From positions 32,001-96,000 of the forward strand of contig CBDBLV010000005.1 of NCBI GenBank assembly GCA_965207225.1: 64,000 nt of DNA, read 5' to 3'. Each line of letters starts with the position of its first letter. Within the stretch, counting starts at the first letter, position 1. The DNA comes from Dehalococcoidia bacterium (GTDB lineage Bacteria > Chloroflexota > Dehalococcoidia > Plut-88900). The position numbers and the translations under genes were made by a program. Positions 1-64,000 of the stretch are shown here, in pieces. The notes beneath the pieces were generated by a model. That model had not been told where the DNA came from. It saw only the letters and a program-made list of their open reading frames with translations, and searched no databases.

Positions 1-1223
1 CAATCGGGAGTACGCTTTCCCAGCGCGGGTAGAAGGAGTCCCGACACGGCAAGGGCAAGGCTGCCGAAGGAGATTACGAACAAGGCGAGCCGGAGGTCCT
101 GCGTGGCGTCGTCGATAATTCCCACAACGAGGGGGCCGAGGAATCCACCCGCCCAAAGGATGGTGAACATGACGGAAACGGCAACGGTCAGCTCCCGGGG
201 TCGGATGCCCGGGAGTTCGTATAGCTGGGTCATCATCAGTGGTATGAAGCAGAAAGAGAGCCCGTTTATGCAGCCAAGTAGGATAAGAGACGGGAGGGAG
301 TCGGTGAACAGGAGCCCTGCAAAGGTGGCCCACATTGCTACACCGCAAACGGTGAGGACCAGAGAGGGTCGGTTCACGAGGGCAGGCACCACGGAAACGG
401 CAATTTTGCCTGGAGTGCTGGCCAGGGAAATCATACTAATGACCAGCCCGCTCAGGAAGATGGTGAGTTGATATTCGTCGCGGGCGTAAATCGGCCAGAA
501 GGAGTTGAATCCGAAACGGGCGGCAATGGCGCCGCTGATACCGAAACCGAGGACCCAGGGTTCTTTGTACTTAAGCAAGGCCCTGATGGGAGAGCCGACC
601 TGGGACTGCATTCCGGCGCGGAACTCGGGTGTATAGCGGTCCTTGCCCAGCACCAGCCAGGTCAAGGTGGCTAAGAGGGTGATGGCGGACCATGCGAAGA
701 GGGTGTGTCTCCAGTTGTCCAGAATGGCAAGAATTACGGGGATGACTAGAAATCCTACCCCTCCCATACTGTCGATGAAACTGAAGATCAGGCCGTTGGC
801 GAGGGGGATGCGCCGCCTCGGGACCCACTGCAGTACGACCAGGGTCCTGGGAACCTTGCAGACTATGTAGGCAACGCCGAGAAGAAGCCGGGTGCTGAGA
901 AGGATGATGAAGGTCGGAGCCCAGCCGTTGAGCGCAGTGAAGAGTGCGGAAGCGATAAAGGCGATACTCGCAACGCGCCAGGGCCTGTACCGGGAGAGCC
1001 ATAGATTGGCGGGAATTTCGAAGGCGAGGTTGCCGAAAATGACTGCGGAGGAGATGAGTCCAAGCTGGGTGGCTGTAAGGCCCATCTCATCACGAATATC
1101 GGGGAGGAGGAGGCCGATGGTGAGGGCCGAGATGTCGATGAGGGAATAGTTCGTTATAAAGGTGCCGACGACGACCCATGCGTAGGTGGGAGAGTCGGTG
1201 GGCCGACGGATGAGGCGCATCAT
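1..1223 (-). CDS. MFS transporter (3' end runs off the window)
   Basis: Manual translation from ATG at 1223 (MMRLIRRPTDSPTYAWVVV...) is a close paralog of 1290..2552; still open at position 1 (...LLLPALGKRTPD). Confidence 0.85.
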   Translation of the reverse strand, partial: MMRLIRRPTDSPTYAWVVVGTFITNYSLIDISALTIGLLLPDIRDEMGLTATQLGLISSAVIFGNLAFEIPANLWLSRYRPWRVASIAFIASALFTALNGWAPTFIILLSTRLLLGVAYIVCKVPRTLVVLQWVPRRRIPLANGLIFSFIDSMGGVGFLVIPVILAILDNWRHTLFAWSAITLLATLTWLVLGKDRYTPEFRAGMQSQVGSPIRALLKYKEPWVLGFGISGAIAARFGFNSFWPIYARDEYQLTIFLSGLVISMISLASTPGKIAVSVVPALVNRPSLVLTVCGVAMWATFAGLLFTDSLPSLILLGCINGLSFCFIPLMMTQLYELPGIRPRELTVAVSVMFTILWAGGFLGPLVVGIIDDATQDLRLALFVISFGSLALAVSGLLLPALGKRTPD

Positions 1224-1289
1224 CGGCAAATTCCGATGTAGTTCATAGAGGGGTGAAGCCGTGATTGGGGGAGCATCGGACCATCAAGG

Positions 1290-2552
1290 TCAGGATATCC
1301 CTTGCTGTTGAGAGGAAGAAGGGTGTTGGCCAATCGGGGCCCGGGTCCTGAATGCCGACAGCAGGAGTGCTGCGACGCTGAGGCTGAAGCTGCAGAAGGA
1401 GATGACCAGCAGGGCGAACTGCAGGTCCTGGGTGGCATCGTCGATGACGCCGACGATAAGGGGGCCGAAGAAGCCGCCAACCCACAGCAGGGTGAACATC
1501 ACCGACACGGTCACCGTGAGCTCCCGGGGCCGGATTTCGGGGAGTTCGTAGATCTGGGTCACCATCAGGGGGAAGTAGCAGAATCCTATCCCGTTCACAA
1601 AGCCGAGGAGCAGGAGCAAGACGGCGGAGTCGGTATACAGCATCCCCACGAAGGAGCCGAAGGTGAGCAGTCCGCTGGCAAATAGCACCATGGACGGGTG
1701 CTTGACCAGCGAGGGGATGATGGAGACGGCCAGCTTGCCCGGGGTGCTGGCGATGGAGACCATGCCTATTACGATGCCGCTGAAGGTCAGGGTGATGTCG
1801 AAGGCGTCCAGGGTGAAGCTGGGCCAGAAGGTCATGAAACCGATGCGGGCGGCTATGGCGCCCCCGGTGCCGAATCCCATTATCCAGGGCTCCCTGTACT
1901 TGAAGAGCGCCCTCAACGGAGTCCCGACCTGGGACTGTATACCGGCCCGGTACTCGGGTGTGTAGCGGTCCTTCCCCACGACCAGCCAGACCACGGCCGC
2001 ACCGAATATCATCGCCCCCCAGGCGTAGAGGGTGAGCCGCCAGTCGTCCAGCAAACCGAGGACGACGGGGATAACCATGAAGCCTATCCCGCTCATGCTG
2101 TCGATGACACTGAATATGATCCCGTTGGCCAGGGGGATGCGGCGTCGGGACACCCACTGCAGCAGCACCAGTGTCCGGGGCACCTTGCAGACCACGTAGG
2201 CAAACCCCAGAAGCAAACGCATGACCAGAAAGATGACGAAGTTGGGCGACCAGCCGTTGAGAAGGGTGAGCAGGGCGGAGGCGATGAAGGCAATGCTGGC
2301 GATGCGCCAGGGCCGGTATCGGGAGAGCCAGGCGTTTGCGGGAATTTCGAATACCAGGTTGCCCACCACCACGGCGGAAGAGAGAAGCCCCTGCTGTGTC
2401 CCGCTCAGCCCCATCTCCCGGGAGACGGAGGGCAGGAGCAGCCCGATGGTCAGGGCGGCTATATCCACCAGGGAGTAGTTGACCATGAAGGTGGTGATGA
2501 CCACCCAGCCGTAGGTCGGGGAGTCGGTGGGGCGTGTGAGCAGGCGCATCAT
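1290..2552 (-). CDS. MFS transporter
   Basis: 420 aa, about 12 hydrophobic segments, MFS-like topology; paralog of both neighbours. Confidence 0.85.
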   Translation of the reverse strand: MMRLLTRPTDSPTYGWVVITTFMVNYSLVDIAALTIGLLLPSVSREMGLSGTQQGLLSSAVVVGNLVFEIPANAWLSRYRPWRIASIAFIASALLTLLNGWSPNFVIFLVMRLLLGFAYVVCKVPRTLVLLQWVSRRRIPLANGIIFSVIDSMSGIGFMVIPVVLGLLDDWRLTLYAWGAMIFGAAVVWLVVGKDRYTPEYRAGIQSQVGTPLRALFKYREPWIMGFGTGGAIAARIGFMTFWPSFTLDAFDITLTFSGIVIGMVSIASTPGKLAVSIIPSLVKHPSMVLFASGLLTFGSFVGMLYTDSAVLLLLLGFVNGIGFCYFPLMVTQIYELPEIRPRELTVTVSVMFTLLWVGGFFGPLIVGVIDDATQDLQFALLVISFCSFSLSVAALLLSAFRTRAPIGQHPSSSQQQGIS

Positions 2553-2561
2553 GGGAGAGTG

Positions 2562-3767
2562 CTAAGGTTCCTTCCGGCCGATCAACGCCAGAACTACCCC
2601 AGCCGTGGTCAGGGTCAGGGGGGAGAAGGCGGCGACCGAGAGGCCCGTGCGCAGGTCTGTGACGTCTCCGATGTAACCGGTGACCATCGGGCCCAGGGCC
2701 GAGCCCGTCCACAGGCAGCTGAAGTATACGGCCACGGCTACTGCCACCTCCCTTTCCCTTATGCCGGGCAGCCTGTAGATCATCGTGAGCATGGCCGGGA
2801 TGAAGCACATGCACATCCCGTTGACGATGCCGAACAGGAAAAGCAGCGGCGCCGACCCGCTGGATACCATCCCGAAGGATGTGACCGACATCAGGATCCC
2901 GCAGACCATCAAAAGGTAAGGCGTCCGGTTGGCGATGGCGGATATGAGGGTGACGCCGAGGATCATCGGGCCCTTGGTCATGCCCGCTATGCCAAGGATC
3001 AGGCCGACGGTAACCAGGGCCGTTCCGTAGGTGTCGTCCAGGTAGGTGGGCCAGAAGGTTGCGTAGGCCGACCGCGCCCCCGTGATGCCCGACACCCCGA
3101 ACCCCAGAATCCAGGGAACCTTGTAGCGCCACAGGACGCGCATGGGTGTGCCGCCCGAGATCTCCGTGGATTGGGGCATCTCCTCTTTGGGCCTGTCCCG
3201 GCCCCAGAGCAACCAGACGAAGGCCCCCGCTGCGCTGACTATCGCCCAGATGTAGAGGGTCCTTCGCCAATCGCCGTCGGCCAGCCAGAGGATGGCCGGG
3301 ATGAGCATGAACCCGAAACCTATCGTGGTCTCCAGGATGCTGAACATGATCCCGTTGGCCCTGCCGACCTGGCGGCTCGGGATCCAGTGGATCAGGAGGA
3401 TGGTGCGGGAAGCCTGCGTGCTCAGGTAGATGAACCCCAGGCCGATGCGGGCGATGAACAGGACGAGCAACGTCGGGGCAAACCCTTTGAGGGCAACAAA
3501 GGCGGCAGCCGCGGCGAAGGACACCACCGAGGAGCGCCAGGGCCGGAATCGAGAGAAGAACCAGTTGGAGGGCACCTCGAAGATGAGGTTGGTGAACATG
3601 ATCGAGGCGCTGAGCCAGCCCTGCTCGGTCAGGGAGAGGTCCAGGTCTTCGGCCATGCCCGGGAGCAGGAACCCGAGGGTCTCGAAGGCAATTACGACCA
3701 TCGAGTAGTTGACGGCAAACATGCCTACCAACGTCCAGCCGTAGTTCTTGCCCCTGGCCGAAAACAT
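2562..3767 (-). CDS. MFS transporter
   Basis: About 400 aa hydrophobic protein (start taken at MFSARGKNYG); shares SRxRPWR and GTPxRxL motifs with neighbours. Confidence 0.85.
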   Translation of the reverse strand: MFSARGKNYGWTLVGMFAVNYSMVVIAFETLGFLLPGMAEDLDLSLTEQGWLSASIMFTNLIFEVPSNWFFSRFRPWRSSVVSFAAAAAFVALKGFAPTLLVLFIARIGLGFIYLSTQASRTILLIHWIPSRQVGRANGIMFSILETTIGFGFMLIPAILWLADGDWRRTLYIWAIVSAAGAFVWLLWGRDRPKEEMPQSTEISGGTPMRVLWRYKVPWILGFGVSGITGARSAYATFWPTYLDDTYGTALVTVGLILGIAGMTKGPMILGVTLISAIANRTPYLLMVCGILMSVTSFGMVSSGSAPLLFLFGIVNGMCMCFIPAMLTMIYRLPGIREREVAVAVAVYFSCLWTGSALGPMVTGYIGDVTDLRTGLSVAAFSPLTLTTAGVVLALIGRKEP

Positions 3768-3782
3768 GGCGCCAAGCTTATC

Positions 3783-3846
3783 ACGGGGACAGCGCCCTAC
3801 CCCCATTCCGCTCTTGAGACCCTTCGACTCAGCTCAGGGCGAGCGA
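3783..3846. repeat. REP-like intergenic repeats (GTAG-type and CCCTTCGACTC..GCTCAGGGCGA type)
   Basis: GACCCTTCGACTC-AGCTCAGGGCGA (~3819-3842) is a near reverse complement of TCGCCCTGAGCGACGAGTCGAAGGGTC at ~33509-33535. Confidence 0.55.
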
Positions 3847-3933
3847 AATGCCCATCCCCCTATCAGGCCGGAGTGGGGGATAAGAGCTGGAGGTACGATG
3901 TAGTAGAATGGCAGCTACTGCCGGAGGATGTGC

Positions 3934-5088
3934 ATGGCCAAGAACGGTTACCGCATAATCGATTCCGATATGCACGTCATGGAGCCCACGGACCTGTGGG
4001 AGCGCTACCTGGACTCCCATTACGTAGACCGCGCTCCGAAGTCCGTGCCCCGACATCGCGGCGACCTGGTGATGATAGTGGAGGGCCAGGAGATGGCCGC
4101 CGAGGCCCAGTGGGAGATAGAGCTGGCGGACGACCCGGAGTGGCTCGCCAACTACGCCGACGCCCTCGCCAACGACTGGGACGGACCATCGCAACGTCGA
4201 GCCATGGACAGCGAGGGCCTGGACATGGCCATCCTCTACCCAAGCCGAGGTCTTTATGCCCTGGCCGTCGATGGCATGGAGCCGGGCCTTTCCTCGGCGA
4301 TTGCAGTCGCTTATAACCGTTGGCTCCACGACTTCTGCGCAACGGACAAGGCGCGGATGCTGGGGGCGGGGATGGTCTCGCCATTCGATATATCCGGTGC
4401 GGTAAAGGAGGCCCGGAGGTCTGTGGAGGAATTTGGGTTCAAGGCCGTGTTCATGCGTCCTAACGTGGTCAATGGGCTCAACTGGTACGACTCAGCTTAC
4501 GAACCTCTGTGGGCCGAAATCGAAGAACTGAACGTGGCTCTAGGATTTCACGAAGGGTCGGATGCCGGGGTGCCGCAGACGGGAGATCGGTTCGTCGGCG
4601 ACAGCTGGCTGATGCACCACACCTGCACTCACCCGATGGAGATGATGCTGGCAATGGTGAGCATGGTGGGAGGAGGCGTCCTGGCCCGGCACCCGGGGCT
4701 GCGGGTCGGGTTCCTGGAGGGGAACTGCTCCTGGGTCCCGTGGATGCTGTGGCGTCTGGACGAGCACTACGAACTGGTCGGGAGGTACGAGTCGCCGGAG
4801 TTGACGCAGGAGCCGACAGAATATTTCAAGCGGCAGTGCTGGGTGTCGGTGGAGGCGGACGAGGAGCCGGCGCTGTCCATTGAGGGGTCGGCGCTGGAGG
4901 GGAACGTGGTATTCTCCACTGACTACCCGCACAAGGACTCGAAGTTTCCCAAGGCCGTGGAGTCCTTTCTGAAATCGGGTTTTTCGGATGATATGAAGCG
5001 CAGGATTCTGTGGGACAACTGTGTGCGGATGTACGAGTTTGGGGGAGGAGATCTTCAAGAAACAACGGAAGGAGCCAAAAGTGGGTGA
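3934..5088 (+). CDS. Amidohydrolase family protein (amidohydro_2)
   Basis: IIDSDMHVMEP N-terminal metal motif and FSTDYPH C-terminal motif. Confidence 0.88.
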   Translation: MAKNGYRIIDSDMHVMEPTDLWERYLDSHYVDRAPKSVPRHRGDLVMIVEGQEMAAEAQWEIELADDPEWLANYADALANDWDGPSQRRAMDSEGLDMAILYPSRGLYALAVDGMEPGLSSAIAVAYNRWLHDFCATDKARMLGAGMVSPFDISGAVKEARRSVEEFGFKAVFMRPNVVNGLNWYDSAYEPLWAEIEELNVALGFHEGSDAGVPQTGDRFVGDSWLMHHTCTHPMEMMLAMVSMVGGGVLARHPGLRVGFLEGNCSWVPWMLWRLDEHYELVGRYESPELTQEPTEYFKRQCWVSVEADEEPALSIEGSALEGNVVFSTDYPHKDSKFPKAVESFLKSGFSDDMKRRILWDNCVRMYEFGGGDLQETTEGAKSG

Positions 5089-5893
5089 GCTTGACGGCAA
5101 GGTTGCGATAGTCACGGGGGCGGGGAGACTGCGGGGTATAGGCAGGGCGGCTGCCGTGGCCCTGGCAGAATTGGGCGCCGACGTTGTTCCCACGGGTACG
5201 GGCCGGGACCCGTCCCGCTACCCCGAAGCCGAGAAGGCGGTCGGGTGGAAGGACATCGAGAGCACGGCGGAGCAGGTGAGGGCCCTCGGGCGGAGGGCCC
5301 TGCCCCTCGTCGTAGACGTGGCGGATGCCGACGACGTAGCGACGATGATCGAGAAGACCGTCAAGGAGCTGGGCCGGCTGGATATCCTGATAAACAACGC
5401 AGCCTTCGCCCGGGGCCCGGACCGCGTCCCCACCATCGAGCTGAACGATGATATCTTCCAGAAGGTGGTGGACATCAAGATCCGGGGAACCTACCTGTGT
5501 ACGAAGGCCGTGGCCAAGGTGCTGATTGCCCAGGGGCAGGGCGGGAAAGTGGTCAACGTGGCGTCGGTGGCAGGGAAGTCGGGGTCGGAGGACACGCTGG
5601 CCTACTGCGCGGCCAACTTCGCCCAGGTGGGGATGACCCAGACGCTGGCCCGTGAGCTGGGCAAGTTCGACATCAACGTGAACTGCGTCTGCCCCGGGTG
5701 GGTGGACACGTCACGGCTGGACCATCTGAAAGTCGGGGACTGGTTCGACAGGATGGCCATGGAGACGCCCATCCGAAGAAACGGCACCGACGAGGAGGTC
5801 GGAGAGTTCGTCGCCTACCTTTGCACGAAGGCAGCTTCGTGGATCCACGGCCAGTCCATCAACATGGACGGCGGCGGGTTTATGACCCACTAG
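5081..5893 (+). CDS. SDR family NAD(P)-dependent oxidoreductase
   Basis: VTGAGRLRGIG, LINNA, VNVAS, VNCVCPG; GTG start after GGAG. The YxxxK motif reads YCAAN. Confidence 0.9.
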   Translation: MGELDGKVAIVTGAGRLRGIGRAAAVALAELGADVVPTGTGRDPSRYPEAEKAVGWKDIESTAEQVRALGRRALPLVVDVADADDVATMIEKTVKELGRLDILINNAAFARGPDRVPTIELNDDIFQKVVDIKIRGTYLCTKAVAKVLIAQGQGGKVVNVASVAGKSGSEDTLAYCAANFAQVGMTQTLARELGKFDINVNCVCPGWVDTSRLDHLKVGDWFDRMAMETPIRRNGTDEEVGEFVAYLCTKAASWIHGQSINMDGGGFMTH

Positions 5894-7907
5894 CGCCGGC
5901 CGGCTCCAGTTCCAGCAGGGAAGCGCCCTTCATAACCTGCATCCCGGCCTCGCAGGACACCCGGGTCACGACTCCGTCGTAAGGGGCGGCGATGTGGTGC
6001 TCCATCTTCATGGCTTCCAGCACCACCAGGGTCTGCCGCGCCGACACCTCGTCGCCCTCCTTGACCCGCACCTGCGCTACCACCCCCGGGAGGTGGGCAG
6101 TAATCTCTGTCTCTGCACCGGGGCCCGCGGCCTGACTCCCCGCCACGCCCGTATAGATCTGATCGGACGCGGCCAGCAGGTAGTCGGCGTTGTTGTAGTG
6201 GACGAGTAGGCCATCGTCGGTGGGAGCGGCCTCCACGGTCCAGGTCTCCTCGTCCACGGTGGCGATAGTACGGCCGTCGGAGGTGAGAGATAGGGTCAGG
6301 TCGAAGTCAGTGTTGGGGGTATGTACGTTCCAGGCAAGGGCGCCGGGCTTGTTGGAGACGTTGGCGGTCACGTTCCCGCCGGAGTGCGTGAAGGCGTACA
6401 GCATGTCCTGTCTGCCCATGCGCCAGGCTCCGGCTCTGCTCCAGATATCGCCGGCCACCTGATGGTTCTGGGTGGACTCGTATCCGGCCAGCCCCGAGGA
6501 GACTAGCCGGTGGGCTATCGCCGAGGCCAGGGCCTGCACGGGCAGCTCGCCCGCAGGGGCCAAGCCGGGTTCTATGCTGCGCCCGACGTATTCGGTGTCA
6601 ATTGCTCCCGACTCGAAGTCCGTGTCCCGGGCGATTACTCGGAGCATCTGGAGGTTGGTCGGAACTCCGGAAACCACGTAGGCGTCCAGCGTGTCGCGGA
6701 GCCGTCGGACAGCCTGTTGGCGGTCCTCGCCGTAGACAGCGATCTTGGCAAGAAGGGAGTCGTAGAAGACCGGCACCTCGAACCCTTCGTAGACGCCTAC
6801 GTCGTGGCGGACCCACGGGAGCGAGGGTGGTGAGAAGCGAACCAACGGGCCCGCGCCGGGCATGTAGCCCGCTCCCGGGTCTTCGGCATAGACCCGGGCT
6901 TCGATGGAGTGACCCCGGGCCTTCACGTCGGACTTCTTAATGGGCAGTTTCTCCCCGGAGGCAGCTAGAAGCTGGAGGCGGACCAGGTCCAGGCCCGTGA
7001 CCCATTCGGTGACCGGGTGCTCGACCTGGAGTCGGGGGTTGACTTCGAGGAAATAGAAGTTGCCGTCGGCGTCCAGCAGGAACTCGACCGTGCCTGCGTT
7101 CGTGTAGTCAACAGCGGCGGCCAGGGCCAGGGCCGAGCTTTCCAGGCCCTTCCGGATCTTCGGCGTGACGGCCACGGACGGTGTCTCCTCGATAACCTTC
7201 TGGAAGCGTCGCTGCACGGAGCACTCCCGCTCCCCGAGGCTCAACAGGTTTCCATGGGTGTCGCCGATGATCTGCACCTCGATATGCCGTGGCCGCACAA
7301 CGTGCTTTTCGAGGATGACGGTGTCGTTGCCGAAGGAGGAGAGGGCCTCGCGTCGGGCGCCGGCCATGGCTTCTTCCAGCTCCCCAGGCTCGGCGACAGT
7401 GCGCATACCGCGACCTCCGCCCCCGAAAGCGGCCTTGATGAGGACTGGATACCCTATCTCCTCGGCCTTCCGGGTGATTTCCTCGGGGCTGAGGCCCTCC
7501 ACGTAGTAGCCGGGCACCACGGGTACGCCGGCCTCCTGGGCTCGCTTTTTTGCCTCCGACTTGTCTCCCAGGAGGCGGAGGATGTTGGGAGAGGGGCCAA
7601 TGAAGACGATTCCGGCGGAGGCGCAGGCCTCGGCGAAGCTGGGGTTTTCAGAGAGGAAACCGTAGCCGGGGTGGACGGCCTGTGCCCCGACGCTCAAGGC
7701 GGCTGAGACCACGGCATCGATGTTGAGATAGCTGTCGGTGGCGGGCCCCGGGCCTACGTGGACTGCCTCGTCGGCGAAGCGGACGTGGAGGGCGTTGCGG
7801 TCAGCGTCGGAGTAGACGGCGACGGTGGAGATGCCCATATCTCGGCAGGTGCGCATCACCCGGACTGCGATCTCGCCCCGGTTGGCTATGAGGACTTTGT
7901 CAAACAT
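5880..7907 (-). CDS. mccA: Acyl-CoA (3-methylcrotonyl-CoA-like) carboxylase alpha subunit, biotin carboxylase plus biotin carrier
   Basis: MFDKVLIANRGEIA, GGGGRGMR, FLEVNPRLQVEH, biotinylation motif EAMKM. Confidence 0.88.
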   Translation of the reverse strand: MFDKVLIANRGEIAVRVMRTCRDMGISTVAVYSDADRNALHVRFADEAVHVGPGPATDSYLNIDAVVSAALSVGAQAVHPGYGFLSENPSFAEACASAGIVFIGPSPNILRLLGDKSEAKKRAQEAGVPVVPGYYVEGLSPEEITRKAEEIGYPVLIKAAFGGGGRGMRTVAEPGELEEAMAGARREALSSFGNDTVILEKHVVRPRHIEVQIIGDTHGNLLSLGERECSVQRRFQKVIEETPSVAVTPKIRKGLESSALALAAAVDYTNAGTVEFLLDADGNFYFLEVNPRLQVEHPVTEWVTGLDLVRLQLLAASGEKLPIKKSDVKARGHSIEARVYAEDPGAGYMPGAGPLVRFSPPSLPWVRHDVGVYEGFEVPVFYDSLLAKIAVYGEDRQQAVRRLRDTLDAYVVSGVPTNLQMLRVIARDTDFESGAIDTEYVGRSIEPGLAPAGELPVQALASAIAHRLVSSGLAGYESTQNHQVAGDIWSRAGAWRMGRQDMLYAFTHSGGNVTANVSNKPGALAWNVHTPNTDFDLTLSLTSDGRTIATVDEETWTVEAAPTDDGLLVHYNNADYLLAASDQIYTGVAGSQAAGPGAETEITAHLPGVVAQVRVKEGDEVSARQTLVVLEAMKMEHHIAAPYDGVVTRVSCEAGMQVMKGASLLELEPAGASGS

Positions 7908-7929
7908 AGAAGTCGCTTTCGAGTTCGGG

Positions 7930-9564
7930 TCACATCCGGAAAACGCCGAAGCGGGTGTCGGGTACCGGGGCGTTGAGGGCGGCGGAGATGCCCAGGGCCA
8001 GCACCATTCGGGTGTCGGCGGGATCAATGATGCCGTCGTCCCAGAGTCGGGCCGTGGAATAGTAGGGGCTTCCCTCCGTCTCGTAGCGTTCCAGGATCGG
8101 GTTCTTGAAGTCGTCCTGCTCCTGCTCGGACATGGACTCGCCCTTGACTTTCAGGTTGTCCATGCGGAGGGTGAGCAGGGTGTTGGCCGCCTCCCGACCA
8201 CCCATGACCGAGATTCGGGCGTTGGGCCACATCCACAGCTGCCGTGAGTTATAGGCCCGGCCGCACATGCCGAAGTTTCCGGCCCCAAACGAGCCGCCGA
8301 AAATCAGGGTGAATTTGGGCACCTGGGCGTTGGACACGGCCATGACCAGCTTCGCTCCGTCCTTGGCCAGGCCCCGGTTTTCGTATTCCTTGCCGACCAT
8401 GAAGCCGGTGATGTTCTGCATGAAGAGCAGGGGCACCTTGCGCTGGCAGCACAGCTCCACGAAGTGGGCGCCCTTCTGGGAGGATTCGGAGAAGAGGATG
8501 CCGTTGTTGGCCACGATGCCGATGGGATAGCCCATTACCCGACCAAATCCGCAGACCAGGGAATCACCGTAGAGGGCTTTGAACTCCTGGAATTCGGAGC
8601 CGTCCACCAGGCGGGCTATGACTTCACGGGTGTCGATGATGGTGCGGAGGTCCTTAGGGAGGAGACCGTAGATCTCTTCTGGGTCGTAGGCGGGGGGGCG
8701 GGGCGGGGTGAGCTCCCAGGGAAAGTCTTTCTTCACGGGAATGCCTGCGACGATTTCGCGGGTGATGGCGATGGCTTCCTCGTCGTTGGCTGCGTAGTGG
8801 TCGGAGACGCCGGAGATGCGGGTATGAACGTCGGCGCCGCCGAGCTCTTCGACGGTTACTTCCTCTCCGGTAGCGGCCTTCACGAGGGCCGGGCCCCCGA
8901 TAAAGATCGATCCCGTACCCTTGACGATGATCGATTCATCAGCGATGGCGGGTACGTAGGCGCCACCGGCGGTGCAGAAGCCCATCACTACTGCGATCTG
9001 GGCAATCCCCTGCGCCGACATTACCGATTCGTTATAGAAGACCCGGCCGAAGTGCTCCTTGTCTGGGAAAACGTCGGCCTGGAGAGGTAGGAACGCGCCT
9101 GCGGAGTCGACCAGGTAGATGCACGGGAGCCGGTTCTGGAGGGCAATCTCCTGGGCACGGAGGTGCTTTTTGACGGTAAGTGGGTAGTAGGCGCCGGCCT
9201 TCACCGTGGCGTCGTTGGCCATGATCATGCACTCGCGGCCGCTGACTACGCCGATGCCCGTGACGATACCTGCGGAATGGGCCTGGCCGTCATACATCTC
9301 CCACGCAGCCAGTGCGCTGAGCTCCAGGAAGGGGCGGTCGTGGTCCAGGAGCTTGTCTATGCGCTCTCGGGCGGTCATCTTGCCCCGGGCCTTGTGCCTG
9401 GCTACCGACGCCTCGGGGCCACCCTGTTTTACGATATCCAGCCGCTCCCTCAGCTGCTCCAGAAGGCCAATCTGGTGGGCCCTGTTCTCCTGGAACTCAG
9501 GGGAATTGGTGTCGACATAGCTGCGAATGACGTTGAATTTACGTTCGTCGCTAACGGTGACCAA
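7930..9564 (-). CDS. mccB: Acyl-CoA (3-methylcrotonyl-CoA-like) carboxylase beta, carboxyltransferase
   Basis: [30 protein letters not shown]; GGAGGA RBS before a TTG start. Confidence 0.9.
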
Positions 9565-9724
9565 TACAGTTCCTCCTTTGCCGACGCGGGACTCCGCTGC
9601 GTCTGCATCGAGTCCTCCAGCGGAAATGGTAAGGACGGGGTTGATAGGGTGTCAAGTTTGGAGGTTGCGTCGAAGCCATGTGCTATCCTTCCCTCACCTT
9701 GTCGGAACCGGGAGGTGGGATTCC

Positions 9725-11251
9725 ATGACTTCATCGATAGTCCACGGCAGGTATGTCATAACCAGGGCCTCGGGAGCCGAGACCAATGTGCTGGAAAACG
9801 GGGCTGTCTATGAACGGGACGGGGTGGTGGAAGATGTGGGGCCGGTCGGGGAGATTAAGCGTCGCCACCCGGATACACAGGTGCTTGGCGGAGACGAATT
9901 CCTGGTTATGCCGGGGCTGGTGAACGCCCACCATCACGGCAAGGGAGTCAGCCCCCTGATGAAGGGCAGCTTGGACGACCACCTGGAGTATTGGATGGCC
10001 GACTCCTGGGGCCGCAAACCCGTCGACATGTACCTGGATACCCTTTATTCCTGCATGAAGATGCTGCGCTCTGGCGTAACCACGGTGATGTTTAACCTGA
10101 GCCCCGGGTCGGCGGCGGACCTCTCCGAAGACTGCAAGAAAGCGCTGACGGCTTTTGCGGATGCGGGAATGAGGGTTAATTTCTCCGTTTACGCGGAGAC
10201 CCAGTACCGGATCGTCGCCGAAGACGAGTCGGTGTTCCTGAGCCGGCTGCCGACAGACCTCGCGGCCCGGGCCAAGGCAGTGCTGGATGACGAATACATC
10301 TCCGACGATGACTACATAGCCCTTTCCGAATCTTTACATGCGTCGGACCACGACGGCGAGTTCGTTAAAGTGATGCTCTCTCCCGCCAACGCTCACTGGT
10401 GCTCGGATGCGCTGCTGGAGAGGATGCGGGCGTCGGTAACTAGGTTGGGCACGGGGTTGCACATCCACCTGGTGGAGAGCGTATACGAGAAGCTAATCGG
10501 CCTGAAGCTGTACGGGAAATCGGCACTGGCCCACCTGGACGACCTGGGCTTCCTCGGGCCCGACGTGTCCCTGGCCCATGCAGTGTGGCTGACGGCAGCG
10601 GACATGGACCTGGTCAAGGAACGGGGCGTCCACGTCTGCACGAACCCGAGCTCCAACCTGAGGCTGCGGACGGGCATCGCTCCCGTAGCGGAGATGGCGG
10701 CCCGGGGGCTGAACCTAGCCTTGGGCACGGACAGCACCTCCATAAACGAGGACGAGGACTTTCTCCAGGAGATGAGGCTGGCTCACCGGCTGCACAGGAA
10801 CCCGGGGGTCAATTCCGCAACACTGACAGCGGACAAGATCGCGAGCATGGCCACGCTGGGCGGGGCCCGGGCCACGATGTTCGAAGATGTCGGTGCCCTT
10901 GAGCCTGGCAAGAAGGCCGACCTGATCACAATTAAGCTGGACTCCGTCACCGAACCCTACCTGGACCCCGAAGCCCCGATAGTTGACGCCCTGATATACA
11001 AGGCAAGGGCCACGGACGTGGACACGGTAATGATCGGGGGCCGGGTGATGGTGGAGGGGGGTCGGGTGGTGAGTGTGGACGAGGAGAGAATGTTGGAGAA
11101 TCTGAAGGCGGAGCTTGCGCAGCCGCTATCGGAGGACGACAAGTCGCGGCGTCGGACGGCAGAGGAGCTGAAGCCCTACATCCAACGCTTCTACGAGGCA
11201 TGGGACCCGGGCCAAGACAGGCCGTTCTACGTATACAACAACGCGGAGTAA
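9725..11251 (+). CDS. Metal-dependent amidohydrolase/deaminase (Atz/Trz/SsnA-like)
   Basis: PGLVNAHHH, HIHLVES, LAHAVW, LGTDS, GKKADLI. Confidence 0.85.
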   Translation: MTSSIVHGRYVITRASGAETNVLENGAVYERDGVVEDVGPVGEIKRRHPDTQVLGGDEFLVMPGLVNAHHHGKGVSPLMKGSLDDHLEYWMADSWGRKPVDMYLDTLYSCMKMLRSGVTTVMFNLSPGSAADLSEDCKKALTAFADAGMRVNFSVYAETQYRIVAEDESVFLSRLPTDLAARAKAVLDDEYISDDDYIALSESLHASDHDGEFVKVMLSPANAHWCSDALLERMRASVTRLGTGLHIHLVESVYEKLIGLKLYGKSALAHLDDLGFLGPDVSLAHAVWLTAADMDLVKERGVHVCTNPSSNLRLRTGIAPVAEMAARGLNLALGTDSTSINEDEDFLQEMRLAHRLHRNPGVNSATLTADKIASMATLGGARATMFEDVGALEPGKKADLITIKLDSVTEPYLDPEAPIVDALIYKARATDVDTVMIGGRVMVEGGRVVSVDEERMLENLKAELAQPLSEDDKSRRRTAEELKPYIQRFYEAWDPGQDRPFYVYNNAE

Positions 11252-11254
11252 CCC

Positions 11255-12466
11255 ATGCCCGGCGTCCTCGAAGGCTTAAGGGTCCTGGACATCGCGTCCA
11301 TGTGGGCGGCGCCCCTCATCGGGGCATACCTGGCAGACCAGGGAGCAGGGGTGATAAAGGTCGAGCCCCCATGGGGAGACCAGGCCCGACGCACCTTCAG
11401 CAGCCCTCCCCTTCCCAATGGGCTGAGCAGGTCTTGGCTGGTCGCTGCTCGAGGGAAGAAGGGGATAGCCGTCGACATCTCCAAGTCCGAGGGGAAGGAC
11501 ATAGTCTACGCCCTCGTCGAACGCTCCGACGTTCTGATAACAAACTTCCGCTCTCCCGTCGCCCGACGCCTGGGTTACGACTACGAGAGCCTGCGAGCAA
11601 TCAACAAGGGGCTGGTCTACGCAAGGGTTGGAGCGTATGGGGAGAAGGGCCCCTATGCAGAAAAGCGGGGCTACGACCGCATATTCCAGGCCCTTTCAGG
11701 GATGATGAGGAAGTCGGGCCCGGAAGGAGTACCGCGTAACGCGGGCATTTGGGCGGCGGATATGTCAGCGCCGTGGGCCATGTGCTACGGGATTGCACTG
11801 GCGCTGATGGACAGAGAGAAGTCGGGAGAAGGGCAGGAGGTGAGCACCTCACTTCTTCAGATGTCGATGGCGATGCAGGCGGTGGACCTGGTGAAGGCGG
11901 ACTCGGAAATGGGACCGGGTGGGGAGTCGGGGGAGGAGTACGCCAACCAACCGCTTTACCTGCCGTACCAGTGCTCCGACGGCGAATGGGTCAACATCGT
12001 CGTTATCACCGACAAGGAGTTCCAGGGTCTCTGTGAAGCCCTGGAGATAATGGATCTGTTGGAAGATGCCCGGTTCTCGACACCCCTCGGCCGGATCCAA
12101 AACGGTGAAGTGCTCTTCCAGGTGCTGGCAGGTGTATTCTCGACGCGGCCGCTGCCAGAGTGGCTAAGGATACTGGAGGACCATGATGTCCCATGCGCTC
12201 CGGTGTTGGGCACCGACGATGTGTTCGAAAGTCCGCAAATCGAGGCTAACGGATTCATTGCGGAGGTCGACTACCCCGGAGTCGGGAAAACGCGGATGAT
12301 AAACGCTCCCGTCAGGTTAAGCGGGAGAACGGGACAGGTCGGGGCCCGAGCCCCAGGGCTGGGGGAACACACTGAGCAGGTCTTGAGAGAGCTGGGGTAT
12401 TCGGAGGAACGGATAGGGAAATTGGAGAGGGATGGCGTGGTGGTACGGGGGGAAGCGTCCGGTTAG
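11255..12466 (+). CDS. CoA-transferase family III (CaiB/BaiF)
   Basis: LEGLRVLDI, GAGVIKVEPP, DVLITNFR, APGLGEHT. Confidence 0.92.
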   Translation: MPGVLEGLRVLDIASMWAAPLIGAYLADQGAGVIKVEPPWGDQARRTFSSPPLPNGLSRSWLVAARGKKGIAVDISKSEGKDIVYALVERSDVLITNFRSPVARRLGYDYESLRAINKGLVYARVGAYGEKGPYAEKRGYDRIFQALSGMMRKSGPEGVPRNAGIWAADMSAPWAMCYGIALALMDREKSGEGQEVSTSLLQMSMAMQAVDLVKADSEMGPGGESGEEYANQPLYLPYQCSDGEWVNIVVITDKEFQGLCEALEIMDLLEDARFSTPLGRIQNGEVLFQVLAGVFSTRPLPEWLRILEDHDVPCAPVLGTDDVFESPQIEANGFIAEVDYPGVGKTRMINAPVRLSGRTGQVGARAPGLGEHTEQVLRELGYSEERIGKLERDGVVVRGEASG

Positions 12467-12476
12467 AATTTCACAT

Positions 12477-12665
12477 ATGAGACTGACTTACACTGCTTCC
12501 GAAGCCCGGACGCGGTTCTCGGAGGTCATGCGGAGAGTGCGAGACGGAGACACTATTGTTGTGACTTATCGCGGAGAACCCGTAGCCGAGATTCGACCGC
12601 TGGAGAAGCGTGCACAGACGCTAGAGAAACGGCCTAGAGAACTGGAGCGGCGGGGCGTGCTGTAG
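12477..12665 (+). pseudogene. Phd/YefM-type antitoxin, probably truncated, no cognate toxin
   Basis: MRLTYTASEARTRFSEVMRRVRDGDTIVVTYRGEPVAEIRP; after TAG (12663-12665) the frame continues PARSQRKPF...PGALQWF like the usual C-terminal tail. Confidence 0.65.
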
Positions 12666-12788
12666 CCGGCGAGGAGCCAAAGGAAACCCTTCACATTTAG
12701 GGAGTTCGTACCTGGTGCTTTACAGTGGTTTCCGGGAATTATTTCCAACTGCAGGTACCCGAGATTCGTGGCGTTTCCGGGTCAAGAG

Positions 12789-13175
12789 TCAGGGAATCTC
12801 TATCCTGCTAAGGCGGCCGGTCCTCCCAATTCGGAAGATATAAGGCCTTGGAGTCTGTGCCATCACCCCGAGGATGCGTTCGTATGCCCGAAGGAAGCAG
12901 AGGGTCTTTTCCCATCTCTTGGCCTCGCTGCCCCACAAATAGAAGCATCCCATCTGGTATTGCTTTATAGCGGAAAGTTCAGACTGTTCCAAGTGATGTC
13001 GGCTATCGTGACCGATTAGCGTCCACCCCCTACCGCCGATTTCCGACATCCACTCGTCGTCTGGAGAATCTATAGTGAAGTGCGTTTGGTGGTACTCGAT
13101 AGGGATCGGCAGTCTTAGAAGGCCCAGTGCCCTTGGTAGGGATGTGCCGACATCCCTGTCGAAGAAGAAAACCAC
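12789..13175 (-). CDS. VapC45-like PIN-domain toxin
   Basis: FFFDRDVG...DDEWM...GWTLIGHD pattern; directly downstream of a DUF433 gene. Confidence 0.75.
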   Translation of the reverse strand: MVFFFDRDVGTSLPRALGLLRLPIPIEYHQTHFTIDSPDDEWMSEIGGRGWTLIGHDSRHHLEQSELSAIKQYQMGCFYLWGSEAKRWEKTLCFLRAYERILGVMAQTPRPYIFRIGRTGRLSRIEIP

Positions 13176-13177
13176 GA

Positions 13178-13864
13178 TTACGCCGGCACACCTTCGAATT
13201 GGAGCCCGCTGATAGCATCGTCAGATGAGATGCCGAAATCATCGACGATGTCGTCCAGGCTTTCGCCGGCGTTCCACCTACCCTTCAGCACCCAGGTAGG
13301 TATGCCGCTCACTGTGGGAGCGCCGAAGGAGAGTCGCGGATCGATCTTCACAGGTGAGTCCCTGCCGGCCAAGTGCCAGACGAGGGCCAGGTCATGCTCG
13401 TAATCAAACTCGGCTAGCCGGGCTGCCATCATTTTTTCCCACCCCAGTTGACCACCCACATCTGCCACGATTACTTCGTTTAGTATGGGTGCGTCTTCAT
13501 ACTCAGTCCACTGTAGCATCAACCTCATACCATCCGTTTTGAATCTATAGGCGGCGAAGGGGTATTCAGAGGAGAAAGTTGTCTGCATATATTGCCTTGT
13601 GCGGGCAATCGATTCCAGAGATACCCCTAGCTGACGAAACACAGCAACCACTGCGACTTCCACTAATTCCAGGTAGGAGAGGTGCTCTCGTGCAATGCGG
13701 CCGGATAAAGCTGCCGTACCGATAGGCAGTCGACGATGCGTCCAGTTTGTGACAGTTTGAGGAGTAACTCGGGAAAAACGCGCAGCATCAGCCACAGTGT
13801 AGGCGGGGAGGTACAGCCTCCTACGCCAAGGCTCTATTCCTCTTTCGGCTGTCATAATGGGCAT
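13178..13864 (-). CDS. DUF433-domain antitoxin (VapB45/Rv2018-like)
   Basis: N-terminal HTH (YTVADAAR...TVTNW) and C-terminal IDPRLSFGAPTVSGIPT...AGESLDDIVDDFG. Confidence 0.8.
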   Translation of the reverse strand: MPIMTAERGIEPWRRRLYLPAYTVADAARFSRVTPQTVTNWTHRRLPIGTAALSGRIAREHLSYLELVEVAVVAVFRQLGVSLESIARTRQYMQTTFSSEYPFAAYRFKTDGMRLMLQWTEYEDAPILNEVIVADVGGQLGWEKMMAARLAEFDYEHDLALVWHLAGRDSPVKIDPRLSFGAPTVSGIPTWVLKGRWNAGESLDDIVDDFGISSDDAISGLQFEGVPA

Positions 13865-13935
13865 TGTGGGTATCTTTCGTCTCGAGGACACTGTGGGATG
13901 TGCAGGTTCAATTGTAACAAACGTCGATATCCGGG

Positions 13936-14589
13936 CTACGCGCCCTTCACCGCCCGAGCTATGTACGCACACCCGAGCATGTAGTCCTGGCGCTCCAGGC
14001 TAGGCACGACCCTTTCCAGCTCGTCGTAGGGCTGGCCCTTGGCGAAGATCCTGTTCATAGATCCCCTGACCCCCACCCATCGCCACGTCCTGAACCGCAC
14101 CTGGAAATAGAGGTTGAACAGCGGGCCGAGGAGGCCCTGGGCGTGCTTAACTCCCCCGTTGACCAGCCGACCCCCGGGCGCCATTGCGTCGATCACCCGG
14201 GTCACGGCGGGCGGCGAGATTAGGACTTCGGGCACAAAGTAAGCCAATACTGCGTCCAGGGGGCCGGGGATATCCACCTCCCGGGCGTCGCCCTGTATCA
14301 GGGTCACATTTTCCCAGCCGTTCCGTTCGACCTTCTCCCGGGCGATGTCCAGCATGTCCGGGCTGAGTTCCACGCCGATGATCCTACCCTCGGGCCCGAC
14401 ACCCTGCTGGAGCATATCGAAGCTGAGCCCTGTACCGCATCCCAGGTCCAGGACCGTTTCTCCGGGTTTCAGGTCCAGGCGTCGGATGGCGTAGGGCCGG
14501 ATGCGGTCAGAGAAACGTTTGCCCTTGTCGTAGTCGGCGGCGTGGAGCCGGTAGCGGTCCCTCTGGACCTGGGGATCGTAGGTGTTCAT
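13936..14589 (-). CDS. Class I SAM-dependent methyltransferase
   Basis: VLDLGCGTG, GVELSPDML. Confidence 0.88.
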   Translation of the reverse strand: MNTYDPQVQRDRYRLHAADYDKGKRFSDRIRPYAIRRLDLKPGETVLDLGCGTGLSFDMLQQGVGPEGRIIGVELSPDMLDIAREKVERNGWENVTLIQGDAREVDIPGPLDAVLAYFVPEVLISPPAVTRVIDAMAPGGRLVNGGVKHAQGLLGPLFNLYFQVRFRTWRWVGVRGSMNRIFAKGQPYDELERVVPSLERQDYMLGCAYIARAVKGA

Positions 14590-14596
14590 GGGGAAG

Positions 14597-15250
14597 CTAT
14601 TTGTCCCTGGTTGCCCGGGCCACGTAGACGCAGCCGTAAAAGTAGTTCCATAGCTCCAGGTTGGGGGAGGCAGCTTTCAGGGTGTCATAGGGCTGGCCCC
14701 TGCCGATCATCCTTTTGACGACCCGCTTCATTCCCACCCATCGCCAGGTCCTCCACCTCGCCTGGAAATAGATATTGAAGAGGGGGCCAAGGGGCCCGCG
14801 CGCATGCTTTACGCCGGATGCCACGAGTCTGCCGCCGGGGCCAAGCGAGTCGAGGGCGCGGCGAATGGCCGGAGGCAAATAGAGAATCTCCGGCACGAAA
14901 AAGGCCAGTACAGCATCGACGGGGCCGGGGATTTCTACGGCGCTGGCATCACCTTCGATGAGGGTAACGTTGGTCCAGCCGTTGAGCTCGACCCTTTGGC
15001 GGGCCAGCTCCATCATCTCGGGGCTCAGCTCCAGGCCGATAATCCGCCCCTCGGGCCCGACATCCCGATGAAGCCGTTCGAAGCTTATGCCCGTACCGCA
15101 ACCGAGATCGAGAACTGTTTCTCCCGGTTTTAGATCGAGGTGTTGGAACGAAGCGTCCCGGACGCCGTCCAGCCAACTCATGGCGCTATCGTAGGTGGCG
15201 GCGAAGTCACGGTAGCGGTCTCTGGCGCCTCGGGAGTCGGGGGTGGTCAT
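14597..15250 (-). CDS. Class I SAM-dependent methyltransferase (tandem paralog)
   Basis: VLDLGCGTG; same length (217 aa) and colinear with 13936..14589. Confidence 0.88.
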   Translation of the reverse strand: MTTPDSRGARDRYRDFAATYDSAMSWLDGVRDASFQHLDLKPGETVLDLGCGTGISFERLHRDVGPEGRIIGLELSPEMMELARQRVELNGWTNVTLIEGDASAVEIPGPVDAVLAFFVPEILYLPPAIRRALDSLGPGGRLVASGVKHARGPLGPLFNIYFQARWRTWRWVGMKRVVKRMIGRGQPYDTLKAASPNLELWNYFYGCVYVARATRDK

Positions 15251-15275
15251 GGATTGCGCCCAGTTAGGGGATGGG

Positions 15276-15402
15276 GATTGATTGAGCTCGATTGAAGGTT
15301 GATTGAACGTGATTGTAGTTGATTGATCATCGATTGAACTTGATTGAAGGTTGATTGAACGTTGATTGAATGCGTAGCTAGTTTGATTGAATGACGCCTA
15401 AA
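15276..15402. repeat. Phased GATTGA tandem array, 10/11-bp units
   Basis: About 10 GATTG(A) cores spaced 10-11 bp; last 52 bp recur at 41667-41718 with 4 mismatches. Confidence 0.8.
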
Positions 15403-15512
15403 TGTTGGAGAAAAGTTTTTCACTGTGTTTGGGAGAGGATTGTGAGGGTATGGATATTGGGTGGGCATGGAAGATTTAGCGGAATGCAGGTGGTGAGTAG
15501 GGACTCGGCTGA

Positions 15513-15542
15513 ATTATAGCACAGACGTTTTGTCAGAATCAA
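15513..15542 (-). promoter_or_regulatory. Putative sigma70 promoter for the methyltransferase pair
   Basis: Minus strand TGTGCTATAAT (extended -10) with TTGATT 18 bp upstream. Confidence 0.4.
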
Positions 15543-15566
15543 GGGGATGGACATGGGGGATTATAC

Positions 15567-15781
15567 GCCTGCCAGCCCTACGAATATCGACAGTCAAAGG
15601 TGTTTGTGCTAGATTGCCCATTGCGAAAGACACCTGGCGTCACTTTGTGTGCCGACGCTGGGATAAAGGCATGGGTTTCTCCATGCCCCCTTGTGACCTT
15701 AGCGTTGGCACAGGTGTCTTTCGCAGGAACCCTGCCCGTTGCAAGGGGGCACCTTGTTGGGACTCTGCGTTTCTGGCAGGC
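15567..15781 (+). ncRNA. Candidate structured ncRNA, 6S-like rod
   Basis: GCCTGCCAG/CTGGCAGGC closing stem, 15-bp perfect stem 15622-15636/15711-15725, further nested stems; mismatches are G-U pairs on the + strand. Confidence 0.5.
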
Positions 15782-15832
15782 CACTCCCTTTAACGGGACG
15801 AACAACTACCTATAACGTAAAGGCGAACTGCC

Positions 15833-16744
15833 ATGCACCGTTTCAGAATCTTCCGGTATCTTCTTGTCAGGCTATTAGTCGGAGCCGCGTTAATCCTAGC
15901 CATTCTGATGGTGGCTGTTGGGTGCTCGTCTGAAGCACCCGGGGCAATGATACCCGTTGAACGTGCCGATTCTCCTACTCCTCAACCGGATGCTACTGCA
16001 GGGTCGACAAGAGACTCTACGGAAGCGCCGTCACTCACCGATACGCCACGCCCAACCCCGACACCGCGCCCTACGCCTACACCTGAGAGCCGAGTAGCAA
16101 CAAGTGGGATATGTTCTCCAGTTGATTACTCTGAGATTTGGGTGGTCCTGACACCATATGTAAAGGGTGTTGCATGTATAGAGACGGATGAAAGGCATGG
16201 TTCCGGTTTTGTAATTGAGAACACTGATTCGGGAGAGGGTATCCTGTTAACTAATGCTCACGTGTTAGGATTTGATCCTGAATACATCACGGTTCATTTA
16301 GACAATGTTGTTTACAGTGCTGAAATAGTGAAAATTAGTGAAGAGCAAGACTTGGCGATGTTGCGAATCTGCTGTGGCAGTTTTAATGCATTGGATATGG
16401 CAGAGAGGTATGTGGAATTATATGAAGCTATAGTCGTTTTAGGATTTCCCGATGGGGAGTTTTATTACAGCTACGGATTCGTAAATGATTCGATAGATGG
16501 ACATTACACAACCTCTGCTGCTGCATATCCAGGCAGTAGTGGCAGCCCAATGTTAATGACCACGTTGACAGGTATAGAAATTGGAGAAAAGGGAATACTG
16601 CAAAACCAATTCTCCAAGCGTTTTGAAAATGGCGGTAAGCTGATAGTGGCAGGAATTATAACGGCTAAAGAGAGGCATTCTTATGGAGCCGCGTATGCTA
16701 TCTCTCATCACGACGTAAGTGAGTTTGTCGCTGGTGACTGGTAA
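15833..16744 (+). CDS. Trypsin-like (S1) serine protease, putative lipoprotein with Pro/Thr linker
   Basis: AVGC lipobox-like, GSGF, LTNAHV, DLAML, PGSSGSP. Confidence 0.85.
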   Translation: MHRFRIFRYLLVRLLVGAALILAILMVAVGCSSEAPGAMIPVERADSPTPQPDATAGSTRDSTEAPSLTDTPRPTPTPRPTPTPESRVATSGICSPVDYSEIWVVLTPYVKGVACIETDERHGSGFVIENTDSGEGILLTNAHVLGFDPEYITVHLDNVVYSAEIVKISEEQDLAMLRICCGSFNALDMAERYVELYEAIVVLGFPDGEFYYSYGFVNDSIDGHYTTSAAAYPGSSGSPMLMTTLTGIEIGEKGILQNQFSKRFENGGKLIVAGIITAKERHSYGAAYAISHHDVSEFVAGDW

Positions 16745-16768
16745 AAGATGGATCGTTAGCTTGATAAC

Positions 16769-17242
16769 TTGTTGTATATAATTTCCAAGTCAATGGAATC
16801 CATGCTGCAACCATACAACTACTACCTAAACCGGAATCCGCAGAAGGACGGCTTTCGAATAGTACACCGGGACGACTGCGAATGGATGTACCTTGTTAAG
16901 GACCCCGTTGCGCTCGGATTGTTCGTCTCACCTGACAACGCAGTTAAGAAGGCCCGGAGGCACTATGATCAGGCACGGATGTGTCTCTACTGCTCTCCGT
17001 CGGGAGACGGGTCTCGTATAGACGCCAAGCGAGTGTGGGAGGTGCTAAAACTTATAGACATGGGATCGGGGTACAGCAACTCAGTCACAAATTGTGAGCG
17101 TAAGTGGTGTGCAGAGAGGGGGCTTGTGAAGGGGAGTGAGGGAGAGAATGGGCCTATACTCACATTGACGGATTGTGGGATGTGGATGCTCTGTCACTGG
17201 AGCCGCATCTATGGCGACAAGCAGGATGAGGTGAGGGAATAG
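16769..17242 (+). CDS. Hypothetical protein
   Basis: 157-aa ORF in a lower-GC segment; VH...C and CLYC may bind metal; start uncertain. Confidence 0.5.
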   Translation: MLYIISKSMESMLQPYNYYLNRNPQKDGFRIVHRDDCEWMYLVKDPVALGLFVSPDNAVKKARRHYDQARMCLYCSPSGDGSRIDAKRVWEVLKLIDMGSGYSNSVTNCERKWCAERGLVKGSEGENGPILTLTDCGMWMLCHWSRIYGDKQDEVRE

Positions 17243-17310
17243 GCGACTTCTCACGTTATGGCAGTTAAGGAAGGCCCAGAATTTCAAAACCACACTTTCA
17301 GAGAGAACCG

Positions 17311-17463
17311 ATGAGGGAGATTAGCGAGGAGACATCCTTCACCCTGGAGTCGACCTATGGCTCGGTAAGGCCTTCCACGAGGCCAGAAGACTTTGAGGAG
17401 TTAATCCGAATCGCCAAAGATGAAAAGGTCGAACGTTCGCCCCGAAAGTTAATGGAAGAATGA
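17311..17463 (+). pseudogene. Possible C-terminal remnant of an AbrB/MazE-type antitoxin
   Basis: Manual translation MREISEETSFTLESTYGSVRPSTRPEDFEELIRIAKDEK...; resemblance is from memory only. Confidence 0.3.
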
Positions 17464-17498
17464 GATTCCCTGATACGAAGGCCATTCTTAGTTAAACG

Positions 17499-17530
17499 AA
17501 AGGCCCCCGAGAAAACTCGGGGGCCTTTTT
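17499..17530. terminator. Intrinsic terminator, likely bidirectional, ending the 23S-tRNA transcript
   Basis: AAAGGCCCCCGAG-AAAA-CTCGGGGGCCTTTTT perfect hairpin. Confidence 0.85.
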
Positions 17531-17536
17531 CTGTCT

Positions 17537-17611
17537 TGGTAGCGGGGGTTGGATTCGAACCAACGACCTTCGGGTTATGAGCCCGACGAGCTGCCACTGC
17601 TCCACCCCGCG
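17537..17611 (-). tRNA. tRNA-fMet (initiator, CAT)
   Basis: CGCGGGGTGGAGCAGTGGCAGCTCGTCGGGCTCATAACCCGAAGGTCGTTGGTTCGAATCCAACCCCCGCTACCA: C1-A72 mismatch, three G-C pairs in the anticodon stem, encoded CCA. Confidence 0.97.
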
Positions 17612-17618
17612 TCGGGTG

Positions 17619-20833
<3,215 letters not shown>

Positions 20834-20983
20834 GTTGTTAATGTGCTCCTTAGACAAACAAGCGGCCCGATGTTCCTCAAGCCGCTTTTGAGTACTCATC
20901 AGGTTGTTGTGGGTTGTCAGTACGTCAATTTGGTGTGTGGCCGACTTTCTCGGCGGTACCTGTCTGTCTGAGGTGTAACGGGA

Positions 20984-21012
20984 AGTATATGATGCCCCTG
21001 GAAGGGTGTCAA
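20984..21012 (-). promoter_or_regulatory. sigma70 promoter of the 23S unit
   Basis: Minus strand TTGACA (21012-21007) N17 TATACT (20989-20984); boxA-like AGCACATTAACA at ~20836-20847. Confidence 0.8.
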
Positions 21013-21255
21013 GGCTTTCCCTTCCGGGTCCCCTGTACCGTGCATCGTCACCTCAGTCCAATTTTACTTCCCAAACTCGCACTAAATGCTATTGTAAACA
21101 CGGCTTTCCGGGACTATTGTTTCATGCGCTTAAATTCGGGGATTGGGCACATGGCGGAATAACCTGATTTCCGGGCGCCGAAAGGACGAGATGAACGGAA
21201 TAAGGGCCAGGGGTGGGGTGGTGGGGACCCGCGGGCCGCTGAGAGGCTGACAGAG

Positions 21256-22650
21256 ATGCCTGTCGGAGAGCTGGCAATGCTGCTAGCGGCGTTCATCTTC
21301 GCCGTGACGGCGGTCATCGATAAGCTGATGACTCGCCGGTTCAAGCCCCTGCCAATGTCGGCGCTGGCTGTCACGGGGGGTTCCCTGTTTGCGCTGTTGC
21401 TCATGTTCGTCACCGGGGAGGCATCAAAACTGCCCGACACCCCGGTGGCGTACCTGGCCCTGAGCGCTGCCGGTGCTTTCCTGGCCCTGTGCATCGGGAT
21501 GCCCTTCTACTTCCGGTTCCTGGCATCTGTGGACGTGAGCAAGGCCTCCCCGATCATGAGCGGATTGCAGGCGCTTCTGGCCGTGCTGATCGGTCTCTTG
21601 CTGCTGCAGGAAGACTCCTCCCCATTGAGGCTGGCGGGGATTGGGACAATCGTGGTGGGGATGTACGTGCTGACCTTCTCGCAGAGGAGGCAGGTGGAGG
21701 CATCCCAGGCGAAGTGGCTCGGGGTGAAGGGGGTCCTGTTTCTCGTGTTCATCGTGGCCACCTGGACCGGAGGCACGACCCTCCAGAAGCTGGCCGTCGA
21801 CGAAGCAGGGCCGATTCTGGTAAATGCAGTCAGGTTGGCCCCGGTGGTGCTGTTCCTTTCGATGATGGCGACAGCGAACATGGACTTCCTCCTGGGCAGC
21901 GACACCCGGGCCCGCAGCCGGTCCCCCAGGAGCCTGGCAGGTCGCAGGTCCAGGACGGAACAGCAGCTATCCAGCGCCATGAACCAGCTGTTTCGGATGC
22001 CGCGCCTGCTCCATGTGCCGTATTGGGCTAAGGCTCGGGCACCGATGCAGCCTGCGATGCGACACATACCGGCGCGAATCCGGCCGCCCGTATACTGGGA
22101 CCGGCTGGATAGCCTGGGAGAGAGCATTCGGGCCCTCGGTGGAGACTTCGTGCAGGTGGAGAGGGGTCGGGCCAGGGGCGGCCTTCGGTTTCGGATAGAT
22201 TTGCCCGGGGCCTACGCCCCGGAAGCCACCCTTACGGCCATGCCGGAGGTGGCGTCGGCGCGGTGGACGGGGCAGTGGGCGGGCAACCAGAGAGTCGAGA
22301 TAGCGCTTCATCCGCCGGATGGAGGTATTCGCGTGGGCCTGGGCCCGACCCTCGGGGGGGCGGGACCCATGATTGGATCGGGTAGAGTCAGGGTTATCAA
22401 GTTCGGAAGCAGGAGCGTATTGCCAATCCTGTTTCCCGTGCTGAGCGGTTCCCTGTCAATGGGTGTGGCGAGCCTTCTGATGCTCGTGGCCCTGGATAGA
22501 GTGGGGCTCGCCGTAACCCAGGTGCTCATGAGCACTCAGCTGGTCTGGATAGCGCTGATGTCGGCATTCGTATTGAGAGAGAGGCTGAGCTGGAAGACGC
22601 TGGCAGGGATAGGCGCGACGGTTCTGGGAGTAGTACTGGTGGTCCTTTGA
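21256..22650 (+). CDS. EamA/DMT family transporter with large soluble insertion
   Basis: Two EamA-like repeats (LLQED, LRERLS) interrupted by about 170 hydrophilic residues. Confidence 0.8.
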   Translation: MPVGELAMLLAAFIFAVTAVIDKLMTRRFKPLPMSALAVTGGSLFALLLMFVTGEASKLPDTPVAYLALSAAGAFLALCIGMPFYFRFLASVDVSKASPIMSGLQALLAVLIGLLLLQEDSSPLRLAGIGTIVVGMYVLTFSQRRQVEASQAKWLGVKGVLFLVFIVATWTGGTTLQKLAVDEAGPILVNAVRLAPVVLFLSMMATANMDFLLGSDTRARSRSPRSLAGRRSRTEQQLSSAMNQLFRMPRLLHVPYWAKARAPMQPAMRHIPARIRPPVYWDRLDSLGESIRALGGDFVQVERGRARGGLRFRIDLPGAYAPEATLTAMPEVASARWTGQWAGNQRVEIALHPPDGGIRVGLGPTLGGAGPMIGSGRVRVIKFGSRSVLPILFPVLSGSLSMGVASLLMLVALDRVGLAVTQVLMSTQLVWIALMSAFVLRERLSWKTLAGIGATVLGVVLVVL

Positions 22651-22672
22651 ACAGGAGGATAGGGATTGCGGT

Positions 22673-23698
22673 TTGGGCATAGGTGAGCTGATGGCCCTGC
22701 TGGCTGCGGCGACAGTCGCCTGCAGCAGCGTCCTGAACAAGTACCTGACCCGAAGGATGGACGTGGTTCCTTTGAACGCCACGCGCACTACCGGCGCGGC
22801 TACCTTCCTCCTCATTCTCTACTTCGCTACCGGCTCCGCGAATGATCTTGCTTCCGTCGACTATGGAAGCCTTGCCGTGATAGTCGCGGGGGGACTGATA
22901 ACGACGCTTGTCGGGGACACGATCTTTCTCCGGTTTCTCCGCACCGTGGACGTTGCTAAGACAAGCACCATGGCCCAGGCTCTCATCACGCTGCTCATGG
23001 TCGGGGCAGGGGCTTTGCTGCTGAATGAGGAAGTTACCTGGCTTACGCTGCTGGGAACCGCACTGGTCATCGGCGGGATTTACTTGCTGGGCAGAACGGG
23101 AGCTTCGTCTGCAGAGCCGGGGAAAGGTCTCCTGAGTCCTGCGAAGTTTCTGACCCTCTTGTTCATCGTGTCGATTTGGGTCACGGGGGTTGGAATGATG
23201 CGGGAAGGACTGAGGGAGGTGGACCCATTCACTGGAAACGCGGCGAGGATGGTCGTGATATCGGCATTTCTGATTACTGCACTGGGGATGCAGCAGGGGC
23301 AGAAGCTCACGGCCGAGATGTCGGGGCACCGACGCGAGCGTCGGATAGCTCAGCCGAACGTTGCCTACCAACCCTCTCCCGAGACCCAGTACCCTCGACC
23401 CGCAATTACCATGCGTCCGGGCGCGGAGACTCGTGCGTTGCACCCGCGGGGACCGCAGCTCCACAAGGTAAACGTGGGCCTGGGGGTGCTGTCGGGCAGC
23501 CTGAGCCTGGGACTCGGGACTACTTTCATGTTCGTGGCCCTGAAGGAGACCGGGGCCGCTACTACCATGGTGCTGTTCAACGCTCAGTTCCTGATACTCG
23601 CGCCTCTGTCGATGATCGTGCTGCGGGAGAGGCTGAACATTAGAGCAGGCGCAGGGATACTGGTCACCATGGGTGGTATCATAATCGTTGTGATTTAA
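22673..23698 (+). CDS. EamA/DMT family transporter
   Basis: Paralog of the upstream gene (LLNEE, LRERLN) with a shorter insertion at the same place. Confidence 0.82.
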   Translation: MGIGELMALLAAATVACSSVLNKYLTRRMDVVPLNATRTTGAATFLLILYFATGSANDLASVDYGSLAVIVAGGLITTLVGDTIFLRFLRTVDVAKTSTMAQALITLLMVGAGALLLNEEVTWLTLLGTALVIGGIYLLGRTGASSAEPGKGLLSPAKFLTLLFIVSIWVTGVGMMREGLREVDPFTGNAARMVVISAFLITALGMQQGQKLTAEMSGHRRERRIAQPNVAYQPSPETQYPRPAITMRPGAETRALHPRGPQLHKVNVGLGVLSGSLSLGLGTTFMFVALKETGAATTMVLFNAQFLILAPLSMIVLRERLNIRAGAGILVTMGGIIIVVI

Positions 23699-23734
23699 GG
23701 GGGTTTCACCCTCATCCCGACTCCCTTTCCAGCT

Positions 23735-24028
23735 ATGAAGACTGGCGTGTGCGTGATAAGGCTCCGACTGCCGGAGAACGGGTCCCTCAAGGGGAAGCGG
23801 CGGATAGTCAAGTCCCTGACGGCCCGGGCTCAGAACAAGTTCAACATCTCCATCGCCGAGGTGGACGACCTGGACCTTTGGCAAGCCGCTACCATCGGGT
23901 TCAGCTGCGTGGGCAACGACGCCACCTTCGTCAACGATGTCCTCTACCGTGTCTTGAGTTTCATAGAGGCCACCGCCCAGGACTCCGAGGTGCTGGACTA
24001 CCAGACCGAGCTCCTGGAGGTCTTCTAG
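23735..24028 (+). CDS. DUF503 (YlxP-like) protein
   Basis: SLKGKRRIVKSL...KFNISIAEV...DLWQ. Confidence 0.88.
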   Translation: MKTGVCVIRLRLPENGSLKGKRRIVKSLTARAQNKFNISIAEVDDLDLWQAATIGFSCVGNDATFVNDVLYRVLSFIEATAQDSEVLDYQTELLEVF

Positions 24029-24051
24029 CGCCCCCGACCCGGTGACAGCAG

Positions 24052-26340
24052 TTGGACTCCAGGGACGTACTATCCACCATCAGGCGCCATCCCGACTACG
24101 ACGGGCAGATAGTCCACGTCCAGTCGATCCCCAGGAAGCAGCCTTCTTTCAGGATTGAGCGCACGAAGCTCAAGCCCGCGTTGGAAAGAGCCCTTGAGGA
24201 GTTGGGGCTGGACAGGCTTTTCTCCCACCAGGCCCGAGCCCTTGAATTCCTGGCCGAAGGCTCCAACGTTATGGTCGCTACCCCCGCTGCCAGCGGCAAG
24301 AGCCTGGTCTATAACGCCGCCGTGTTGACCCGAATCCTGGAGGAGCGGGCATCGGCGGCGCTCTACATGTTCCCGACCAAGGCCCTCGCCCAGGACCAGT
24401 GGCGGGCATTGAAGGAACTGCTGGACGCCGACAAAGGCCTGGGAAAGATTAACGTCAGCACCTTCGATGGGGACACGCCGACCGAGGAACGGGGTCGGGT
24501 GCGGAGATCGGCACAGATAGTCCTCACCAACCCCGACATGCTCCACTTCGGCATCCTGCCCAACCACAAGAACTGGAGCCGCCTGCTCAGCAAGCTGAAG
24601 TACGTTGTCATCGACGAGGCTCACGTTTACAGGGGCGTCTTCGGGTCCCATGTGGCCAACATCCTCCGGCGACTCCAGAGGGTGTGCAAGCTGTACGGCT
24701 CCTCGCCACAGTTCATACTCTGCTCCGCTACCATTGCGAACCCTAAGCAACATGCCGAGACCCTGGTTGGGCGGCCTTTTGAGGTTGTGTCGGAGGACGG
24801 GTCGCCCAGCGGGCACAAGACCTTCACCTTCTGGAACCCCCCGATCATCGACGAGGCCCGCAGCATCCGCCGCAGCGCCACCACCGAGGCCACTTTCCTC
24901 TTCACCAAGCTCGTGGCCCGGGGGGTGAGAACGCTGGCTTTCGCCCGCACTCGACGCGTGGCCGAGCTTATCTACATGTACTCCCGGGAGAGCTTTGACC
25001 TGACCATCCCAGAGCTGAGCCGGCGCATCAGCCCCTACCGGGCGGGCTACCTAGCCGAGGACCGGCGCCGCATCGAACGCGGTCTTATAGACGGTGAGCT
25101 TCTCGGGGTCTGTGCCACCAACGCCCTGGAGTTGGGCGTCGACATCGGGGACCTGGACGCTACTATTCTGACGGGATACCCGGGCACCATCGCCAGCGCG
25201 TGGCAGCAGGCGGGACGGAGCGGGCGGCGGGGGGAGGGGTCTCTTACGGTGATGATTGGTCAGGCCAACCCGCTGGACCAGTATTTCATGCGCAACCCCT
25301 CGGACTTCTTCGACAAGGCCCATGAGCATGCTTTGGTGTCACCATCCAACCCCTACATCCTGGAACCGCACCTGCTTTGCGCCGCCTACGAATGGCCCCT
25401 GGCCAACCTTGACCTCAAGCTGTTCGGGGAGGGGATGAAGGAGATTGTAGAGCGGCTGGAAGCCGAGGGTGCGCTGAGGGAGATGAGGGGTCGGTGGCAC
25501 GTATCCCCGGAGATCGACTACCCCGCCGAGGGAGTCAACATCCGCTCGGCGTCCAGGAGCAACTACCAGGTGGTGGTCGAGGGCACGGGCCGGGTCATCG
25601 AAACCGTGGACGAAGCCACCGCTTTCTCCCAGGTCCACCCGGGCGCCGTTTACCTTCACCAGGGGGAGTCGTTCCTGGTCACTGACCTCAACCTGGATAC
25701 AGGTCTCGCCTTCGCCCGGCCCACGGACGTCGACTACTACACCCAGACCAACCACACCACGGACATCCGCATAGTCCAGGTGGAAGAGGAGAAGCGGGCG
25801 GCAGGGGTGGGGGTGTACCGGGGATGGGTGGAGGTCTCCAATACCATCTGGGGCTTCAAGAAAAAGAAGCGCATCACCGAGGAGTTTCTGGACGAGGAGA
25901 TACTGGACCTGCCCTCGCAGGTCTACCACACGCAGGCTCTCTGGTTCGACATCCCTCAGTCTGCCCAGGACCGGATCATGAACGACCACGTCGACTTTCC
26001 CGGCGGACTCCATGCCGCCGAGCACGCAGCCATCGGCCTGCTCCCGATGTTCGCTATGTGCGACCGCGCCGACATCGGAGGACTCTCTACGCCCATGCAC
26101 ATGGACACGGGCCGACCCCAGATCTTCATCTACGATGGCCACCCCGGCGGCGTCGGGATCACGGAGAAGGGCTTCGAACTCATCCGGGAGCTCTGGCGGG
26201 CCACCCTGGACACCCTGGAAGGCTGCCCCTGCGAATACGGCTGCCCCAGCTGCATCCAGTCTCCGAAATGCGGCAACAACAACGAGCCCCTGGACAAGAC
26301 CGCCGCCCGCTACATTCTCGAGGCCCTGCTGGCGGAATGA
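24052..26340 (+). CDS. DEAH-box helicase with DUF1998 (Hrq1/MrfA/SftH-like)
   Basis: ASGKSL, TNPDMLH, DEAH, SAT, QAGRSGR, C-terminal CPCEYGCPSC. Confidence 0.93.
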   Translation: MDSRDVLSTIRRHPDYDGQIVHVQSIPRKQPSFRIERTKLKPALERALEELGLDRLFSHQARALEFLAEGSNVMVATPAASGKSLVYNAAVLTRILEERASAALYMFPTKALAQDQWRALKELLDADKGLGKINVSTFDGDTPTEERGRVRRSAQIVLTNPDMLHFGILPNHKNWSRLLSKLKYVVIDEAHVYRGVFGSHVANILRRLQRVCKLYGSSPQFILCSATIANPKQHAETLVGRPFEVVSEDGSPSGHKTFTFWNPPIIDEARSIRRSATTEATFLFTKLVARGVRTLAFARTRRVAELIYMYSRESFDLTIPELSRRISPYRAGYLAEDRRRIERGLIDGELLGVCATNALELGVDIGDLDATILTGYPGTIASAWQQAGRSGRRGEGSLTVMIGQANPLDQYFMRNPSDFFDKAHEHALVSPSNPYILEPHLLCAAYEWPLANLDLKLFGEGMKEIVERLEAEGALREMRGRWHVSPEIDYPAEGVNIRSASRSNYQVVVEGTGRVIETVDEATAFSQVHPGAVYLHQGESFLVTDLNLDTGLAFARPTDVDYYTQTNHTTDIRIVQVEEEKRAAGVGVYRGWVEVSNTIWGFKKKKRITEEFLDEEILDLPSQVYHTQALWFDIPQSAQDRIMNDHVDFPGGLHAAEHAAIGLLPMFAMCDRADIGGLSTPMHMDTGRPQIFIYDGHPGGVGITEKGFELIRELWRATLDTLEGCPCEYGCPSCIQSPKCGNNNEPLDKTAARYILEALLAE

Positions 26341-26343
26341 GAC

Positions 26344-27108
26344 ATGAAGGTTAGGATTCTTGGGGCGCACCAGCTCGAGACCCGGGACACGAGACTGACC
26401 TCGTTCCTGGTCGACGGCGTTCTGGCCATGGATGCCGGTAGCCTGACCTCGGGGCTGACACTGGCGGAACAGGAGTCTGTGAAGGCTATACTGATAACCC
26501 ACCACCACTTTGACCACTGCCGGGACCTGCTCACCTTCGGCCTGAACACCCGGGGCAGCACCACTGATGTCTACGCCTGCCCCGAGGTGCTGGAAAGCCT
26601 TTCGGCAAACCTCGTGAACGGGGCCATCTACCCCGACCACACCCTCTCTCCCGCGGACTGCCCATCGTTGCGATTCAATCCACTCATGCCCGGAGAAGAG
26701 AACAGAATCGGAAGCTATTGCGTGTTGCCTATGCGCGTACCCCACGGCCCCCCGACTTACGGCTTCCAGGTAACGGGCCCCGAAGGTCGGCGCTTCTTCT
26801 ACAGCGGGGACACGGGGCCCGGGTTTTCGCAAGGGTGGAGAGCTATTTCGCCGGACTTAGCCTTCATAGAGACCTCGTACCCCGACCGCATGGAAGACGA
26901 CGCCCGCTCTCGGGGCCATCTGACCCCGTCCCTCCTCGCCGCCGACTTGGATACAATCAGGCGAGAGTGTGGTGGACTCCCCAGGATTTGGGCCGTGCAT
27001 CTCAACCCCCGCTACCAAGAAGAGATCAAGGAAGACCTCGCGGCTGTGTCTCGGGAGTTGGGAATCGAGATAAAGGCCGCCTTCGAAGGGTTGGAGTTGG
27101 AGGTCTAG
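26344..27108 (+). CDS. MBL-fold hydrolase (cyclic-nucleotide phosphodiesterase-like)
   Basis: DAGSLTSGL, THHHFDH, YSGDTGP, GHLTP. Confidence 0.8.
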   Translation: MKVRILGAHQLETRDTRLTSFLVDGVLAMDAGSLTSGLTLAEQESVKAILITHHHFDHCRDLLTFGLNTRGSTTDVYACPEVLESLSANLVNGAIYPDHTLSPADCPSLRFNPLMPGEENRIGSYCVLPMRVPHGPPTYGFQVTGPEGRRFFYSGDTGPGFSQGWRAISPDLAFIETSYPDRMEDDARSRGHLTPSLLAADLDTIRRECGGLPRIWAVHLNPRYQEEIKEDLAAVSRELGIEIKAAFEGLELEV

Positions 27109-28236
27109 ATGGCAAATAGAAAGGGTGCATTCGTCTACCGGGACGCAATGTCGAGGCACGTGCTCCGGGACGACCACGTCTTCAAACCCGTGCGTCTGCG
27201 CTACACCTACGAGCTGCTGGATGATTTCCGGGCTTTCGAGGTAGAGAACGGCCGGCTGGTCGACCCCCGGCACGCCACCGACGAAGAGGTCCAGACCTTC
27301 CACACCCCCGACTACGCCGCAGCAGTCAAGTCTTTCAGCGAAGGCCGATTGCTGGTCGACCCGGGCCGCTACAACTTCAGCCAGTACGGCGACAACCCGA
27401 CATATCCCGGAATGTACGATGCAGCGACCCTGGTGGTCGGCGGGTCCCTGCTGGCGGCAGACATGATTGTCGATGGCGAGGTAGATGCCGCCTTCAATCC
27501 AGGCGGTGGCCTGCACCACGCCGCTGCCGGCTTCACGTCGGGCTTCTGCGTTTTCAACGACGCCGTGATAGCCATCAAGCGGATGGTCGAGCGGGGCATG
27601 AAGGTGGCCTACGTCGACATCGACGTCCATCACGGCGACGGCGTCCAAAACGCCTTCTACGACACAGACGCCGTGCTAACAATCTCAGTCCACGAATCCG
27701 GGCGGTTCATCTTTCCCGGCACCGGTTATCCCAACGAAACGGGTACGGGGTCGGGTACGGGTTACGCCGTCAACCTCCCCCTCGCCCCCTACACGGATGA
27801 CGAAATCTACCACGAAGCCTTCGACCAGATTGTTCCGCCCCTGGTCCATGCCTTCGCCCCCGACGTCATTGTCACTCAGCTCGGCATCGACACCTACCAC
27901 TCCGACATCCTCGGCCACCTGTACATAACCACGGAGGGCTTTACTACCGCCGTCCGGAAGCTGTCGGGGATGGCCGACCGGTGGCTGGCCCTCGGGGGAG
28001 GGGGATATGATGTGGAAGCCGTGGCCCGATGCTGGGCCCTGGCCTACGGGGTGATGCTGCAACATGAATGGCCCGACGAGACGCCCGCCTCCTACAGGGA
28101 GAGATCAGGGATCGAGACCCTGAGGGATGCCTCAGGGCCCAGGCTGGAAGAAGGAGACAGGGACAAGATAAGGGAGTTCGCCCAACGCAGTGTGGAGGAG
28201 GTGAAGAAGGAGGTGTTCGGGTATCATCGCGTGTAG
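27109..28236 (+). CDS. acuC: AcuC/histone deacetylase family protein
   Basis: GGGLHHA, GFCVFND, DIDVHHGDGVQ, LGGGGY. Confidence 0.88.
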   Translation: MANRKGAFVYRDAMSRHVLRDDHVFKPVRLRYTYELLDDFRAFEVENGRLVDPRHATDEEVQTFHTPDYAAAVKSFSEGRLLVDPGRYNFSQYGDNPTYPGMYDAATLVVGGSLLAADMIVDGEVDAAFNPGGGLHHAAAGFTSGFCVFNDAVIAIKRMVERGMKVAYVDIDVHHGDGVQNAFYDTDAVLTISVHESGRFIFPGTGYPNETGTGSGTGYAVNLPLAPYTDDEIYHEAFDQIVPPLVHAFAPDVIVTQLGIDTYHSDILGHLYITTEGFTTAVRKLSGMADRWLALGGGGYDVEAVARCWALAYGVMLQHEWPDETPASYRERSGIETLRDASGPRLEEGDRDKIREFAQRSVEEVKKEVFGYHRV

Positions 28237-28254
28237 CACAGATTTGGAAATGCA

Positions 28255-29175
28255 ATGACAAACGTGAAATTTGGGCCCTTATACAGCCGGATACATGAGC
28301 TGGTTGGCATCAAGGAGTTCGCAGATACCACGGTGCAGATGGGCTTCGACGCCATCTGGGTCCCCGACACCCTGATCACCCGCGAGCACGCCCTGGACTG
28401 GACTCCCGTAGTCGGGGCTTTCGCCGAGCACACCAAGGACATCATGCTGGGCACCTGCGTTGTCGTAGTGCCCCTCAGGTACCCGGCTATCCTTGCCAAG
28501 CAGGTCGCAACTATCGACTACCTCTCCGGCGGAAGGTTAGTGCTCGGTGTCGGCGCAGGTCCGAGGACCAACCGCAATCTCGAGGCTACGGGTGTCGACC
28601 CCCGGGAGCGCGGCGCCCGCACCGACGAGGCCCTGGAGATATTGAAGGGCCTCTGGTCCGACGAGCCCTTCACCCACAAGGGCCGTTTCTACGATTTCGA
28701 GGATATGTACATGGAACCCAAGCCCGTGCAGAGGCCGGGCCCCCCCATTTGGGTCGGTGGGCATTCGGAAGGGGCACTGCGGAGGACCGGACGCTTCGGA
28801 GACGGGTTCATGCCGACATCTATTACGGCAGCGACCTATGCTCGTGCTGTAGTCAAAATCGAGCGTTACGCCGAAGAGTTCGGCCGGGACCCGAGTAGCA
28901 TCGTCCGCTCCATGCACCTGTCATTCAGGGTCGGGGACAGCGAGGCAGAGGCTTCCGCCCAGGCCTCGGAGGACATGACCAACAGGATGGGCAGACCAGT
29001 CAAGATACTGCCTCAAGATAGCGCCGTCGGGACGGTTGACGACTGCCTCCGGTCTTTGGAGCGCTTTATGTCCTGCGGCATTGAGCACATCGTCGTAAAC
29101 CCCATATGCAAGAGACCCGAGTTCATGGGCCAGATGGAGCTGTTCGCCACCCAAGTCATGCCCAGGTTCCAATAA
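28255..29175 (+). CDS. LLM class flavin-dependent oxidoreductase
   Basis: GFDAIW, ATIDYLSGGRLVLGVG, PKPVQRPGPPIWVGG. Confidence 0.92.
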   Translation: MTNVKFGPLYSRIHELVGIKEFADTTVQMGFDAIWVPDTLITREHALDWTPVVGAFAEHTKDIMLGTCVVVVPLRYPAILAKQVATIDYLSGGRLVLGVGAGPRTNRNLEATGVDPRERGARTDEALEILKGLWSDEPFTHKGRFYDFEDMYMEPKPVQRPGPPIWVGGHSEGALRRTGRFGDGFMPTSITAATYARAVVKIERYAEEFGRDPSSIVRSMHLSFRVGDSEAEASAQASEDMTNRMGRPVKILPQDSAVGTVDDCLRSLERFMSCGIEHIVVNPICKRPEFMGQMELFATQVMPRFQ

Positions 29176-29208
29176 GCACCCTCGAAAATGAATTTCAGGA
29201 GCGATTAA

Positions 29209-30141
29209 ATGCCCGACCCCAAGTTCGGCGTCATATACAGCAGGCTGCACCCCGTGGTTCCCATCCCCGAGTTCGCCCGGACGATTGAAGACTCCGGTTA
29301 CGACTCCCTGTGGGTCACCGAGGGCCTGGTCAACGAGATGCCCGCCCTGGACATCATCTTGGCCCTGGGTGCATTCGTGCAGCATACCCAAGGCATTACT
29401 GTCGGGACCTGCGTGGTCATTGCGCCCTTAAGGAACCCCGCCATCCTTGCCAAGGAGACCGCAACCCTCGACTTCCTCTCCGGGGGTCGAGTGGTGCTGG
29501 GGGTGGGAGTTGGAGGCTCCTCCAACTCCCGGTCCGATGCCTTCGACGTTTGCGGTGTCGATCCACGCCAGCGCGGCGCCATCACCGACGAAATGTTGGA
29601 GATCATGACCAAGCTCTGGACCGCCCGACCCGTCAGCCACGAGGGCAGGTTCCACTCCTTCGAAGACATAGAGATGGGCCCGGCGCCCGTCCAGAAGCCC
29701 CACCCTCCCCTCTGGGCCGGAGGTGAGGCCGAAGGTGTATTGCGCAGGGCGGCCAAATGGTGCCAGGGCTTCGTTCCTAGTAACCCGGGGGTGGAGGAGT
29801 ACGCGCGGCTTTGGGGTCGGATAGAGGGTTACGCCGACAAGTACGGCACCGATGCCTCCAGGATAACCCGGGCGGTGCACCTTTACTTCGCCATGGGTGA
29901 GAGTCGAGAGGAAGCGCGGGAGACGGTGAGGGCCACACTGGCGGAACGGTACGGTTACGAGCCGTATCTCCCCGACCCCCGCGCCATACTAATAGGCACC
30001 CCCGACGACTGCGCCCAGACCATCGAGGACCACATGAAGATTGGCATAACCCACTTCGTCCTCAACTGCGCAAGACCCCTCCCGGAGGTAAAGGGAGACT
30101 ACGAACGCTTCGCTGAGACGGTCTTGCCTCGGTTCAGGTAA
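29209..30141 (+). CDS. LLM class flavin-dependent oxidoreductase (tandem paralog)
   Basis: ATLDFLSGGRVVLGVG, PVQKPHPPLWAGG. Confidence 0.92.
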   Translation: MPDPKFGVIYSRLHPVVPIPEFARTIEDSGYDSLWVTEGLVNEMPALDIILALGAFVQHTQGITVGTCVVIAPLRNPAILAKETATLDFLSGGRVVLGVGVGGSSNSRSDAFDVCGVDPRQRGAITDEMLEIMTKLWTARPVSHEGRFHSFEDIEMGPAPVQKPHPPLWAGGEAEGVLRRAAKWCQGFVPSNPGVEEYARLWGRIEGYADKYGTDASRITRAVHLYFAMGESREEARETVRATLAERYGYEPYLPDPRAILIGTPDDCAQTIEDHMKIGITHFVLNCARPLPEVKGDYERFAETVLPRFR

Positions 30142-30144
30142 ACG

Positions 30145-32613
30145 CTACTTCTCAGTAGCCACCCAGATCCTTTGGCCATCCGTCTCCACATGGATAGCCC
30201 CGACCTCCGCCGTGATCAGGATGCGGCCCGGTGGCACCCGACTCGCCAGCGTGGCAAGGGTCTCGGGGTGGGGATGACCGTAGCGGTTGTCGGCCCCCGA
30301 GGATATGAGAACAAGGCCCGGGTCTACGGCTGCTATGAACTCGGGGGTGGAGGAGGAGTTGCTGCCGTGATGGGGCGTGGTCATGACGGTGCTGTCCAGG
30401 GGAGCGCCTTGTCTTAACAGGTAACTTTCGGAGAAGGCCTCAATGTCCCCTGTAAACAGGAAGCTCGTCTCCCCGTACTCCAGCCTGAATACCACCGAAT
30501 TGTTGTTGGCGTGGGCGTCCGTCCCGACCAGGGGTCGGGGTGGTGGGTGGAGGATGTGTAGTCCGAGTTCTTCTCCGACCAGCACCCGGGTCCCGACCCG
30601 TGCTTCCAGCGGGGTAATGTCTTGTCGGCTTAGGAGAGCCTCCCACGCCCGGTAGTCGGCCTCGTTACCCGGTGTAGTGCAGTTAACACCGCACTGGATG
30701 ACGCTCCCGACCTCGTACCTCTCCATCAGCCCGGCTAGCCCCGAAAGATGGTCGGTGTCAGGGTGAGTGAGAACGACGAGATCAATTTTGCGATGCCAGG
30801 GGGGCAGATGCTGGCCAAGCTCCAGGATGAGGGTGTCGGGGTCCGGACCACCATCCACCAGCATGGTCACAGGGCCCGGGGCCTGGATGAGGAACGAATC
30901 GCCTTGGCCCACGTCCAGGACAGTGACCTTCAGCCTTTTATCCGTGGAAACGCCGGAGAATATGAAGAAGGCGCCTAGAAGTATGGTCGCCGACAGCAAT
31001 AGAGCCGATCTTGGGCCCAGCAAGACCGAGACCTTGGGCCTTGGCACGCTGCGAAGGCTCGGGAACTCCGGAAGGTCCGAGCGGTGGAGGGCCTTGGGCC
31101 AACGTCGTCGGGCCCACCACAGGAGCCCGAGCCAGAGGGCATAGTAGAGAAGAGAGAGGTAGGGGGCTATCGGTCCGGCGTCCACAGTCAGGCCCGGGAC
31201 CCGGGCAAAGAGCCCGATCACCGCCGTCATCCACATCAGCCACGGCCATGCAATCCACGATAGCACCTGCCCCGCCGCCTCCGACACCATCCCCCCCACC
31301 CCGACCACAAAGGCGGAAACTAGGGCCGGAGGCATAACCGGTAGGACCAGCAAGGTCGCGGGCAGGCCCACGGGAGAAAGAAATTGGAAGTTAACGGCAA
31401 CAACGGGCAGAGTGGCCAGAATTGCGGCCAGGGAAATAGCAGTGGCTTCTACGAAGAACTTGACGACGACTCCTGCTAGTCCCTCGGGCTCCCAGTGCCG
31501 GGCCACTAGCTTCAGGCCCCCGGCCCGGAACCAGGGCCCGAGAAGCAACAGGCCCGCCATGGCCAGGAAGCTGAGCTGAAAGGAAAGTTCTGCCAGGAGG
31601 TCGGGGTCGATGACGACCATGACGGCCGCGGCGGCGGAGAGCGCCGTCAGGCCGCTTCGCTGCCTTCCAAGGTAGATCGCCCACAGGTATAGGGTTGCCA
31701 TGATCGCTGCCCGGGCCACGGGCGGCGAGAACCCCGTCAGCAGGGCGTAGGCCCACACAAAGACCAGGGGGGCAATGATATATAGCTGCCTCCTCCTGCC
31801 GAGGACCGTCGCGCTTCCCAGGCTCACCAGCCCCACCAGGATTCCCACGTGCAGCCCCGAGATTGCTACCAGGTGCGTCGTCCCGGTCTGAGCCAGGTCG
31901 TCCCTCAGTTCGGAGGGCAGCCCGCTCCGAATTCCCAGCAGAAGGGCCTGTGACAGGGAGGCATGGGGCTCGGGGAGCGACTCGCCGAGCGATCCGGCCA
32001 TCTCGGCACGCAAGCGATAGAGCCATTGGAGCACCGGCGAGCCGTGCCCGCTCCCGGCCATCTCGACCTCCGGCCCAAACATCACGTAATGCACCCCTTC
32101 CCGTGCCAGGTGTTCCCGCCAGTCGAAATCTTCGAACGCAGGAGGCTCGGTGAGGGCACCTGTGAGGATCAGTGAGTCGCCGTAGCGGAAGAAGGGCGGG
32201 GCCCGACCCCCAATCATCGGGGCGGTAGGCTTGGCCATGACCAGGAGAAGGCCGCTGGACTCGCCCCACGTCTCACCGCTGCGGTAGCCGTGAATTGCAA
32301 AGCGGAACCGGGTGAGGCCGCCCTGGGTCTCGGGGTACTCTTCGATAACACCGATTATCTCTACTGTTTCAAGTCGGGAGAGGGCTTCCAGGTGTTTGGG
32401 AGGTCCTGAAACGGGAAAGGCAGCCCCCCGCCCTGCCCCTAACAGCAATGCGGCAAGTATGAACAGGTAGATTGCTTTGGGGTGCTTTCTTAGAAGAAGA
32501 CCCCCGAGAACAGTGAGGCCCGCGGCAATGAAGAACGGCCACGGGAGCAGGTCCAGTTCAGACCCGGCAAATATACCGACAACCAGGGCCCCGCTGATGT
32601 AGACGAGGGTCAT
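30145..32613 (-). CDS. comEC: DNA uptake protein ComEC/Rec2
   Basis: HLVAISGLH, SFQLSF, DVGQGD, THPDTDH, PHHGS, YGHP. Confidence 0.95.
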   Translation of the reverse strand: MTLVYISGALVVGIFAGSELDLLPWPFFIAAGLTVLGGLLLRKHPKAIYLFILAALLLGAGRGAAFPVSGPPKHLEALSRLETVEIIGVIEEYPETQGGLTRFRFAIHGYRSGETWGESSGLLLVMAKPTAPMIGGRAPPFFRYGDSLILTGALTEPPAFEDFDWREHLAREGVHYVMFGPEVEMAGSGHGSPVLQWLYRLRAEMAGSLGESLPEPHASLSQALLLGIRSGLPSELRDDLAQTGTTHLVAISGLHVGILVGLVSLGSATVLGRRRQLYIIAPLVFVWAYALLTGFSPPVARAAIMATLYLWAIYLGRQRSGLTALSAAAAVMVVIDPDLLAELSFQLSFLAMAGLLLLGPWFRAGGLKLVARHWEPEGLAGVVVKFFVEATAISLAAILATLPVVAVNFQFLSPVGLPATLLVLPVMPPALVSAFVVGVGGMVSEAAGQVLSWIAWPWLMWMTAVIGLFARVPGLTVDAGPIAPYLSLLYYALWLGLLWWARRRWPKALHRSDLPEFPSLRSVPRPKVSVLLGPRSALLLSATILLGAFFIFSGVSTDKRLKVTVLDVGQGDSFLIQAPGPVTMLVDGGPDPDTLILELGQHLPPWHRKIDLVVLTHPDTDHLSGLAGLMERYEVGSVIQCGVNCTTPGNEADYRAWEALLSRQDITPLEARVGTRVLVGEELGLHILHPPPRPLVGTDAHANNNSVVFRLEYGETSFLFTGDIEAFSESYLLRQGAPLDSTVMTTPHHGSNSSSTPEFIAAVDPGLVLISSGADNRYGHPHPETLATLASRVPPGRILITAEVGAIHVETDGQRIWVATEK

Positions 32614-32642
32614 TTACGCCCTGGTTCTCCACTTGGTAACCT

Positions 32643-33260
32643 TCAACGCACCGTTACCAGGTCCTGGAGCGATTCGAAGGTCTTCTCGCCTATCCCAGAG
32701 ACTTCAACCAGGTCTTCGATTCGCGTGAATGGACCGTTTGAAAGCCTGTACTCTATGATCGACTCTGCCTTCGCCGGCCCGATGCCCGGCAACGTCTGAA
32801 GCTCCTCGGAGGAAGCGGAGTTAAGGTTGATTAGCCCACTAGAGGTTGTTCCCGACTGCGAGCCAGCTGCAGGCAAGTCGGGAGTAGGGGGCAAAGGGAG
32901 GACGTGGATATGATCGCCGTCAGAGAGGGTGAGGGCTCCGTTCACGCTGGATCGGTCCGCATCCTCCGTAAAACCGCCTGCCGCTTTAACCGCTTCATGG
33001 AGCCGTCTCTGACCCGCCTCAAGGGTATACAGGTCCGGGCTGACAACTTCACCCGTAACGTAAACGACGATTTCAGAGGGTGCGGTAGGCGACGGCAGAA
33101 CTATCTGCAGGGAGCCCGTGTCCCGGCACGCCATTGAGGCCGAGACAAGAACAAGGGAGGTGAGAATTAAGAAATGAAGCAGCCGGACTGCAGACAGTTG
33201 GATAAGCTCCAGTAGAAAGTGTACGGCATATAATATATGAATGTGCTCCCATAGCGTCAA
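32643..33260 (-). CDS. comEA: ComEA DNA-binding protein (SLBB plus HhH); true start may be downstream
   Basis: VYVTGEV...AGG, INLNSAS...LPGIGPAKA...GIGEKT. Confidence 0.88.
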   Translation of the reverse strand: MTLWEHIHILYAVHFLLELIQLSAVRLLHFLILTSLVLVSASMACRDTGSLQIVLPSPTAPSEIVVYVTGEVVSPDLYTLEAGQRRLHEAVKAAGGFTEDADRSSVNGALTLSDGDHIHVLPLPPTPDLPAAGSQSGTTSSGLINLNSASSEELQTLPGIGPAKAESIIEYRLSNGPFTRIEDLVEVSGIGEKTFESLQDLVTVR

Positions 33261-33358
33261 CTATAACCCTGTGGTAGCATAATCGCCCGGCAAATGGACC
33301 GGGCCTGCGGTAGATCTTCGCAGGCAATTCGTACACCCCCCACCCCGCCCTCCCCTTT

Positions 33359-33670
33359 CGTCATTCCTGCCTCCGCAGGCATCCATCCCTTTCCAATTCG
33401 TCATTCCCGACCCCGATCGGGAATCCATCCCCGGGCGTGGGGCCGCTCACCCTGAGACGACTCGAAGGGTCGAGCGGGGGGGGGGGAGACCTCCGACTAT
33501 CCTTCCGTTCGCCCTGAGCGACGAGTCGAAGGGTCGACCGAACGGAACGGGCAGGGCTCCCAGTCCTCTCTCCTCGACGGGAGAGTGCTAGAGCCTGCCC
33601 CGAGTCCCTCGAGAGAGTAAGGGTGACTCCCTTCCCCCGGACGGGCCGCTCACCCTAAGCGGCCTGTAGG
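33359..33670. repeat. Cluster of REP-like palindromic repeats
   Basis: Two GTCATTCC..ATCCATCCC units, CGCTCACCCTGAG/CGTTCGCCCTGAG..TCGAAGGGTCGA units; related units at ~3820 and ~41930. Confidence 0.7.
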
Positions 33671-33691
33671 ACCGGGTTGAGCATCCACTGA

Positions 33692-35218
33692 CTACTCTAT
33701 CGAGCCGTAATGACGGTCGAATATCCCTTGAATTTGCGGCCATTCGTCTTCCGAGACGTATGTCCGAAAGGCTTCCTCTAAAACACAGCCGTAATGTCCC
33801 ATGGATATCTGTTCCCGGCATGCGGCATCATGTGAAACAACACCATGATTTGCCAGATAGAGGCGTCGGAACCCCTGACGGAAGGTAGTCTCATCCATGT
33901 TCAGATAAAGATCGTGCAGAAGGAGCATTCCTTGTGAGTACTGACAGCTCGCGTAGTTCCATTCCCAGGAGGATGGCTTAGGCAAATCTTCGAATTCGGA
34001 AATAGTGTCAACCAGAGTGCATGCAACCCAATCTTCCCTTATCCAGTTTTCCTGCAATTCGTCGACAGTAAGATGCAACTTATCCTCAACGAGATAACCT
34101 AGAAAGTTGGCTGAGCTTTCATCAAGCCAGGGGACACCACCGAACCAGTAATGGTGGGCCGTTTCATGGGCGACGAGAGAGGTAAATTCACCTGCTGAGC
34201 CCTGAAGGCCACATTCCTTGCTCTCTCCCATGCTCAACTGTATAAACGTGGGGTGCCGTGCCCCACCGCCCACCGTTGTGTCCCAGAACAGGTAGACGAC
34301 AGGGTGGACTGGGAAGGGAACTGACATGAACTCCTCAATAATACGAACGGAACGCTCCATAATGTCCATTGTGAAGTCTCTTTTGCAAGAGTCCAGTGGT
34401 TGGGGCCGGATGATGCTTAGTTCTATTTCGCCCGCAAGAGGCGAGGTGATGGTCGTATCTTCCGTCGAGGTAACTCCTGGGTCTAGGAGGTCCCCTATGC
34501 TCGCATGGCGATATATCCGGCCCGTGCTGTCTGTGACTTCTGCAGCAGTGAGCGCAGCGGTGGAGAGAATCTTCGCTTCTCGCTCGCTTATTCCGTCTTC
34601 TATGGCCGGATGATATTTAATTCGGTTGAAGCCCTCTGGATGTTTCCAATCATAGGTTACTTTGGCCAGAGAGATTAGGGCCGGGTAATTCCTGCCTTCG
34701 TTAACCCATGGTTCCTCTTGTAGTCTTGCAGTGAACTCCGGTTCGATCTGAGTCAGACGTACGAGAGCTCGGCTGGCTTCTGCCTCCAAGGCTTGAAACG
34801 GATTAAAGTCGATTTTGGCAGGTGGCAAGGGAAACCTGGGCGTAGGGACTGGTGTGGCCGTTGGGACGGGTGTCGCTGTAGGAGTTGGTACGGGTGTCGC
34901 TGTTGGGACGGGCGTAGGCGCCGGTGTGGGAGTAGGCATTGGTGTGGGAACAGGCGTGGGCGCGGGGATAGGTGTTGGCACGGGTGTGGGTGCGGGGATC
35001 GGCGTAGGTGGGATAGCGGACACCGTTGCTTCCATCCCTCCTTCTATCGTGGCATCAATGTCCGGAGTTGCGCTCGGCGCGGCCGTCGGTAGTGCCTGTG
35101 CAACTGCGGTCTGGACGGCGGCGTCTATGTCCTGTGTAGGGGGTGGACTCTCTACACCGCGCGAGCACCCTACAAGCGCAACCACCAGAATCAATGCCGC
35201 TACGCTCATAAACCTCAT
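33692..35218 (-). CDS. Lipoprotein with Pro/Thr linker and HExxH (gluzincin-like) metallopeptidase domain
   Basis: LVGC lipobox, PT repeats, AHETAHHYW...WLDES. Confidence 0.75.
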   Translation of the reverse strand: MRFMSVAALILVVALVGCSRGVESPPPTQDIDAAVQTAVAQALPTAAPSATPDIDATIEGGMEATVSAIPPTPIPAPTPVPTPIPAPTPVPTPMPTPTPAPTPVPTATPVPTPTATPVPTATPVPTPRFPLPPAKIDFNPFQALEAEASRALVRLTQIEPEFTARLQEEPWVNEGRNYPALISLAKVTYDWKHPEGFNRIKYHPAIEDGISEREAKILSTAALTAAEVTDSTGRIYRHASIGDLLDPGVTSTEDTTITSPLAGEIELSIIRPQPLDSCKRDFTMDIMERSVRIIEEFMSVPFPVHPVVYLFWDTTVGGGARHPTFIQLSMGESKECGLQGSAGEFTSLVAHETAHHYWFGGVPWLDESSANFLGYLVEDKLHLTVDELQENWIREDWVACTLVDTISEFEDLPKPSSWEWNYASCQYSQGMLLLHDLYLNMDETTFRQGFRRLYLANHGVVSHDAACREQISMGHYGCVLEEAFRTYVSEDEWPQIQGIFDRHYGSIE

Positions 35219-35338
35219 CGGCCTACCCTATCCCCACCCCCCACCCCGGTCAACCTTCCACTCCCCTTCCATCCCAACGCCCCGCGACGAATCTACAGTG
35301 TCCCTGCTTCACTCACCTTGGCCTTGCCACTCCCACTC

Positions 35339-35461
35339 CTCCCCCGTACTGAACTAGAGGCCCACGTGGGTGCGACGCACCCACGTGGGCCTCTGTTCTT
35401 CTCTCCCCCTCTCCCTTATAGGCCCTAAGGGAGAGGGGGACCAAGGGGGTGAGGGTTCCCT
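35339..35461 (+). repeat. Double-hairpin dispersed repeat, copy 1
   Basis: Inverted copy at 41757-41880; 18-bp perfect stem followed by a CCCCTCTCCCT..AGGGAGAGGGG stem. Confidence 0.85.
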
Positions 35462-35550
35462 GCGAGGGTTGGGGGCATCCCTTCCCCTGTAGGGGTGCCC
35501 CTCGTGGGTACTCTGCCCGCCAACCACGCCAAGACTTGCATCCCTCCCCC

Positions 35551-35595
35551 CAACAAATCAAACCAATCCATCAATCCCACGAATCACAGTTCAGA
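35551..35595 (+). repeat. ATC-phased module (AATC-N-AATC-N-AATC-N-AATCACAGTTCAGA)
   Basis: Same 9/8/9 ATC spacing and identical AATCACAGTTCAGA end at 42655-42699 (-); degenerate third copy at ~42731-42777. Confidence 0.7.
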
Positions 35596-35624
35596 TATTC
35601 CCTTCAAAAGCCGCACATTTGCTC

Positions 35625-35653
35625 TTGACACACCTGTCCGACCGTACTATCAT
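35625..35653 (+). promoter_or_regulatory. sigma70 promoter of element A
   Basis: TTGACA (35625-30) N17 TATCAT (35648-53); conserved in copy B. Confidence 0.8.
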
Positions 35654-35659
35654 GTCCTC

Positions 35660-36197
35660 CGTCCGATCGAACACTAACTCACATCAGCAAAGGAGGAACC
35701 AAAAACCCAGGGAAGCCCCCGTGACCCGACACCGAGGACTCAACGCCCTAGCCCATCCCAAGACCTCTCCCCTCCCGTAGGGAGGCGACCGGCCAATCGC
35801 CCCCCCTCGTGAGACAGGCAGGTTGCGGCACAAGCGAAAAGCGCCATCTCCTCACCCAACGGGTCCCGTGACCCTTCCCCATCCATCCAGGCGATGGAAG
35901 GTCCACAACATTAAGCGGCACGCTCTTCACTTACGAGCCCTGCCGAAAAACCTCGGGCTATTACGCCCTTGGAAAAATCTCCCCCGTCGTTCCCCTCGGA
36001 GATTCCCGTTAACCCAGCGACGGTAGCGAGAAAACACCCACCCACCCCTCCGAGTGGGTCGGGAAAACTGAAAAACTGGTGGCAGAGACGCCCTCTGGCG
36101 AGAACCCCTCGCTTGTCTGCCATGTGACACAGGAATACGGGGCTGAACCAGGCTGGCCTCCCGCCCCCTGAAACTGAGTCCCGGACCTTCCATCGCC
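35660..36197 (+). ncRNA. Candidate large structured ncRNA, copy A
   Basis: No credible CDS; colinear blocks shared with 42029-42592(-); 15-bp perfect long-range pairing 35890-35904/36183-36197. Confidence 0.65.
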
Positions 36198-36287
36198 GAC
36201 CCCCTCCAAGACGGACAAACTGAAAACAGAAACCCCACAACTGAATAGAGACCGGGGTGTCACCGACCTGCCGGACCGGTGCGCCGG

Positions 36288-36345
36288 TTTGTACACCCCC
36301 GACCCTCGGGGTAGATTTGTACACCCCCGACCCTCGGGGTAGAAT
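36288..36345 (+). promoter_or_regulatory. Exact 28-bp tandem duplication containing the putative moaA promoter
   Basis: TTTGTACACCCCCGACCCTCGGGGTAGA twice (36288-36315, 36316-36343); TTGTAC-N17-TAGAAT. Confidence 0.7.
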
Positions 36346-36381
36346 GGAAGTCGGGAGGGGTGGCCTGTCCATTTCCAGCGC

Positions 36382-37422
36382 ATGAGCAACGACGCTTCCA
36401 CAACACACCCCGACGCCATTCTCGACCTGTTCGGGAGACCGCTGAGGGACCTGCGTATATCCGTCACCGACAGGTGCAACTTCAGATGCACCTTCTGCAT
36501 GCCCGCGGAGATATTCGGAGAGCGCTACCGCTTCCTGCCCAAGGATGACATCCTCACCTTCGAAGAGATAAGCCGCTTGGCCCAACTCTTCGTCAATCTC
36601 GGCGTCCGCAAGATACGCCTCACCGGCGGGGAGCCTCTCCTCCGCGACCAGCTTGAAATCCTTGTGGAACAGCTGGCCTCCATCGAAGGGCTGGAAGACC
36701 TGGCCCTCACGACCAATGCGTATCTTCTCTCCAAAAAGGCTCAGACACTAAAGGATGCCGGCCTGAAACGGGTCACAGTGAGCCTGCACACGCTGGATGA
36801 CCAGGTATTCGGGTACATGAATGGTCGGGGCTTCGGGACGGGTCGGGTGCTGGAAGGGATCCGGGCTGCGGAGGAAGCGGGTCTGGCCCCTATCAAGATT
36901 AACGTGGTCGTACAGAAGGGGGTCAACGAGCACACAATCGTCGACCTCACCCGCCGGGTCAAAGACATGGGCCACATCCTCCGCTTCATCGAGTTCATGG
37001 ACGTCGGCAACCTGAACCAGTGGGAGTCCGACCAGGTAGTCACCTCGCAGGAGATAGTCGGGCTCATCGAACGGGAGATGCCCCTTGAACCCGTCGACAA
37101 GAGCTACCGCGGCGAAGTCGCCGACCGCTACCGCTACGCCGACGGCAAAGGCGAGATCGGGGTCATATCCTCGGTGAGCAACCCGTTCTGCGGGGACTGC
37201 ACCCGGGCCCGCATCTCCGCCGAGGGCAAGGTCTACACCTGCCTGTTCGCATCCAAAGGGAATGACCTGCGCGGACCGCTCCGAGCCGGTGCCAGCGACG
37301 CGGACTTGACCGATATTATCAAAGGAATCTGGGCCCGCAGAGCCGACCGTTACTCGGAGGAGCGGGCTTCGCTCTCCGGGAGCCGCGCCAAGAAGGTGGA
37401 GATGTATCACATCGGCGGGTAG
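36382..37422 (+). CDS. moaA: GTP 3',8-cyclase MoaA
   Basis: LRISVTDRCNFRCTFC, PFCGDCTRAR...CLF, C-terminal MYHIGG. Confidence 0.97.
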   Translation: MSNDASTTHPDAILDLFGRPLRDLRISVTDRCNFRCTFCMPAEIFGERYRFLPKDDILTFEEISRLAQLFVNLGVRKIRLTGGEPLLRDQLEILVEQLASIEGLEDLALTTNAYLLSKKAQTLKDAGLKRVTVSLHTLDDQVFGYMNGRGFGTGRVLEGIRAAEEAGLAPIKINVVVQKGVNEHTIVDLTRRVKDMGHILRFIEFMDVGNLNQWESDQVVTSQEIVGLIEREMPLEPVDKSYRGEVADRYRYADGKGEIGVISSVSNPFCGDCTRARISAEGKVYTCLFASKGNDLRGPLRAGASDADLTDIIKGIWARRADRYSEERASLSGSRAKKVEMYHIGG

Positions 37423-37460
37423 CGGCGCCGGTGCAAATGGGAAAAGGAGAATTACCGGCC

Positions 37461-37937
37461 ATGCCAAACTACTGGATGATCGTAAGCTCGGCGGAAAACT
37501 TCGAGATCTCCCGGGAGCTGGGGTTCGAACTGCAGGGGATCAAGAGCCGGCACCGGAAGAAGGCGGAGAGGATGGAGCCCGGGGATCGGGTGCTCTACTA
37601 CCTGACCGGTGTTCAGCAGTTCGGGGGAACGGCGACCATAACCTCGCCCTATTACGAAGACCGCGCCCCGATCTGGAACAGCAAGAAGAAGGGCGAGGAG
37701 TACCCCTTCCGGTTCGGCATCAAGCCCGACCTGATCCTGGAGCCCGGTACATACGTGGACGCCAAGTCCATAGTCCCGCACCTGGAATACGTGAAGAGGT
37801 GGCCGCCCCAGCACTGGCACCTGGCCTTCCAGGGCAACGTACACCTGTTTTCGGAAGAGGACTTCTCCTTCATAGAGGGTGAGATAAGCAAGCGAATGCC
37901 GGAGCGCGAGGCGTCGGGGTCGGCGGCTGCCGGGTAG
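37461..37937 (+). CDS. EVE domain protein
   Basis: NYWMIV...MEPGDRVLYY...YPFRF, PUA/EVE-like. Confidence 0.8.
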   Translation: MPNYWMIVSSAENFEISRELGFELQGIKSRHRKKAERMEPGDRVLYYLTGVQQFGGTATITSPYYEDRAPIWNSKKKGEEYPFRFGIKPDLILEPGTYVDAKSIVPHLEYVKRWPPQHWHLAFQGNVHLFSEEDFSFIEGEISKRMPEREASGSAAAG

Positions 37938-37940
37938 AAA

Positions 37941-38633
37941 ATGCCTGACACCGGGCCCATAGACCTACCTCTTTTTCCCCTCAACGTTGTCCTATATCCG
38001 GGCATGGCCCTGCCTCTTCGCATATTCGAAGAGCGTTACAAGCTGATGATGCAGAAATGCATGGAGGGAGACAGGACATTCGGGGTGGTACTGATAAGGG
38101 AAGGGAAAGAGGTGGGCGGATCGGCGATTCCCTTCGAAGTGGGAACAGTGGCGAAGATTACGGATGTCGTGCCCCAGGGCCAGGGAAGGATGCACCTGAG
38201 CGCGATAGGACAAGACGTATTCCGCATAGTCGACGTCCAGCAGATAACCCCGTATATGGTGGGCCGCGTGGCGTTGCTGGAAAAGACCGAAGAACCTACT
38301 CCGAACGAATTGACAAACCGGGTCGTGCGCCACTTCCGGACCTACATGTCGCTATTGACGTCGTTGCGGGGTGGCGGGGACGGGGCGGTTGAGCTGGACC
38401 GGGACCCGGAAAGGCTTTCCTACACGGTGGCGGCAGAGCTGATGGCCGGGCCCCGGGAGAAGCAAGGCTTGCTGGAAGCGCCCTCGGCGAGGGCGCGTCT
38501 GGAAGAAGAGCTGAAGCTGCTCCAATCGACGAACCTGAGCCTGGAACTGTTCCTTGCAGAGAAGAGGAAGAAGGAGGCCCAGGGAGGCAAGAAGGACGAC
38601 TCCTCTGACAGGCCTCGGTTTTCTCTCAACTGA
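37941..38633 (+). CDS. LON peptidase substrate-binding domain protein
   Basis: LPLFPLNVVLYPG..LPLRIFEERYKLM. Confidence 0.9.
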   Translation: MPDTGPIDLPLFPLNVVLYPGMALPLRIFEERYKLMMQKCMEGDRTFGVVLIREGKEVGGSAIPFEVGTVAKITDVVPQGQGRMHLSAIGQDVFRIVDVQQITPYMVGRVALLEKTEEPTPNELTNRVVRHFRTYMSLLTSLRGGGDGAVELDRDPERLSYTVAAELMAGPREKQGLLEAPSARARLEEELKLLQSTNLSLELFLAEKRKKEAQGGKKDDSSDRPRFSLN

Positions 38634-38691
38634 CACCATTTACAACGGGCTTTGAAGCCCTCCCCTTGATTCTTTTAGGTCAACAGGCAGC

Positions 38692-39837
38692 CTAGTCGGA
38701 GGCGAGGACGAGGGTGCCGGTGGAGGAGAGGGTGCCTCCCGTGCCGTTGACGAGGCAGGTCTTGGCATCCTTCACCTGCCGATCGCCGCACTCGCCCCTG
38801 AGCTGCCGGGCGGCCTCCAGTAGGAGGAACATCCCGTACATGCCGGTGTGACAGTAGGAGAGGCCGCCGCCGTTGGTGTTCATCGGGAAGTCCCCGCCGG
38901 GCGCAGTCCGCTGGTTGGCAACGAACTCGGGGCCTTCGCCACGGCCGCAGAAGCCGAGGGACTCCAGGGTGATGAGGACGGTGTAGGTGAAGGAGTCATA
39001 GATCATGGCCAGGTCTATGTCGTCGTGGGTGAGGCCTGCCATTTCGAGGGCCCGGGGTCCAGTCTCGCGGGCAATGGTGGAGCAGAGGTCGGCCTGCTGG
39101 CCGATGCCGTCACCATGATCGTGGCCTTCGGCGGAGCCGAGGATCCAGACGGGCTTCTTCTTGGTGTTACGGGCCACGGCGGCTGAGGTGACGACGGTGG
39201 CCCCGCCGCCGTCGGTCACGAGACAGCAGTCGAAGAGGTGGAAGGGCCAGGAGATCCATCGGGACTCGTGGTAATCCTGGATGGTCATGTCGTCCTGCAT
39301 GAAGGCCTTGGGGTTCAGCTGCGCCCATTTGCGGGTGGCGACAGCTATTTCGGCCAGGGCGTCCCGGGTGCGCTCCTCGCCGAATTCGTGCATATATCGG
39401 CTACAGGCCAAGGCGTAACCGTGAGGGGCTATGACCAGGCCGTAGGGGTCCTCGTACTGGGCGCCGGGCATGTTGGGGTCGTCCCCTGCATAGGCCCGAG
39501 AGCTGCGCCCCGCCTCGCCGTGAACGATCAGGGCAACGTCGATGAGTCCGGCACTGATGGCGGCCAGGGCGTGCTCGACGTAGATGACGAAGGAAGAGCC
39601 ACCGACGTTGGTGCCGTCGGTGTACTTGGGCGTAATGCCCATGTACTCGGCCATGTTATAGGGAGACGGACCTGCCACGAACAGCCCGTCAACGTCAGAG
39701 AGGGAGAGGCCGGCGTCATCAAGAGCGTTAAATGCGGCCTCCGAGCCTAGCTGGAGGCGGGATTTGTTGGGGACGCGGCCTATTTCGTCGGACTCGTCAA
39801 CGCCGACAATTGCAGCCTTTCGCGAAAGGTCAGCCAT
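38692..39837 (-). CDS. SCP2-type thiolase-like protein
   Basis: AQLNPKA, DCCLVTDGG, IYDSFT, NTNGGGLSYCH. Confidence 0.88.
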   Translation of the reverse strand: MADLSRKAAIVGVDESDEIGRVPNKSRLQLGSEAAFNALDDAGLSLSDVDGLFVAGPSPYNMAEYMGITPKYTDGTNVGGSSFVIYVEHALAAISAGLIDVALIVHGEAGRSSRAYAGDDPNMPGAQYEDPYGLVIAPHGYALACSRYMHEFGEERTRDALAEIAVATRKWAQLNPKAFMQDDMTIQDYHESRWISWPFHLFDCCLVTDGGGATVVTSAAVARNTKKKPVWILGSAEGHDHGDGIGQQADLCSTIARETGPRALEMAGLTHDDIDLAMIYDSFTYTVLITLESLGFCGRGEGPEFVANQRTAPGGDFPMNTNGGGLSYCHTGMYGMFLLLEAARQLRGECGDRQVKDAKTCLVNGTGGTLSSTGTLVLASD

Positions 39838-39881
39838 GAGGGACCTCCTTGTTAGAGCTACCCGGGGCCCGGGAGTATGGG

Positions 39882-40292
39882 CTAGGCGGGTTTGAATTTG
39901 GGAAGGGAGATCTCGTCGGTTATGTCTTCGAAGACCACCTCAACGGGCATGCCGATGGAGAGGTTGTCGGGTGAGGGGTCGTCGATGACGATGTTGGTGG
40001 GCATCCTGGCGCCTTCCTCCAGTTCCACCACGGCCGCCACGTAGGGGCAGTGCTCACGGAAGGGAGGCGGGGAGCGGTGGACTATGGTGAAGGCGTAGAT
40101 CGTGCCCTTGCCGCTGCTCTGGACCCAGGAAACATCCTTGCATTGGTAGCCGGGGCAGAAGTCCCTGGGATAGAAGAAGACCGTGTCGCATTCGTTGCAC
40201 TTGCGCAGCCACAACTCGTGGGCCTTGGCTTTCTCCCAGTAGTAGTCTGACTCGGGCTGGGGGACGGGAACGGGTCGGTCGTAATCTGCCAT
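39882..40292 (-). CDS. DUF35 Zn-ribbon/OB-fold protein
   Basis: CNEC...YPRDFCP, GKGTIYAFT, VELEEG, IGMPVEVVF. Confidence 0.9.
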   Translation of the reverse strand: MADYDRPVPVPQPESDYYWEKAKAHELWLRKCNECDTVFFYPRDFCPGYQCKDVSWVQSSGKGTIYAFTIVHRSPPPFREHCPYVAAVVELEEGARMPTNIVIDDPSPDNLSIGMPVEVVFEDITDEISLPKFKPA

Positions 40293-40333
40293 ATCAATCA
40301 CCTCTTTCGAAATAGCGTGATTCGTTTCTCTCT

Positions 40334-41479
40334 CTAGTCGGCGGCCAGGACAATGGTGCCAGTGGAGGACAGGGTTCCTCCGGTGCCGTTGACAAGGGAG
40401 GTCTTGGCACCGGCGACCTGGCGGTCTCCGCATTCGCCCCTGAGCTGCCGGGCGGCTTCGAGGAGGAGGAACATGCCGTACATGCCGGTGTGGCAGTAGG
40501 AAAGGCCGCCGCCGTTGGTGTTCATGGGGAAGTCGCCGCCGGGCGCAGTCCGCTGGTTGGCAACGAAGTCAGGCCCCTCGCCCCGTCCGCAAAAGCCGAG
40601 GGACTCCAGGGTGATGAGCACGGTGTAGGTGAAGGAGTCATAGATCATGGCGAGGTCTATGTCGTCGTGGGTGAGGCCTGCCATTTCGAGGGCCCGGGGC
40701 CCGGTCTCACGGGCGATGGTGGAGCAGAGGTCGTGCTGCTGGAGGATTCCCTCGCCGTGGTCGTGGCCCTCTGCGGTGCCCAGTACCCAGACCGGCTTCT
40801 TCTTGGTGTTCTTGGCCACCGCCGCGGAGGTGATTACCGTGGCGCCGCCGCCATCGGTGACGAGGCAGCAGTCGAAGAGGTGGAAGGGCCAGGAGATCCA
40901 GCGGGACTCGTTGTAGTCCTCCATGGACATGTCGTCCTTGATGAAGGACTTGGGGTTGAGCTGCGCCCATTTCCGGGTGGAAACGGCAATCTCGCCGAGG
41001 GCGTTCTGGGTGCGCTCCTGTCCGAACTCGTGCATGTAGCGGGTGGCGGCAAGGGCGTAGGGATGAGGCTCGATGACGAGGCCATAGGGATGCTCGTACT
41101 GAGCTATGGGCATGTTGGGGTCGTCCCCTGCATAGGCCCGAGAGCTGCGTCCCGCTTCGCCGTGAACGATCAGGGCCACCTCAATGAGTCCGGCGCTGAT
41201 GGCAGCGAGGGCGTGCTCCACGTAAATTACGAAGGAAGAGCCGCCGACGTTGGTGCCGTCGGTGTACTTGGGTACGATGCCCATATATTCGGCCATGTTA
41301 TAGGGAGACGGGCCAGCGACGAAAAGCCCGTCGACGTCCGATAGTGAGAGGCCGGCGTCGTCGAGGGCGTTGAAAGCAGCCTCCGAGCCTAGCTGGAGGC
41401 GGGACTTGTTGGGCACCTTGCCAATCTCGTCGGACTCGTCAACGCCGACGATAGCGGCCATACGGGACAGATCTGACAT
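40334..41479 (-). CDS. SCP2-type thiolase-like protein (close paralog)
   Basis: Same length and almost all residues shared with 38692..39837. Confidence 0.88.
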   Translation of the reverse strand: MSDLSRMAAIVGVDESDEIGKVPNKSRLQLGSEAAFNALDDAGLSLSDVDGLFVAGPSPYNMAEYMGIVPKYTDGTNVGGSSFVIYVEHALAAISAGLIEVALIVHGEAGRSSRAYAGDDPNMPIAQYEHPYGLVIEPHPYALAATRYMHEFGQERTQNALGEIAVSTRKWAQLNPKSFIKDDMSMEDYNESRWISWPFHLFDCCLVTDGGGATVITSAAVAKNTKKKPVWVLGTAEGHDHGEGILQQHDLCSTIARETGPRALEMAGLTHDDIDLAMIYDSFTYTVLITLESLGFCGRGEGPDFVANQRTAPGGDFPMNTNGGGLSYCHTGMYGMFLLLEAARQLRGECGDRQVAGAKTSLVNGTGGTLSSTGTIVLAAD

Positions 41480-41666
41480 TATCGACCTCCTGCGGTTATG
41501 GGGGCGTGCCTGACCAGGGGCGGGATGGCCCGCGCAGAGGCACAAGATTGATAGTGGTTCCCCCCAAAAGCGGCCCTTATTCTATATTCGGGCGTCGGGG
41601 GTGTCAATTTGGCACATTCATTCGGTGGTCCAGCGGCAAGCCGGGTCCTTATTCGGTTGTGGGGTT

Positions 41667-41718
41667 TTGATTGAACGTTGATTGAACTCGTAGCTGTTTT
41701 GATTGAATGACGCCTAAA
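41667..41718. repeat. Phased GATTGAA repeat, short copy
   Basis: 48 of 52 nt identical to 15351-15402. Confidence 0.8.
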
Positions 41719-41756
41719 GGGACGACGGGGGATTTCGCGTGGCGCAGGGGACGGGA

Positions 41757-41880
41757 AGGGAACCCTCACCCCCTTGATCCCCCTCTCCCTCAGGGCCATT
41801 GAGGGAGAGGGGGAGAGAAGAACAGAGGCAGAGGTCGGCGCTTCTGCGCCGACCTCTGCCTCTAGTTCAGTACTGGGGAG
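41757..41880 (-). repeat. Double-hairpin dispersed repeat, copy 2
   Basis: Reverse complement of 35339-35461 with compensatory stem changes. Confidence 0.85.
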
Positions 41881-41929
41881 AGGGCCGGGGATGGGGTGAA
41901 CTGCGGGGTTGTGGGTGATTTTTCCGGAG

Positions 41930-41960
41930 GGATGGATTCCTGCCTCCGCAGGAATGACGG
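41930..41960. repeat. REP-like palindrome
   Basis: GGATGGATTCCTGCCTCCGCAGGAATGAC, same family as ~33360-33390. Confidence 0.65.
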
Positions 41961-42028
41961 AGAGGGGAGGCGGTGGGTTATTGGGTTGTGGGATTTGGGT
42001 TGGCATTTTGTTTGTTGGGTTTTGGGTT

Positions 42029-42592
42029 GGCGATGGAGGTCCGGGACTCGGATGCAGGACCTCGATGGCACCTACGCCGACGCTGGTGGCATCGGCGGTT
42101 GTCCTGCCTTTCCCTTCACGCATGCCTTGGGAGACTTGCCGGTGTCGAGGGCGTCTCTGCGTGGGGACATCCGCTCTCCGCATCAGCGCTCGACCGCTGT
42201 ACGGGGCGGCATATCGGCTCGATTACCGCCGTGGGCGGAAGGAGCCGCATAAGGGCGCTAAGGCCCTGCATAACGAGTCAGAAGACTCGCGGAATTCCTC
42301 GACGAGGGTAAAGTCGGCGAGGCGTATACGCCCGGGTAAGGGGCGTCGTATCGGCAAGGGCGTCGTTATAGAGAGGCCTGCTGCCGCATAGAGTCGATGG
42401 ACCATCCATCGCCTGGAAGCCAGGGAAGGGGGTACGGGACCCGTGGTGAGGAGATAACACCTTCAGCTTGAGCCTCGGGCCTGCGCGAGGGCCTTTGGGA
42501 TGGGCGAGTGCGTTGAGTCCCTCAGGTCGGGTCTCGGGGGCTTCCCCGGGGTTTTGGTTCCTCCTTCTATTATCAGATGTTTGTTCGAACGC
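42029..42592 (-). ncRNA. Candidate large structured ncRNA, copy B
   Basis: Colinear conserved blocks with copy A; pairing 42399-42413 with 42029-42042 and 42515-42521 with 42043-42049. Confidence 0.65.
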
Positions 42593-42597
42593 AGGAT

Positions 42598-42626
42598 ATG
42601 ATAGTACGGTCGGACGGGTGTGTCAA
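42598..42626 (-). promoter_or_regulatory. sigma70 promoter of element B
   Basis: Minus strand TTGACA (42626-21) N17 TATCAT (42603-598); one mismatch to copy A over 29 bp. Confidence 0.8.
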
Positions 42627-42711
42627 GAGCAAATGTGCGGCTATTGGGGGAATATCTGAACTGTGATTTATGGGATAAAGGGATTACTTTGATTTCTTGA
42701 AGGGGGGCGTC

Positions 42712-43167
42712 TCAGCAGAGGGCACCTTTATCTGTATTGGGATCTATGGGGATTGCTGGGTTTCCCTGGTTCTCTTGCTTGAATTTGCTGTTGGCGAGTC
42801 TTTTGAATTGGAGGCTTTTGGCACCGAAATTGATTAGTAGTCCTACCTCTAGGTCATAGGCTTCCAGGTAGTTGATGGCCTGTGCAAGGTGAACATCTTC
42901 GAGTTTAATGACGGCCTTTAGCTCAACGGAGACCAGGCCATCGACCAGGAAGTCCACCCTTCTAGTGCCGATCTGCTGCTCTTTGTAGTAGATGGGCATT
43001 TCATGCTCCCGGCTGAAGGAAAGTCCCTGGTCGGCCATCTCGATCTCCAATGCCCGCTGGTAGATCACCTCCTGGAAGCCGTTACCCAAGGCTGAATGCA
43101 CCGTCATCGCGCACCCGATAACCCTTCCGGTCAACTCCGAATACTTGTAGTTACCGCTGGTCATCAC
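42712..43167 (-). CDS. GxxExxY protein (PD-(D/E)XK-like nuclease family)
   Basis: LGNGFQEVIY, RVDFLV...VELK, QAINYL...GLLINFG. Confidence 0.93.
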   Translation of the reverse strand: MMTSGNYKYSELTGRVIGCAMTVHSALGNGFQEVIYQRALEIEMADQGLSFSREHEMPIYYKEQQIGTRRVDFLVDGLVSVELKAVIKLEDVHLAQAINYLEAYDLEVGLLINFGAKSLQFKRLANSKFKQENQGNPAIPIDPNTDKGALC

Positions 43168-43336
43168 CTCTGCCTATCATATCGCACCTTCCTATCCCAA
43201 ACTGACTTGAGGATCACCCTTCCAAAGTCAAAGCTCATCACTAAATCAAATGAATCAGAGTACATATAGTAGACTGGGAACGGGTCGGCGCGTAGAATGG
43301 CCTCAGAGAGCATGACTTAGAAACCAGGAGGAAATC

Positions 43337-43693
43337 ATGGCTGCATCCGGGATAACTCTATACACGAAACGCTCCTGAACTTCGTGCAGAAGGGCGAAGG
43401 AGTTTCTTTCGCAGAACGAGATAGAGCACATCGAGCGGGACATCTTCAAGGAGCCCCTGTCCCGTGAAGAGATCGAGGGACTGTTGAAGATAATCCCTAT
43501 GGACCAGCTATTCTCACGTAAGAGTCGGGCGGTGAAGAAGCTGGGGCTGGACGTCGACGCCCTGTCCGACGACGAGAAGCTGGACCTGATGCTCCAGGAA
43601 CCGGCGCTGTTGAAGCGGCCGATTGTGGTGGGAGGGTCGGAGCCGGTGCTGGGGTATAACGTGGAGGCGCTGGAGAGCGCGGTCGGGGGTTAG
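43337..43693 (+). CDS. ArsC/Spx-family thioredoxin-fold protein, putative selenoprotein (UxxC)
   Basis: AGGAGG RBS, ATG 43337, MAASGITLYTKRS-TGA(43376-78)-TSCRRAKEFL...LLKRPIV, in frame with the ORF-track fragment 43484..43693. Confidence 0.85.
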
Positions 43694-43712
43694 GAGAAGA
43701 ACAGGACAAGAT

Positions 43713-44570
43713 ATGGCTAACGAAAACAAGCACAACCGACCCGACCTCCTGGTCGAGACCGAATGGCTGGCCGAGCACCTGGAGGACCCGAACCTGAGAA
43801 TCGTGGACATGGGGCCTATCGACGCCTACAAGCGGGCCCACATCCCCGGCTCGATGGGCCTGAATCGCAACTACTTCAAGGACCCCGATAACCGGGCGCT
43901 GGTCATGGGCCCCGACCAGTTCGCGGAGGAAATGGGGCAGGTCGGGATCGGCAACGAGCACGACGTGATCGCCTACGACGACTGGGGCGGTCTGTACGCG
44001 GGTCGGCTCTGGTGGCTCCTCCGAATGCACGGCCACGAGAAGGTGCGGGTGCTGAACGGAGGCTGGAACAAGTGGATTGCAGAGGGTCGGGCGGTCGAGC
44101 CTGCGCCGCTGTCCTTGTATCACAGCAACAAGCCGATGTCCCCTCACGCTCCCGCTACCTTCACCGCAACCCTGCACCACGAGTACAACTGCACCCTGGA
44201 CCAGCTTAAGGAAAGGCTGAACGAGCCGGGTTGGGTCACGCTGGACGTTCGGACGGACGACGAGTACACGGGTGCGCTGACTCGGGGGAACAAGCGGGGC
44301 GGGCATATACCGGACACCGTTCACATCGAGTGGACGAAAGCCGTCACCGACGATGAGTTCAGGACATTCCTGCCTCCCGACGAGCTAAGGGAGCTCTATG
44401 CGTCGGCGGGGATCACGCCGGAGAAGAAGGTAGTCACGTACTGACAGGGCGGAATACGCGCGGCACACGTGATGTTTGCCCTCCGACTCCTGGGCTACGA
44501 GAATGTCAGCAACTACGACGGCTCCATGGGGGAATGGGCCAACCGGGACGACACCCCTATAGTAGCTTAG
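43713..44570 (+). CDS. Tandem-domain rhodanese/sulfurtransferase, putative selenoprotein
   Basis: HIPG, GGHIP; VVTY-TGA(44442-44)-QGGIRAAH...NYDGSMGEW to TAG at 44568-70. Confidence 0.88.
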
Positions 44571-45324
44571 GCCCCAACACGTACTTCAGGTTGGCCGTGG
44601 TCTGAGCGGCCACTTCCTCGACGGTGATGCCTCGGAGTTCCGCGACCTTTTCGGCGACGCGTATCAGCTGGGCCGGTTCAAGGGGGTTCTTCTTTTTCCA
44701 GGGCTGGGGGAAGGAGTCGGTCTCGATGACCATGTATTCCATGGGAAGGGCCGCGGCTATGGGGTGGAGGTGGGGGAGGGCGAGGAGCGTCTTGGAGAAG
44801 GAGACGTAGATGCCCATGTCGATGCATTCTTCGGCGATGCGCTGGTCGGCGACGAAGTAGTGCATGATGGCCCCGACCTCGTAGACTCGCTCCTCCTTCA
44901 GGATACGAAGGCAGTCCCAGTAGGCCTCACGGCTGTGGAAAACGACTGGAAGCTGCAACTCCCGGGCGAGGCAGAGGTGCCGGCGGAATACGTCCTGTTG
45001 GAGCTGCTTCGGGGCCTTGCTCTTGAAATAGTCGAGGCCCGGTTCGCAGACCATGAGCACCTTCTCGCTGGACTGGGCCAGACTGGCAAGCTCCTCGAAG
45101 GTCTCCTCGGTGACATTGAGGTGGGCGGCGTGAGGGTGGATGCCGACGCCAGCGTAGATGTCGGGGTAATCCTCGGCGATGCGGACGGCGGCCCTGGAAG
45201 ACTCCAGGGAGCTTCCAGCGGTGATGATTCGCCTGACGCCGACGTCTCGGGCGCGCTGGACGACATCCAGGAGTTGGTCTCCGTAGTCTTCGAGGTGGGT
45301 GTGGCTGTCTGATAGGTCTAGCAT
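44557..45324 (-). CDS. tatD: TatD family hydrolase
   Basis: DSHTHL, GVGIHPH, GLDY, FHSREA, IETDS. Confidence 0.88.
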   Translation of the reverse strand: MLDLSDSHTHLEDYGDQLLDVVQRARDVGVRRIITAGSSLESSRAAVRIAEDYPDIYAGVGIHPHAAHLNVTEETFEELASLAQSSEKVLMVCEPGLDYFKSKAPKQLQQDVFRRHLCLARELQLPVVFHSREAYWDCLRILKEERVYEVGAIMHYFVADQRIAEECIDMGIYVSFSKTLLALPHLHPIAAALPMEYMVIETDSFPQPWKKKNPLEPAQLIRVAEKVAELRGITVEEVAAQTTANLKYVLGPKLL

Positions 45325-45359
45325 TTCAGTAACTCTCGCTAACTGGTCGGCAAAGTTTT

Positions 45360-46442
45360 CTAATCTATTCCCCAGATGGATTTCAGGCGTTCGACAGTGA
45401 AATTCCACTTAGGGTCTCGGGGCTGGGCAACCGTGTTCTGGTTGCCAAAGAAGCCACGTTCTCTCACCGCATCCTGCAAGTTGACCGTCTTGATCCATTC
45501 AACCCCCACAAAGTGTTCGGAGTTCTCCTCATTAAGCGCCTTTGGCGCCTGGATGTCGACTTCAGTGATGGGTACGGTTGAGCCGTTCTTATTGACTTTG
45601 AACTGATCAAAGCGCGTTGCCGGGGTGACAACTTTCCCAACGCCTACGTACCCTTTACCCGGGACGGATACCCATATTCGATTTCCGGGTTCAAGCATCC
45701 TCAACGTCCTCACGTACCACTCTCCGCCTCCTCCGCTCACGTAGCCGTATTTCTCAGCATCGCTCCAAGTTCGGCTTTCTCCTTCTCCAAAGGAAACGTA
45801 GTATTCGCCATTCCATTCCTCCTTTTGCCTCCTGGAGGAGGATGGTTGAGCAGGGATGTCATAGGGGTCATTCAGCCAAGTTCGAGTTATATATCGGCGG
45901 TCTCCATCCTCAAATGCACGAAACAACACGACACCGATATCGAGACCGTACTCTTCCCTCAGATACAGAACTATCCGCTCAGAAGACGGGTCAAGGTCCT
46001 CGGCAACTATTATGAGTCTATGAGACTCGTTGAGCTCATCGGGAACGGTGTTGAATCGTTCGCTGAGAACCTCATTAATCCCCCTTGGAGCGGCCTCTTT
46101 GAGAAACCGTTGCTGATAGTCAATGTAAATATCAGCAATCTCCTCTGATGTCATGCGGCGTATGCAGGAACCGTAATCAAGGATTTGTGCCACAACCTCT
46201 CTAGGCGTGCGTGCTCGCTTCAACTCAATTACTATCAAGTTTCCTTCTGCGTCAATAGCAAGGATGTCAATGCGGCCGCCAACCGGTATAGCTACCTCCC
46301 GGCCAATCACCATGACGCTGGGATCAATTATGGAGATATCGGAAGCGATGATCTCTTGCAACCGCTCTTCATAGTCCATTCCGCCTAACGGCAGGGGGCT
46401 CAAGTCTTCGCCGATTTTCCAAATCCCCACTTCTATTGACAT
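45360..46442 (-). CDS. NucS-like PD-(D/E)XK endonuclease domain protein
   Basis: GRE...GRIDILAID..GNLIVIELK...QILDY; lower GC than flanks. Confidence 0.8.
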   Translation of the reverse strand: MSIEVGIWKIGEDLSPLPLGGMDYEERLQEIIASDISIIDPSVMVIGREVAIPVGGRIDILAIDAEGNLIVIELKRARTPREVVAQILDYGSCIRRMTSEEIADIYIDYQQRFLKEAAPRGINEVLSERFNTVPDELNESHRLIIVAEDLDPSSERIVLYLREEYGLDIGVVLFRAFEDGDRRYITRTWLNDPYDIPAQPSSSRRQKEEWNGEYYVSFGEGESRTWSDAEKYGYVSGGGGEWYVRTLRMLEPGNRIWVSVPGKGYVGVGKVVTPATRFDQFKVNKNGSTVPITEVDIQAPKALNEENSEHFVGVEWIKTVNLQDAVRERGFFGNQNTVAQPRDPKWNFTVERLKSIWGID

Positions 46443-46474
46443 CCTATCCTGCCTTCCAATTACGATTCAGACGT

Positions 46475-47107
46475 CTATCGACCAGCGTCTGCAATTGCCC
46501 TAAGTTCCCGGGCCGCGGCCCGGGGGTTAGCCGCACCTAGGATTGAACGGATTACCGCTATCCCGTCCGCGCCGGCGCGCATGACCTCTCCGGCTTTGGA
46601 CGCATTGATACCTCCAATGGCATAGACGGGGATGTTGACCTGGGACTTCACTGTCCTTATCAGTTCAGGCCCGGAAACGGGCCCATCAGGGTGGGACGCC
46701 GTGGTGTAGATCGTACCTAGTATCAGGTAGTCGGCGCCTTCCTGCTCTGCGGCTACAGCTTCTTCGACGCTGTGCACCGACCTACCAGTCAGCATCTCCT
46801 CCCCGCAGAGACTTTGGGCAACGTCGATGGGCAGGGAGTGGGAGGGGAGGTGTACGCCGTCGGCGTCCACGGCGAGGGCGATGTCGACTCTGTCATTGAT
46901 GATGAGAAGGGCTTTGCCCCGAGTGACATCCCGCAGTTTCTTCGCCAGCCGGTACAAATCTCCGGAGGGCATGCCTTTTTCCCGGACCTGCACCATTCCC
47001 ACCCCACTCCCAACCGCCTCGGCTACGACTTCTTCTATGGGCGCGTGCATCTTGACGGAGGAGTCGGTGACCAGGCAGAGCTTGGGGAGTTGCGTGGGAC
47101 TAGGCAT
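46475..47107 (-). CDS. thiE: Thiamine phosphate synthase
   Basis: VQVREK, INDRVDIA, DGVHL, SVHS, AIGGI. Confidence 0.9.
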   Translation of the reverse strand: MPSPTQLPKLCLVTDSSVKMHAPIEEVVAEAVGSGVGMVQVREKGMPSGDLYRLAKKLRDVTRGKALLIINDRVDIALAVDADGVHLPSHSLPIDVAQSLCGEEMLTGRSVHSVEEAVAAEQEGADYLILGTIYTTASHPDGPVSGPELIRTVKSQVNIPVYAIGGINASKAGEVMRAGADGIAVIRSILGAANPRAAARELRAIADAGR

Positions 47108-47801
47108 CGGCCCGGGCGGGCTTCAGGAAGAACTCGTCGAAGGCTCCGAAGGCCAAGGGCGCTACCTGTTGGGCGATTTTCTCGATGGCGAGGGCGTAGG
47201 CACGGATCTCGGGCTGGGCGCCTTCGCCGAGCCTGAGCTCCAGGAAGTTCATCAGGGCCCGGAAGTTCAGGGTCCAGTAGAACTCGGTGTAGTAGGCCGT
47301 GCCCAGCACGCCCCGGAAGACCTCCCTTGTGCGCTTGCGGTGCTCCCGGTAGGGCTTGGCCTTCTCTATCATGCGCTCGTAGAAGTCGTGCTCCCGGTGC
47401 ATCATCTCCTCGTATTCCTTGATGTCGCCCTCGTCGAAGATGCCGGGGATGTCGTCGAGAGAGGGCACGTAGAACTCCTCCTGGAAGACGCGGTAGCGGG
47501 CCGAGCGCTCGTTATAGCTGGCGATGCGGTGTCTAAGCCATTGTCGGGCCACGAAGATCGGGCACTTGATGACGAACTGGAACACGACGTGCTCGAAGGG
47601 GGTGTGGTGCTTGTTCTCCATCAGGAAAAAGATGAGCTTGCGGTCCCGCTCGGGGTCCGACTTGGCACCCGTCGAGACCCGGGCGGCGGACAGGATTCTA
47701 TCGTCGCCGCCTATGTAGTCCAGGAGATGGACGTAACCCTTGTCTAGGACGGGGATCTTGCGTCCTCTGAGGTCGGGTTCCGGGCCGTTGACGTTTTGCA
47801 A
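47100..47801 (-). CDS. thyX: FAD-dependent thymidylate synthase
   Basis: HHTPFEH, RQWLRHRIASYNERSARY, AQPEIR. Confidence 0.95.
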   Translation of the reverse strand: MQNVNGPEPDLRGRKIPVLDKGYVHLLDYIGGDDRILSAARVSTGAKSDPERDRKLIFFLMENKHHTPFEHVVFQFVIKCPIFVARQWLRHRIASYNERSARYRVFQEEFYVPSLDDIPGIFDEGDIKEYEEMMHREHDFYERMIEKAKPYREHRKRTREVFRGVLGTAYYTEFYWTLNFRALMNFLELRLGEGAQPEIRAYALAIEKIAQQVAPLAFGAFDEFFLKPARADA

Positions 47802-47844
47802 ATGGGCCCCCAGTTCAGATTAGCGATATCGTTTCAATAACGGG

Positions 47845-48984
47845 CTAGATACCCATGCCCAGCGATACCATCCGCAGGGCGCGCTCGGTAGCCTCGGTGA
47901 GGAGGGAGTCGGCATCGTGGATGGCGGCGTCCAGGGCGATGGGCCCCGGGGCAATGCTCATAACCGAGGTCACGCCCTGATCGTAGATGGAGCGGTACTC
48001 GGGGGCCAGGCTTCCCGCGAGGGCAATCACCGGGATATTCATCCCCTTGGCCCGGGACGCTACTCCCATAATCGTCTTTCCATATGACGACTGCCCGTCT
48101 ATCTGTCCTTCTCCGGTGATGACAAGGTCCGCTCCGTCAAGCTGCTCGACCAAGTTCACTGCATCGGCCACCACCTCGACCCCCGGCTTCAGTTCGGTGG
48201 GGAAAAACACCTTCATTCCGTAGGCAAGCCCCCCCGCCGCCCCAGCCCCGGGGTCGTCCCTCTGGTCGATGCCGAGGTCTCTTTGTACCACGTCGGCGAA
48301 CTTGCCCATAGCCGCATCAAGCTGGGCGATGATGGGCGGGGTTGCGCCCTTTTGGGGGCCGTAGATGGCGGCGGTGCCCTCGGGGCCGCATAGGGGGTTG
48401 GTTACGTCGGTGGCGACCTGGAAAGTTGACTCGGTGGCCCGGGGGTCGATGCCCGACAGGTCGATTCTTGCCAGCCGGGCCAAGGGGCCTCCGCCGAAGG
48501 GCAATTCGGCGCCGGTCTCGTCCAGGAATTTCACACCGAGGGCCTGGGCCACCCCTGTCCCGCCGTCACACGTTGCACTCCCCCCGACACCCAGGATGAA
48601 CTTGCGGTGCCCCTGGTCAAGGGCGTGATGGATCAGTTCTCCGGTGCCATAGGTAGTGGTTATCAGGGGGTCTCGCCTGTCGCTCGGGACAAGGGCCAGC
48701 CCCGAGGCACTGGCCATCTCCACGACGGCAGTGTCGCTGTTCCCGAGCACCCCCCATCGGGCCTGGACCGGCTCTCCGAGGGGCCCGGTTACGGTGTCTT
48801 CGTGGGTTCGCCCTCCGGTACTCCGCATCAGGACTTCCAGGGTGCCGTCGCCGCCGTCGGCCATGGCGGAGATGAGGACCTGGGCGTCGGGGAAGACGCG
48901 TCGGATGCCGGAGACAATGGCGTCGGAGACCTGGAACACGCCCAGGCTCCCCTTGAACGCCTGGGGCGCGACGACGATTTTCAT
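47845..48984 (-). CDS. glxK: Glycerate kinase (GlxK/GarK family)
   Basis: KIVVAPQAFKGS, ADGGDGT, GAAGG, TGEG..D.QS..GK. Confidence 0.93.
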   Translation of the reverse strand: MKIVVAPQAFKGSLGVFQVSDAIVSGIRRVFPDAQVLISAMADGGDGTLEVLMRSTGGRTHEDTVTGPLGEPVQARWGVLGNSDTAVVEMASASGLALVPSDRRDPLITTTYGTGELIHHALDQGHRKFILGVGGSATCDGGTGVAQALGVKFLDETGAELPFGGGPLARLARIDLSGIDPRATESTFQVATDVTNPLCGPEGTAAIYGPQKGATPPIIAQLDAAMGKFADVVQRDLGIDQRDDPGAGAAGGLAYGMKVFFPTELKPGVEVVADAVNLVEQLDGADLVITGEGQIDGQSSYGKTIMGVASRAKGMNIPVIALAGSLAPEYRSIYDQGVTSVMSIAPGPIALDAAIHDADSLLTEATERALRMVSLGMGI

Positions 48985-49035
48985 GGGTGGGATTATAGCC
49001 CGACCAGGGGGTCGGTGATAGACTTACCTAAGGGT

Positions 49036-49581
49036 ATGACACAGAGTAATCAAGCAGGCGAAATAGATCCGAAGACGCTGGATGCAGGTTACGAATTGGC
49101 AATCAAGGCTCTGGGCTCGTCGAGTCGCGAGGCAACCTCGATTGACACCAAGCTGATCGGAACCTTCGCAGTGTCAATTATTGTCGTTGGGCTGCTGCCA
49201 ATCGTTCCAGGGGAACCGAGCCTCACCATTTGGCATTACTGGCCAAACTGGTTCTTGTATCTTGGTGTAGCAGCCTTTGCATGGACGGGATTCTGGGTCT
49301 ATCAAGGTTTCCGTTCGAGGGAGTTCAACTCAATGGCTAATCTAAGCCCTTCGTTGCTTCAAGAGCATTTCTGGCATTTGGATGAAAAGGCGTTCAAGAC
49401 GAAGATTCATGAGTGGTTAGAGTGGGCATGGGAGGAGAACAGGCGTCATTTAAGTAGTAAGAGCACCGCGTTCATATTTACTCTCCCAGCTGCGGCACTT
49501 GAAATAGTTTTTCTGCTGGTCTGGATCTTCACCAGAGAAGCATTCCCTATTTCTTCTTCGGCGGGAATCCCTTCTGCATAG
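49036..49581 (+). CDS. Hypothetical membrane protein (about 3 TM)
   Basis: MTQSNQAGE...IDTK followed by two TM segments, a polar loop and a third TM; lower GC. Confidence 0.7.
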   Translation: MTQSNQAGEIDPKTLDAGYELAIKALGSSSREATSIDTKLIGTFAVSIIVVGLLPIVPGEPSLTIWHYWPNWFLYLGVAAFAWTGFWVYQGFRSREFNSMANLSPSLLQEHFWHLDEKAFKTKIHEWLEWAWEENRRHLSSKSTAFIFTLPAAALEIVFLLVWIFTREAFPISSSAGIPSA

Positions 49582-49734
49582 GAACGAAAGGACTAGGAGT
49601 GTTGGGGCGGGGGTTCGGTTTTCTAGTTCCTTCTGCCATACCCCAATGATACATCAGGTGGTAGGATGTTTAGAAGCGATGCCCGTTCTTAGCCGTGCTA
49701 ACCGGCTAAACTTAGGTGTCGGGTGAAGGGTTAG

Positions 49735-51177
49735 ATGATCCCTCAGAAGGTAATCGAAGAGCTTGTCGGCGTGGTGGGGGAGCGGTATGTCCTATACGCT
49801 CCCGAGGACCTGATTGTCTTCGAATATGACGGTTCCCAGGCGACCGGCTACCCGGAGGTCGTGGTGGTTCCCGGGTCCGCGGAGGAGGTGGCCGAGGTGG
49901 TGAAAATCGCCTACGGGGAGGGGCTGCCGGTCGTGCCCCGGGGCGCGGGCACCAGCATCAGCGGCGGGGCCCTGGCCTCGACGGGCGGCATTCTTCTCGC
50001 TCTCACTAGGCTAAAGAGGGTGCTGGAGGTCGATACGGATAACCTGATAGCGGTAGTGGAGCCGGGTCTGGTCAACCTGGACCTGAGCGCCGCCGTAAGC
50101 AAGTTCGGCCTCTATTACGCCCCCGACCCCTCCAGCCAGAAGGCCTGCACCATCGGCGGGAACGTAGCGGAAAATGCAGGCGGGCCTCATTGCCTCTCCT
50201 ACGGGGTAACCACCAACCACGTTCTTGGGCTGGAGGTGGTCTTGCACAACGGTGATCTGATGTGGGTCGGGAGCAGGGTCAGGGACGTGCCGGGCTACGA
50301 CCTTACGGGCGCAATCGTGGGCTCGGAGGGGACGTTTGTGGTGGTGACGAAGATCTTGGTGCGGCTCACGCCAAAGCCCGAGTCCGTGGAGACCCTCCTG
50401 GCGGTATACGACAGCCCCATCGACGCCACCAATACGGTTTCGTCGGTAATCGGGGCGGGGATAGTTCCCGCGGCCCTGGAGATGATTGACAACGTGGTAA
50501 TACGGGCGGTGGAGAAGGTGATAAAGGCGGGGTTTCCGGAGGATGCGGGGGCCGTCCTGCTAATCGAGGTGGAAGGCCTGGAAGAGTCGACCCGGCAGGA
50601 GACTGCGGCCATCGAAGAGATTTGCAAGGCTCACAATGCCACCCTCGTCCGCTCCGCCAACGACCCCGCAGAAAGGGAGAGATTGTGGGCGGGCCGCAAG
50701 AGCGCCTTCGGAGCACTGGGAAGCGTGGCGCCCAACTACTACATAGTCGATGGCGTCGTGCCCCGTACTCGACTCCCCGAGATAATGGAGAAGGTGGAAG
50801 AGATTTGTGAACGATACGATGTCGTGGCGGGCAATGTCTTCCACGCCGGAGACGGCAACCTGCACCCGATAATCCTGTTCGACGACCGCATTGAGGGTGC
50901 AAAAGAGAACGTCCTTGGGGCCGGTGCCGAGATGCTGCGGGCCTGCATTGACGTTGGAGGGGCTTTGACCGGCGAACACGGCATAGGCGTCGAAAAGCAG
51001 ATGTACATGCCTTGGGCCTTCACGCAGGAAGACATGACGGCCATGAAACGGCTGCGGGCAGCCTTCAACCCCAACGCAACCTTCAACCCGGGCAAGATCT
51101 TCCCGGATGAGGCCCCGCCACATCACGAATCTGAACTGCACAGGCCCGTGCCCCAAGCCTCGGGCATGTATGTTTAG
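49735..51177 (+). CDS. glcD: Glycolate oxidase subunit D-like FAD-linked oxidase
   Basis: PRGAGT, APDPSSQ, AENAGGPHCL, HAGDGNLHP, GEHGIG, NPGK. Confidence 0.9.
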   Translation: MIPQKVIEELVGVVGERYVLYAPEDLIVFEYDGSQATGYPEVVVVPGSAEEVAEVVKIAYGEGLPVVPRGAGTSISGGALASTGGILLALTRLKRVLEVDTDNLIAVVEPGLVNLDLSAAVSKFGLYYAPDPSSQKACTIGGNVAENAGGPHCLSYGVTTNHVLGLEVVLHNGDLMWVGSRVRDVPGYDLTGAIVGSEGTFVVVTKILVRLTPKPESVETLLAVYDSPIDATNTVSSVIGAGIVPAALEMIDNVVIRAVEKVIKAGFPEDAGAVLLIEVEGLEESTRQETAAIEEICKAHNATLVRSANDPAERERLWAGRKSAFGALGSVAPNYYIVDGVVPRTRLPEIMEKVEEICERYDVVAGNVFHAGDGNLHPIILFDDRIEGAKENVLGAGAEMLRACIDVGGALTGEHGIGVEKQMYMPWAFTQEDMTAMKRLRAAFNPNATFNPGKIFPDEAPPHHESELHRPVPQASGMYV

Positions 51178-51214
51178 CCAGGGCTTGAAGACCTAAATCA
51201 AGCAGGAGACGCCT

Positions 51215-52129
51215 ATGAGCAATCTTGAAAAGATGCAGGCCCGAATCGCCGCCGGTGAGACCATACTGATGGATGGGGGAATGGGCTCGGAGTTCGAGAG
51301 GCGAGGGCTCATCAGCCCCACGACCTGGTCGGGCGGGCCTATGCTCACGCATCCGGAGCTAGTTGCGGAGATCCACGAAGATTACATCAGGGCGGGTGCA
51401 GAGATCATTATCACGAATACGTTCGGCACCGGACGGGACATGCTCGAAGAGGGTGGCCTCGAGCACAAGGTACCCGAGGCCAACAGGAACGGAATCGAAG
51501 CGGCGGTTAAGGCAAGGAAGAACACGGGAACGGAGGACTCGGTGGTGATCGCAGCATCCGCCTCCACTATGAAGCCCAAGGCCCATGCCGAAGTTCCCGT
51601 TGCCTACGAAAAAGCCCTCGCAACCTACCTGGAACAGTTCGGAGAGCTGGCCAAGGGCGGCCCCGACGTGGCGGTCGGAGAGATGTTGGTGCGGATTTCG
51701 GACACCCTCGCCATAGTCGACGCCGCCAAACAGCTGGGGCTCCCGGCGTGGGTGGGGCTGTCGGTCATCCCTGATGGAGACGATCTGTACCTCGGCATTG
51801 ATGGCAGGCACGGCGGTGAGTCCCTGCAGGACGCCATGGACGCCATCAAGGACAAGGACATCGACGCTGTGTTCGTTATGCACACGCCGGTAGGGGACAC
51901 GGCGCCCGCGCTGGAGATAGTCAAGAATAGCTGGTCGGGAACCTTTGGCGCCTATGCTCATTTCCCGGGCCACAACACCGACAGGCCACTCCGGAATGCC
52001 CTCGACCCTCAGCAGTACGTGGAATACGCAAAGGGTTGGCAGGAGCAAGGCTCCCGCATCATAGGCGGGTGCTGCGGCACGAAGCCCGACCACATCCAGG
52101 CCCTGAAGGGGTGGCTCTCCGGCTCCTAG
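51215..52129 (+). CDS. Homocysteine S-methyltransferase family protein
   Basis: MDGGMGSE, AGAEIIITNTF, IIGGCCG. Confidence 0.88.
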   Translation: MSNLEKMQARIAAGETILMDGGMGSEFERRGLISPTTWSGGPMLTHPELVAEIHEDYIRAGAEIIITNTFGTGRDMLEEGGLEHKVPEANRNGIEAAVKARKNTGTEDSVVIAASASTMKPKAHAEVPVAYEKALATYLEQFGELAKGGPDVAVGEMLVRISDTLAIVDAAKQLGLPAWVGLSVIPDGDDLYLGIDGRHGGESLQDAMDAIKDKDIDAVFVMHTPVGDTAPALEIVKNSWSGTFGAYAHFPGHNTDRPLRNALDPQQYVEYAKGWQEQGSRIIGGCCGTKPDHIQALKGWLSGS

Positions 52130-52159
52130 TCGGGGTTCGCACAACCGAGCCGCATCGTC

Positions 52160-53521
52160 ATGGCCACACCCCACTCCCTGCAATGGGAGATCGACCGGAT
52201 TCCCCGCAACCGTAAGATTACTCACGGGCCGGGGCTCAAACAGTATGCTGTCGACGGCATTGAGCCGGGGGCCGCAGTCTTTCCGAACACAATCGAGGAA
52301 GTCAGCCACTTGCTCTCGGCGGCCGACCGGGATGGCAAGGCGGTCGTGCCTTGGGGCGGGGGCACCGTCATGCCCCTGGGAAACCTGCCCCGAGCCTGCG
52401 ACCTGGTAATCGGCACCTCAAGGCTCAACCGGGTCCTCGAATACGAACCCTCGGACCTGACGGTGGTGGTGGAAGCGGGGATTACTCTCGGGGCGCTGCA
52501 GGAAGAGCTTGGCGAAAAGGGGCAGTTCCTGCCCCTGGACCCTCCCCTCCCCGAGAAGGCGACGATCGGGGGCATCCTCTCCGCCAACTCCAGCGGGCCT
52601 ATCCGGGCCCATTTCGGGGCGATCAGGGACAGGCTCATAGGCATAAAGGTCGTTAACGCCAATGGTGACGTGACCAAGGGCGGCGGCAAGGTGGTTAAAA
52701 ACGTCTCGGGCTACGACATGAATAAGGTCTATACCGGGGCCCTGGGCACGCTGGGGATAATCGTTGAAGCGGCCTTCAAGCTGGCCCCGCTTTTCAAAGA
52801 GACCCGAACATTCTTGATCGGAGCCAGGACAGCACCCGAGGTTGAGGCTCTGGCCAAGGGGCTGCGCGAGGCAGGGGTGACTCCCGTGGCTCTCCAGTTG
52901 ATCGGGGGCATGGGCTTCGGGGTCCTTAACGGATACTGCGTGGCATTGCAGATAGGGGGAGTCAGGGAGGCCGTGGAGCGTCAGGGCCGGATGGTGGTGA
53001 GTCTATGCGAGTCCCATGGATGGAAGGCTACCGACGACGGCGACAAGTTCGGGTACATCCTGCGGGATAGTGAGTCAGGGTATACGATCGATGGCGGAGA
53101 GAGAGGTGAACTGCTTTGGAGGATGTTGCGCGATGCAGGTCGGGGCCCAAACTCCCCCGCAACCATGATCATCAAGGCAACTTGCCTCCCCTCCGCCAGT
53201 GTAGGGTTGGTGGAGCGTATTCGCTGCATTGGCGGGGAAGATCTGAGGATTTCCTGTAACATGGTGAACGGCGTAGTCTACGGATACTGGCTGGACGAGG
53301 GCGCCTCCACCGATGAACTAGAGGCGCACGTTTCGCAGGTTAGGAAAGCGGCTGCAGAACTCAACGGGCATTGCGTGGTGGAGGTCTGCCCGCGAGAATT
53401 GAAGGAACGTATCGACGTGTGGGGGCTGGAAGGGCCCCAGGTTGACCTGATGAAACGAATCAAAGAGCAGTTCGACCCCAACGGCACGCTGAACCCCGGC
53501 CGGTTTGTGAAGGGGATATAG
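52160..53521 (+). CDS. glcE: Glycolate oxidase subunit E-like
   Basis: YEPSDLTV, GGKVVKNVSGYD, FDP..LNPGR. Confidence 0.88.
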   Translation: MATPHSLQWEIDRIPRNRKITHGPGLKQYAVDGIEPGAAVFPNTIEEVSHLLSAADRDGKAVVPWGGGTVMPLGNLPRACDLVIGTSRLNRVLEYEPSDLTVVVEAGITLGALQEELGEKGQFLPLDPPLPEKATIGGILSANSSGPIRAHFGAIRDRLIGIKVVNANGDVTKGGGKVVKNVSGYDMNKVYTGALGTLGIIVEAAFKLAPLFKETRTFLIGARTAPEVEALAKGLREAGVTPVALQLIGGMGFGVLNGYCVALQIGGVREAVERQGRMVVSLCESHGWKATDDGDKFGYILRDSESGYTIDGGERGELLWRMLRDAGRGPNSPATMIIKATCLPSASVGLVERIRCIGGEDLRISCNMVNGVVYGYWLDEGASTDELEAHVSQVRKAAAELNGHCVVEVCPRELKERIDVWGLEGPQVDLMKRIKEQFDPNGTLNPGRFVKGI

Positions 53522-53525
53522 GGCG

Positions 53526-54848
53526 TTGGTTAGAGCAGAAAAGTCGGCGATGGACCTGCTGGACCTTTCGGTTGGCGGCGTCACGGCGGAGGAACTCTAC
53601 CGCTGCGTCCACTGCGGCCTGTGCCTGAACCAGTGCCCGACCTATCTGGAGCTGGGCCTGGAGACCGAGTCCCCCCGGGGTCGGCTTGCCCTGATGAAGG
53701 CCGTAGCCGAGGGGCGGTTCGGGTACACGGACCGGCTGGTCGAGCACATGGAGCTTTGCCTGTTGTGTCGGGCGTGCGAGGCGGCTTGTCCCTCGGGGGT
53801 GCCGTTTGGGAGCCTGATGACCGAGACTCGGGCCAGAATCGAGGCGCAGACCTCCCGTCCCTTCATCGAAAGGACGGCCAGGAACATTGCCTTCAAGCAC
53901 CTGTTCCCTCACCAGGGCAGGTTAGGTCTGGCTTTCCGTATGCTTTCCCTTTACCAGGCATCAGGGCTGCAATGGCTTGTGAGGAATTCCCGGATGCTGA
54001 AGCTGCTGCCGACTCGCCTGGCCCACATGGAGTCGATGCTTCCCAAGCTGTCCTTCAGCCCCTACCCCCGGGGCAAGGCGAAGAGCGTACCGGCGAAGGG
54101 GGCTGAGAAGAAGACCGTGGCCCTTTTTTCCGGGTGCATCATGCCCCTGGTTTTTGGGCCCGTGAACCGGGCGACGGTGAACGTGCTGTCCAAGAACGGC
54201 TGCCGGGTGGACATCCCGGGCGGGCAGGGTTGCTGCGGGGCACTGAACGTACACAGCGGCGAGCGGGACTCAGCCCGCGAGATGGCCCGCAGGAATATAG
54301 AAGCTTTCGCGGATGCTGACACCGTTGTCGTAAACGCCGCAGGGTGCGGGGCCATGCTGAAGGAGTACGAAGAACTGCTCGCGGAGGACCCCGGCTACTC
54401 AGGCAAGGCAGAGACTTTCGTCGCCAAAGTCAAAGACGTTCACGAGTTTCTCGCCGACCTGCCCCTCACGCCGCCCAGGTCGGGGTTCAAGAAGCGGGTT
54501 ACCTACCAGGACTCATGTCACCTGATACACGCCCAGAGAATCAGGGAGGCGCCACGCAAGGTTCTGAACTCGATTCCCGGGGTGGAGCTCTGCGAAATGC
54601 CGAACTCGGACAAGTGCTGCGGGGCGGCGGGGGTCTACAACATCGTCAACCCGGAGCTTTCCTCCCAGCTGCTGGACAGCAAGATGAGGGACGTCAACTC
54701 AGCCGACGCCGATGTCGTGACCACGGCCAACCCGGGGTGCATGTTGCAACTTGATATGGGTCTGCGCAATCAAGGACAAACGACGCGCTCCTACCACGTA
54801 GTGGAGCTGCTGGACGAGGCTTACCGGCAGGAAGAAAAGTCGGGCTAG
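53526..54848 (+). CDS. glcF: Glycolate oxidase Fe-S subunit
   Basis: CVHCGLCLNQCP, CLLCRACEAACP, two CCG motifs. Confidence 0.9.
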   Translation: MVRAEKSAMDLLDLSVGGVTAEELYRCVHCGLCLNQCPTYLELGLETESPRGRLALMKAVAEGRFGYTDRLVEHMELCLLCRACEAACPSGVPFGSLMTETRARIEAQTSRPFIERTARNIAFKHLFPHQGRLGLAFRMLSLYQASGLQWLVRNSRMLKLLPTRLAHMESMLPKLSFSPYPRGKAKSVPAKGAEKKTVALFSGCIMPLVFGPVNRATVNVLSKNGCRVDIPGGQGCCGALNVHSGERDSAREMARRNIEAFADADTVVVNAAGCGAMLKEYEELLAEDPGYSGKAETFVAKVKDVHEFLADLPLTPPRSGFKKRVTYQDSCHLIHAQRIREAPRKVLNSIPGVELCEMPNSDKCCGAAGVYNIVNPELSSQLLDSKMRDVNSADADVVTTANPGCMLQLDMGLRNQGQTTRSYHVVELLDEAYRQEEKSG

Positions 54849-56014
54849 GAGGCTCTCGCGTACACCCGGCTCGCCGCGGCTACACCCGCTGAGACTGCAA
54901 CCTCGTAGTCCAGCCCATTCAAAACCCGGCCCAGCGCCGATAGTATGAGCAGTACGTTGGTCTCCTGCGACGAGTAGCCCATCAGCCCAACCCTTACCAC
55001 CTTACCCGCGAATGGGCCGAGCCCTCCGCCCGTTTCGATGTTGTAGTCGTTGAGCAAGGCCATGCGGACGGCGTTGGCGTCGACGCCTTCGGGCATGCGG
55101 ACTCCGTTCACGGTGTTGGACCGCACCTCTTTGTCGGCGACGATGGAGAGACCCATGGCATCAACACCCGCGCGGAGGGCGTCGGCGTTGAGCTGGTGCC
55201 GGGCGAAGCTGTTCTCCAGCCCCTCTTCCGTCAGGATCCGTAGCGACTCTCGCAGGGCGTAGATCATGGAAGCGGGGGCGGTGTGGTGGTACTTCCGGGC
55301 GCTGATCCAGTACTCGTCCAGCATGGACAAGTCCAGGTACCAGCTTCGGGATGGAGACTTCCGGGACTTCATGGCCTCCACAGCGCGGGGGTTCATGGTG
55401 ATGGGCGCGAGGCCCGGCGGGCAGCTCAGGCTCTTCTGGCTCCCGCTGTAGCAGATGTCGATGCCCAGATCGTCGACGGGCAGCCTCTGACCCCCGAGAG
55501 ATGCTACGCTGTCGACCAGGAACATGGCGCCGTGGGAACGCGCCAGTTGGCCGATTTCCTCCAGCGGCTGCAGGACGCCCGTGGAGGTCTCGCAGTGGAC
55601 GAGGGCCACGACTTTCGTGTTTGGGTTGGCGGCCAGGGCCTCTTCGACCGCGGCGGGGGTCACGGCCTTGCCCCATTCAGCTTCCACCTTGACGACGTTG
55701 GCATCGCAGCGGGCGGCTATTTCGGCGATGCGGGAGGCGAAGAATCCAGCGACACCCACGACGATAGTGTCGCCCGGTTCCAGGGAGTTGTAGAGGGCGG
55801 CTTCCATACCAGCTGACCCAGAACCCGAGATTGGAAGAGTGAGTCCGTTGCCGGTCTGGAAGACCTCTCGCAACAGTTCAACCGTTTCGTCCATGATGGC
55901 CCAGAAATCGGGGTCCATATGGGAGAGCACGGGCCCCGCCATGGAGGCGTAGACTCGGGGGTGAACGTTGCTCGGGCCTGGGCCTAGAAGGGTCTTGGGG
56001 GTGGGTTCGGTCAT
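54845..56014 (-). CDS. Alanine/serine-glyoxylate aminotransferase (class V PLP)
   Basis: LLGPGPS, HCETSTGV, DSVAS, SQK, YHHT. Confidence 0.92.
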   Translation of the reverse strand: MTEPTPKTLLGPGPSNVHPRVYASMAGPVLSHMDPDFWAIMDETVELLREVFQTGNGLTLPISGSGSAGMEAALYNSLEPGDTIVVGVAGFFASRIAEIAARCDANVVKVEAEWGKAVTPAAVEEALAANPNTKVVALVHCETSTGVLQPLEEIGQLARSHGAMFLVDSVASLGGQRLPVDDLGIDICYSGSQKSLSCPPGLAPITMNPRAVEAMKSRKSPSRSWYLDLSMLDEYWISARKYHHTAPASMIYALRESLRILTEEGLENSFARHQLNADALRAGVDAMGLSIVADKEVRSNTVNGVRMPEGVDANAVRMALLNDYNIETGGGLGPFAGKVVRVGLMGYSSQETNVLLILSALGRVLNGLDYEVAVSAGVAAASRVYARAS

Positions 56015-56091
56015 GGCTATGTCCTCGCAGGGAAAGTGGGCGTAGTGTAGCCGTCGGGGTTGGGGAGCGTCAATTTTGCCCGAGAGAGCGA

Positions 56092-56745
56092 CTAGCCCAG
56101 CATCGCCAGATCAAAGTCCGCCAGGGACTCGATGTGGTGGTCTGCATGAGACAGGTCTAGCCCCCGAGTCATCTCCGTCAGCACCGCCACCACGGTCATA
56201 CCCGCCGCCTTCCCCGCCTGGATCCCGTGGGGCGAGTCCTCGAACACGAGACATCGCGTCGGGTCGACGCCCAGTTTGTTGGCTGCCGTCAGGTAGATCT
56301 CCGGGTGCGGCTTGCCGTCAGTGACCATGTCCCCCGACATCACCACCTTGAACCGACCTTTCACCTTCAGAATCGTCAGGATGACGTCGACCCAGTTGCC
56401 CTGCGATGACGACGCCAGTCCGAAGGGCAGGCCCCGATCGTCAAGGGTGTCGAGCAGGGAGTAGAGGCCCGGCGAAGGCTCGATGTTCTCCCTGAGGTTC
56501 TTGAGCAACACCTCGTCGTAGATGCCGATCCAGTCTTGCAGGTCTCCGTCGAGCCGGAAACGGTCCTTGAGGGTCTGCCAGGTGAACTCGACGGTCGTGC
56601 CCAGGATGATGCGGTTGTCCTCGTCGGACAGGGAATGTCCGTGGGCTTGCAGCACCTGGTTCAGGGAGAGGTGGTAGAGGGGTTCGCTGTCTGCCAGTAC
56701 GCCGTCCATGTCGAAGATGACGGCCTCGATGGGTTGGATAGGCAT
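56092..56745 (-). CDS. HAD-superfamily phosphatase
   Basis: FDMDGVL, LASSS, KPHPEIY, FEDS..G. Confidence 0.9.
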   Translation of the reverse strand: MPIQPIEAVIFDMDGVLADSEPLYHLSLNQVLQAHGHSLSDEDNRIILGTTVEFTWQTLKDRFRLDGDLQDWIGIYDEVLLKNLRENIEPSPGLYSLLDTLDDRGLPFGLASSSQGNWVDVILTILKVKGRFKVVMSGDMVTDGKPHPEIYLTAANKLGVDPTRCLVFEDSPHGIQAGKAAGMTVVAVLTEMTRGLDLSHADHHIESLADFDLAMLG

Positions 56746-56852
56746 TGCGGCGGATATTTTAGCACCGGTCGGGGCCCGTGCGCCTCGATTGACAGCCCAA
56801 ACCCGACTCTCTAATGTTGTATGCAGCACTTCTTCTCGCACCTGCTTGACCC

Positions 56853-57689
56853 ATGTTTCCCATCTCCGACCCCGAACACCCCCGATACGGCATACCTTAC
56901 GTCAACGTGGGCATCATGGCCCTGTGCATCCTGGTCTTCCTCTACCAGGTGCTTCTGCTGGACGACTACCAGCTGTCTCGCTTCTACAACAACTACGGAG
57001 TACTCCCCTACGAGTTGACGGGGCAAGGGGACCTGGGAGAGCAGGTGAATGCGCTTCTGGAGGAGGGCGACAGGTCGGTGCTGGAGGTGGAGGGGGTGTC
57101 GAGCACTCTTGCGCGTCATGCTCTACAGGCCCAACCGGACGGCACCGTGCGCTTCGCCGACGTTCGCAACGTCTACGAAGGCGGCCCGGGCCCCTGGGTG
57201 ACGCTCTTCACCTCCATGTTCATGCACGGAGGTTGGATGCACCTGATAGGGAACATGCTGTTCCTGTGGGTGTTCGGGGACAACCTGGAGGCGCGGATGG
57301 GTCGGGTGAAGTACCTGGTGTTTTACCTGGTGTCGGGGCTGTTCGCGTCGGCGGCGCAGGTGGGCATCGACATGGACTCCGCAATCCCGACCATCGGGGC
57401 CAGCGGCGCAATAGCCGGTGTCCTGGGCGGCTACCTTGTCCTCTTCCCCCACGCCCGGATACAGACCTTGATATTCATGATTCTCATCACGGTCATAGCC
57501 GTGCCGGCATGGCTGCTGATCGGGATATGGGTAATGCTCCAGTTCTTCAACGGGTTCATCTCGCTGGGGGGCGAGTTCGCCCAGGGTGTGGCGTACTGGG
57601 CGCACATCGGGGGGTTCGTGGCAGGGTTCCTGATGCTCGGGGCGATGGCGGGGTTCTCACGGACTCGGGGGTTGCTGGGTGGGGGGTGA
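56853..57689 (+). CDS. Rhomboid intramembrane serine protease
   Basis: SMFMHGGWMHLIGNM, GASG, AHIGG. Confidence 0.93.
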   Translation: MFPISDPEHPRYGIPYVNVGIMALCILVFLYQVLLLDDYQLSRFYNNYGVLPYELTGQGDLGEQVNALLEEGDRSVLEVEGVSSTLARHALQAQPDGTVRFADVRNVYEGGPGPWVTLFTSMFMHGGWMHLIGNMLFLWVFGDNLEARMGRVKYLVFYLVSGLFASAAQVGIDMDSAIPTIGASGAIAGVLGGYLVLFPHARIQTLIFMILITVIAVPAWLLIGIWVMLQFFNGFISLGGEFAQGVAYWAHIGGFVAGFLMLGAMAGFSRTRGLLGGG

Positions 57690-57701
57690 GGGGACTGCCG
57701 T

Positions 57702-60242
57702 ATGAGACGACATATCCTGATGTTGACCCTATTGGCGGCCATTCTGGTTGCCGCCTGCCGGCCTCCGACTCCCACCCCCCTTCCTACTCCTACGTCTACG
57801 CCCCAGGCGACGATCGAGGCTTCTCCCACCGCCACCCCCAGCCCGACCTCTGTCCCTGAACCCACGGCTACTCCGACACCTCTTCCCGAGCCGACCCCCA
57901 CCCCATCCCCCACTCCGGCGCCCCTCTACCTGGAAGGGTGGCGATCCGTGCCGGGTTCCGGGGCCCTGGAGCGGGGCAAGCCGGAGTTGGCTGACAAGAT
58001 AATAGCGCTGCCCTGGGTGTTGGATGGGATTGCCGGTACCGAGCGGGAGGTCGTGCGGCAGTTTGTCAGCGCCGCCATGCTGGATGAGCAGGTCTTTCTT
58101 GCGGTGGTGGACAGGCCGTGGGTTTTGGACGGCCTCAACAGGACGGAGCGAAACATCCTTCAGGCATTGACTCGATTCAGGAACCAGTCAGTGGCCGCAC
58201 TCATTCCTGGTATGCCCTTCCTGGAAACCGTGGAGTCGGCGGACAGGGCCACCGTGGACATGCTTGCGGACCTAGATAACAGCGCGCCGGGACTACTCCA
58301 AGCGATGCTTGGCAAGTCATGGATTGCTGACGGCCTTGATAGCTCCGAGCGTGAGGTTGTTGACTTGCTCTGGGGCGTTGCCCATGTAGACGAATCCCTC
58401 GCCTCATACATGCTTGGTTTATCCTTCCTCGAGACCGTTCACCCTACTGATATCGCCATAGTGCAGGCCCTCGGCAGGTTGGTGCCATTTGGAGAGGAAC
58501 TGTTGTCCGTAGTGGCGGAGAGACCCTGGGTAATGGACGGCCTCGACGAAGCCGAGGCAGCTGTCCTTGAGGGCTTCGAAGAGATTGCGAGTGAACATGA
58601 AGACATTGCGCTGCATATCCTCGGCATGTCTTTCTTGGATACCGTAGAAGTGACAGACGTCCCAACGATTGAAGTCCTGCAGGAGTTCGCGCCTTATGGG
58701 ACAACCCTCCTAACCGGCCTGGCCCACACACCTTGGGTAACGGATGGGCTAGACGAGACCGAACAAGAAATGGTCAACCGCCTTAGTCGCATAGTTGGAT
58801 CGGAGGATGAATTCGGCTTGCGCCTAGCCTCGCAGGTAGTCAATTCCGGATGGTTTACCGACGGTATAAATTGGGACGAAGCTTGGACGATGCATGTATT
58901 AGTCACCGTGGTCAACGAATACCGACAAGTGCTCCCAGCGATACTCGAATTCCACTGGGCCTTCGACGAGGACTTAACCATCTCTGAAAAGAACACGGTT
59001 ACCCGTGTGAGAGACTTAGAGCTTTTCAATCCCGGTTCTGGGGTGCTGCTTGTCGAATTACCGTGGCTTTATGACGACATCAACAACATCGAGGACGATG
59101 CGCTCGGCTATATAAGGCATCTGGCGGAATTTAATACCGGGGTGGATGCGCAGCTCATCGGACTTCCCTGGATTTCTGAAGAAATCGGATATGCCGAGCT
59201 CAATGAGCTTCGCGGTTTGGGCAACGTGCTTAGCGTGGCGCGTACCCTCGACCGCGACGGTTCCGATCTTCTCCATCTTCTTGTAGAAGATGCCGAGTAC
59301 CCATATCGCCCGATTGATAGCATGTTAATGCGCAGCCTGGGACGGGGCCCCATGGATCAGGAAACCAAGCGCAAGCTTCTTGAAGACTTGATGGTTGCAG
59401 ACTGGTTTGCAGACGGACTTACGGATCTGGAGCGGATACATATCATCGGATTCAGCAGCGAGTATAGCCACTATCGAGACCTGCCAAATCTGGGAATGTC
59501 AGTGATACAGTCCAGGACGATTGAGACACCGCTGGCAGGCGAAGTCAACCTTTGGATGGTGGGACGCGGTGAATTGCCCTGGGAAGGGGCGCTGGATTGG
59601 CTCGAAGAGTCTGTTCTAGGAGCGGAGTGGCTGATAGGGGAGCCGTTCCCGGTTGGAGACCTAGTAGTCGCGGTGGTGGCTGCTGCTGGCTATGATGATA
59701 GGTCTCCTCCCTGGGCCGGTAGGTCCTTCGACGGGAACCAACGTATAGAGATAGTTGACATTGTGTCCGACGAAGGCATGCGGGATACACTGCACCACGA
59801 GGTAGCCCATACGTACTTTAATCACAGGTTGAGCGCCAGATGGTTCAGTGAGGCCGGGGCCGAGTACGTCCGGGAGTACATACGTGAATGGAAAGGCTAT
59901 TCTCTTCAAGACAAACACTCTCGCGTGGAGAAGCTGGTACGAGATGATTGCACGACTGCAGGAGTCTTGCAGATAGTGGAAGCCTTGGTTGATGAGCCGG
60001 AAGTACCAACCTTCTGCAGATATCATATTGGTCTGCACCTGCTGCTCAACCTGGAGAACATAGTTGGCATTGAAGCCATGATGGCGTCTCTGGGAGAACT
60101 TCATCAGAGACGTATTACCCATGAAGTCCCCAACAACGACCAGGATATATATGAGGCTTTTCTGAGACACGCGCCGCAGGGAACGGAGCATGAGGTAGAG
60201 GAGCTATGGGGCAGGATATATGGCTCGTTCGCCGAGCGGTAG
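57702..60242 (+). CDS. Lipoprotein with Pro/Thr linker, WxxDG repeats and HExxH metallopeptidase domain
   Basis: VAAC lipobox-like, about 8 WxxDG(L/I)xxxE repeats, HHEVAHTYF...WFSEAG. Confidence 0.78.
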
Positions 60243-60287
60243 GGAGCCGAGGGAGAGTATTCTTGTGAACGACGCGCTAAGGAGGCT

Positions 60288-62243
60288 CTAAGCCCGACCC
60301 GCCTCCGGTTCAGGGGGTGGGGGGGTGTCCGGGGTGGGGGCGCGGTGTTCGGGGGTGGGGGTTTCCTGCTCCGGCTCTGGAGCGGGGGGCGGGGGCCTGT
60401 TCGCCGCTACCACGGCGGGCACAACCTCAGTTAGGTCGGAGGTTGGGTCTGCGTCGAAGGCTGCGTCCAGCTCGTCGCCGTCCAGGGTTTCGACCTGCAT
60501 GACGTACTCGGCAAGCTGCACCAGCTTGGACTTGTTGGCGATGAGGATGTCCCGGGCGGTGTTTTCGGCGGTGCGGATCAGCTCCCGGATCTCCGAGTCT
60601 ATGCTCACGGCGATCTCTTCGCTGTAATTCCGCTGCTCGGAGAGCTCCTTGCCGAGGAAGACCAGCTCCTCCTTGTTCCCGAAGGTCCGGGGCCCGAGGG
60701 CATCGCTCATGCCGTACTGGGTAACCATGCTGCGGGCCAGCTTGGTGGCGTGCTCCAGGTCGTTGGAGGCGCCGGTGGTTATCTCGTCGAAGGTGAGAGC
60801 CTCGGCGACGCGGCCTCCGAGGGCGGTGGCGAGCATAGCCTTGAACTGGGAGCGGGAGTAGAGGTATCGGTCCTCGGCGGGGAGGAGGCGGGTGTAGCCG
60901 CCCATGCCTCCGCGGGCCACGATGGAAACCTTGTGGACCGAGTCGGAGTGCTCCATCATCCGGGCTACCAGGGCGTGCCCGACCTCGTGGTAGGCGGTGA
61001 TCGCCTTCTCTTTTGCACTGATCAGGCGACTCTTTCGGGCTGGGCCGGCTATGACACGGTCGATGGCCTCTTCCACCTGGCGGGTTGTGATTGTCTTCTG
61101 GCTGTGCCGGGCAGCGAGGATCGCGGCTTCGTTGACGAGGTTGGCGAGGTCTGCACCGCTGAATCCAGGAGTTTGCTTGGCCAGGACTTCCATGTCCACA
61201 TCCTCGGCCATAGGCTTGCCCTTGGAGTGAACGGCGAGGATTTCGCGTCTGCCATTGATGTCAGGCAGGTCCAGGACTACGCGCCGGTCAAAGCGGCCGG
61301 GGCGGAGGAGGGCGGGGTCCAGGATGTCAGGGCGGTTGGTGGCGGCGAGGACGATGACGTTGGTCGAGGAGTCGAAGCCGTCCATTTCGACGAGGATCTG
61401 GTTCAGGGTCTGCTCCCGCTCGTCGTGCCCGCCCCCGAGACCCGCGCCGCGGTGACGGCCAACGGCGTCGATCTCATCGACGAAGACTATGCAGGGGGAG
61501 TTGCGCTTGGCCTGGTCGAACAGGTCTCGGACGCGGGAGGCGCCGACGCCGACGAACATTTCGACGAACTCGCTGCCGCTTATGGAGAAGAAGGGAACAC
61601 CGGCCTCTCCGGCGACGGCCCGGCTGAGCAGGGTCTTGCCCGTCCCCGGGGACCCGACGAGGAGCACGCCCCTCGGCACCCGGGCCCCGAGGGCGGAGAA
61701 CTTCTCCGGGAAGCGGAGGAACTCCACCACTTCCTGCAGGTCCTGCTTGGCCTCTTCAACCCCGGCCACATCCAGGAAAGTCACGGTGGACTTGTTGCCC
61801 ACGAACATCCGGGCCCGGCTCCTGCCGAAGCCCAGGGCCTGGTTGCTGCTTCCCTGGGCCTGCCGCAGCAGGAACAGGAGGACCGCGCCGAAGAAGATCA
61901 GGGGCAGGAAGTTCAGGAAAAGCCCGAAGAGGCTGCTGAGCTGGCTGCGCTCCTTGATCCGGATGCTGAGGGCCGGTGTGATCTCGACTCCGTTCTCGGC
62001 CAGGATCTCGATGATGCTGGAGCCGGGCTCTTTCCGGGACTCGTAGCGCGTGCCGTCGGTGCCCGTGATGGTCAGCTTGTCCCCGTCAACCTCGATCTCC
62101 TGGATCTGGATGGGGGTGGCCTTCGCCATCGTAATGACCTCGGAGAGGTCGATGTCTTCGGTGCCGTAGGAGGGCTGGAACAGGGTGAAGACAATCGCCA
62201 CAATGGCGACGATGATTATTAGGTAGATAAAACTGCTTCTCAT
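60288..62243 (-). CDS. ftsH: ATP-dependent zinc metalloprotease FtsH
   Basis: [32 protein letters not shown]. Confidence 0.97.
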
Positions 62244-62477
62244 GTTGCGGATTTCCTGATGTCCCCGAATGCCTCCAGTCAAATTATATTACGGAAGGTG
62301 GGCAGTGTCGAAACGGACGTGGTTTGTGCGTGATGATGGGCTGTACTATACTTGATTCTTCAGAGACGGCTGACGGCTGGCCAAGCCATAGCGGCGAAGC
62401 CGAGGCCAGAATTCTAAGAATTAGTGGAGGAGCCCCTTGGCCCGGGCCGTCTGCATCAATATGAGCAGGAACTGAGC

Positions 62478-63275
62478 ATGGATAGCGATTTCGACTTGAC
62501 GCTGAACGCCCTGGCGAATGAATTCCTGGAGACCCTGACAAATAGGAAACGCCAAAAAGTTGAGCCTGCAGTTACGAAGTTTGTGAGGTGGTTCGGCAGG
62601 GACTGGCCGGCAAGGAAAATCACAGGCCAACAGGTCGAACAGTATGCGCAGGAACTCAGCATAACCGCCGCCACAGAAAGCTCGCCGCACGTGCGAGCTT
62701 TCTTGAATTTTGCCCACAAACAGGGGACTTTCCAGCTAAGCCTGGCCCCGAGCTTCCGGGTCCGCAAGTCCACCATCACGGCCAAGGAGGGCCCAAAGCG
62801 GGCCCGCGTGGTGTCCCACCTTACCAAGGAGGGCATCGATAACATAAATGCCGAGGTAAAGGAGCTCAAAGCTCAGCGTCCCGCCTTGGCCGAAGCGATA
62901 AACAAGGCCGCCGCCGACAAGGACTTCCGGGAGAATGCCCCGCTGGAGGCGGCAAGGGAAGCCCAGGGCCGCGTCGAGTCCCGCATCATGGAGTTGGAAC
63001 AGCTCCTGCGCACGGCGGAAGTCCTGAAGGAAGACCAGGCCCGCGCCGGCTCAAGGGTGGCCATAGGCCGCACCATAGCGCTGGAGAACCTGTCCAACGG
63101 CAACAAGGTGCAGTACAAGCTGGTCTCGCCCAGCGAGGCAAAGATCTCCGAGGGGAAGATATCCATAGCGTCGCCGGTTGGGAAGGCGGTGCTGGGGAAG
63201 TCGGGAGGGGATGAGGTGGTCGTGGCTGCGCCTGCGGGGGCAATGCGGTTCAGGATAGTGCAGATCGTGTCCTAA
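62478..63275 (+). CDS. greA: Transcription elongation factor GreA with N-terminal extra domain
   Basis: LTKEG...DFRENA...ISIASPVGKAVLG, preceded by about 110 extra residues. Confidence 0.85.
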   Translation: MDSDFDLTLNALANEFLETLTNRKRQKVEPAVTKFVRWFGRDWPARKITGQQVEQYAQELSITAATESSPHVRAFLNFAHKQGTFQLSLAPSFRVRKSTITAKEGPKRARVVSHLTKEGIDNINAEVKELKAQRPALAEAINKAAADKDFRENAPLEAAREAQGRVESRIMELEQLLRTAEVLKEDQARAGSRVAIGRTIALENLSNGNKVQYKLVSPSEAKISEGKISIASPVGKAVLGKSGGDEVVVAAPAGAMRFRIVQIVS

Positions 63276-63293
63276 CAGACTCCGGGAGTAGGT

Positions 63294-63419
63294 ATGCAGC
63301 ACCTGCTAACCGGGCTAGAAGAAATCAACAGCCGCCTAGACCGGCTGTTTCTTTTAATGGTGGCGCTGGGAGTAGTGCAAATTTCCCTGCTAATATTCTT
63401 GCTAGTTCGGAGCAGTTAG
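63294..63419 (+). CDS. Small membrane protein (41 aa)
   Basis: Manual translation MQHLLTGLEEINSRLDRLFLLMVALGVVQISLLIFLLVRSS; GGAG upstream. Confidence 0.45.
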   Translation: MQHLLTGLEEINSRLDRLFLLMVALGVVQISLLIFLLVRSS

Positions 63420-63455
63420 AGCGGGCATGAACACTATGGTAGAGGGCGCATTTAG

Positions 63456-64000
63456 ATGCTGCTAGATGATTTAGTTAAAGCAATCGAAACCGTCCAGAAG
63501 CGGATAGACGACCACAGGGACAGTCTCAGCCAAAACGAATACCGGACGCGCATATCCCTTATTGACCCTATATTGAACGCTCTCGGGTGGGATGTTGCGA
63601 ACCCAGCATTGGTGACAATTGAGGACCACCATTCAGGTAGCGGAACCCCCGACTATGGGTTACTGGGCAAGGAGAAGAGTCAACCCATAGCCTTTATTGA
63701 GGCCAAAAGACTAGGCGAGCACCTAGATGCTCACCAAGATCAGATTTTCAAATACACCTGGGATCGCAAAGTGTTTTACGCTGCTCTTACTGACGGCAGT
63801 CGATGGATTCTCAGGGACGTAACTGCGGAGTTTTCACGACCGCCTCGTGAGGGTCTTCTCCTAGACTTGACTCTAGCCGACGAAACGCCTCACCAGTGTG
63901 CGCTAAAGCTATTGTTGCTCTGGCGGCAAACATTCGTAGACGGGCAGCCCATTGAGGCGAATAGGCCGATATTCGTCACGCCTCCAGATCCTAAGCCTCC
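63456..64000 (+). CDS. HsdR N-terminal-like restriction endonuclease domain protein (partial)
   Basis: Manual translation NEYRTRISLIDPILNALGWD...PDYGL...IEAKR...LTDG..W; runs off the window. Confidence 0.8.
   Translation, partial: MLLDDLVKAIETVQKRIDDHRDSLSQNEYRTRISLIDPILNALGWDVANPALVTIEDHHSGSGTPDYGLLGKEKSQPIAFIEAKRLGEHLDAHQDQIFKYTWDRKVFYAALTDGSRWILRDVTAEFSRPPREGLLLDLTLADETPHQCALKLLLLWRQTFVDGQPIEANRPIFVTPPDPKP

Follow-up and report, generated by a model that had tools for sequence, protein, structure and literature searches.

The window, that is the whole 64,000-nt stretch analysed here, contains two related intergenic units, A (35582-36260, + strand) and B (42700-41980, - strand), located upstream of moaA and of a thiolase-like gene, respectively. 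Their mean column identity is 76%, with conserved blocks separated by unalignable spacers. Both start with a promoter of the same type, P1, which is also found upstream of many other copies of the family described below. In A, the -35 box TTGACA (35625-35630) and the -10 box TATCAT (35648-35653) are separated by 17 nt and match 11 out of 12 consensus positions; the promoter position predicts a start near 35660. The TTGACA-N17-TATCAT promoter of B (42598-42626, - strand; also 11/12) predicts a start near 42591. Further down, A contains AAAGGAGG (35689-35696; AAGGAGG at 35690-35696), a perfect Shine-Dalgarno (SD) match, and B contains AAGGAGG at 42560-42566 (- strand); no ATG, GTG or TTG lies within reach of this motif in either unit.

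Two hairpin domains follow the SD. In A, domain 1 (35710-35879) is delimited by GGGAAG (35710-35715) paired with CTTCCC (35874-35879), inside which GACCCG (35723-35728) pairs with CGGGTC (35860-35865) around a variable insert, V1 (35729-35859), containing GGACTC (35736-41) and CATCTCCTCA. Domain 2 (35890-36197) is closed by a 15-bp stem (35890-35904 with 36183-36197) which encloses a second variable region, V2 (35905-36182; class V2.0). The A/C-rich tail (36198-36247) starts with GACCCCCTCC and ends with CCCCACAACTGAATA. On the opposite strand, domain 1 of B (42423-42546) has the same outer pair (GGGAAG 42546-42541 with CTTCCC 42428-42423) and inner pair (GACCCG 42533-42528 with CGGGTC 42443-42438; class V1.0), domain 2 (42029-42413; class V2.1) has a stem formed by 42413-42399 and 42042-42029 with one bulged T, and the A/C-rich tail occupies 41975-42028. 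A preliminary description of this DNA, in which A and B were presented as two divergent copies of a structured non-coding RNA element, had noted the near-identical promoters, the SD without a start codon, these three pairings and the lack of a credible ORF; all four observations hold, the ORF caller placing no gene in A or B.

The genes downstream of A and B each have their own promoter. After the tail of A comes a 3' extension (GACCGGGGTGTCACC...CCGGTTTGT) followed by the moaA promoter (36248-36345 together); the latter is duplicated in tandem, and a promoter scanner places TGTACA-N16-TAGAAT at 36318-36345 (+ strand). The co-oriented moaA gene (Radical_SAM and Mob_synth_C domains) spans 36382-37422. 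Behind B lies a separate repeat module resembling an intrinsic terminator (41813-41864, - strand), in which a 19-bp stem, 13 of whose pairs are G-C, precedes TTCTTCTCTC. The thiolase-like gene (40334-41545, - strand) is preceded by TTGACA-N17-TAGAAT (41579-41607). A search of the whole window against Rfam 15 returned only 23S rRNA and one tRNA, and with E-values up to 10 the region 35400-42900 gave only weak microRNA-type matches on flanking hairpins; the elements match no Rfam family, in line with the novelty that had been proposed for them.

A modular family confined to one genus

The number of copies is much larger than the two initially described. In the 4.03-Mb genome carrying the window (92.3% complete), 58 nhmmer matches merged into 45 loci, about 41 of which are units; all anchors are present in 39 loci (the complete copies), and one additional copy is interrupted by an IS21-like element. 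BLAST detected the family in all 8 genomes searched from the same genus and in none of 32 others from the class. It is a genus-restricted family, from one group of Dehalococcoidia, with about 40 members per genome. Among the loci retrieved from relatives, 78 out of 80 display the same architecture, giving a set of 117 copies (39 own and 78 from relatives). Additional repeat families were found around the units.

All units are non-coding and 0.6-0.9 kb long, and have the order promoter/leader, AAAGGAGG, hairpin domain 1 with V1, 15-bp stem around V2, and A/C-rich tail. Three alternative promoter/leader modules, with sigma-70-like promoters, are all fused to one core at AAGGAGG. A promoter matching at least 9 out of 12 consensus positions was found upstream of 39/39 own copies and of 105/117 copies overall, versus 44 out of 2340 shuffled windows. 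The 117 copies fall into 13 V1 clusters and 15 V2 clusters; V2 is 190-550 nt long and comprises at least 12 non-alignable classes. The colinear conserved blocks of the preliminary description are thus real, whereas its "unrelated spacers" turn out to be a limited number of interchangeable modules. Neither is the variable periphery freely evolving: whole modules are swapped even at orthologous loci. Many pairs of units from the same genome are 80-93% identical across hundreds of nucleotides. The terminator-like module is present behind 12 of the 39 own copies and 3 of the 78 relatives' copies, that is 15/117, the remaining 102 being without it.

The SD motif is kept in nearly all of the 117 copies and the family consensus has no start codon 3' of it. 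It is complementary to the 3' end of the 16S rRNA of the same genome, which reads GGATCACCTCCTTTCT; when AAAGGAGG is set against 16S ...CACCTCCTTTCT, it displays what defines a STAB-SD at the sequence level, i.e. a complementary SD in a 5'-UTR without a start codon. The genome also encodes an RNase J homologue (561.7 bits; cut-off 400). Pairing with CAUCUCCUCA within V1, or with the CCCUCC of some tails, may occlude the SD; in A, the minimum-energy fold pairs it with the tail-start GACCCCCTCC.

The sense strand of A folds better than expected (z = -5.99, 0/100 shuffles as good), versus z = -1.39 for the antisense strand. For domain 2, z is more negative on the sense strand in 13 out of 15 copies, and both strands beat shuffles, as those of any DNA palindrome would. 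In copies with a short V1 (~68 nt), domain 1 is reduced to the bare hairpin GACCC-CAC-GGGTC within GGGAAG/CTTCCC, and a GGGGAA variant co-occurs with TTCCCC. The V2.0 class was analysed in 39 copies from 6 genomes, which are 85% identical, loops included: 99.1% of pair cells stay paired, double-sided changes affect 4 out of 73 pairs, and alternations between G-U, G-C and A-U are numerous, three pairs being G-U in the majority with both G-C and A-U alternatives. There are 25 cells altered on both sides, a number reached in 0 out of 500 shuffles, and the covariation score is 0.070 versus 0.056 for shuffles (0/500 as high), both with a structure drawn from the same alignment of related copies. 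Covariation is modest overall. The core helices show little of it and neither support nor refute pairing because their blocks are nearly invariant. A crossing GGACTC/GAGTCC pairing had also been proposed to form a pseudoknot. However, its two halves are not associated among the 117 copies: both are present in 47, the 5' half only in 50, the 3' half only in 16 and neither in 4. The pseudoknot thus finds no support.

Could the units, in keeping with the preliminary interpretation, be stand-alone multicopy RNA genes whose products act in trans, for instance as scaffolds, as sponges for 30S subunits or proteins, or in the manner of ribozymes? The promoter on each own copy and its frequency overall, the fold excess on the sense strand, the identity of V2.0 copies down to the loops, the positive covariation, the terminator-like hairpins after B and 11 other own copies and the lack of an Rfam match all fit such genes, for which a bias in orientation relative to neighbouring genes would reflect mere tolerance of read-through. 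However, with V2 in at least 12 classes, V1 in several and the leader in three forms, one trans function is hard to picture; most copies have no recognised terminator, the pseudoknot halves are not associated, V2 is decayed coding sequence (see below), and gene conversion, rather than selection, can yield high identity. We regard this explanation as unlikely. What stands of the preliminary interpretation is a non-coding, promoter-bearing sequence with a sense-strand fold; the idea of just two copies of an RNA gene built on a conserved core does not stand.

Resemblance of domain 2 to a terminase gene

In both A and B, the stem and V2 are colinear with part of a resident gene for the terminase large subunit (nucleotides ~684-1103). 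The V2.0 profile matches the terminase gene (E = 7.8e-7), a profile built from A and B matches terminase genes with E-values of 1.8e-11 and 6.2e-8, and pairwise scores exceed those of shuffled sequences (z = 7.1 for domain 2 of A and 8.1 for that of B). In tblastn searches, class-mates of B's V2 (own0, own34, own40 and own33) match terminase with E-values down to 1.4e-29, the matches being spread across three frames, i.e. broken. This colinearity makes domain 2 decayed coding sequence: it copies, with its frames broken, the nuclease-coding part of a prophage- or GTA-type terminase large-subunit gene resident in the genome. When 3115 called ORFs were compared with the units, the only matches were to the terminase-like family (2 intact genes and ORF calls over decayed copies) and to one ORF overlapping unit own40; no match fell outside V2, and no other protein family matched.

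Decay of a coding sequence had been named beforehand as an observation that would argue against a structured RNA. It applies to the ~280-nt domain and not to the rest of the unit. That the entire unit is a decayed protein-coding gene is very improbable: the terminase homology of V2 and the SD at the 5' end would agree with this origin, but ORF matches are confined to V2, the frames are broken, the copies differ by indels of lengths not divisible by three and the consensus lacks a start codon after the SD.

The intact terminase genes of the genus contain the same inverted repeat, with fold z-scores of -4.2, -7.7 and -8.8 (controls: -0.6 to -1.6). Terminase genes from two genera devoid of units have no such repeat and z-scores of -1.2 and -0.2. 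A portal gene adjoins one terminase copy, and other dispersed terminase-derived families exist. Together with the homology itself, these observations would fit if the units were chromosomal mimics of a structured site in the terminase gene, either putative pac-like sites seeding the transfer of host DNA or decoys which, as RNA or DNA, would bind the terminase or a regulator. However, known pac sites lie mostly within the small-terminase gene, the promoters and gene-ward orientation are left unexplained, unit strands in genome G008 follow no replichore pattern (coordinates inspected by eye), and the family patterns were not found in IMG/VR. Such a phage or GTA link is, in our opinion, a long shot. 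If it were nonetheless true, a domesticated phage machinery for packaging would be linked, through some 40-50 promoter-driven copies of a structured terminase segment, to defined host loci before core genes, with host-encoded directed gene transfer, or control of the phage or GTA, as the possible consequence.

Genomic placement and comparison with known systems

The 39 complete copies are all intergenic, although a called ORF overlaps one of them. Of 38 copies, 35 point the same way as the gene that follows, and units lie just upstream of that gene's own promoter (at least 9/12 consensus positions in 13 out of 35 copies). These genes include moaA, a thiolase gene, rpoB, recA, gyrB, nusA, rpsO, leuS, def, lgt, folD, katG and amidohydrolase genes, among others. 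The neighbourhood survey proposed earlier revealed a strong common orientation towards genes unrelated in function; no shared pathway or function, as expected of riboswitch-type leaders, was found among them. Putative mobile promoters are recognised by an identity of at least 80% across 50 nt or more before non-homologous genes of one genome, a level that many pairs of units reach. Unit positions are often common to several species, with promoter, V1, V2 and tail modules that differ between orthologous sites. Since many sites are shared by species whose flanking proteins are only 75-90% identical, the copies are old and retained. At the moaA site, 3 out of 6 species have a unit and 3 have none (G001, G003 and G007 have the moaA promoter without any unit); the upstream flank is not common to filled and empty sites, so the junction is not readable.

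Selfish, non-autonomous DNA of a MITE- or SINE-like kind, or dispersed through recombination, would explain several of these features, its promoter and hairpins being by-products and its copies persisting only where harmless, i.e. upstream of co-oriented genes. Some 41 copies limited to one genus, the variable occupancy of the moaA site, mosaic modules, a captured gene fragment, neighbouring repeat families and four reverse transcriptase genes in the same genome are consistent with this origin. However, target duplications were not seen at unit ends, and terminal inverted repeats are lacking: the 5' end (promoter module) is not complementary to the 3' end (A/C-rich tail), and the sole long inverted repeat is the internal one closing V2. 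A Y1 (HUH) transposase (PF01797), as expected for REPIN/RAYT or IS200/IS605-derived elements, was not found either (0 matches in this 92.3% complete genome). The sites common to several species point to old, retained copies, the promoter is kept in 105 out of 117 copies, and copying through RNA would leave behind the promoter, which precedes the transcript. We consider selfish DNA improbable, albeit the best placed of the alternatives.

The explanation we favour, with a probability of roughly 0.4, is that the units constitute a recombining cassette of promoter and structured leader, with transcription directed at the downstream gene. The unit promoter would direct synthesis of a long structured non-coding RNA, and for the terminator-free majority transcription would read through into the next gene, which would in this way receive an additional distal promoter and leader. 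The 5' SD, bound by 30S subunits and blocking RNase J as in STAB-SD, would shield the transcript along with the stable hairpins, and recombination at the invariant blocks would homogenise and reshuffle the copies. Own copies followed by the terminator-like module (12/39, including B) would not feed the gene because a strong hairpin intervenes, and the cassette is not required for expression since moaA, the thiolase gene and others carry their own promoters. Counting against it are the three species, out of six, with a moaA gene devoid of a unit, the possible sequestration of the SD, the better-than-shuffle folding of both strands of domain 2 and the terminase-derived domain, whose presence in a leader serves no evident purpose.

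Promoter-bearing repeats are a known kind of element; those described here are longer, modular and equipped with a gene-derived domain. Putative mobile promoters (Matus-Garcia, Nijveen, van Passel 2012) are highly similar upstream regions before non-homologous genes of one genome, scored on 100-nt windows and mostly found as pairs; their mobilisation mechanism is unknown and some carry RNA motifs (PMC3575422). The units likewise lie upstream of non-homologous genes within one genome, but they number about 40, measure 0.6-0.9 kb, each combine a complete promoter with two hairpin domains and a module taken from a gene, and sit upstream of the genes' own promoters. Correia elements and ERIC are dispersed intergenic sequences of about 100-150 bp, promoter-bearing, hairpin-forming and co-transcribed with their neighbours, with terminal inverted repeats and target duplications. 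They have been named as promoter-bearing miniature repeats (PMC3575422). The units share with them dispersal between genes, promoters and foldable hairpins; they differ in being 4-6 times longer and modular, in having an internal inverted repeat and in that target duplication was not seen. The STAB-SD of Bacillus thuringiensis cry3A is a short 5' mRNA stabiliser: a long untranslated leader carries, close to its 5' end, an SD-like motif that is complementary to the 3' end of 16S rRNA and does not serve initiation (PMC4113751). The likeness consists of a non-initiating, 16S-complementary SD near the predicted 5' end and of an RNase J homologue encoded in the genome; unlike STAB-SD, the SD belongs here to a 0.7-kb repeat, is possibly paired within the RNA, and is only a candidate stabiliser.

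OLE, GOLLD, ROOL and HEARO/omega RNA are large structured or multicopy bacterial RNAs with one conserved architecture per family. The units resemble them in being of comparable size, elaborately folded by prediction and non-coding, but they match no Rfam family, exchange their modules, use three promoters and include a domain of pseudogene origin. The pseudo-pac sites of generalised transduction are reported to be chromosomal look-alikes of phage sequence from the terminase region (PMC11260489). The units are similar in resembling terminase-region sequence, with a putative pac role, and different in being promoter-bearing and gene-oriented. Finally, Pack-MULEs and Helitrons are eukaryotic DNA transposons that carry and amplify gene fragments. 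In the units, too, a host or phage gene fragment has been amplified inside a repeat, but in a bacterium and with neither a transposase nor ends defined.

Members A and B and the wider family

Stretches A (35582-36260, +) and B (42700-41980, -) had been described from the sequence as two copies of a structured non-coding RNA of about 550 nt, a candidate new large ncRNA family. The feature is real and unusual, yet it differs from that proposal. The conserved blocks common to A and B and the variable spacers between them were borne out: mean column identity is 76%, with long identical blocks lying between unalignable stretches. Both stretches are indeed promoter-led, TTGACA-N17-TATCAT matching 11 of 12 consensus positions in each (35625-35653, + for A; 42626-42598, - for B). 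As the preliminary description held, the AAGGAGG of each (35690-35696, +; 42566-42560, -) has no start codon after it, and a codon-usage ORF caller placed no gene within A or B. The helices named there were likewise recovered in place. No known Rfam family matches A or B: at gathering score, Rfam 15 returned 23S rRNA and one tRNA and nothing else for the whole window, relaxation to E values up to 10 over 35400-42900 gave just weak microRNA-type matches on flanking hairpins, and four extra loci matched no family. Comparison of the contigs of two DNA runs with the window yielded only repeat-confounded joints (e.g. 41667->42007 in one contig, with a 31-letter side).

Several neighbours were recorded. 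B is immediately preceded, on its own strand, by a gene of the PD-(D/E)XK nuclease family (PDDEXK_3; 42712-43167, -), and an EVE-domain gene (37431-37937) and a Lon substrate-binding-domain gene (37941-38633) lie 3' of moaA, the gene behind A. The 23S rRNA match (17540-20796, -), with a tRNA adjoining, spans 3139 nt and probably holds insertions, since the model has 2925 positions; it is not linked to the 16S gene, which a different contig carries (C4:510741-512337). An origin of the units from rRNA leaders was ruled out, as no family match adjoins the 23S gene.

The count of two did not hold. BLASTN and nhmmer searches of the window's own genome (4.03 Mb, 5 contigs, 92% complete) gave 58 matches at 45 merged loci. 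Of these, 39 have the full set of three anchors (AAGGAGGAACC, CAGGCGATGGA and TCCATCGCC); a divergent copy accounts for one more, terminase genes or their remnants for three, and the remaining two are the halves of a single copy interrupted inside V1, the insert of its first hairpin domain, by an IS21-like insertion sequence (G000:C1:67074-69650, within C1:66900-70080; istA/istB-like ORFs on the minus strand). The family was found by BLAST in all eight same-genus genomes (19-31 matches per genome) and was absent by BLAST from three other genera of its family and from 29 other families of the class. Of the relatives' loci, 80 were retrieved from the eight genomes, and 78 of these have the same architecture. 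When GTDB genomes were scanned with a sequence pattern, at least 99 stretches matched, and the 80 listed all come from records titled 'Dehalococcoidia bacterium'.

Comparison of 117 copies from the own genome and its relatives revealed a modular unit. Three unrelated promoter-plus-leader modules (TTGACAcacctgtccgaccgtacTATCAT, TTGACTtctattacacccgtgcTAAACT and TTGACAtgtaaacatttgagctttaTATATT) are each joined to the common core exactly at AAGGAGG. A promoter with at least 9 of 12 consensus positions, 15-85 nt upstream of the SD, is present in 39/39 own copies and 105/117 overall (shuffled-window control, 44/2340). The SD, AAAGGAGG, is a perfect complement of the 16S 3' end, ...CACCTCCTTTCT. In domain 1, GACCC/GGGTC is nested within GGGAAG/CTTCCC; the shortest copies have nothing more than this hairpin, its loop being CAC, and the others carry a V1 module of 100-240 nt within the loop, two large V1 classes comprising 67/117 and 36/117 copies. 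Domain 2 is a stem, GGCGATGGAAGGTCC/GGACCTTCCATCGCC, enclosing V2 (190-550 nt, 15 clusters). Since a second stem type, with the helix extended by other letters (GACGC..CCTGG with CCAGG..GCGTC), still pairs, this stem is kept despite differing sequence, but both arms move together with their own module. An A/C-rich tail ends 3' in CCCCACAAC(T/C)GAA. The proposed GGACTC/GAGTCC pseudoknot failed the co-occurrence test: among the 117 copies both halves occur in 47, the 5' half only in 50, the 3' half only in 16 and neither in 4, and no compensatory variant was seen. It was thus ruled out as a family feature.

Terminase homology of V2 and RNA structure

Weak profile matches led to two intact terminase-like genes of 462-464 aa (C1:233687-235075 and C5:241269-242663). 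Both weakly match PHROG terminase large-subunit profiles (E about 1e-4), and a portal gene (phrog_64, E 3e-30) adjoins one of them. They have at least 3330 homologues; the best 120, those listed, have near-full-length coverage and several of them carry the terminase nuclease domain PF17289. When the terminase protein was compared with the 117 units (tblastn), V2 of several classes was matched (E down to 1.4e-29; 35-60% identity, residues ~224-378), the matches being scattered across three frames. B itself was unmatched in this search and its class-mates were matched; B is colinear with the terminase gene by eye (pairwise score z 8.1), the A+B profile matches the terminase genes at E 1.8e-11 and 6.2e-8, and the profile of A-type V2 matches at E 7.8e-7, also colinear (z 7.1). 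The blocks GCGGCA..., GCAGAGACGCCCTC and GAGTCCCGGACCT-CCATCGCC of the preliminary description all lie inside this homology. The matching segment is native to the terminase protein, same-length homologues covering it, and V2 is accordingly decayed coding sequence copied from the terminase gene.

Decayed coding sequence had been named beforehand as an outcome that would count against a structured RNA; it was found for V2, and no other protein family matches the units. Among 3115 called ORFs, units are matched only by the terminase family, counting its two intact genes and the ORFs called on its decayed copies, and by a single ORF that overlaps own40, a unit of the own genome. With matches so limited and no ORF called in A or B, whole-unit coding was ruled out, and descent of the unit as a whole from one decayed gene, for which the homology of V2 is the relevant evidence, is highly improbable.

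The inverted repeat GACGATGGAAGGTTCC ... GGAACCTCCATCGTC is also present in the intact terminase genes of the genus, where this 15-nt repeat surrounds the nuclease-coding segment (fetched loci L241:4688-6073, + and L242:5270-6661, -; L243 of the relative G001). In these genes the segment reaches fold z values of -4.2, -7.7 and -8.8, far better than shuffles, and other stretches of them stay at -0.6 to -1.6; in two further genera of the family, both free of units, the orthologous segment has no repeat and z of -1.2 and -0.2. Two further dispersed families have a terminase-like domain. The first, with seven loci in the own genome (C3:255804-256156, C5:1737117-1737474, C3:167325-167683, C5:1005078-1005546, C5:1189885-1190353, C5:1330715-1331073 and C2:179534-179993), shares the stem with the units and has a V2-like domain, but its 5' part differs: there AAGGAG precedes an ATG and a long open frame. 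Its copies differ in length by numbers not divisible by three. The second comprises five decayed terminase fragments (C2:254630, C3:315571, C4:333022, C5:1308107 and C5:1895478) covering residues ~192-367, all intergenic, several with an internal tandem duplication of ~165 nt. A phage- or GTA-linked role of the units, as packaging site or terminase decoy, would draw on these observations; we regard it as quite improbable, and a search of IMG/VR viral contigs with exact block-1 and stem patterns gave no matches.

The evidence for structure at the RNA level is modest. The sense strand of A folds better than all of 100 shuffles (z -5.99; antisense z -1.39), and among 15 copies of domain 2 both strands beat shuffles (sense z -3.7 to -7.9, antisense -2.4 to -6.9), the sense value being the more negative in 13. 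RNAalifold was applied to 39 copies of A-type domain 2 from 6 genomes (85% mean identity). It predicts 73 pairs, 99.1% of pair cells being standard, against 37-46% in slid controls. Four pairs are changed on both sides (25 cells), which 0/500 shuffles reach, and the covariation score is 0.070 against 0.056 in shuffles (0/500 as high), in a test where structure and score come from one alignment of related copies and loops are conserved like stems. G-U is the commonest state in three pairs, with both G-C and A-U as alternatives, and two G-U pairs are invariant, which favours the sense strand as RNA. The core helices show almost no variation. RNAalifold on a gappy alignment of 63 5' domains did not recover the nested GGGAAG/CTTCCC and GACCC/GGGTC helices; from this alignment it predicted a pairing of GGAG of the SD with CTCC of the conserved V1 sequence CAUCUCCUCA.

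Genomic placement and site history

Placement was counted on gene calls from our own ORF-calling script. No called gene contains any of the 39 complete copies, though one copy is overlapped by a called ORF. The next downstream gene is co-oriented in 35/38 (one further copy is at a contig end) and the upstream gene is divergent in 24/39. Downstream genes include core functions (rpoB, recA, gyrB, nusA, rpsO, leuS, Glu/Gln-tRNA ligase and def), metabolism and cell envelope (moaA, thiolase-like genes, lgt, folD, speH, FBPase and katG), several amidohydrolases, a CoA-transferase, PrpD, a Rieske oxygenase, a luciferase-like oxidoreductase, transporters and one IS481 transposase. Because these genes are functionally unrelated, a riboswitch reading was ruled out.

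Where examined, genes behind units retain their own promoter, as do moaA behind A (36318-36345, +) and the thiolase gene behind B (41607-41579, -); a consensus scan found such a promoter in 13/35 copies. The moaA promoter region TTTGTACACCCCCGACCCTCGGGGTAGA (36291-36345, +) is a tandem duplication. A half-site GTACACC and a palindrome GGTGTACACC reappear just 5' of the -35 in several genes behind units and may be an operator for a shared regulator.

Behind B lies a strong terminator-like hairpin (41864-41823) followed by TTCTTCTCTC. This module is a separate repeat, found behind 12/39 own copies (B included) and 3/78 relatives' copies and also upstream of A (35355-35395). It belongs to a three-part module (35355-35441, + upstream of A; 41864-41779, - downstream of B) made up of the 19-bp terminator-like hairpin with TTCTTCTCTC, a second hairpin TCTCCCCCTCTCCC...GGGAGAGGGGGA and a box GGGGGTGAGGGTTCCC, which is seen at many further intergenic sites. 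That the units are stand-alone RNA genes, each with its promoter and some, like B, with a terminator-like hairpin, is unlikely given how few copies have such a hairpin behind them. B's tail is separated from the thiolase promoter by a block of ~310 bp (41649-41975, -), which contains hairpin modules and tandem TTCAATCAA motifs (41707-41665) and is bordered by two copies of CCCACAACC-AATAA; it has the look of an insert within a tail of A type, bounded by a direct repeat.

Many unit positions are common to several species: the leuS unit to the own genome, G008, G004 and G006, the rpoB unit to the own genome, G005 and G008, the recA and nusA units to the own genome, G008 and G007, and that of one further gene to six species. 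Orthologous units vary in promoter type, V1, V2 and tail. At moaA, a unit is present in the own genome, G008 and G005 and absent from G001, G003 and G007, where moaA's own promoter comes directly after the neighbouring gene; MoaA is 99% identical between the own genome and G008, and their moaA units carry differing V1 and V2 modules. This agrees with sites that are old and have been kept, recombination at the invariant blocks reshuffling what they contain, along with some gain or loss of whole units. Neither terminal repeats nor target duplications were found at the units, and no Y1 transposase was found in the own genome (92% complete), which has four RT genes. Selfish repeat DNA without an RNA role appears rather unlikely.

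Possible function and relation to known systems

The observations above establish the anatomy of the units, their number, placement and history and the terminase origin; as to function, we infer, tentatively and with a probability of about 0.4, that the units may be a recombining promoter-plus-leader cassette upstream of the next gene, which would supply that gene with an extra distal promoter and a structured 5' leader. This reading is favoured because promoters are retained, units point at the next gene in 35/38 cases and most copies have no terminator behind them, and also because the 5' SD resembles the STAB-SD stabiliser (PMC4113751) and an RNase J homologue was found in the genome.

If the units are so transcribed, one genus has equipped ~40 genes, including rpoB, recA, gyrB, nusA and leuS, with an add-on promoter and a structured leader of 0.6-0.9 kb, all of one kind and with parts continually reshuffled. 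This would be an unusually large and clear bacterial case of promoter/leader reuse and a natural system for the spread and homogenisation of regulatory DNA. A second question comes from the terminase-derived hairpin: part of a phage packaging gene now makes up the largest structured portion of a host repeat, and, among the genera compared, the intact terminase gene has the inverted repeat only in the genus with the repeats. A caution also follows: what looks in two copies like a 'conserved core with variable periphery' can turn out to be a modular repeat containing a pseudogene.

A literature search in general terms found no description of this repeat family, and we class the units as dispersed promoter-bearing intergenic repeats with an unexplained terminase tie. 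Among described concepts, the 'putative mobile promoter' (PMC3575422) comes nearest; the units differ from it in their size, their modularity and their gene-derived domain, and in sitting upstream of the genes' own promoters.

Follow-up and report, generated by a model that had tools for sequence, protein, structure and literature searches.

The short ATC-phased repeat that occurs twice in the window (the whole 64-kb stretch of DNA analysed) is probably one arm of a hairpin-armed GxxExxY nuclease cassette that resembles selfish mobile DNA and is common to distantly related bacteria, and its solo copies are probably passengers beside the promoters of an unrelated RNA element. The features concerned are given below.

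42655..43265, minus strand: putative whole GxxExxY cassette, 611 bp, made up of a degenerate left arm, the gene, the gene's own decayed tail and an intact right arm
42712..43167, minus strand: GxxExxY / PD-(D/E)XK nuclease gene, 151 aa (PF13366, TIGR04256), predicted catalytic residues kept
42725..42786, minus strand: the gene's own tail, a probable decayed first right arm, which codes KFKQENQGNPAIP and then reads through
42655..42701, minus strand: module B, putative right arm of type b, with terminal inverted repeat ...AAATCACAGTTCAGA and AATC units at 9/8/9 nt
43243..43265, plus strand: probable degenerate left arm, AAATCAAATGAATCAGAGTACAT on the plus strand, inverted relative to module B
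35552..35595, plus strand: module A, putative solo right arm of type a, without gene and without left arm
35625..36260, plus strand: RNA element copy A, with TTGACA at 35625-35630, TATCAT at 35648-35653, a leader, and the core from AAGGAGGAACC at 35690
41975..42626, minus strand: RNA element copy B, with the -35 at 42626-42621, the -10 at 42603-42598, and the core from 42566

The GxxExxY Gene and the Phased Modules of the Window

The 151-aa ORF matched PF13366 (PDDEXK_3) over residues 11-123 with an E value of 1.2e-37 (129.2 bits against a cut-off of 22), which was the sole Pfam match of the gene, and matched TIGR04256, the NCBIfam model for the GxxExxY protein, with 136.5 bits against a curated cut-off of 35. 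Both the GxxExxY motif and D...ExK catalytic-type residues were present in the window protein, and residues G30, E33, Y36, D72, E82 and K84 were invariant across the 26 aligned sequences, the window protein included. These matches and residues bear out the initial annotation, which had named the protein as a member of a predicted PD-(D/E)XK nuclease family. The AlphaFold2 model of the protein had a mean pLDDT of 82.3 and its best Foldseek matches, both weak, were Cas4 SSO0001 (E 2.5e-4, TM 0.50) and lambda exonuclease; the predicted fold is PD-(D/E)XK. PADLOC assigned no family and a PDB sequence search returned no match.

Module B, the reverse complement of 42655-42701, reads TTCAAGAAATCAAAGTAATCCCTTTATCCCATAAATCACAGTTCAGA, begins 11 nt past the TGA of the ORF and has ATC starts spaced 9/8/9, just as had been described for an ATC-phased module immediately 3' of the gene. 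Module A, which no gene adjoins, reads AACAAATCAAACCAATCCATCAATCCCACGAATCACAGTTCAGA on the plus strand at 35552-35595 and its end, AATCACAGTTCAGA, is identical to that of module B. Owing to one extra ATC its spacing is 9/4/4/9, and it is 9/8/9 when that ATC is left out; the gene-less second copy previously placed at 35551-35595 with the same spacing and end is therefore present, with one additional ATC. The reported junction with the RNA promoters was also found, the promoter TTGACA-N17-TATCAT beginning 28-29 nt past the end of both modules. The module is far from chance, with nine instances in this 4.03-Mb genome (G000) by a 22-mer signature at up to three mismatches and none for the reversed control. 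All nine instances were solo arms. Across the four genomes of the genus that carry the module, the 300 nt around each of its 36 instances held no left-arm-like motif; the motif used was permissive, with 1631 chance-level matches genome-wide, and serves only for this neighbourhood result.

From the alignments, the interval 42655-43265 appears to be one complete but decaying GxxExxY cassette. The tail KFKQENQGNPAIP is the canonical tail of the gene, and one extra C gives ATCCCCATAG where relatives have ATCCCATAA. This extra C removes the stop codon (TAA) used by the orthologue in a second genus genome, G005, and by other relatives, and the decayed tail consequently reads through. A degenerate copy of the module had been reported in the last codons; taken alone it is weak, its local alignment score of 18 being reached by 62 of 2000 shuffles, and homology explains it as the gene's own tail. 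The window cassette carries two right-arm copies, namely this decayed tail and, at the outer edge, the intact module B, which has the right-arm feature of AATC units every 8-9 nt and a ..AATCACAGTTCAGAC end at or over the stop.

At the other end, 43243-43265 aligns with GTCTGAACTGTGATTTGTATGATTGAGTGATGG just upstream of Poribacteria GxxExxY genes. This stretch is degenerate (TGTACTCTGATT versus TCTGAACTGTGATT), and its distance to the start codon is about 75 nt, versus 15-35 nt in other cassettes. Its outer edge is the homology boundary at 43266. Homology with the genus genome G008 ends at 42656 and returns at 43266, where homology with G007 and G001 returns as well, and the G005 orthologue consists of the same gene-plus-arms unit with the same outer junction; at the orthologous locus the cassette is thus present or absent as a block. 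Empty-site alleles in related genomes had been proposed as a check, and no clean one was found among the orthologous sites without the cassette in G008, G007, G001 and G006. The first three have a spacer of about 290-640 nt that is rich in other repeats, and the G006 site is without both the cassette and the RNA. Among the contigs of three sequencing runs, one of 18.8 kb, possibly from the sample of origin, spans 42586-43300 without differences.

Cassette Architecture in Other Bacteria

Comparison with other bacteria points to a compact cassette around the GxxExxY gene (PF13366/TIGR04256), of which the module is the right arm, overlapping the last codons of the gene. This arm is made up of a terminal inverted repeat (GTCTGAACTGTGATT...AATCACAGTTCAGAC) and, after it, AATC units at intervals of 8-9 nt. 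In a full cassette the left arm, GTCTGAACTGTGATT with two or three TGATT units after it at a spacing of 8-9 nt, is separated by about 15-35 nt from a gene of about 125-140 codons. The right arm mirrors the left, with AATC units every 8-9 nt and the end AATCACAGTTCAGAC, and extends over the stop codon and the final dozen codons of the gene (..NQGNPxI.). The 31-nt pattern was found unchanged in one Lewinellaceae MAG and one Poribacteria MAG, whose proteins are 79% and 76% identical to the window protein; there it encodes ..GNPKIP-stop, with ATCACAGTTCAGAC coming next. Several Poribacteria genomes and one Lewinellaceae genome had intact genes with a right arm, and in Poribacteria an inverted left arm was found immediately 5' of the GxxExxY genes. 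Where such genes are intact, module B aligns gaplessly with their 3' ends. A scan of viral contigs with the 31-nt pattern gave no matches.

Metagenome loci were represented by the best 80 of 324 confirmed relatives (72-86% amino acid identity), with full flanks in 70. Among these 70 loci from the best 80, a left-type and a right-type arm together enclosed the gene in 46, and at least one arm motif was present in every one, compared with 13 of 272 control windows for each motif. The two arms also co-vary: arms of the same locus matched at 14.28 of 18 positions versus 13.06 for cross-pairs (32 unique pairs; 0 of 5000 permutations), the variants matched on both arms being CCACTG, CCTTTG, GTCAGAA and GTCTGCAC.

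By eye and uncounted, many of the 80 metagenome loci had the cassette between restriction-system genes, and many cassettes sat exactly between an operon stop and the next ATG, often those of hsdS and hsdM/hsdR. At such operon junctions the right arm is followed by AA(A)TG.

Gene-Less Arm Doublets

A count of the end motif, allowing up to one mismatch, gave 247 instances in a Dehalococcoidia genome of 4.3 Mb. Three Poribacteria genomes had 104, 26 and 4 instances and the Lewinellaceae genome had 10, with 0-1 occurrences for the reversed control. All 20 pairs that were fetched proved to be palindromic doublets of 86-112 nt, mostly with four units per arm, in which 55 of 57 left intervals and 54 of 62 right intervals had the 8-9-nt unit spacing. 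The flanking bases are mostly TT...AA and simply lengthen the palindrome, and inspection by eye of the 20 doublets and of 5 cassettes revealed no target-site duplication. The six doublets that were folded gave long hairpins of -19 to -26 kcal/mol with DNA parameters. Doublets of this kind were found only in other genomes and not in G000. Their right arms align gaplessly with the modules of the window, at 28-36 of 44 positions for module A and 22-34 of 44 for module B. In the genome with 247 motifs the sole PF13366 gene belongs to a different subfamily, the inverted array on its two sides is of another kind (CCTTTGCGC x4), and the doublets are thus without a cognate gene in that assembly.

The arms could instead act in RNA, as a stem that encloses the GxxExxY frame and serves in processing, stability or operon insulation, with the cassettes spreading by ordinary recombination only. 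The comparators for such a role are the 23S rRNA intervening sequences and REP mRNA stabilisers. Complementary and co-varying arms would be suited to a stem, as would the hairpins folded from the six doublets with DNA parameters and the position of many cassettes (by eye, uncounted) exactly between operon genes, often hsdS and hsdM/hsdR. We nevertheless regard this reading as improbable. Arm mismatches on the sense strand had no G-U bias (11 G-U-type versus 8 A-C-type), solo arms are unable to form a stem, and spread that is active or horizontal is needed to account for the hundreds of gene-less doublets in one genome and for cassette proteins that are still 72-86% identical between widely differing habitats and in at least three phyla.

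Most likely, the cassette would work as a selfish element similar to REPIN/RAYT. Its nuclease would bind to the phased arm units, or to a hairpin or cruciform formed by the arms, and would promote the copying or insertion of cassettes and gene-less arm doublets, a mechanism of mobility that we infer.

Module, Gene and RNA Element across the Genus

Promoters A and B lead into two inverted homologous stretches of about 600 nt that are free of ORFs. The 3' block of copy A ends at about 36260 and the copy points at moaA (36382), while that of copy B ends at about 41978 and points at a thiolase-like gene (41545). Members of this RNA element, of which there are about 38 copies in the genome, have their own strong promoter, a AAGGAGGAACC-led core and variable inserts and lie upstream of unrelated genes, 34 of 37 copies facing a co-oriented downstream gene. 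The element is probably a promoter plus long ORF-free leader, and it is separate from the nuclease cassette. At the gathering score, only LSU rRNA and one tRNA passed in an Rfam search of the 64-kb window; at E values up to 10, the interval 35300-43300 gave only chance-level matches of microRNA type, with none for the RNA or the module and no HEARO. A synteny query with the copy-A locus (peptidase gene plus downstream spacer) returned only partial matches.

The three components were distributed differently among the nine genomes of the genus, with the RNA core in all nine, the module in four and PF13366, single-copy, in two. In this genome the module is present on 8 of about 38 RNA copies (7 of 16 in class 1, 1 of 11 in class 2 and 0 of 11 in class 3). 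Conversely, all eight full modules here and eight of the nine in G008 abut an RNA-element promoter. The number of modules does not track the gene, as G008 and G006 carry nine and five modules, respectively, without any PF13366 gene. At the RNA B orthologue G008 keeps the promoter but is without the module and the gene. In the G005 orthologue the gene and the module are both present, with no RNA promoter after them and a convergent 494-aa gene instead.

These distributions bear on the proposal of the initial annotation that nuclease, repeat and large RNA could together make copy B an autonomous element in three parts, comparable to nuclease-plus-guide-RNA elements, with copy A as its non-autonomous form. 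The contiguous, co-oriented arrangement of gene, module, promoter and RNA in the window would fit such an element, as would the abutment of nearly all modules on RNA promoters in G000 and G008. We consider it very improbable all the same. A single PF13366 gene faces about 38 RNA copies, the phyletic counts already contradict the proposal, the two orthologous loci each hold one part without the other, and outside the genus the cassette occurs without such an RNA (metagenome loci, by eye). The RNA copies, moreover, behave like promoter-plus-leader units for the genes downstream. When co-occurrence of module, gene and RNA was checked, RNA homologs elsewhere were not near GxxExxY genes, an outcome that the annotation itself had listed as speaking against its idea. 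Of the unit it described, the pairing of nuclease and repeat stands, given the loci with both arms (46 of 70) and the gene-less doublets, and the RNA falls away, being in 9 of 9 genomes versus 2 of 9 for PF13366. Copy A as a non-autonomous form of the whole was likewise not upheld, with the module on so few of the RNA copies. The more specific candidates, IscB/TnpB omega-RNA and HEARO, were rejected on the same 9 of 9 versus 2 of 9 and on the lack of a HEARO match in Rfam.

The module is portable. It precedes at least four promoter types, at 27-29 nt or at 19 nt. Two of these are the RNA promoters of class 1 and class 2, in this genome and in G008, and the other two belong to a G005 operon with a small ORF and a terminase-like gene. 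Other modules adjoin no promoter (6 of 13 in G005), and those of G006 are located at the 3' end of an element of about 1 kb in five of five cases.

A solo right arm might have been co-opted as a cis-regulatory upstream element, in which a phased array of four sites for a binding protein, between about -64 and -108, would modulate the strong promoters behind it. The near-fixed distance to the -35 (27-29 nt, and 19 nt in one type) across at least four promoter types and three species would agree with this, as would an orientation to the promoter that is always the same and a gapless conservation over four species in which the modules are roughly 85-95% alike, as coding DNA is, while both flanks vary. 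Against this, there is no promoter behind the module in five of five G006 copies and the 6 of 13 G005 copies, only 8 of 38 RNA promoters here carry it (none of the 11 of class 3), and it is absent from five of the nine genomes of the genus, all of which have this RNA family. Conservation is not centred on the ATC cores, the best kept part being the terminal CACAGTTCAGA, the fixed distance is explained by shared descent of the promoter regions, and no candidate binding protein was identified. A regulatory role is accordingly an unlikely account of the module, although a better one than a stem in RNA.

Module A and seven other modules of this genome are best read, from their alignment with arms elsewhere, as solo right arms, and in the simplest view the solo right arm in the genus would be a passenger. 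It may once have landed in a G5-loop-C5 hairpin just 5' of a strong promoter, been copied along as the promoter-plus-leader unit (the RNA element of about 38 copies) multiplied, and then been lost from most RNA copies.

A role as a late-promoter or pac/cos site, a candidate prompted by the position of the module before the terminase-like operon of G005, was dropped because the same operons in G000 are without the module and a GxxExxY origin explains it. In G000, solo right arms are fused to the 5' side of promoters that belong to a second repeat family, unrelated to the first. A 14-nt partial module (G000 C3:141111) at the end of an AT-rich 'island' was also considered, but the island is only an AT-rich spacer of about 170 nt; the ORF downstream of it has 476 codons and an N-terminus resembling a signal peptide.

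Comparison with Known Systems

Bertels & Rainey (2011, PMC3116915) describe REP/REPIN and RAYT as a low-copy enzyme gene flanked by inverted short repeats, with dispersed gene-less doublets. The cassette shares with that system, as described there, a single- or low-copy enzyme gene between inverted repeat copies, many extragenic gene-less doublets predicted to form hairpins, singlets as decay products, and no classical transposase. The REP/RAYT-like analogy drawn in the initial annotation for nuclease and repeat is supported by the sequence comparisons, both the gene-plus-arms unit and gene-less copies having been found. The likeness is in layout and not in enzyme: in place of the HUH Y1 tyrosine transposase that marks a RAYT, the enzyme here is a PF13366 protein of about 130 aa with a predicted PD-(D/E)XK fold. 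Where REP has one palindrome, the arm here consists of 3-5 short units phased at 8-9 nt, and the right arm overlaps the last codons and stop of the gene. The unit is also common to several phyla almost unchanged, and is known from sequence, whereas REPINs are known with mobility intermediates.

In the 2012 PD-(D/E)XK survey (PMC3424549), the function of GxxExxY/PF13366 is listed as unknown and its phylogeny is full of transfers. The papers found that mention GxxExxY do not treat its genomic context, among the REPIN/RAYT papers listed titles and the opening lines of abstracts indicated no PD-(D/E)XK system, and no paper describing hairpin-armed GxxExxY cassettes was found in the published literature outside subscription journals. 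We tentatively suggest, with somewhat more doubt than conviction, that GxxExxY nucleases and their phased hairpin-forming arms constitute an undescribed minimal class of selfish DNA, REPIN/RAYT-like, run by a PD-(D/E)XK enzyme and crossing phyla (Chloroflexota, Poribacteria, Bacteroidota), which has seeded hundreds of gene-less doublets, and that the orphan arms of this genus were captured beside strong promoters and may now be upstream control sites of the RNA family.

GxxExxY/PF13366 is a large family. If paired phased inverted arms are its defining context and the doublets are satellites, the family would gain a testable role, that of a nuclease maintaining or moving its own hairpin repeats, and bacteria would have a second, enzymatically unrelated counterpart of REP/RAYT. 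The conserved '..NQGNPxIx' protein tail would then be constrained by DNA repeats and not by protein function, and AATC-phased short repeats near promoters or operon junctions would be recognisable as element arms and not regulatory sites. Two repeat systems that a reader of this window would naturally merge are now separated.

MITEs and small TIR transposons, for example the Neisseria Correia elements, have terminal inverted repeats and short gene-less copies. The present elements resemble them in both respects as well as in intergenic insertion and occasional juxtaposition to promoters, but have no DDE transposase and no target-site duplication, and their only ORF is a minimal nuclease. A likeness to integron cassettes was also seen, in that imperfect palindromes bound small ORF units that have no promoter of their own, often in arrays, with the next ATG directly after. 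The core motifs of integron attC sites are RYYYAAC...GTTRRRY, and the outer boxes GTCTGAAC...GTTCAGAC resemble this pair of inverse core and core but are one base longer. The ORF of the GxxExxY cassette is, however, usually inside the palindrome (46 of 70 loci) and not beside it, and the phased 8-9-nt units are without a counterpart in attC.

Modules, RNA copies and the GxxExxY gene

The features considered were:
42712-43167, minus strand: GxxExxY ORF, 151 aa, with PF13366 and TIGR04256 matches
42655-42701, minus strand: module B, beginning 11 bases past the GxxExxY stop codon
35552-35595, plus strand: module A, the second module copy

The modules, their ATC phasing and their junction with the RNA promoters, as described in the initial annotation, were all confirmed in the sequence. 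The ATC cores are spaced 9/8/9 in module B and 9/4/4/9 in module A, which has one additional core. A TTGACA-N17-TATCAT promoter lies 28-29 nt beyond the end of both modules, and behind each promoter is an ORF-free stretch of ~600 nt. These two stretches (RNA A and RNA B) are homologous and mutually inverted, and neither matched any Rfam family.

Using RNA copy A as query against the window's own 4.03-Mb assembly (G000), 73 matching pieces at 46 places were obtained. Anchoring on the conserved 5' block starting AAGGAGGAACC gave a count of 38 copies, 33 of which also matched in the 3' block, over 53 nt or more; element length ranges from 330 to 790 nt. Three recurrent promoter/leader types were distinguished by reading (class 1, n=16; class 2, n=11; class 3, n=11). 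With our own crude gene caller, a co-oriented gene was placed downstream of 34/37 copies, 417-1365 nt from the core start; moaA faces RNA copy A and a thiolase-like gene faces copy B. The large RNA consists of a promoter plus leader and is present in multiple copies. Many intergenic spacers are filled by GC-rich palindromic units of a separate family (e.g., TCCCCCTCTCCCTTATAGGCCCTAAGGGAGAGGGGGA then ..AAGGGGGTGAGGGTTCCC..), seen at 35374-35461, 41757-41844 and many other G000 sites; these units are mostly located just upstream of the RNA-element promoters. A 28-nt unit with a short hairpin inside (CCCCGACCCTCGGGG) is exactly duplicated in tandem at 36288-36343, after RNA copy A ends and before moaA starts.

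The RNA core was found in 9/9 genomes of the genus and in 0/3 searched genomes belonging to other genera in that family. A single GxxExxY gene was identified in G000 by tblastn, and the protein query and PF13366 profile agreed in placing the gene in 2/9 genus genomes, G000 and G005, in single copy and at the orthologous locus. In G005 this locus carries the GxxExxY gene and a type-b module, then a convergent 494-aa gene. The G008 locus has RNA B and its promoter, with ~330 bp of other repeats replacing 42656-43265; the cassette is absent from the G007 and G001 loci, and G006 has neither RNA nor cassette. Homology to G008, G007 and G001 restarts exactly at 43266, and that to G008 ends at 42656. 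The cassette is a discrete unit, present or absent as a block. These locus differences, together with the counts (one GxxExxY gene versus 38 RNA copies; gene in 2/9, RNA in 9/9 genomes), refute the autonomous unit of nuclease, repeat and RNA that had been proposed. RNA homologs occur away from GxxExxY genes, as with RNA B of G008, and the RNA element is independent of the cassette.

The module is the right arm of a GxxExxY cassette

When the exact module pattern was scanned in one genome per species, 64 loci were found (assigned by record title: Dehalococcoidia MAGs, 48; Candidatus Poribacteria MAGs, 15; Lewinellaceae MAG, 1). At the Lewinellaceae locus and one Poribacteria locus the pattern makes up the 3' terminus of an intact GxxExxY gene, the encoded proteins having 79% and 76% identity to the window protein. 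The proposal that nuclease gene and repeat belong together thus held, the module being an arm of the GxxExxY cassette. The intact gene tail reads GGC AAT CCC AAA ATC CCA TAA (..GNPKIP-stop), followed by ATCACAGTTCAGAC, so that the ATC phasing is partly codons. In the window gene the tail is ATCCCCATAG versus ATCCCATAA in relatives, and one additional C abolishes the stop; the protein continues ..IDPNTDKGALC, and the G005 orthologue ends ..NPAIP. The "degenerate copy" noted earlier in the last codons is the gene's own tail. A decaying cassette with two tails is a new observation.

The Poribacteria genes have an inverted counterpart, GTCTGAACTGTGATTTGTATGATTGAGTGATGG, immediately upstream. Two ~85-nt units without a gene, with the same inverted sequences at their ends, come before the Lewinellaceae gene. 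The outer edge of the probable corresponding arm in the window coincides with the homology boundary at 43266, which delimits the cassette:
43243-43265: probable left arm, degenerate
42655-43265: whole cassette

The window protein matched PF13366/PDDEXK_3 (E 1.2e-37) and NCBIfam TIGR04256, "GxxExxY protein" (136.5 bits, cut-off 35). G30, E33, Y36, D72, E82 and K84 were invariant across 26 aligned sequences. The AlphaFold2 core was confident (mean pLDDT 82.3), with the last 18 C-terminal residues disordered, and Foldseek returned weak PD-(D/E)XK relatives, namely Cas4 SSO0001 (E 2.5e-4, TM 0.50) and lambda exonuclease. PADLOC has no family for the protein, and solved structures include no close relative by sequence. 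PMC3424549 describes PF13366 as of unknown function and subject to multiple transfers. No description of a GxxExxY gene with phased arms was found in the searchable literature.

Cassettes outside the genus

A metagenome protein scan confirmed 324 relatives, and the best 80 of the 324 (72-86% identity), which stem from contigs of very different habitats, were used. Arms were scored at the 70 loci with full flanks among these 80. At 46/70 the gene has a left-type arm on its upstream side and a right-type arm on its downstream side, and at 3/70 the order is swapped; at least one arm motif was present at 70/70, compared with 13/272 distal control windows per motif. For arm pairs (n=32 unique), own partners matched at 14.28 of 18 positions versus 13.06 between loci (0/5000 permutations as high), and matched variants occur on both arms of the same locus. 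This covariation shows co-inheritance of complementary changes, to which element relatedness contributes, and not mechanism. Action of the arms at the RNA level is not favoured, because G-U bias is absent between them (11 vs 8).

The cassette is shared by distant phyla at high identity, and its near-identity across Chloroflexota, Poribacteria and Bacteroidota is new. Many cassettes are placed after the end of an hsdS-like gene and ahead of the ATG of the restriction-system gene that follows (by eye, uncounted). The single PF13366 gene of G043, a Dehalococcoidia genome, belongs to another subfamily and has a different inverted array, made of CCTTTGCGC units, on its flanks, so the inverted-array layout seems wider than one repeat sequence. 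At five metagenome loci (L183, L196, L200, L237, L169) the right-arm stop is lost and the frame crosses the terminal inverted repeat, giving tails like ..NHSSDN; variable GxxExxY C-termini are thus translated arm DNA.

Gene-less doublets

Inverted arm pairs without a gene were surveyed with a 15-nt end motif (at most 1 mismatch; reversed control 0-1).

Matches to the end motif (groups by record title)
G043, Dehalococcoidia, 4.3 Mb: 247
G045, Poribacteria: 104
G044, Poribacteria: 26
G041, Lewinellaceae: 10
G042, Poribacteria: 4

Among the G043 matches listed there were at least 30 convergent pairs, 65-97 nt apart, and each of the 20 pairs retrieved was a palindromic doublet, 86-112 nt in length. 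The usual number of GATT/AATC units is four per arm, at a spacing of 8-9 nt for 55/57 left and 54/62 right intervals. Six doublets folded with DNA parameters gave ~-19 to -26 kcal/mol. In gapless comparison, doublet right arms matched module A at 28-36 of 44 positions. Gene-less doublets therefore exist, as do solo arms. Doublets L266, L271 and L274-L277 have recurring 14-nt flanks, some mutual reverse complements, and a second repeated context was seen; this is a hint of target preference or of a composite repeat.

Solo arms at promoters

Within the genus, a 22-nt signature (at most 3 mismatches) matched 9 times in G000, 9 in G008, 13 in G005 and 5 in G006, with no match in the remaining five genomes; the reversed control gave none save one in G004. 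A left arm was found within 300 nt of 0/36 module instances, which identifies them as solo arms. With respect to the supposed link between module and RNA, 8/9 G000 matches are full modules abutting an RNA-element promoter (7 class 1, 1 class 2), the ninth being a 14-nt partial, and 8/9 G008 modules do likewise, but G005 is mixed and no G006 module precedes a promoter. In G005, 6 modules at three loci precede the two tandem promoters of an operon of a small ORF and a terminase-large-subunit-like gene, 6 have no promoter behind, and one may lie ahead of another promoter. In G000 the homologous operons are without it. The five G006 modules all lie where a promoter-driven element of ~1 kb has its 3' end; one stretch of this element reads like a decayed piece of a terminase-like gene. 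The terminase-like operons (G005 L023, L028, L033; G000 C1:232700-234650, C5:241700-243550) occur in several copies per genome, their tandem promoters being strong and having look-alike leaders.

Gapless alignment of 34 full modules gave the consensus AACAAATCAAAnCAATCCnTnAATCCCAyGAATCACAGTTCAGA. Conservation peaks at the terminal CACAGTTCAGA, not at the ATC cores, and flanks on both sides are unrelated between instances.

We propose that the nuclease would act on its own arms and drive their spread, a logic similar to that of REPIN/RAYT, an enzyme with its dispersed repeats, as outlined in PMC3116915. Solo arms upstream of promoters would be passengers that were copied together with their promoter region. 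What distinguishes promoter regions that carry the module from those that lack it is an insertion within a hairpin loop (GGGGG-TAT-TCCCC), with TATyCCyCCCC bordering the insertion on both sides, and the class-2 RNA promoter has its module-to--35 sequence in common with one of the G005 terminase-operon promoters; the insertion and the shared sequence support the passenger reading. Module conservation and the fixed distance to -35 count against it, being compatible also with an acquired regulatory role of the solo arm, which appears unlikely. Solo arms fused to promoters of a second repeat family are new.

Other observations in the window

Two paralogous thiolase-like genes (PF22691; 38692-39837 and 40334-41545, minus strand) lie on either side of a ChsH2-type OB-fold/zinc-ribbon gene; a 300-nt repeat at the 3' end of each is 88% identical between them. 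ARAGORN placed a tRNA-Thr at 41221-41295 (plus strand), inside the opposite-strand thiolase-like ORF; this is probably a false call, since Rfam gave no match at gathering score. A 23S rRNA gene (17537-20796, minus strand) has 3139 nt versus the 2925-position model, with inserted stretches, and is followed by a tRNA-Met; 16S and 5S rRNA had no match within the 64-kb window. For 43337-43693 (plus strand) to encode one 118-aa ArsC/Spx-family protein, the in-frame TGA at 43376-43378 has to be translated (..LYTKRS-U-TSCRRAKEFL..). This TGA presumably occupies the expected first Cys of a CxxC-type motif. The product is a candidate selenoprotein, and the same in-frame TGA context is present at the orthologous place in G006.
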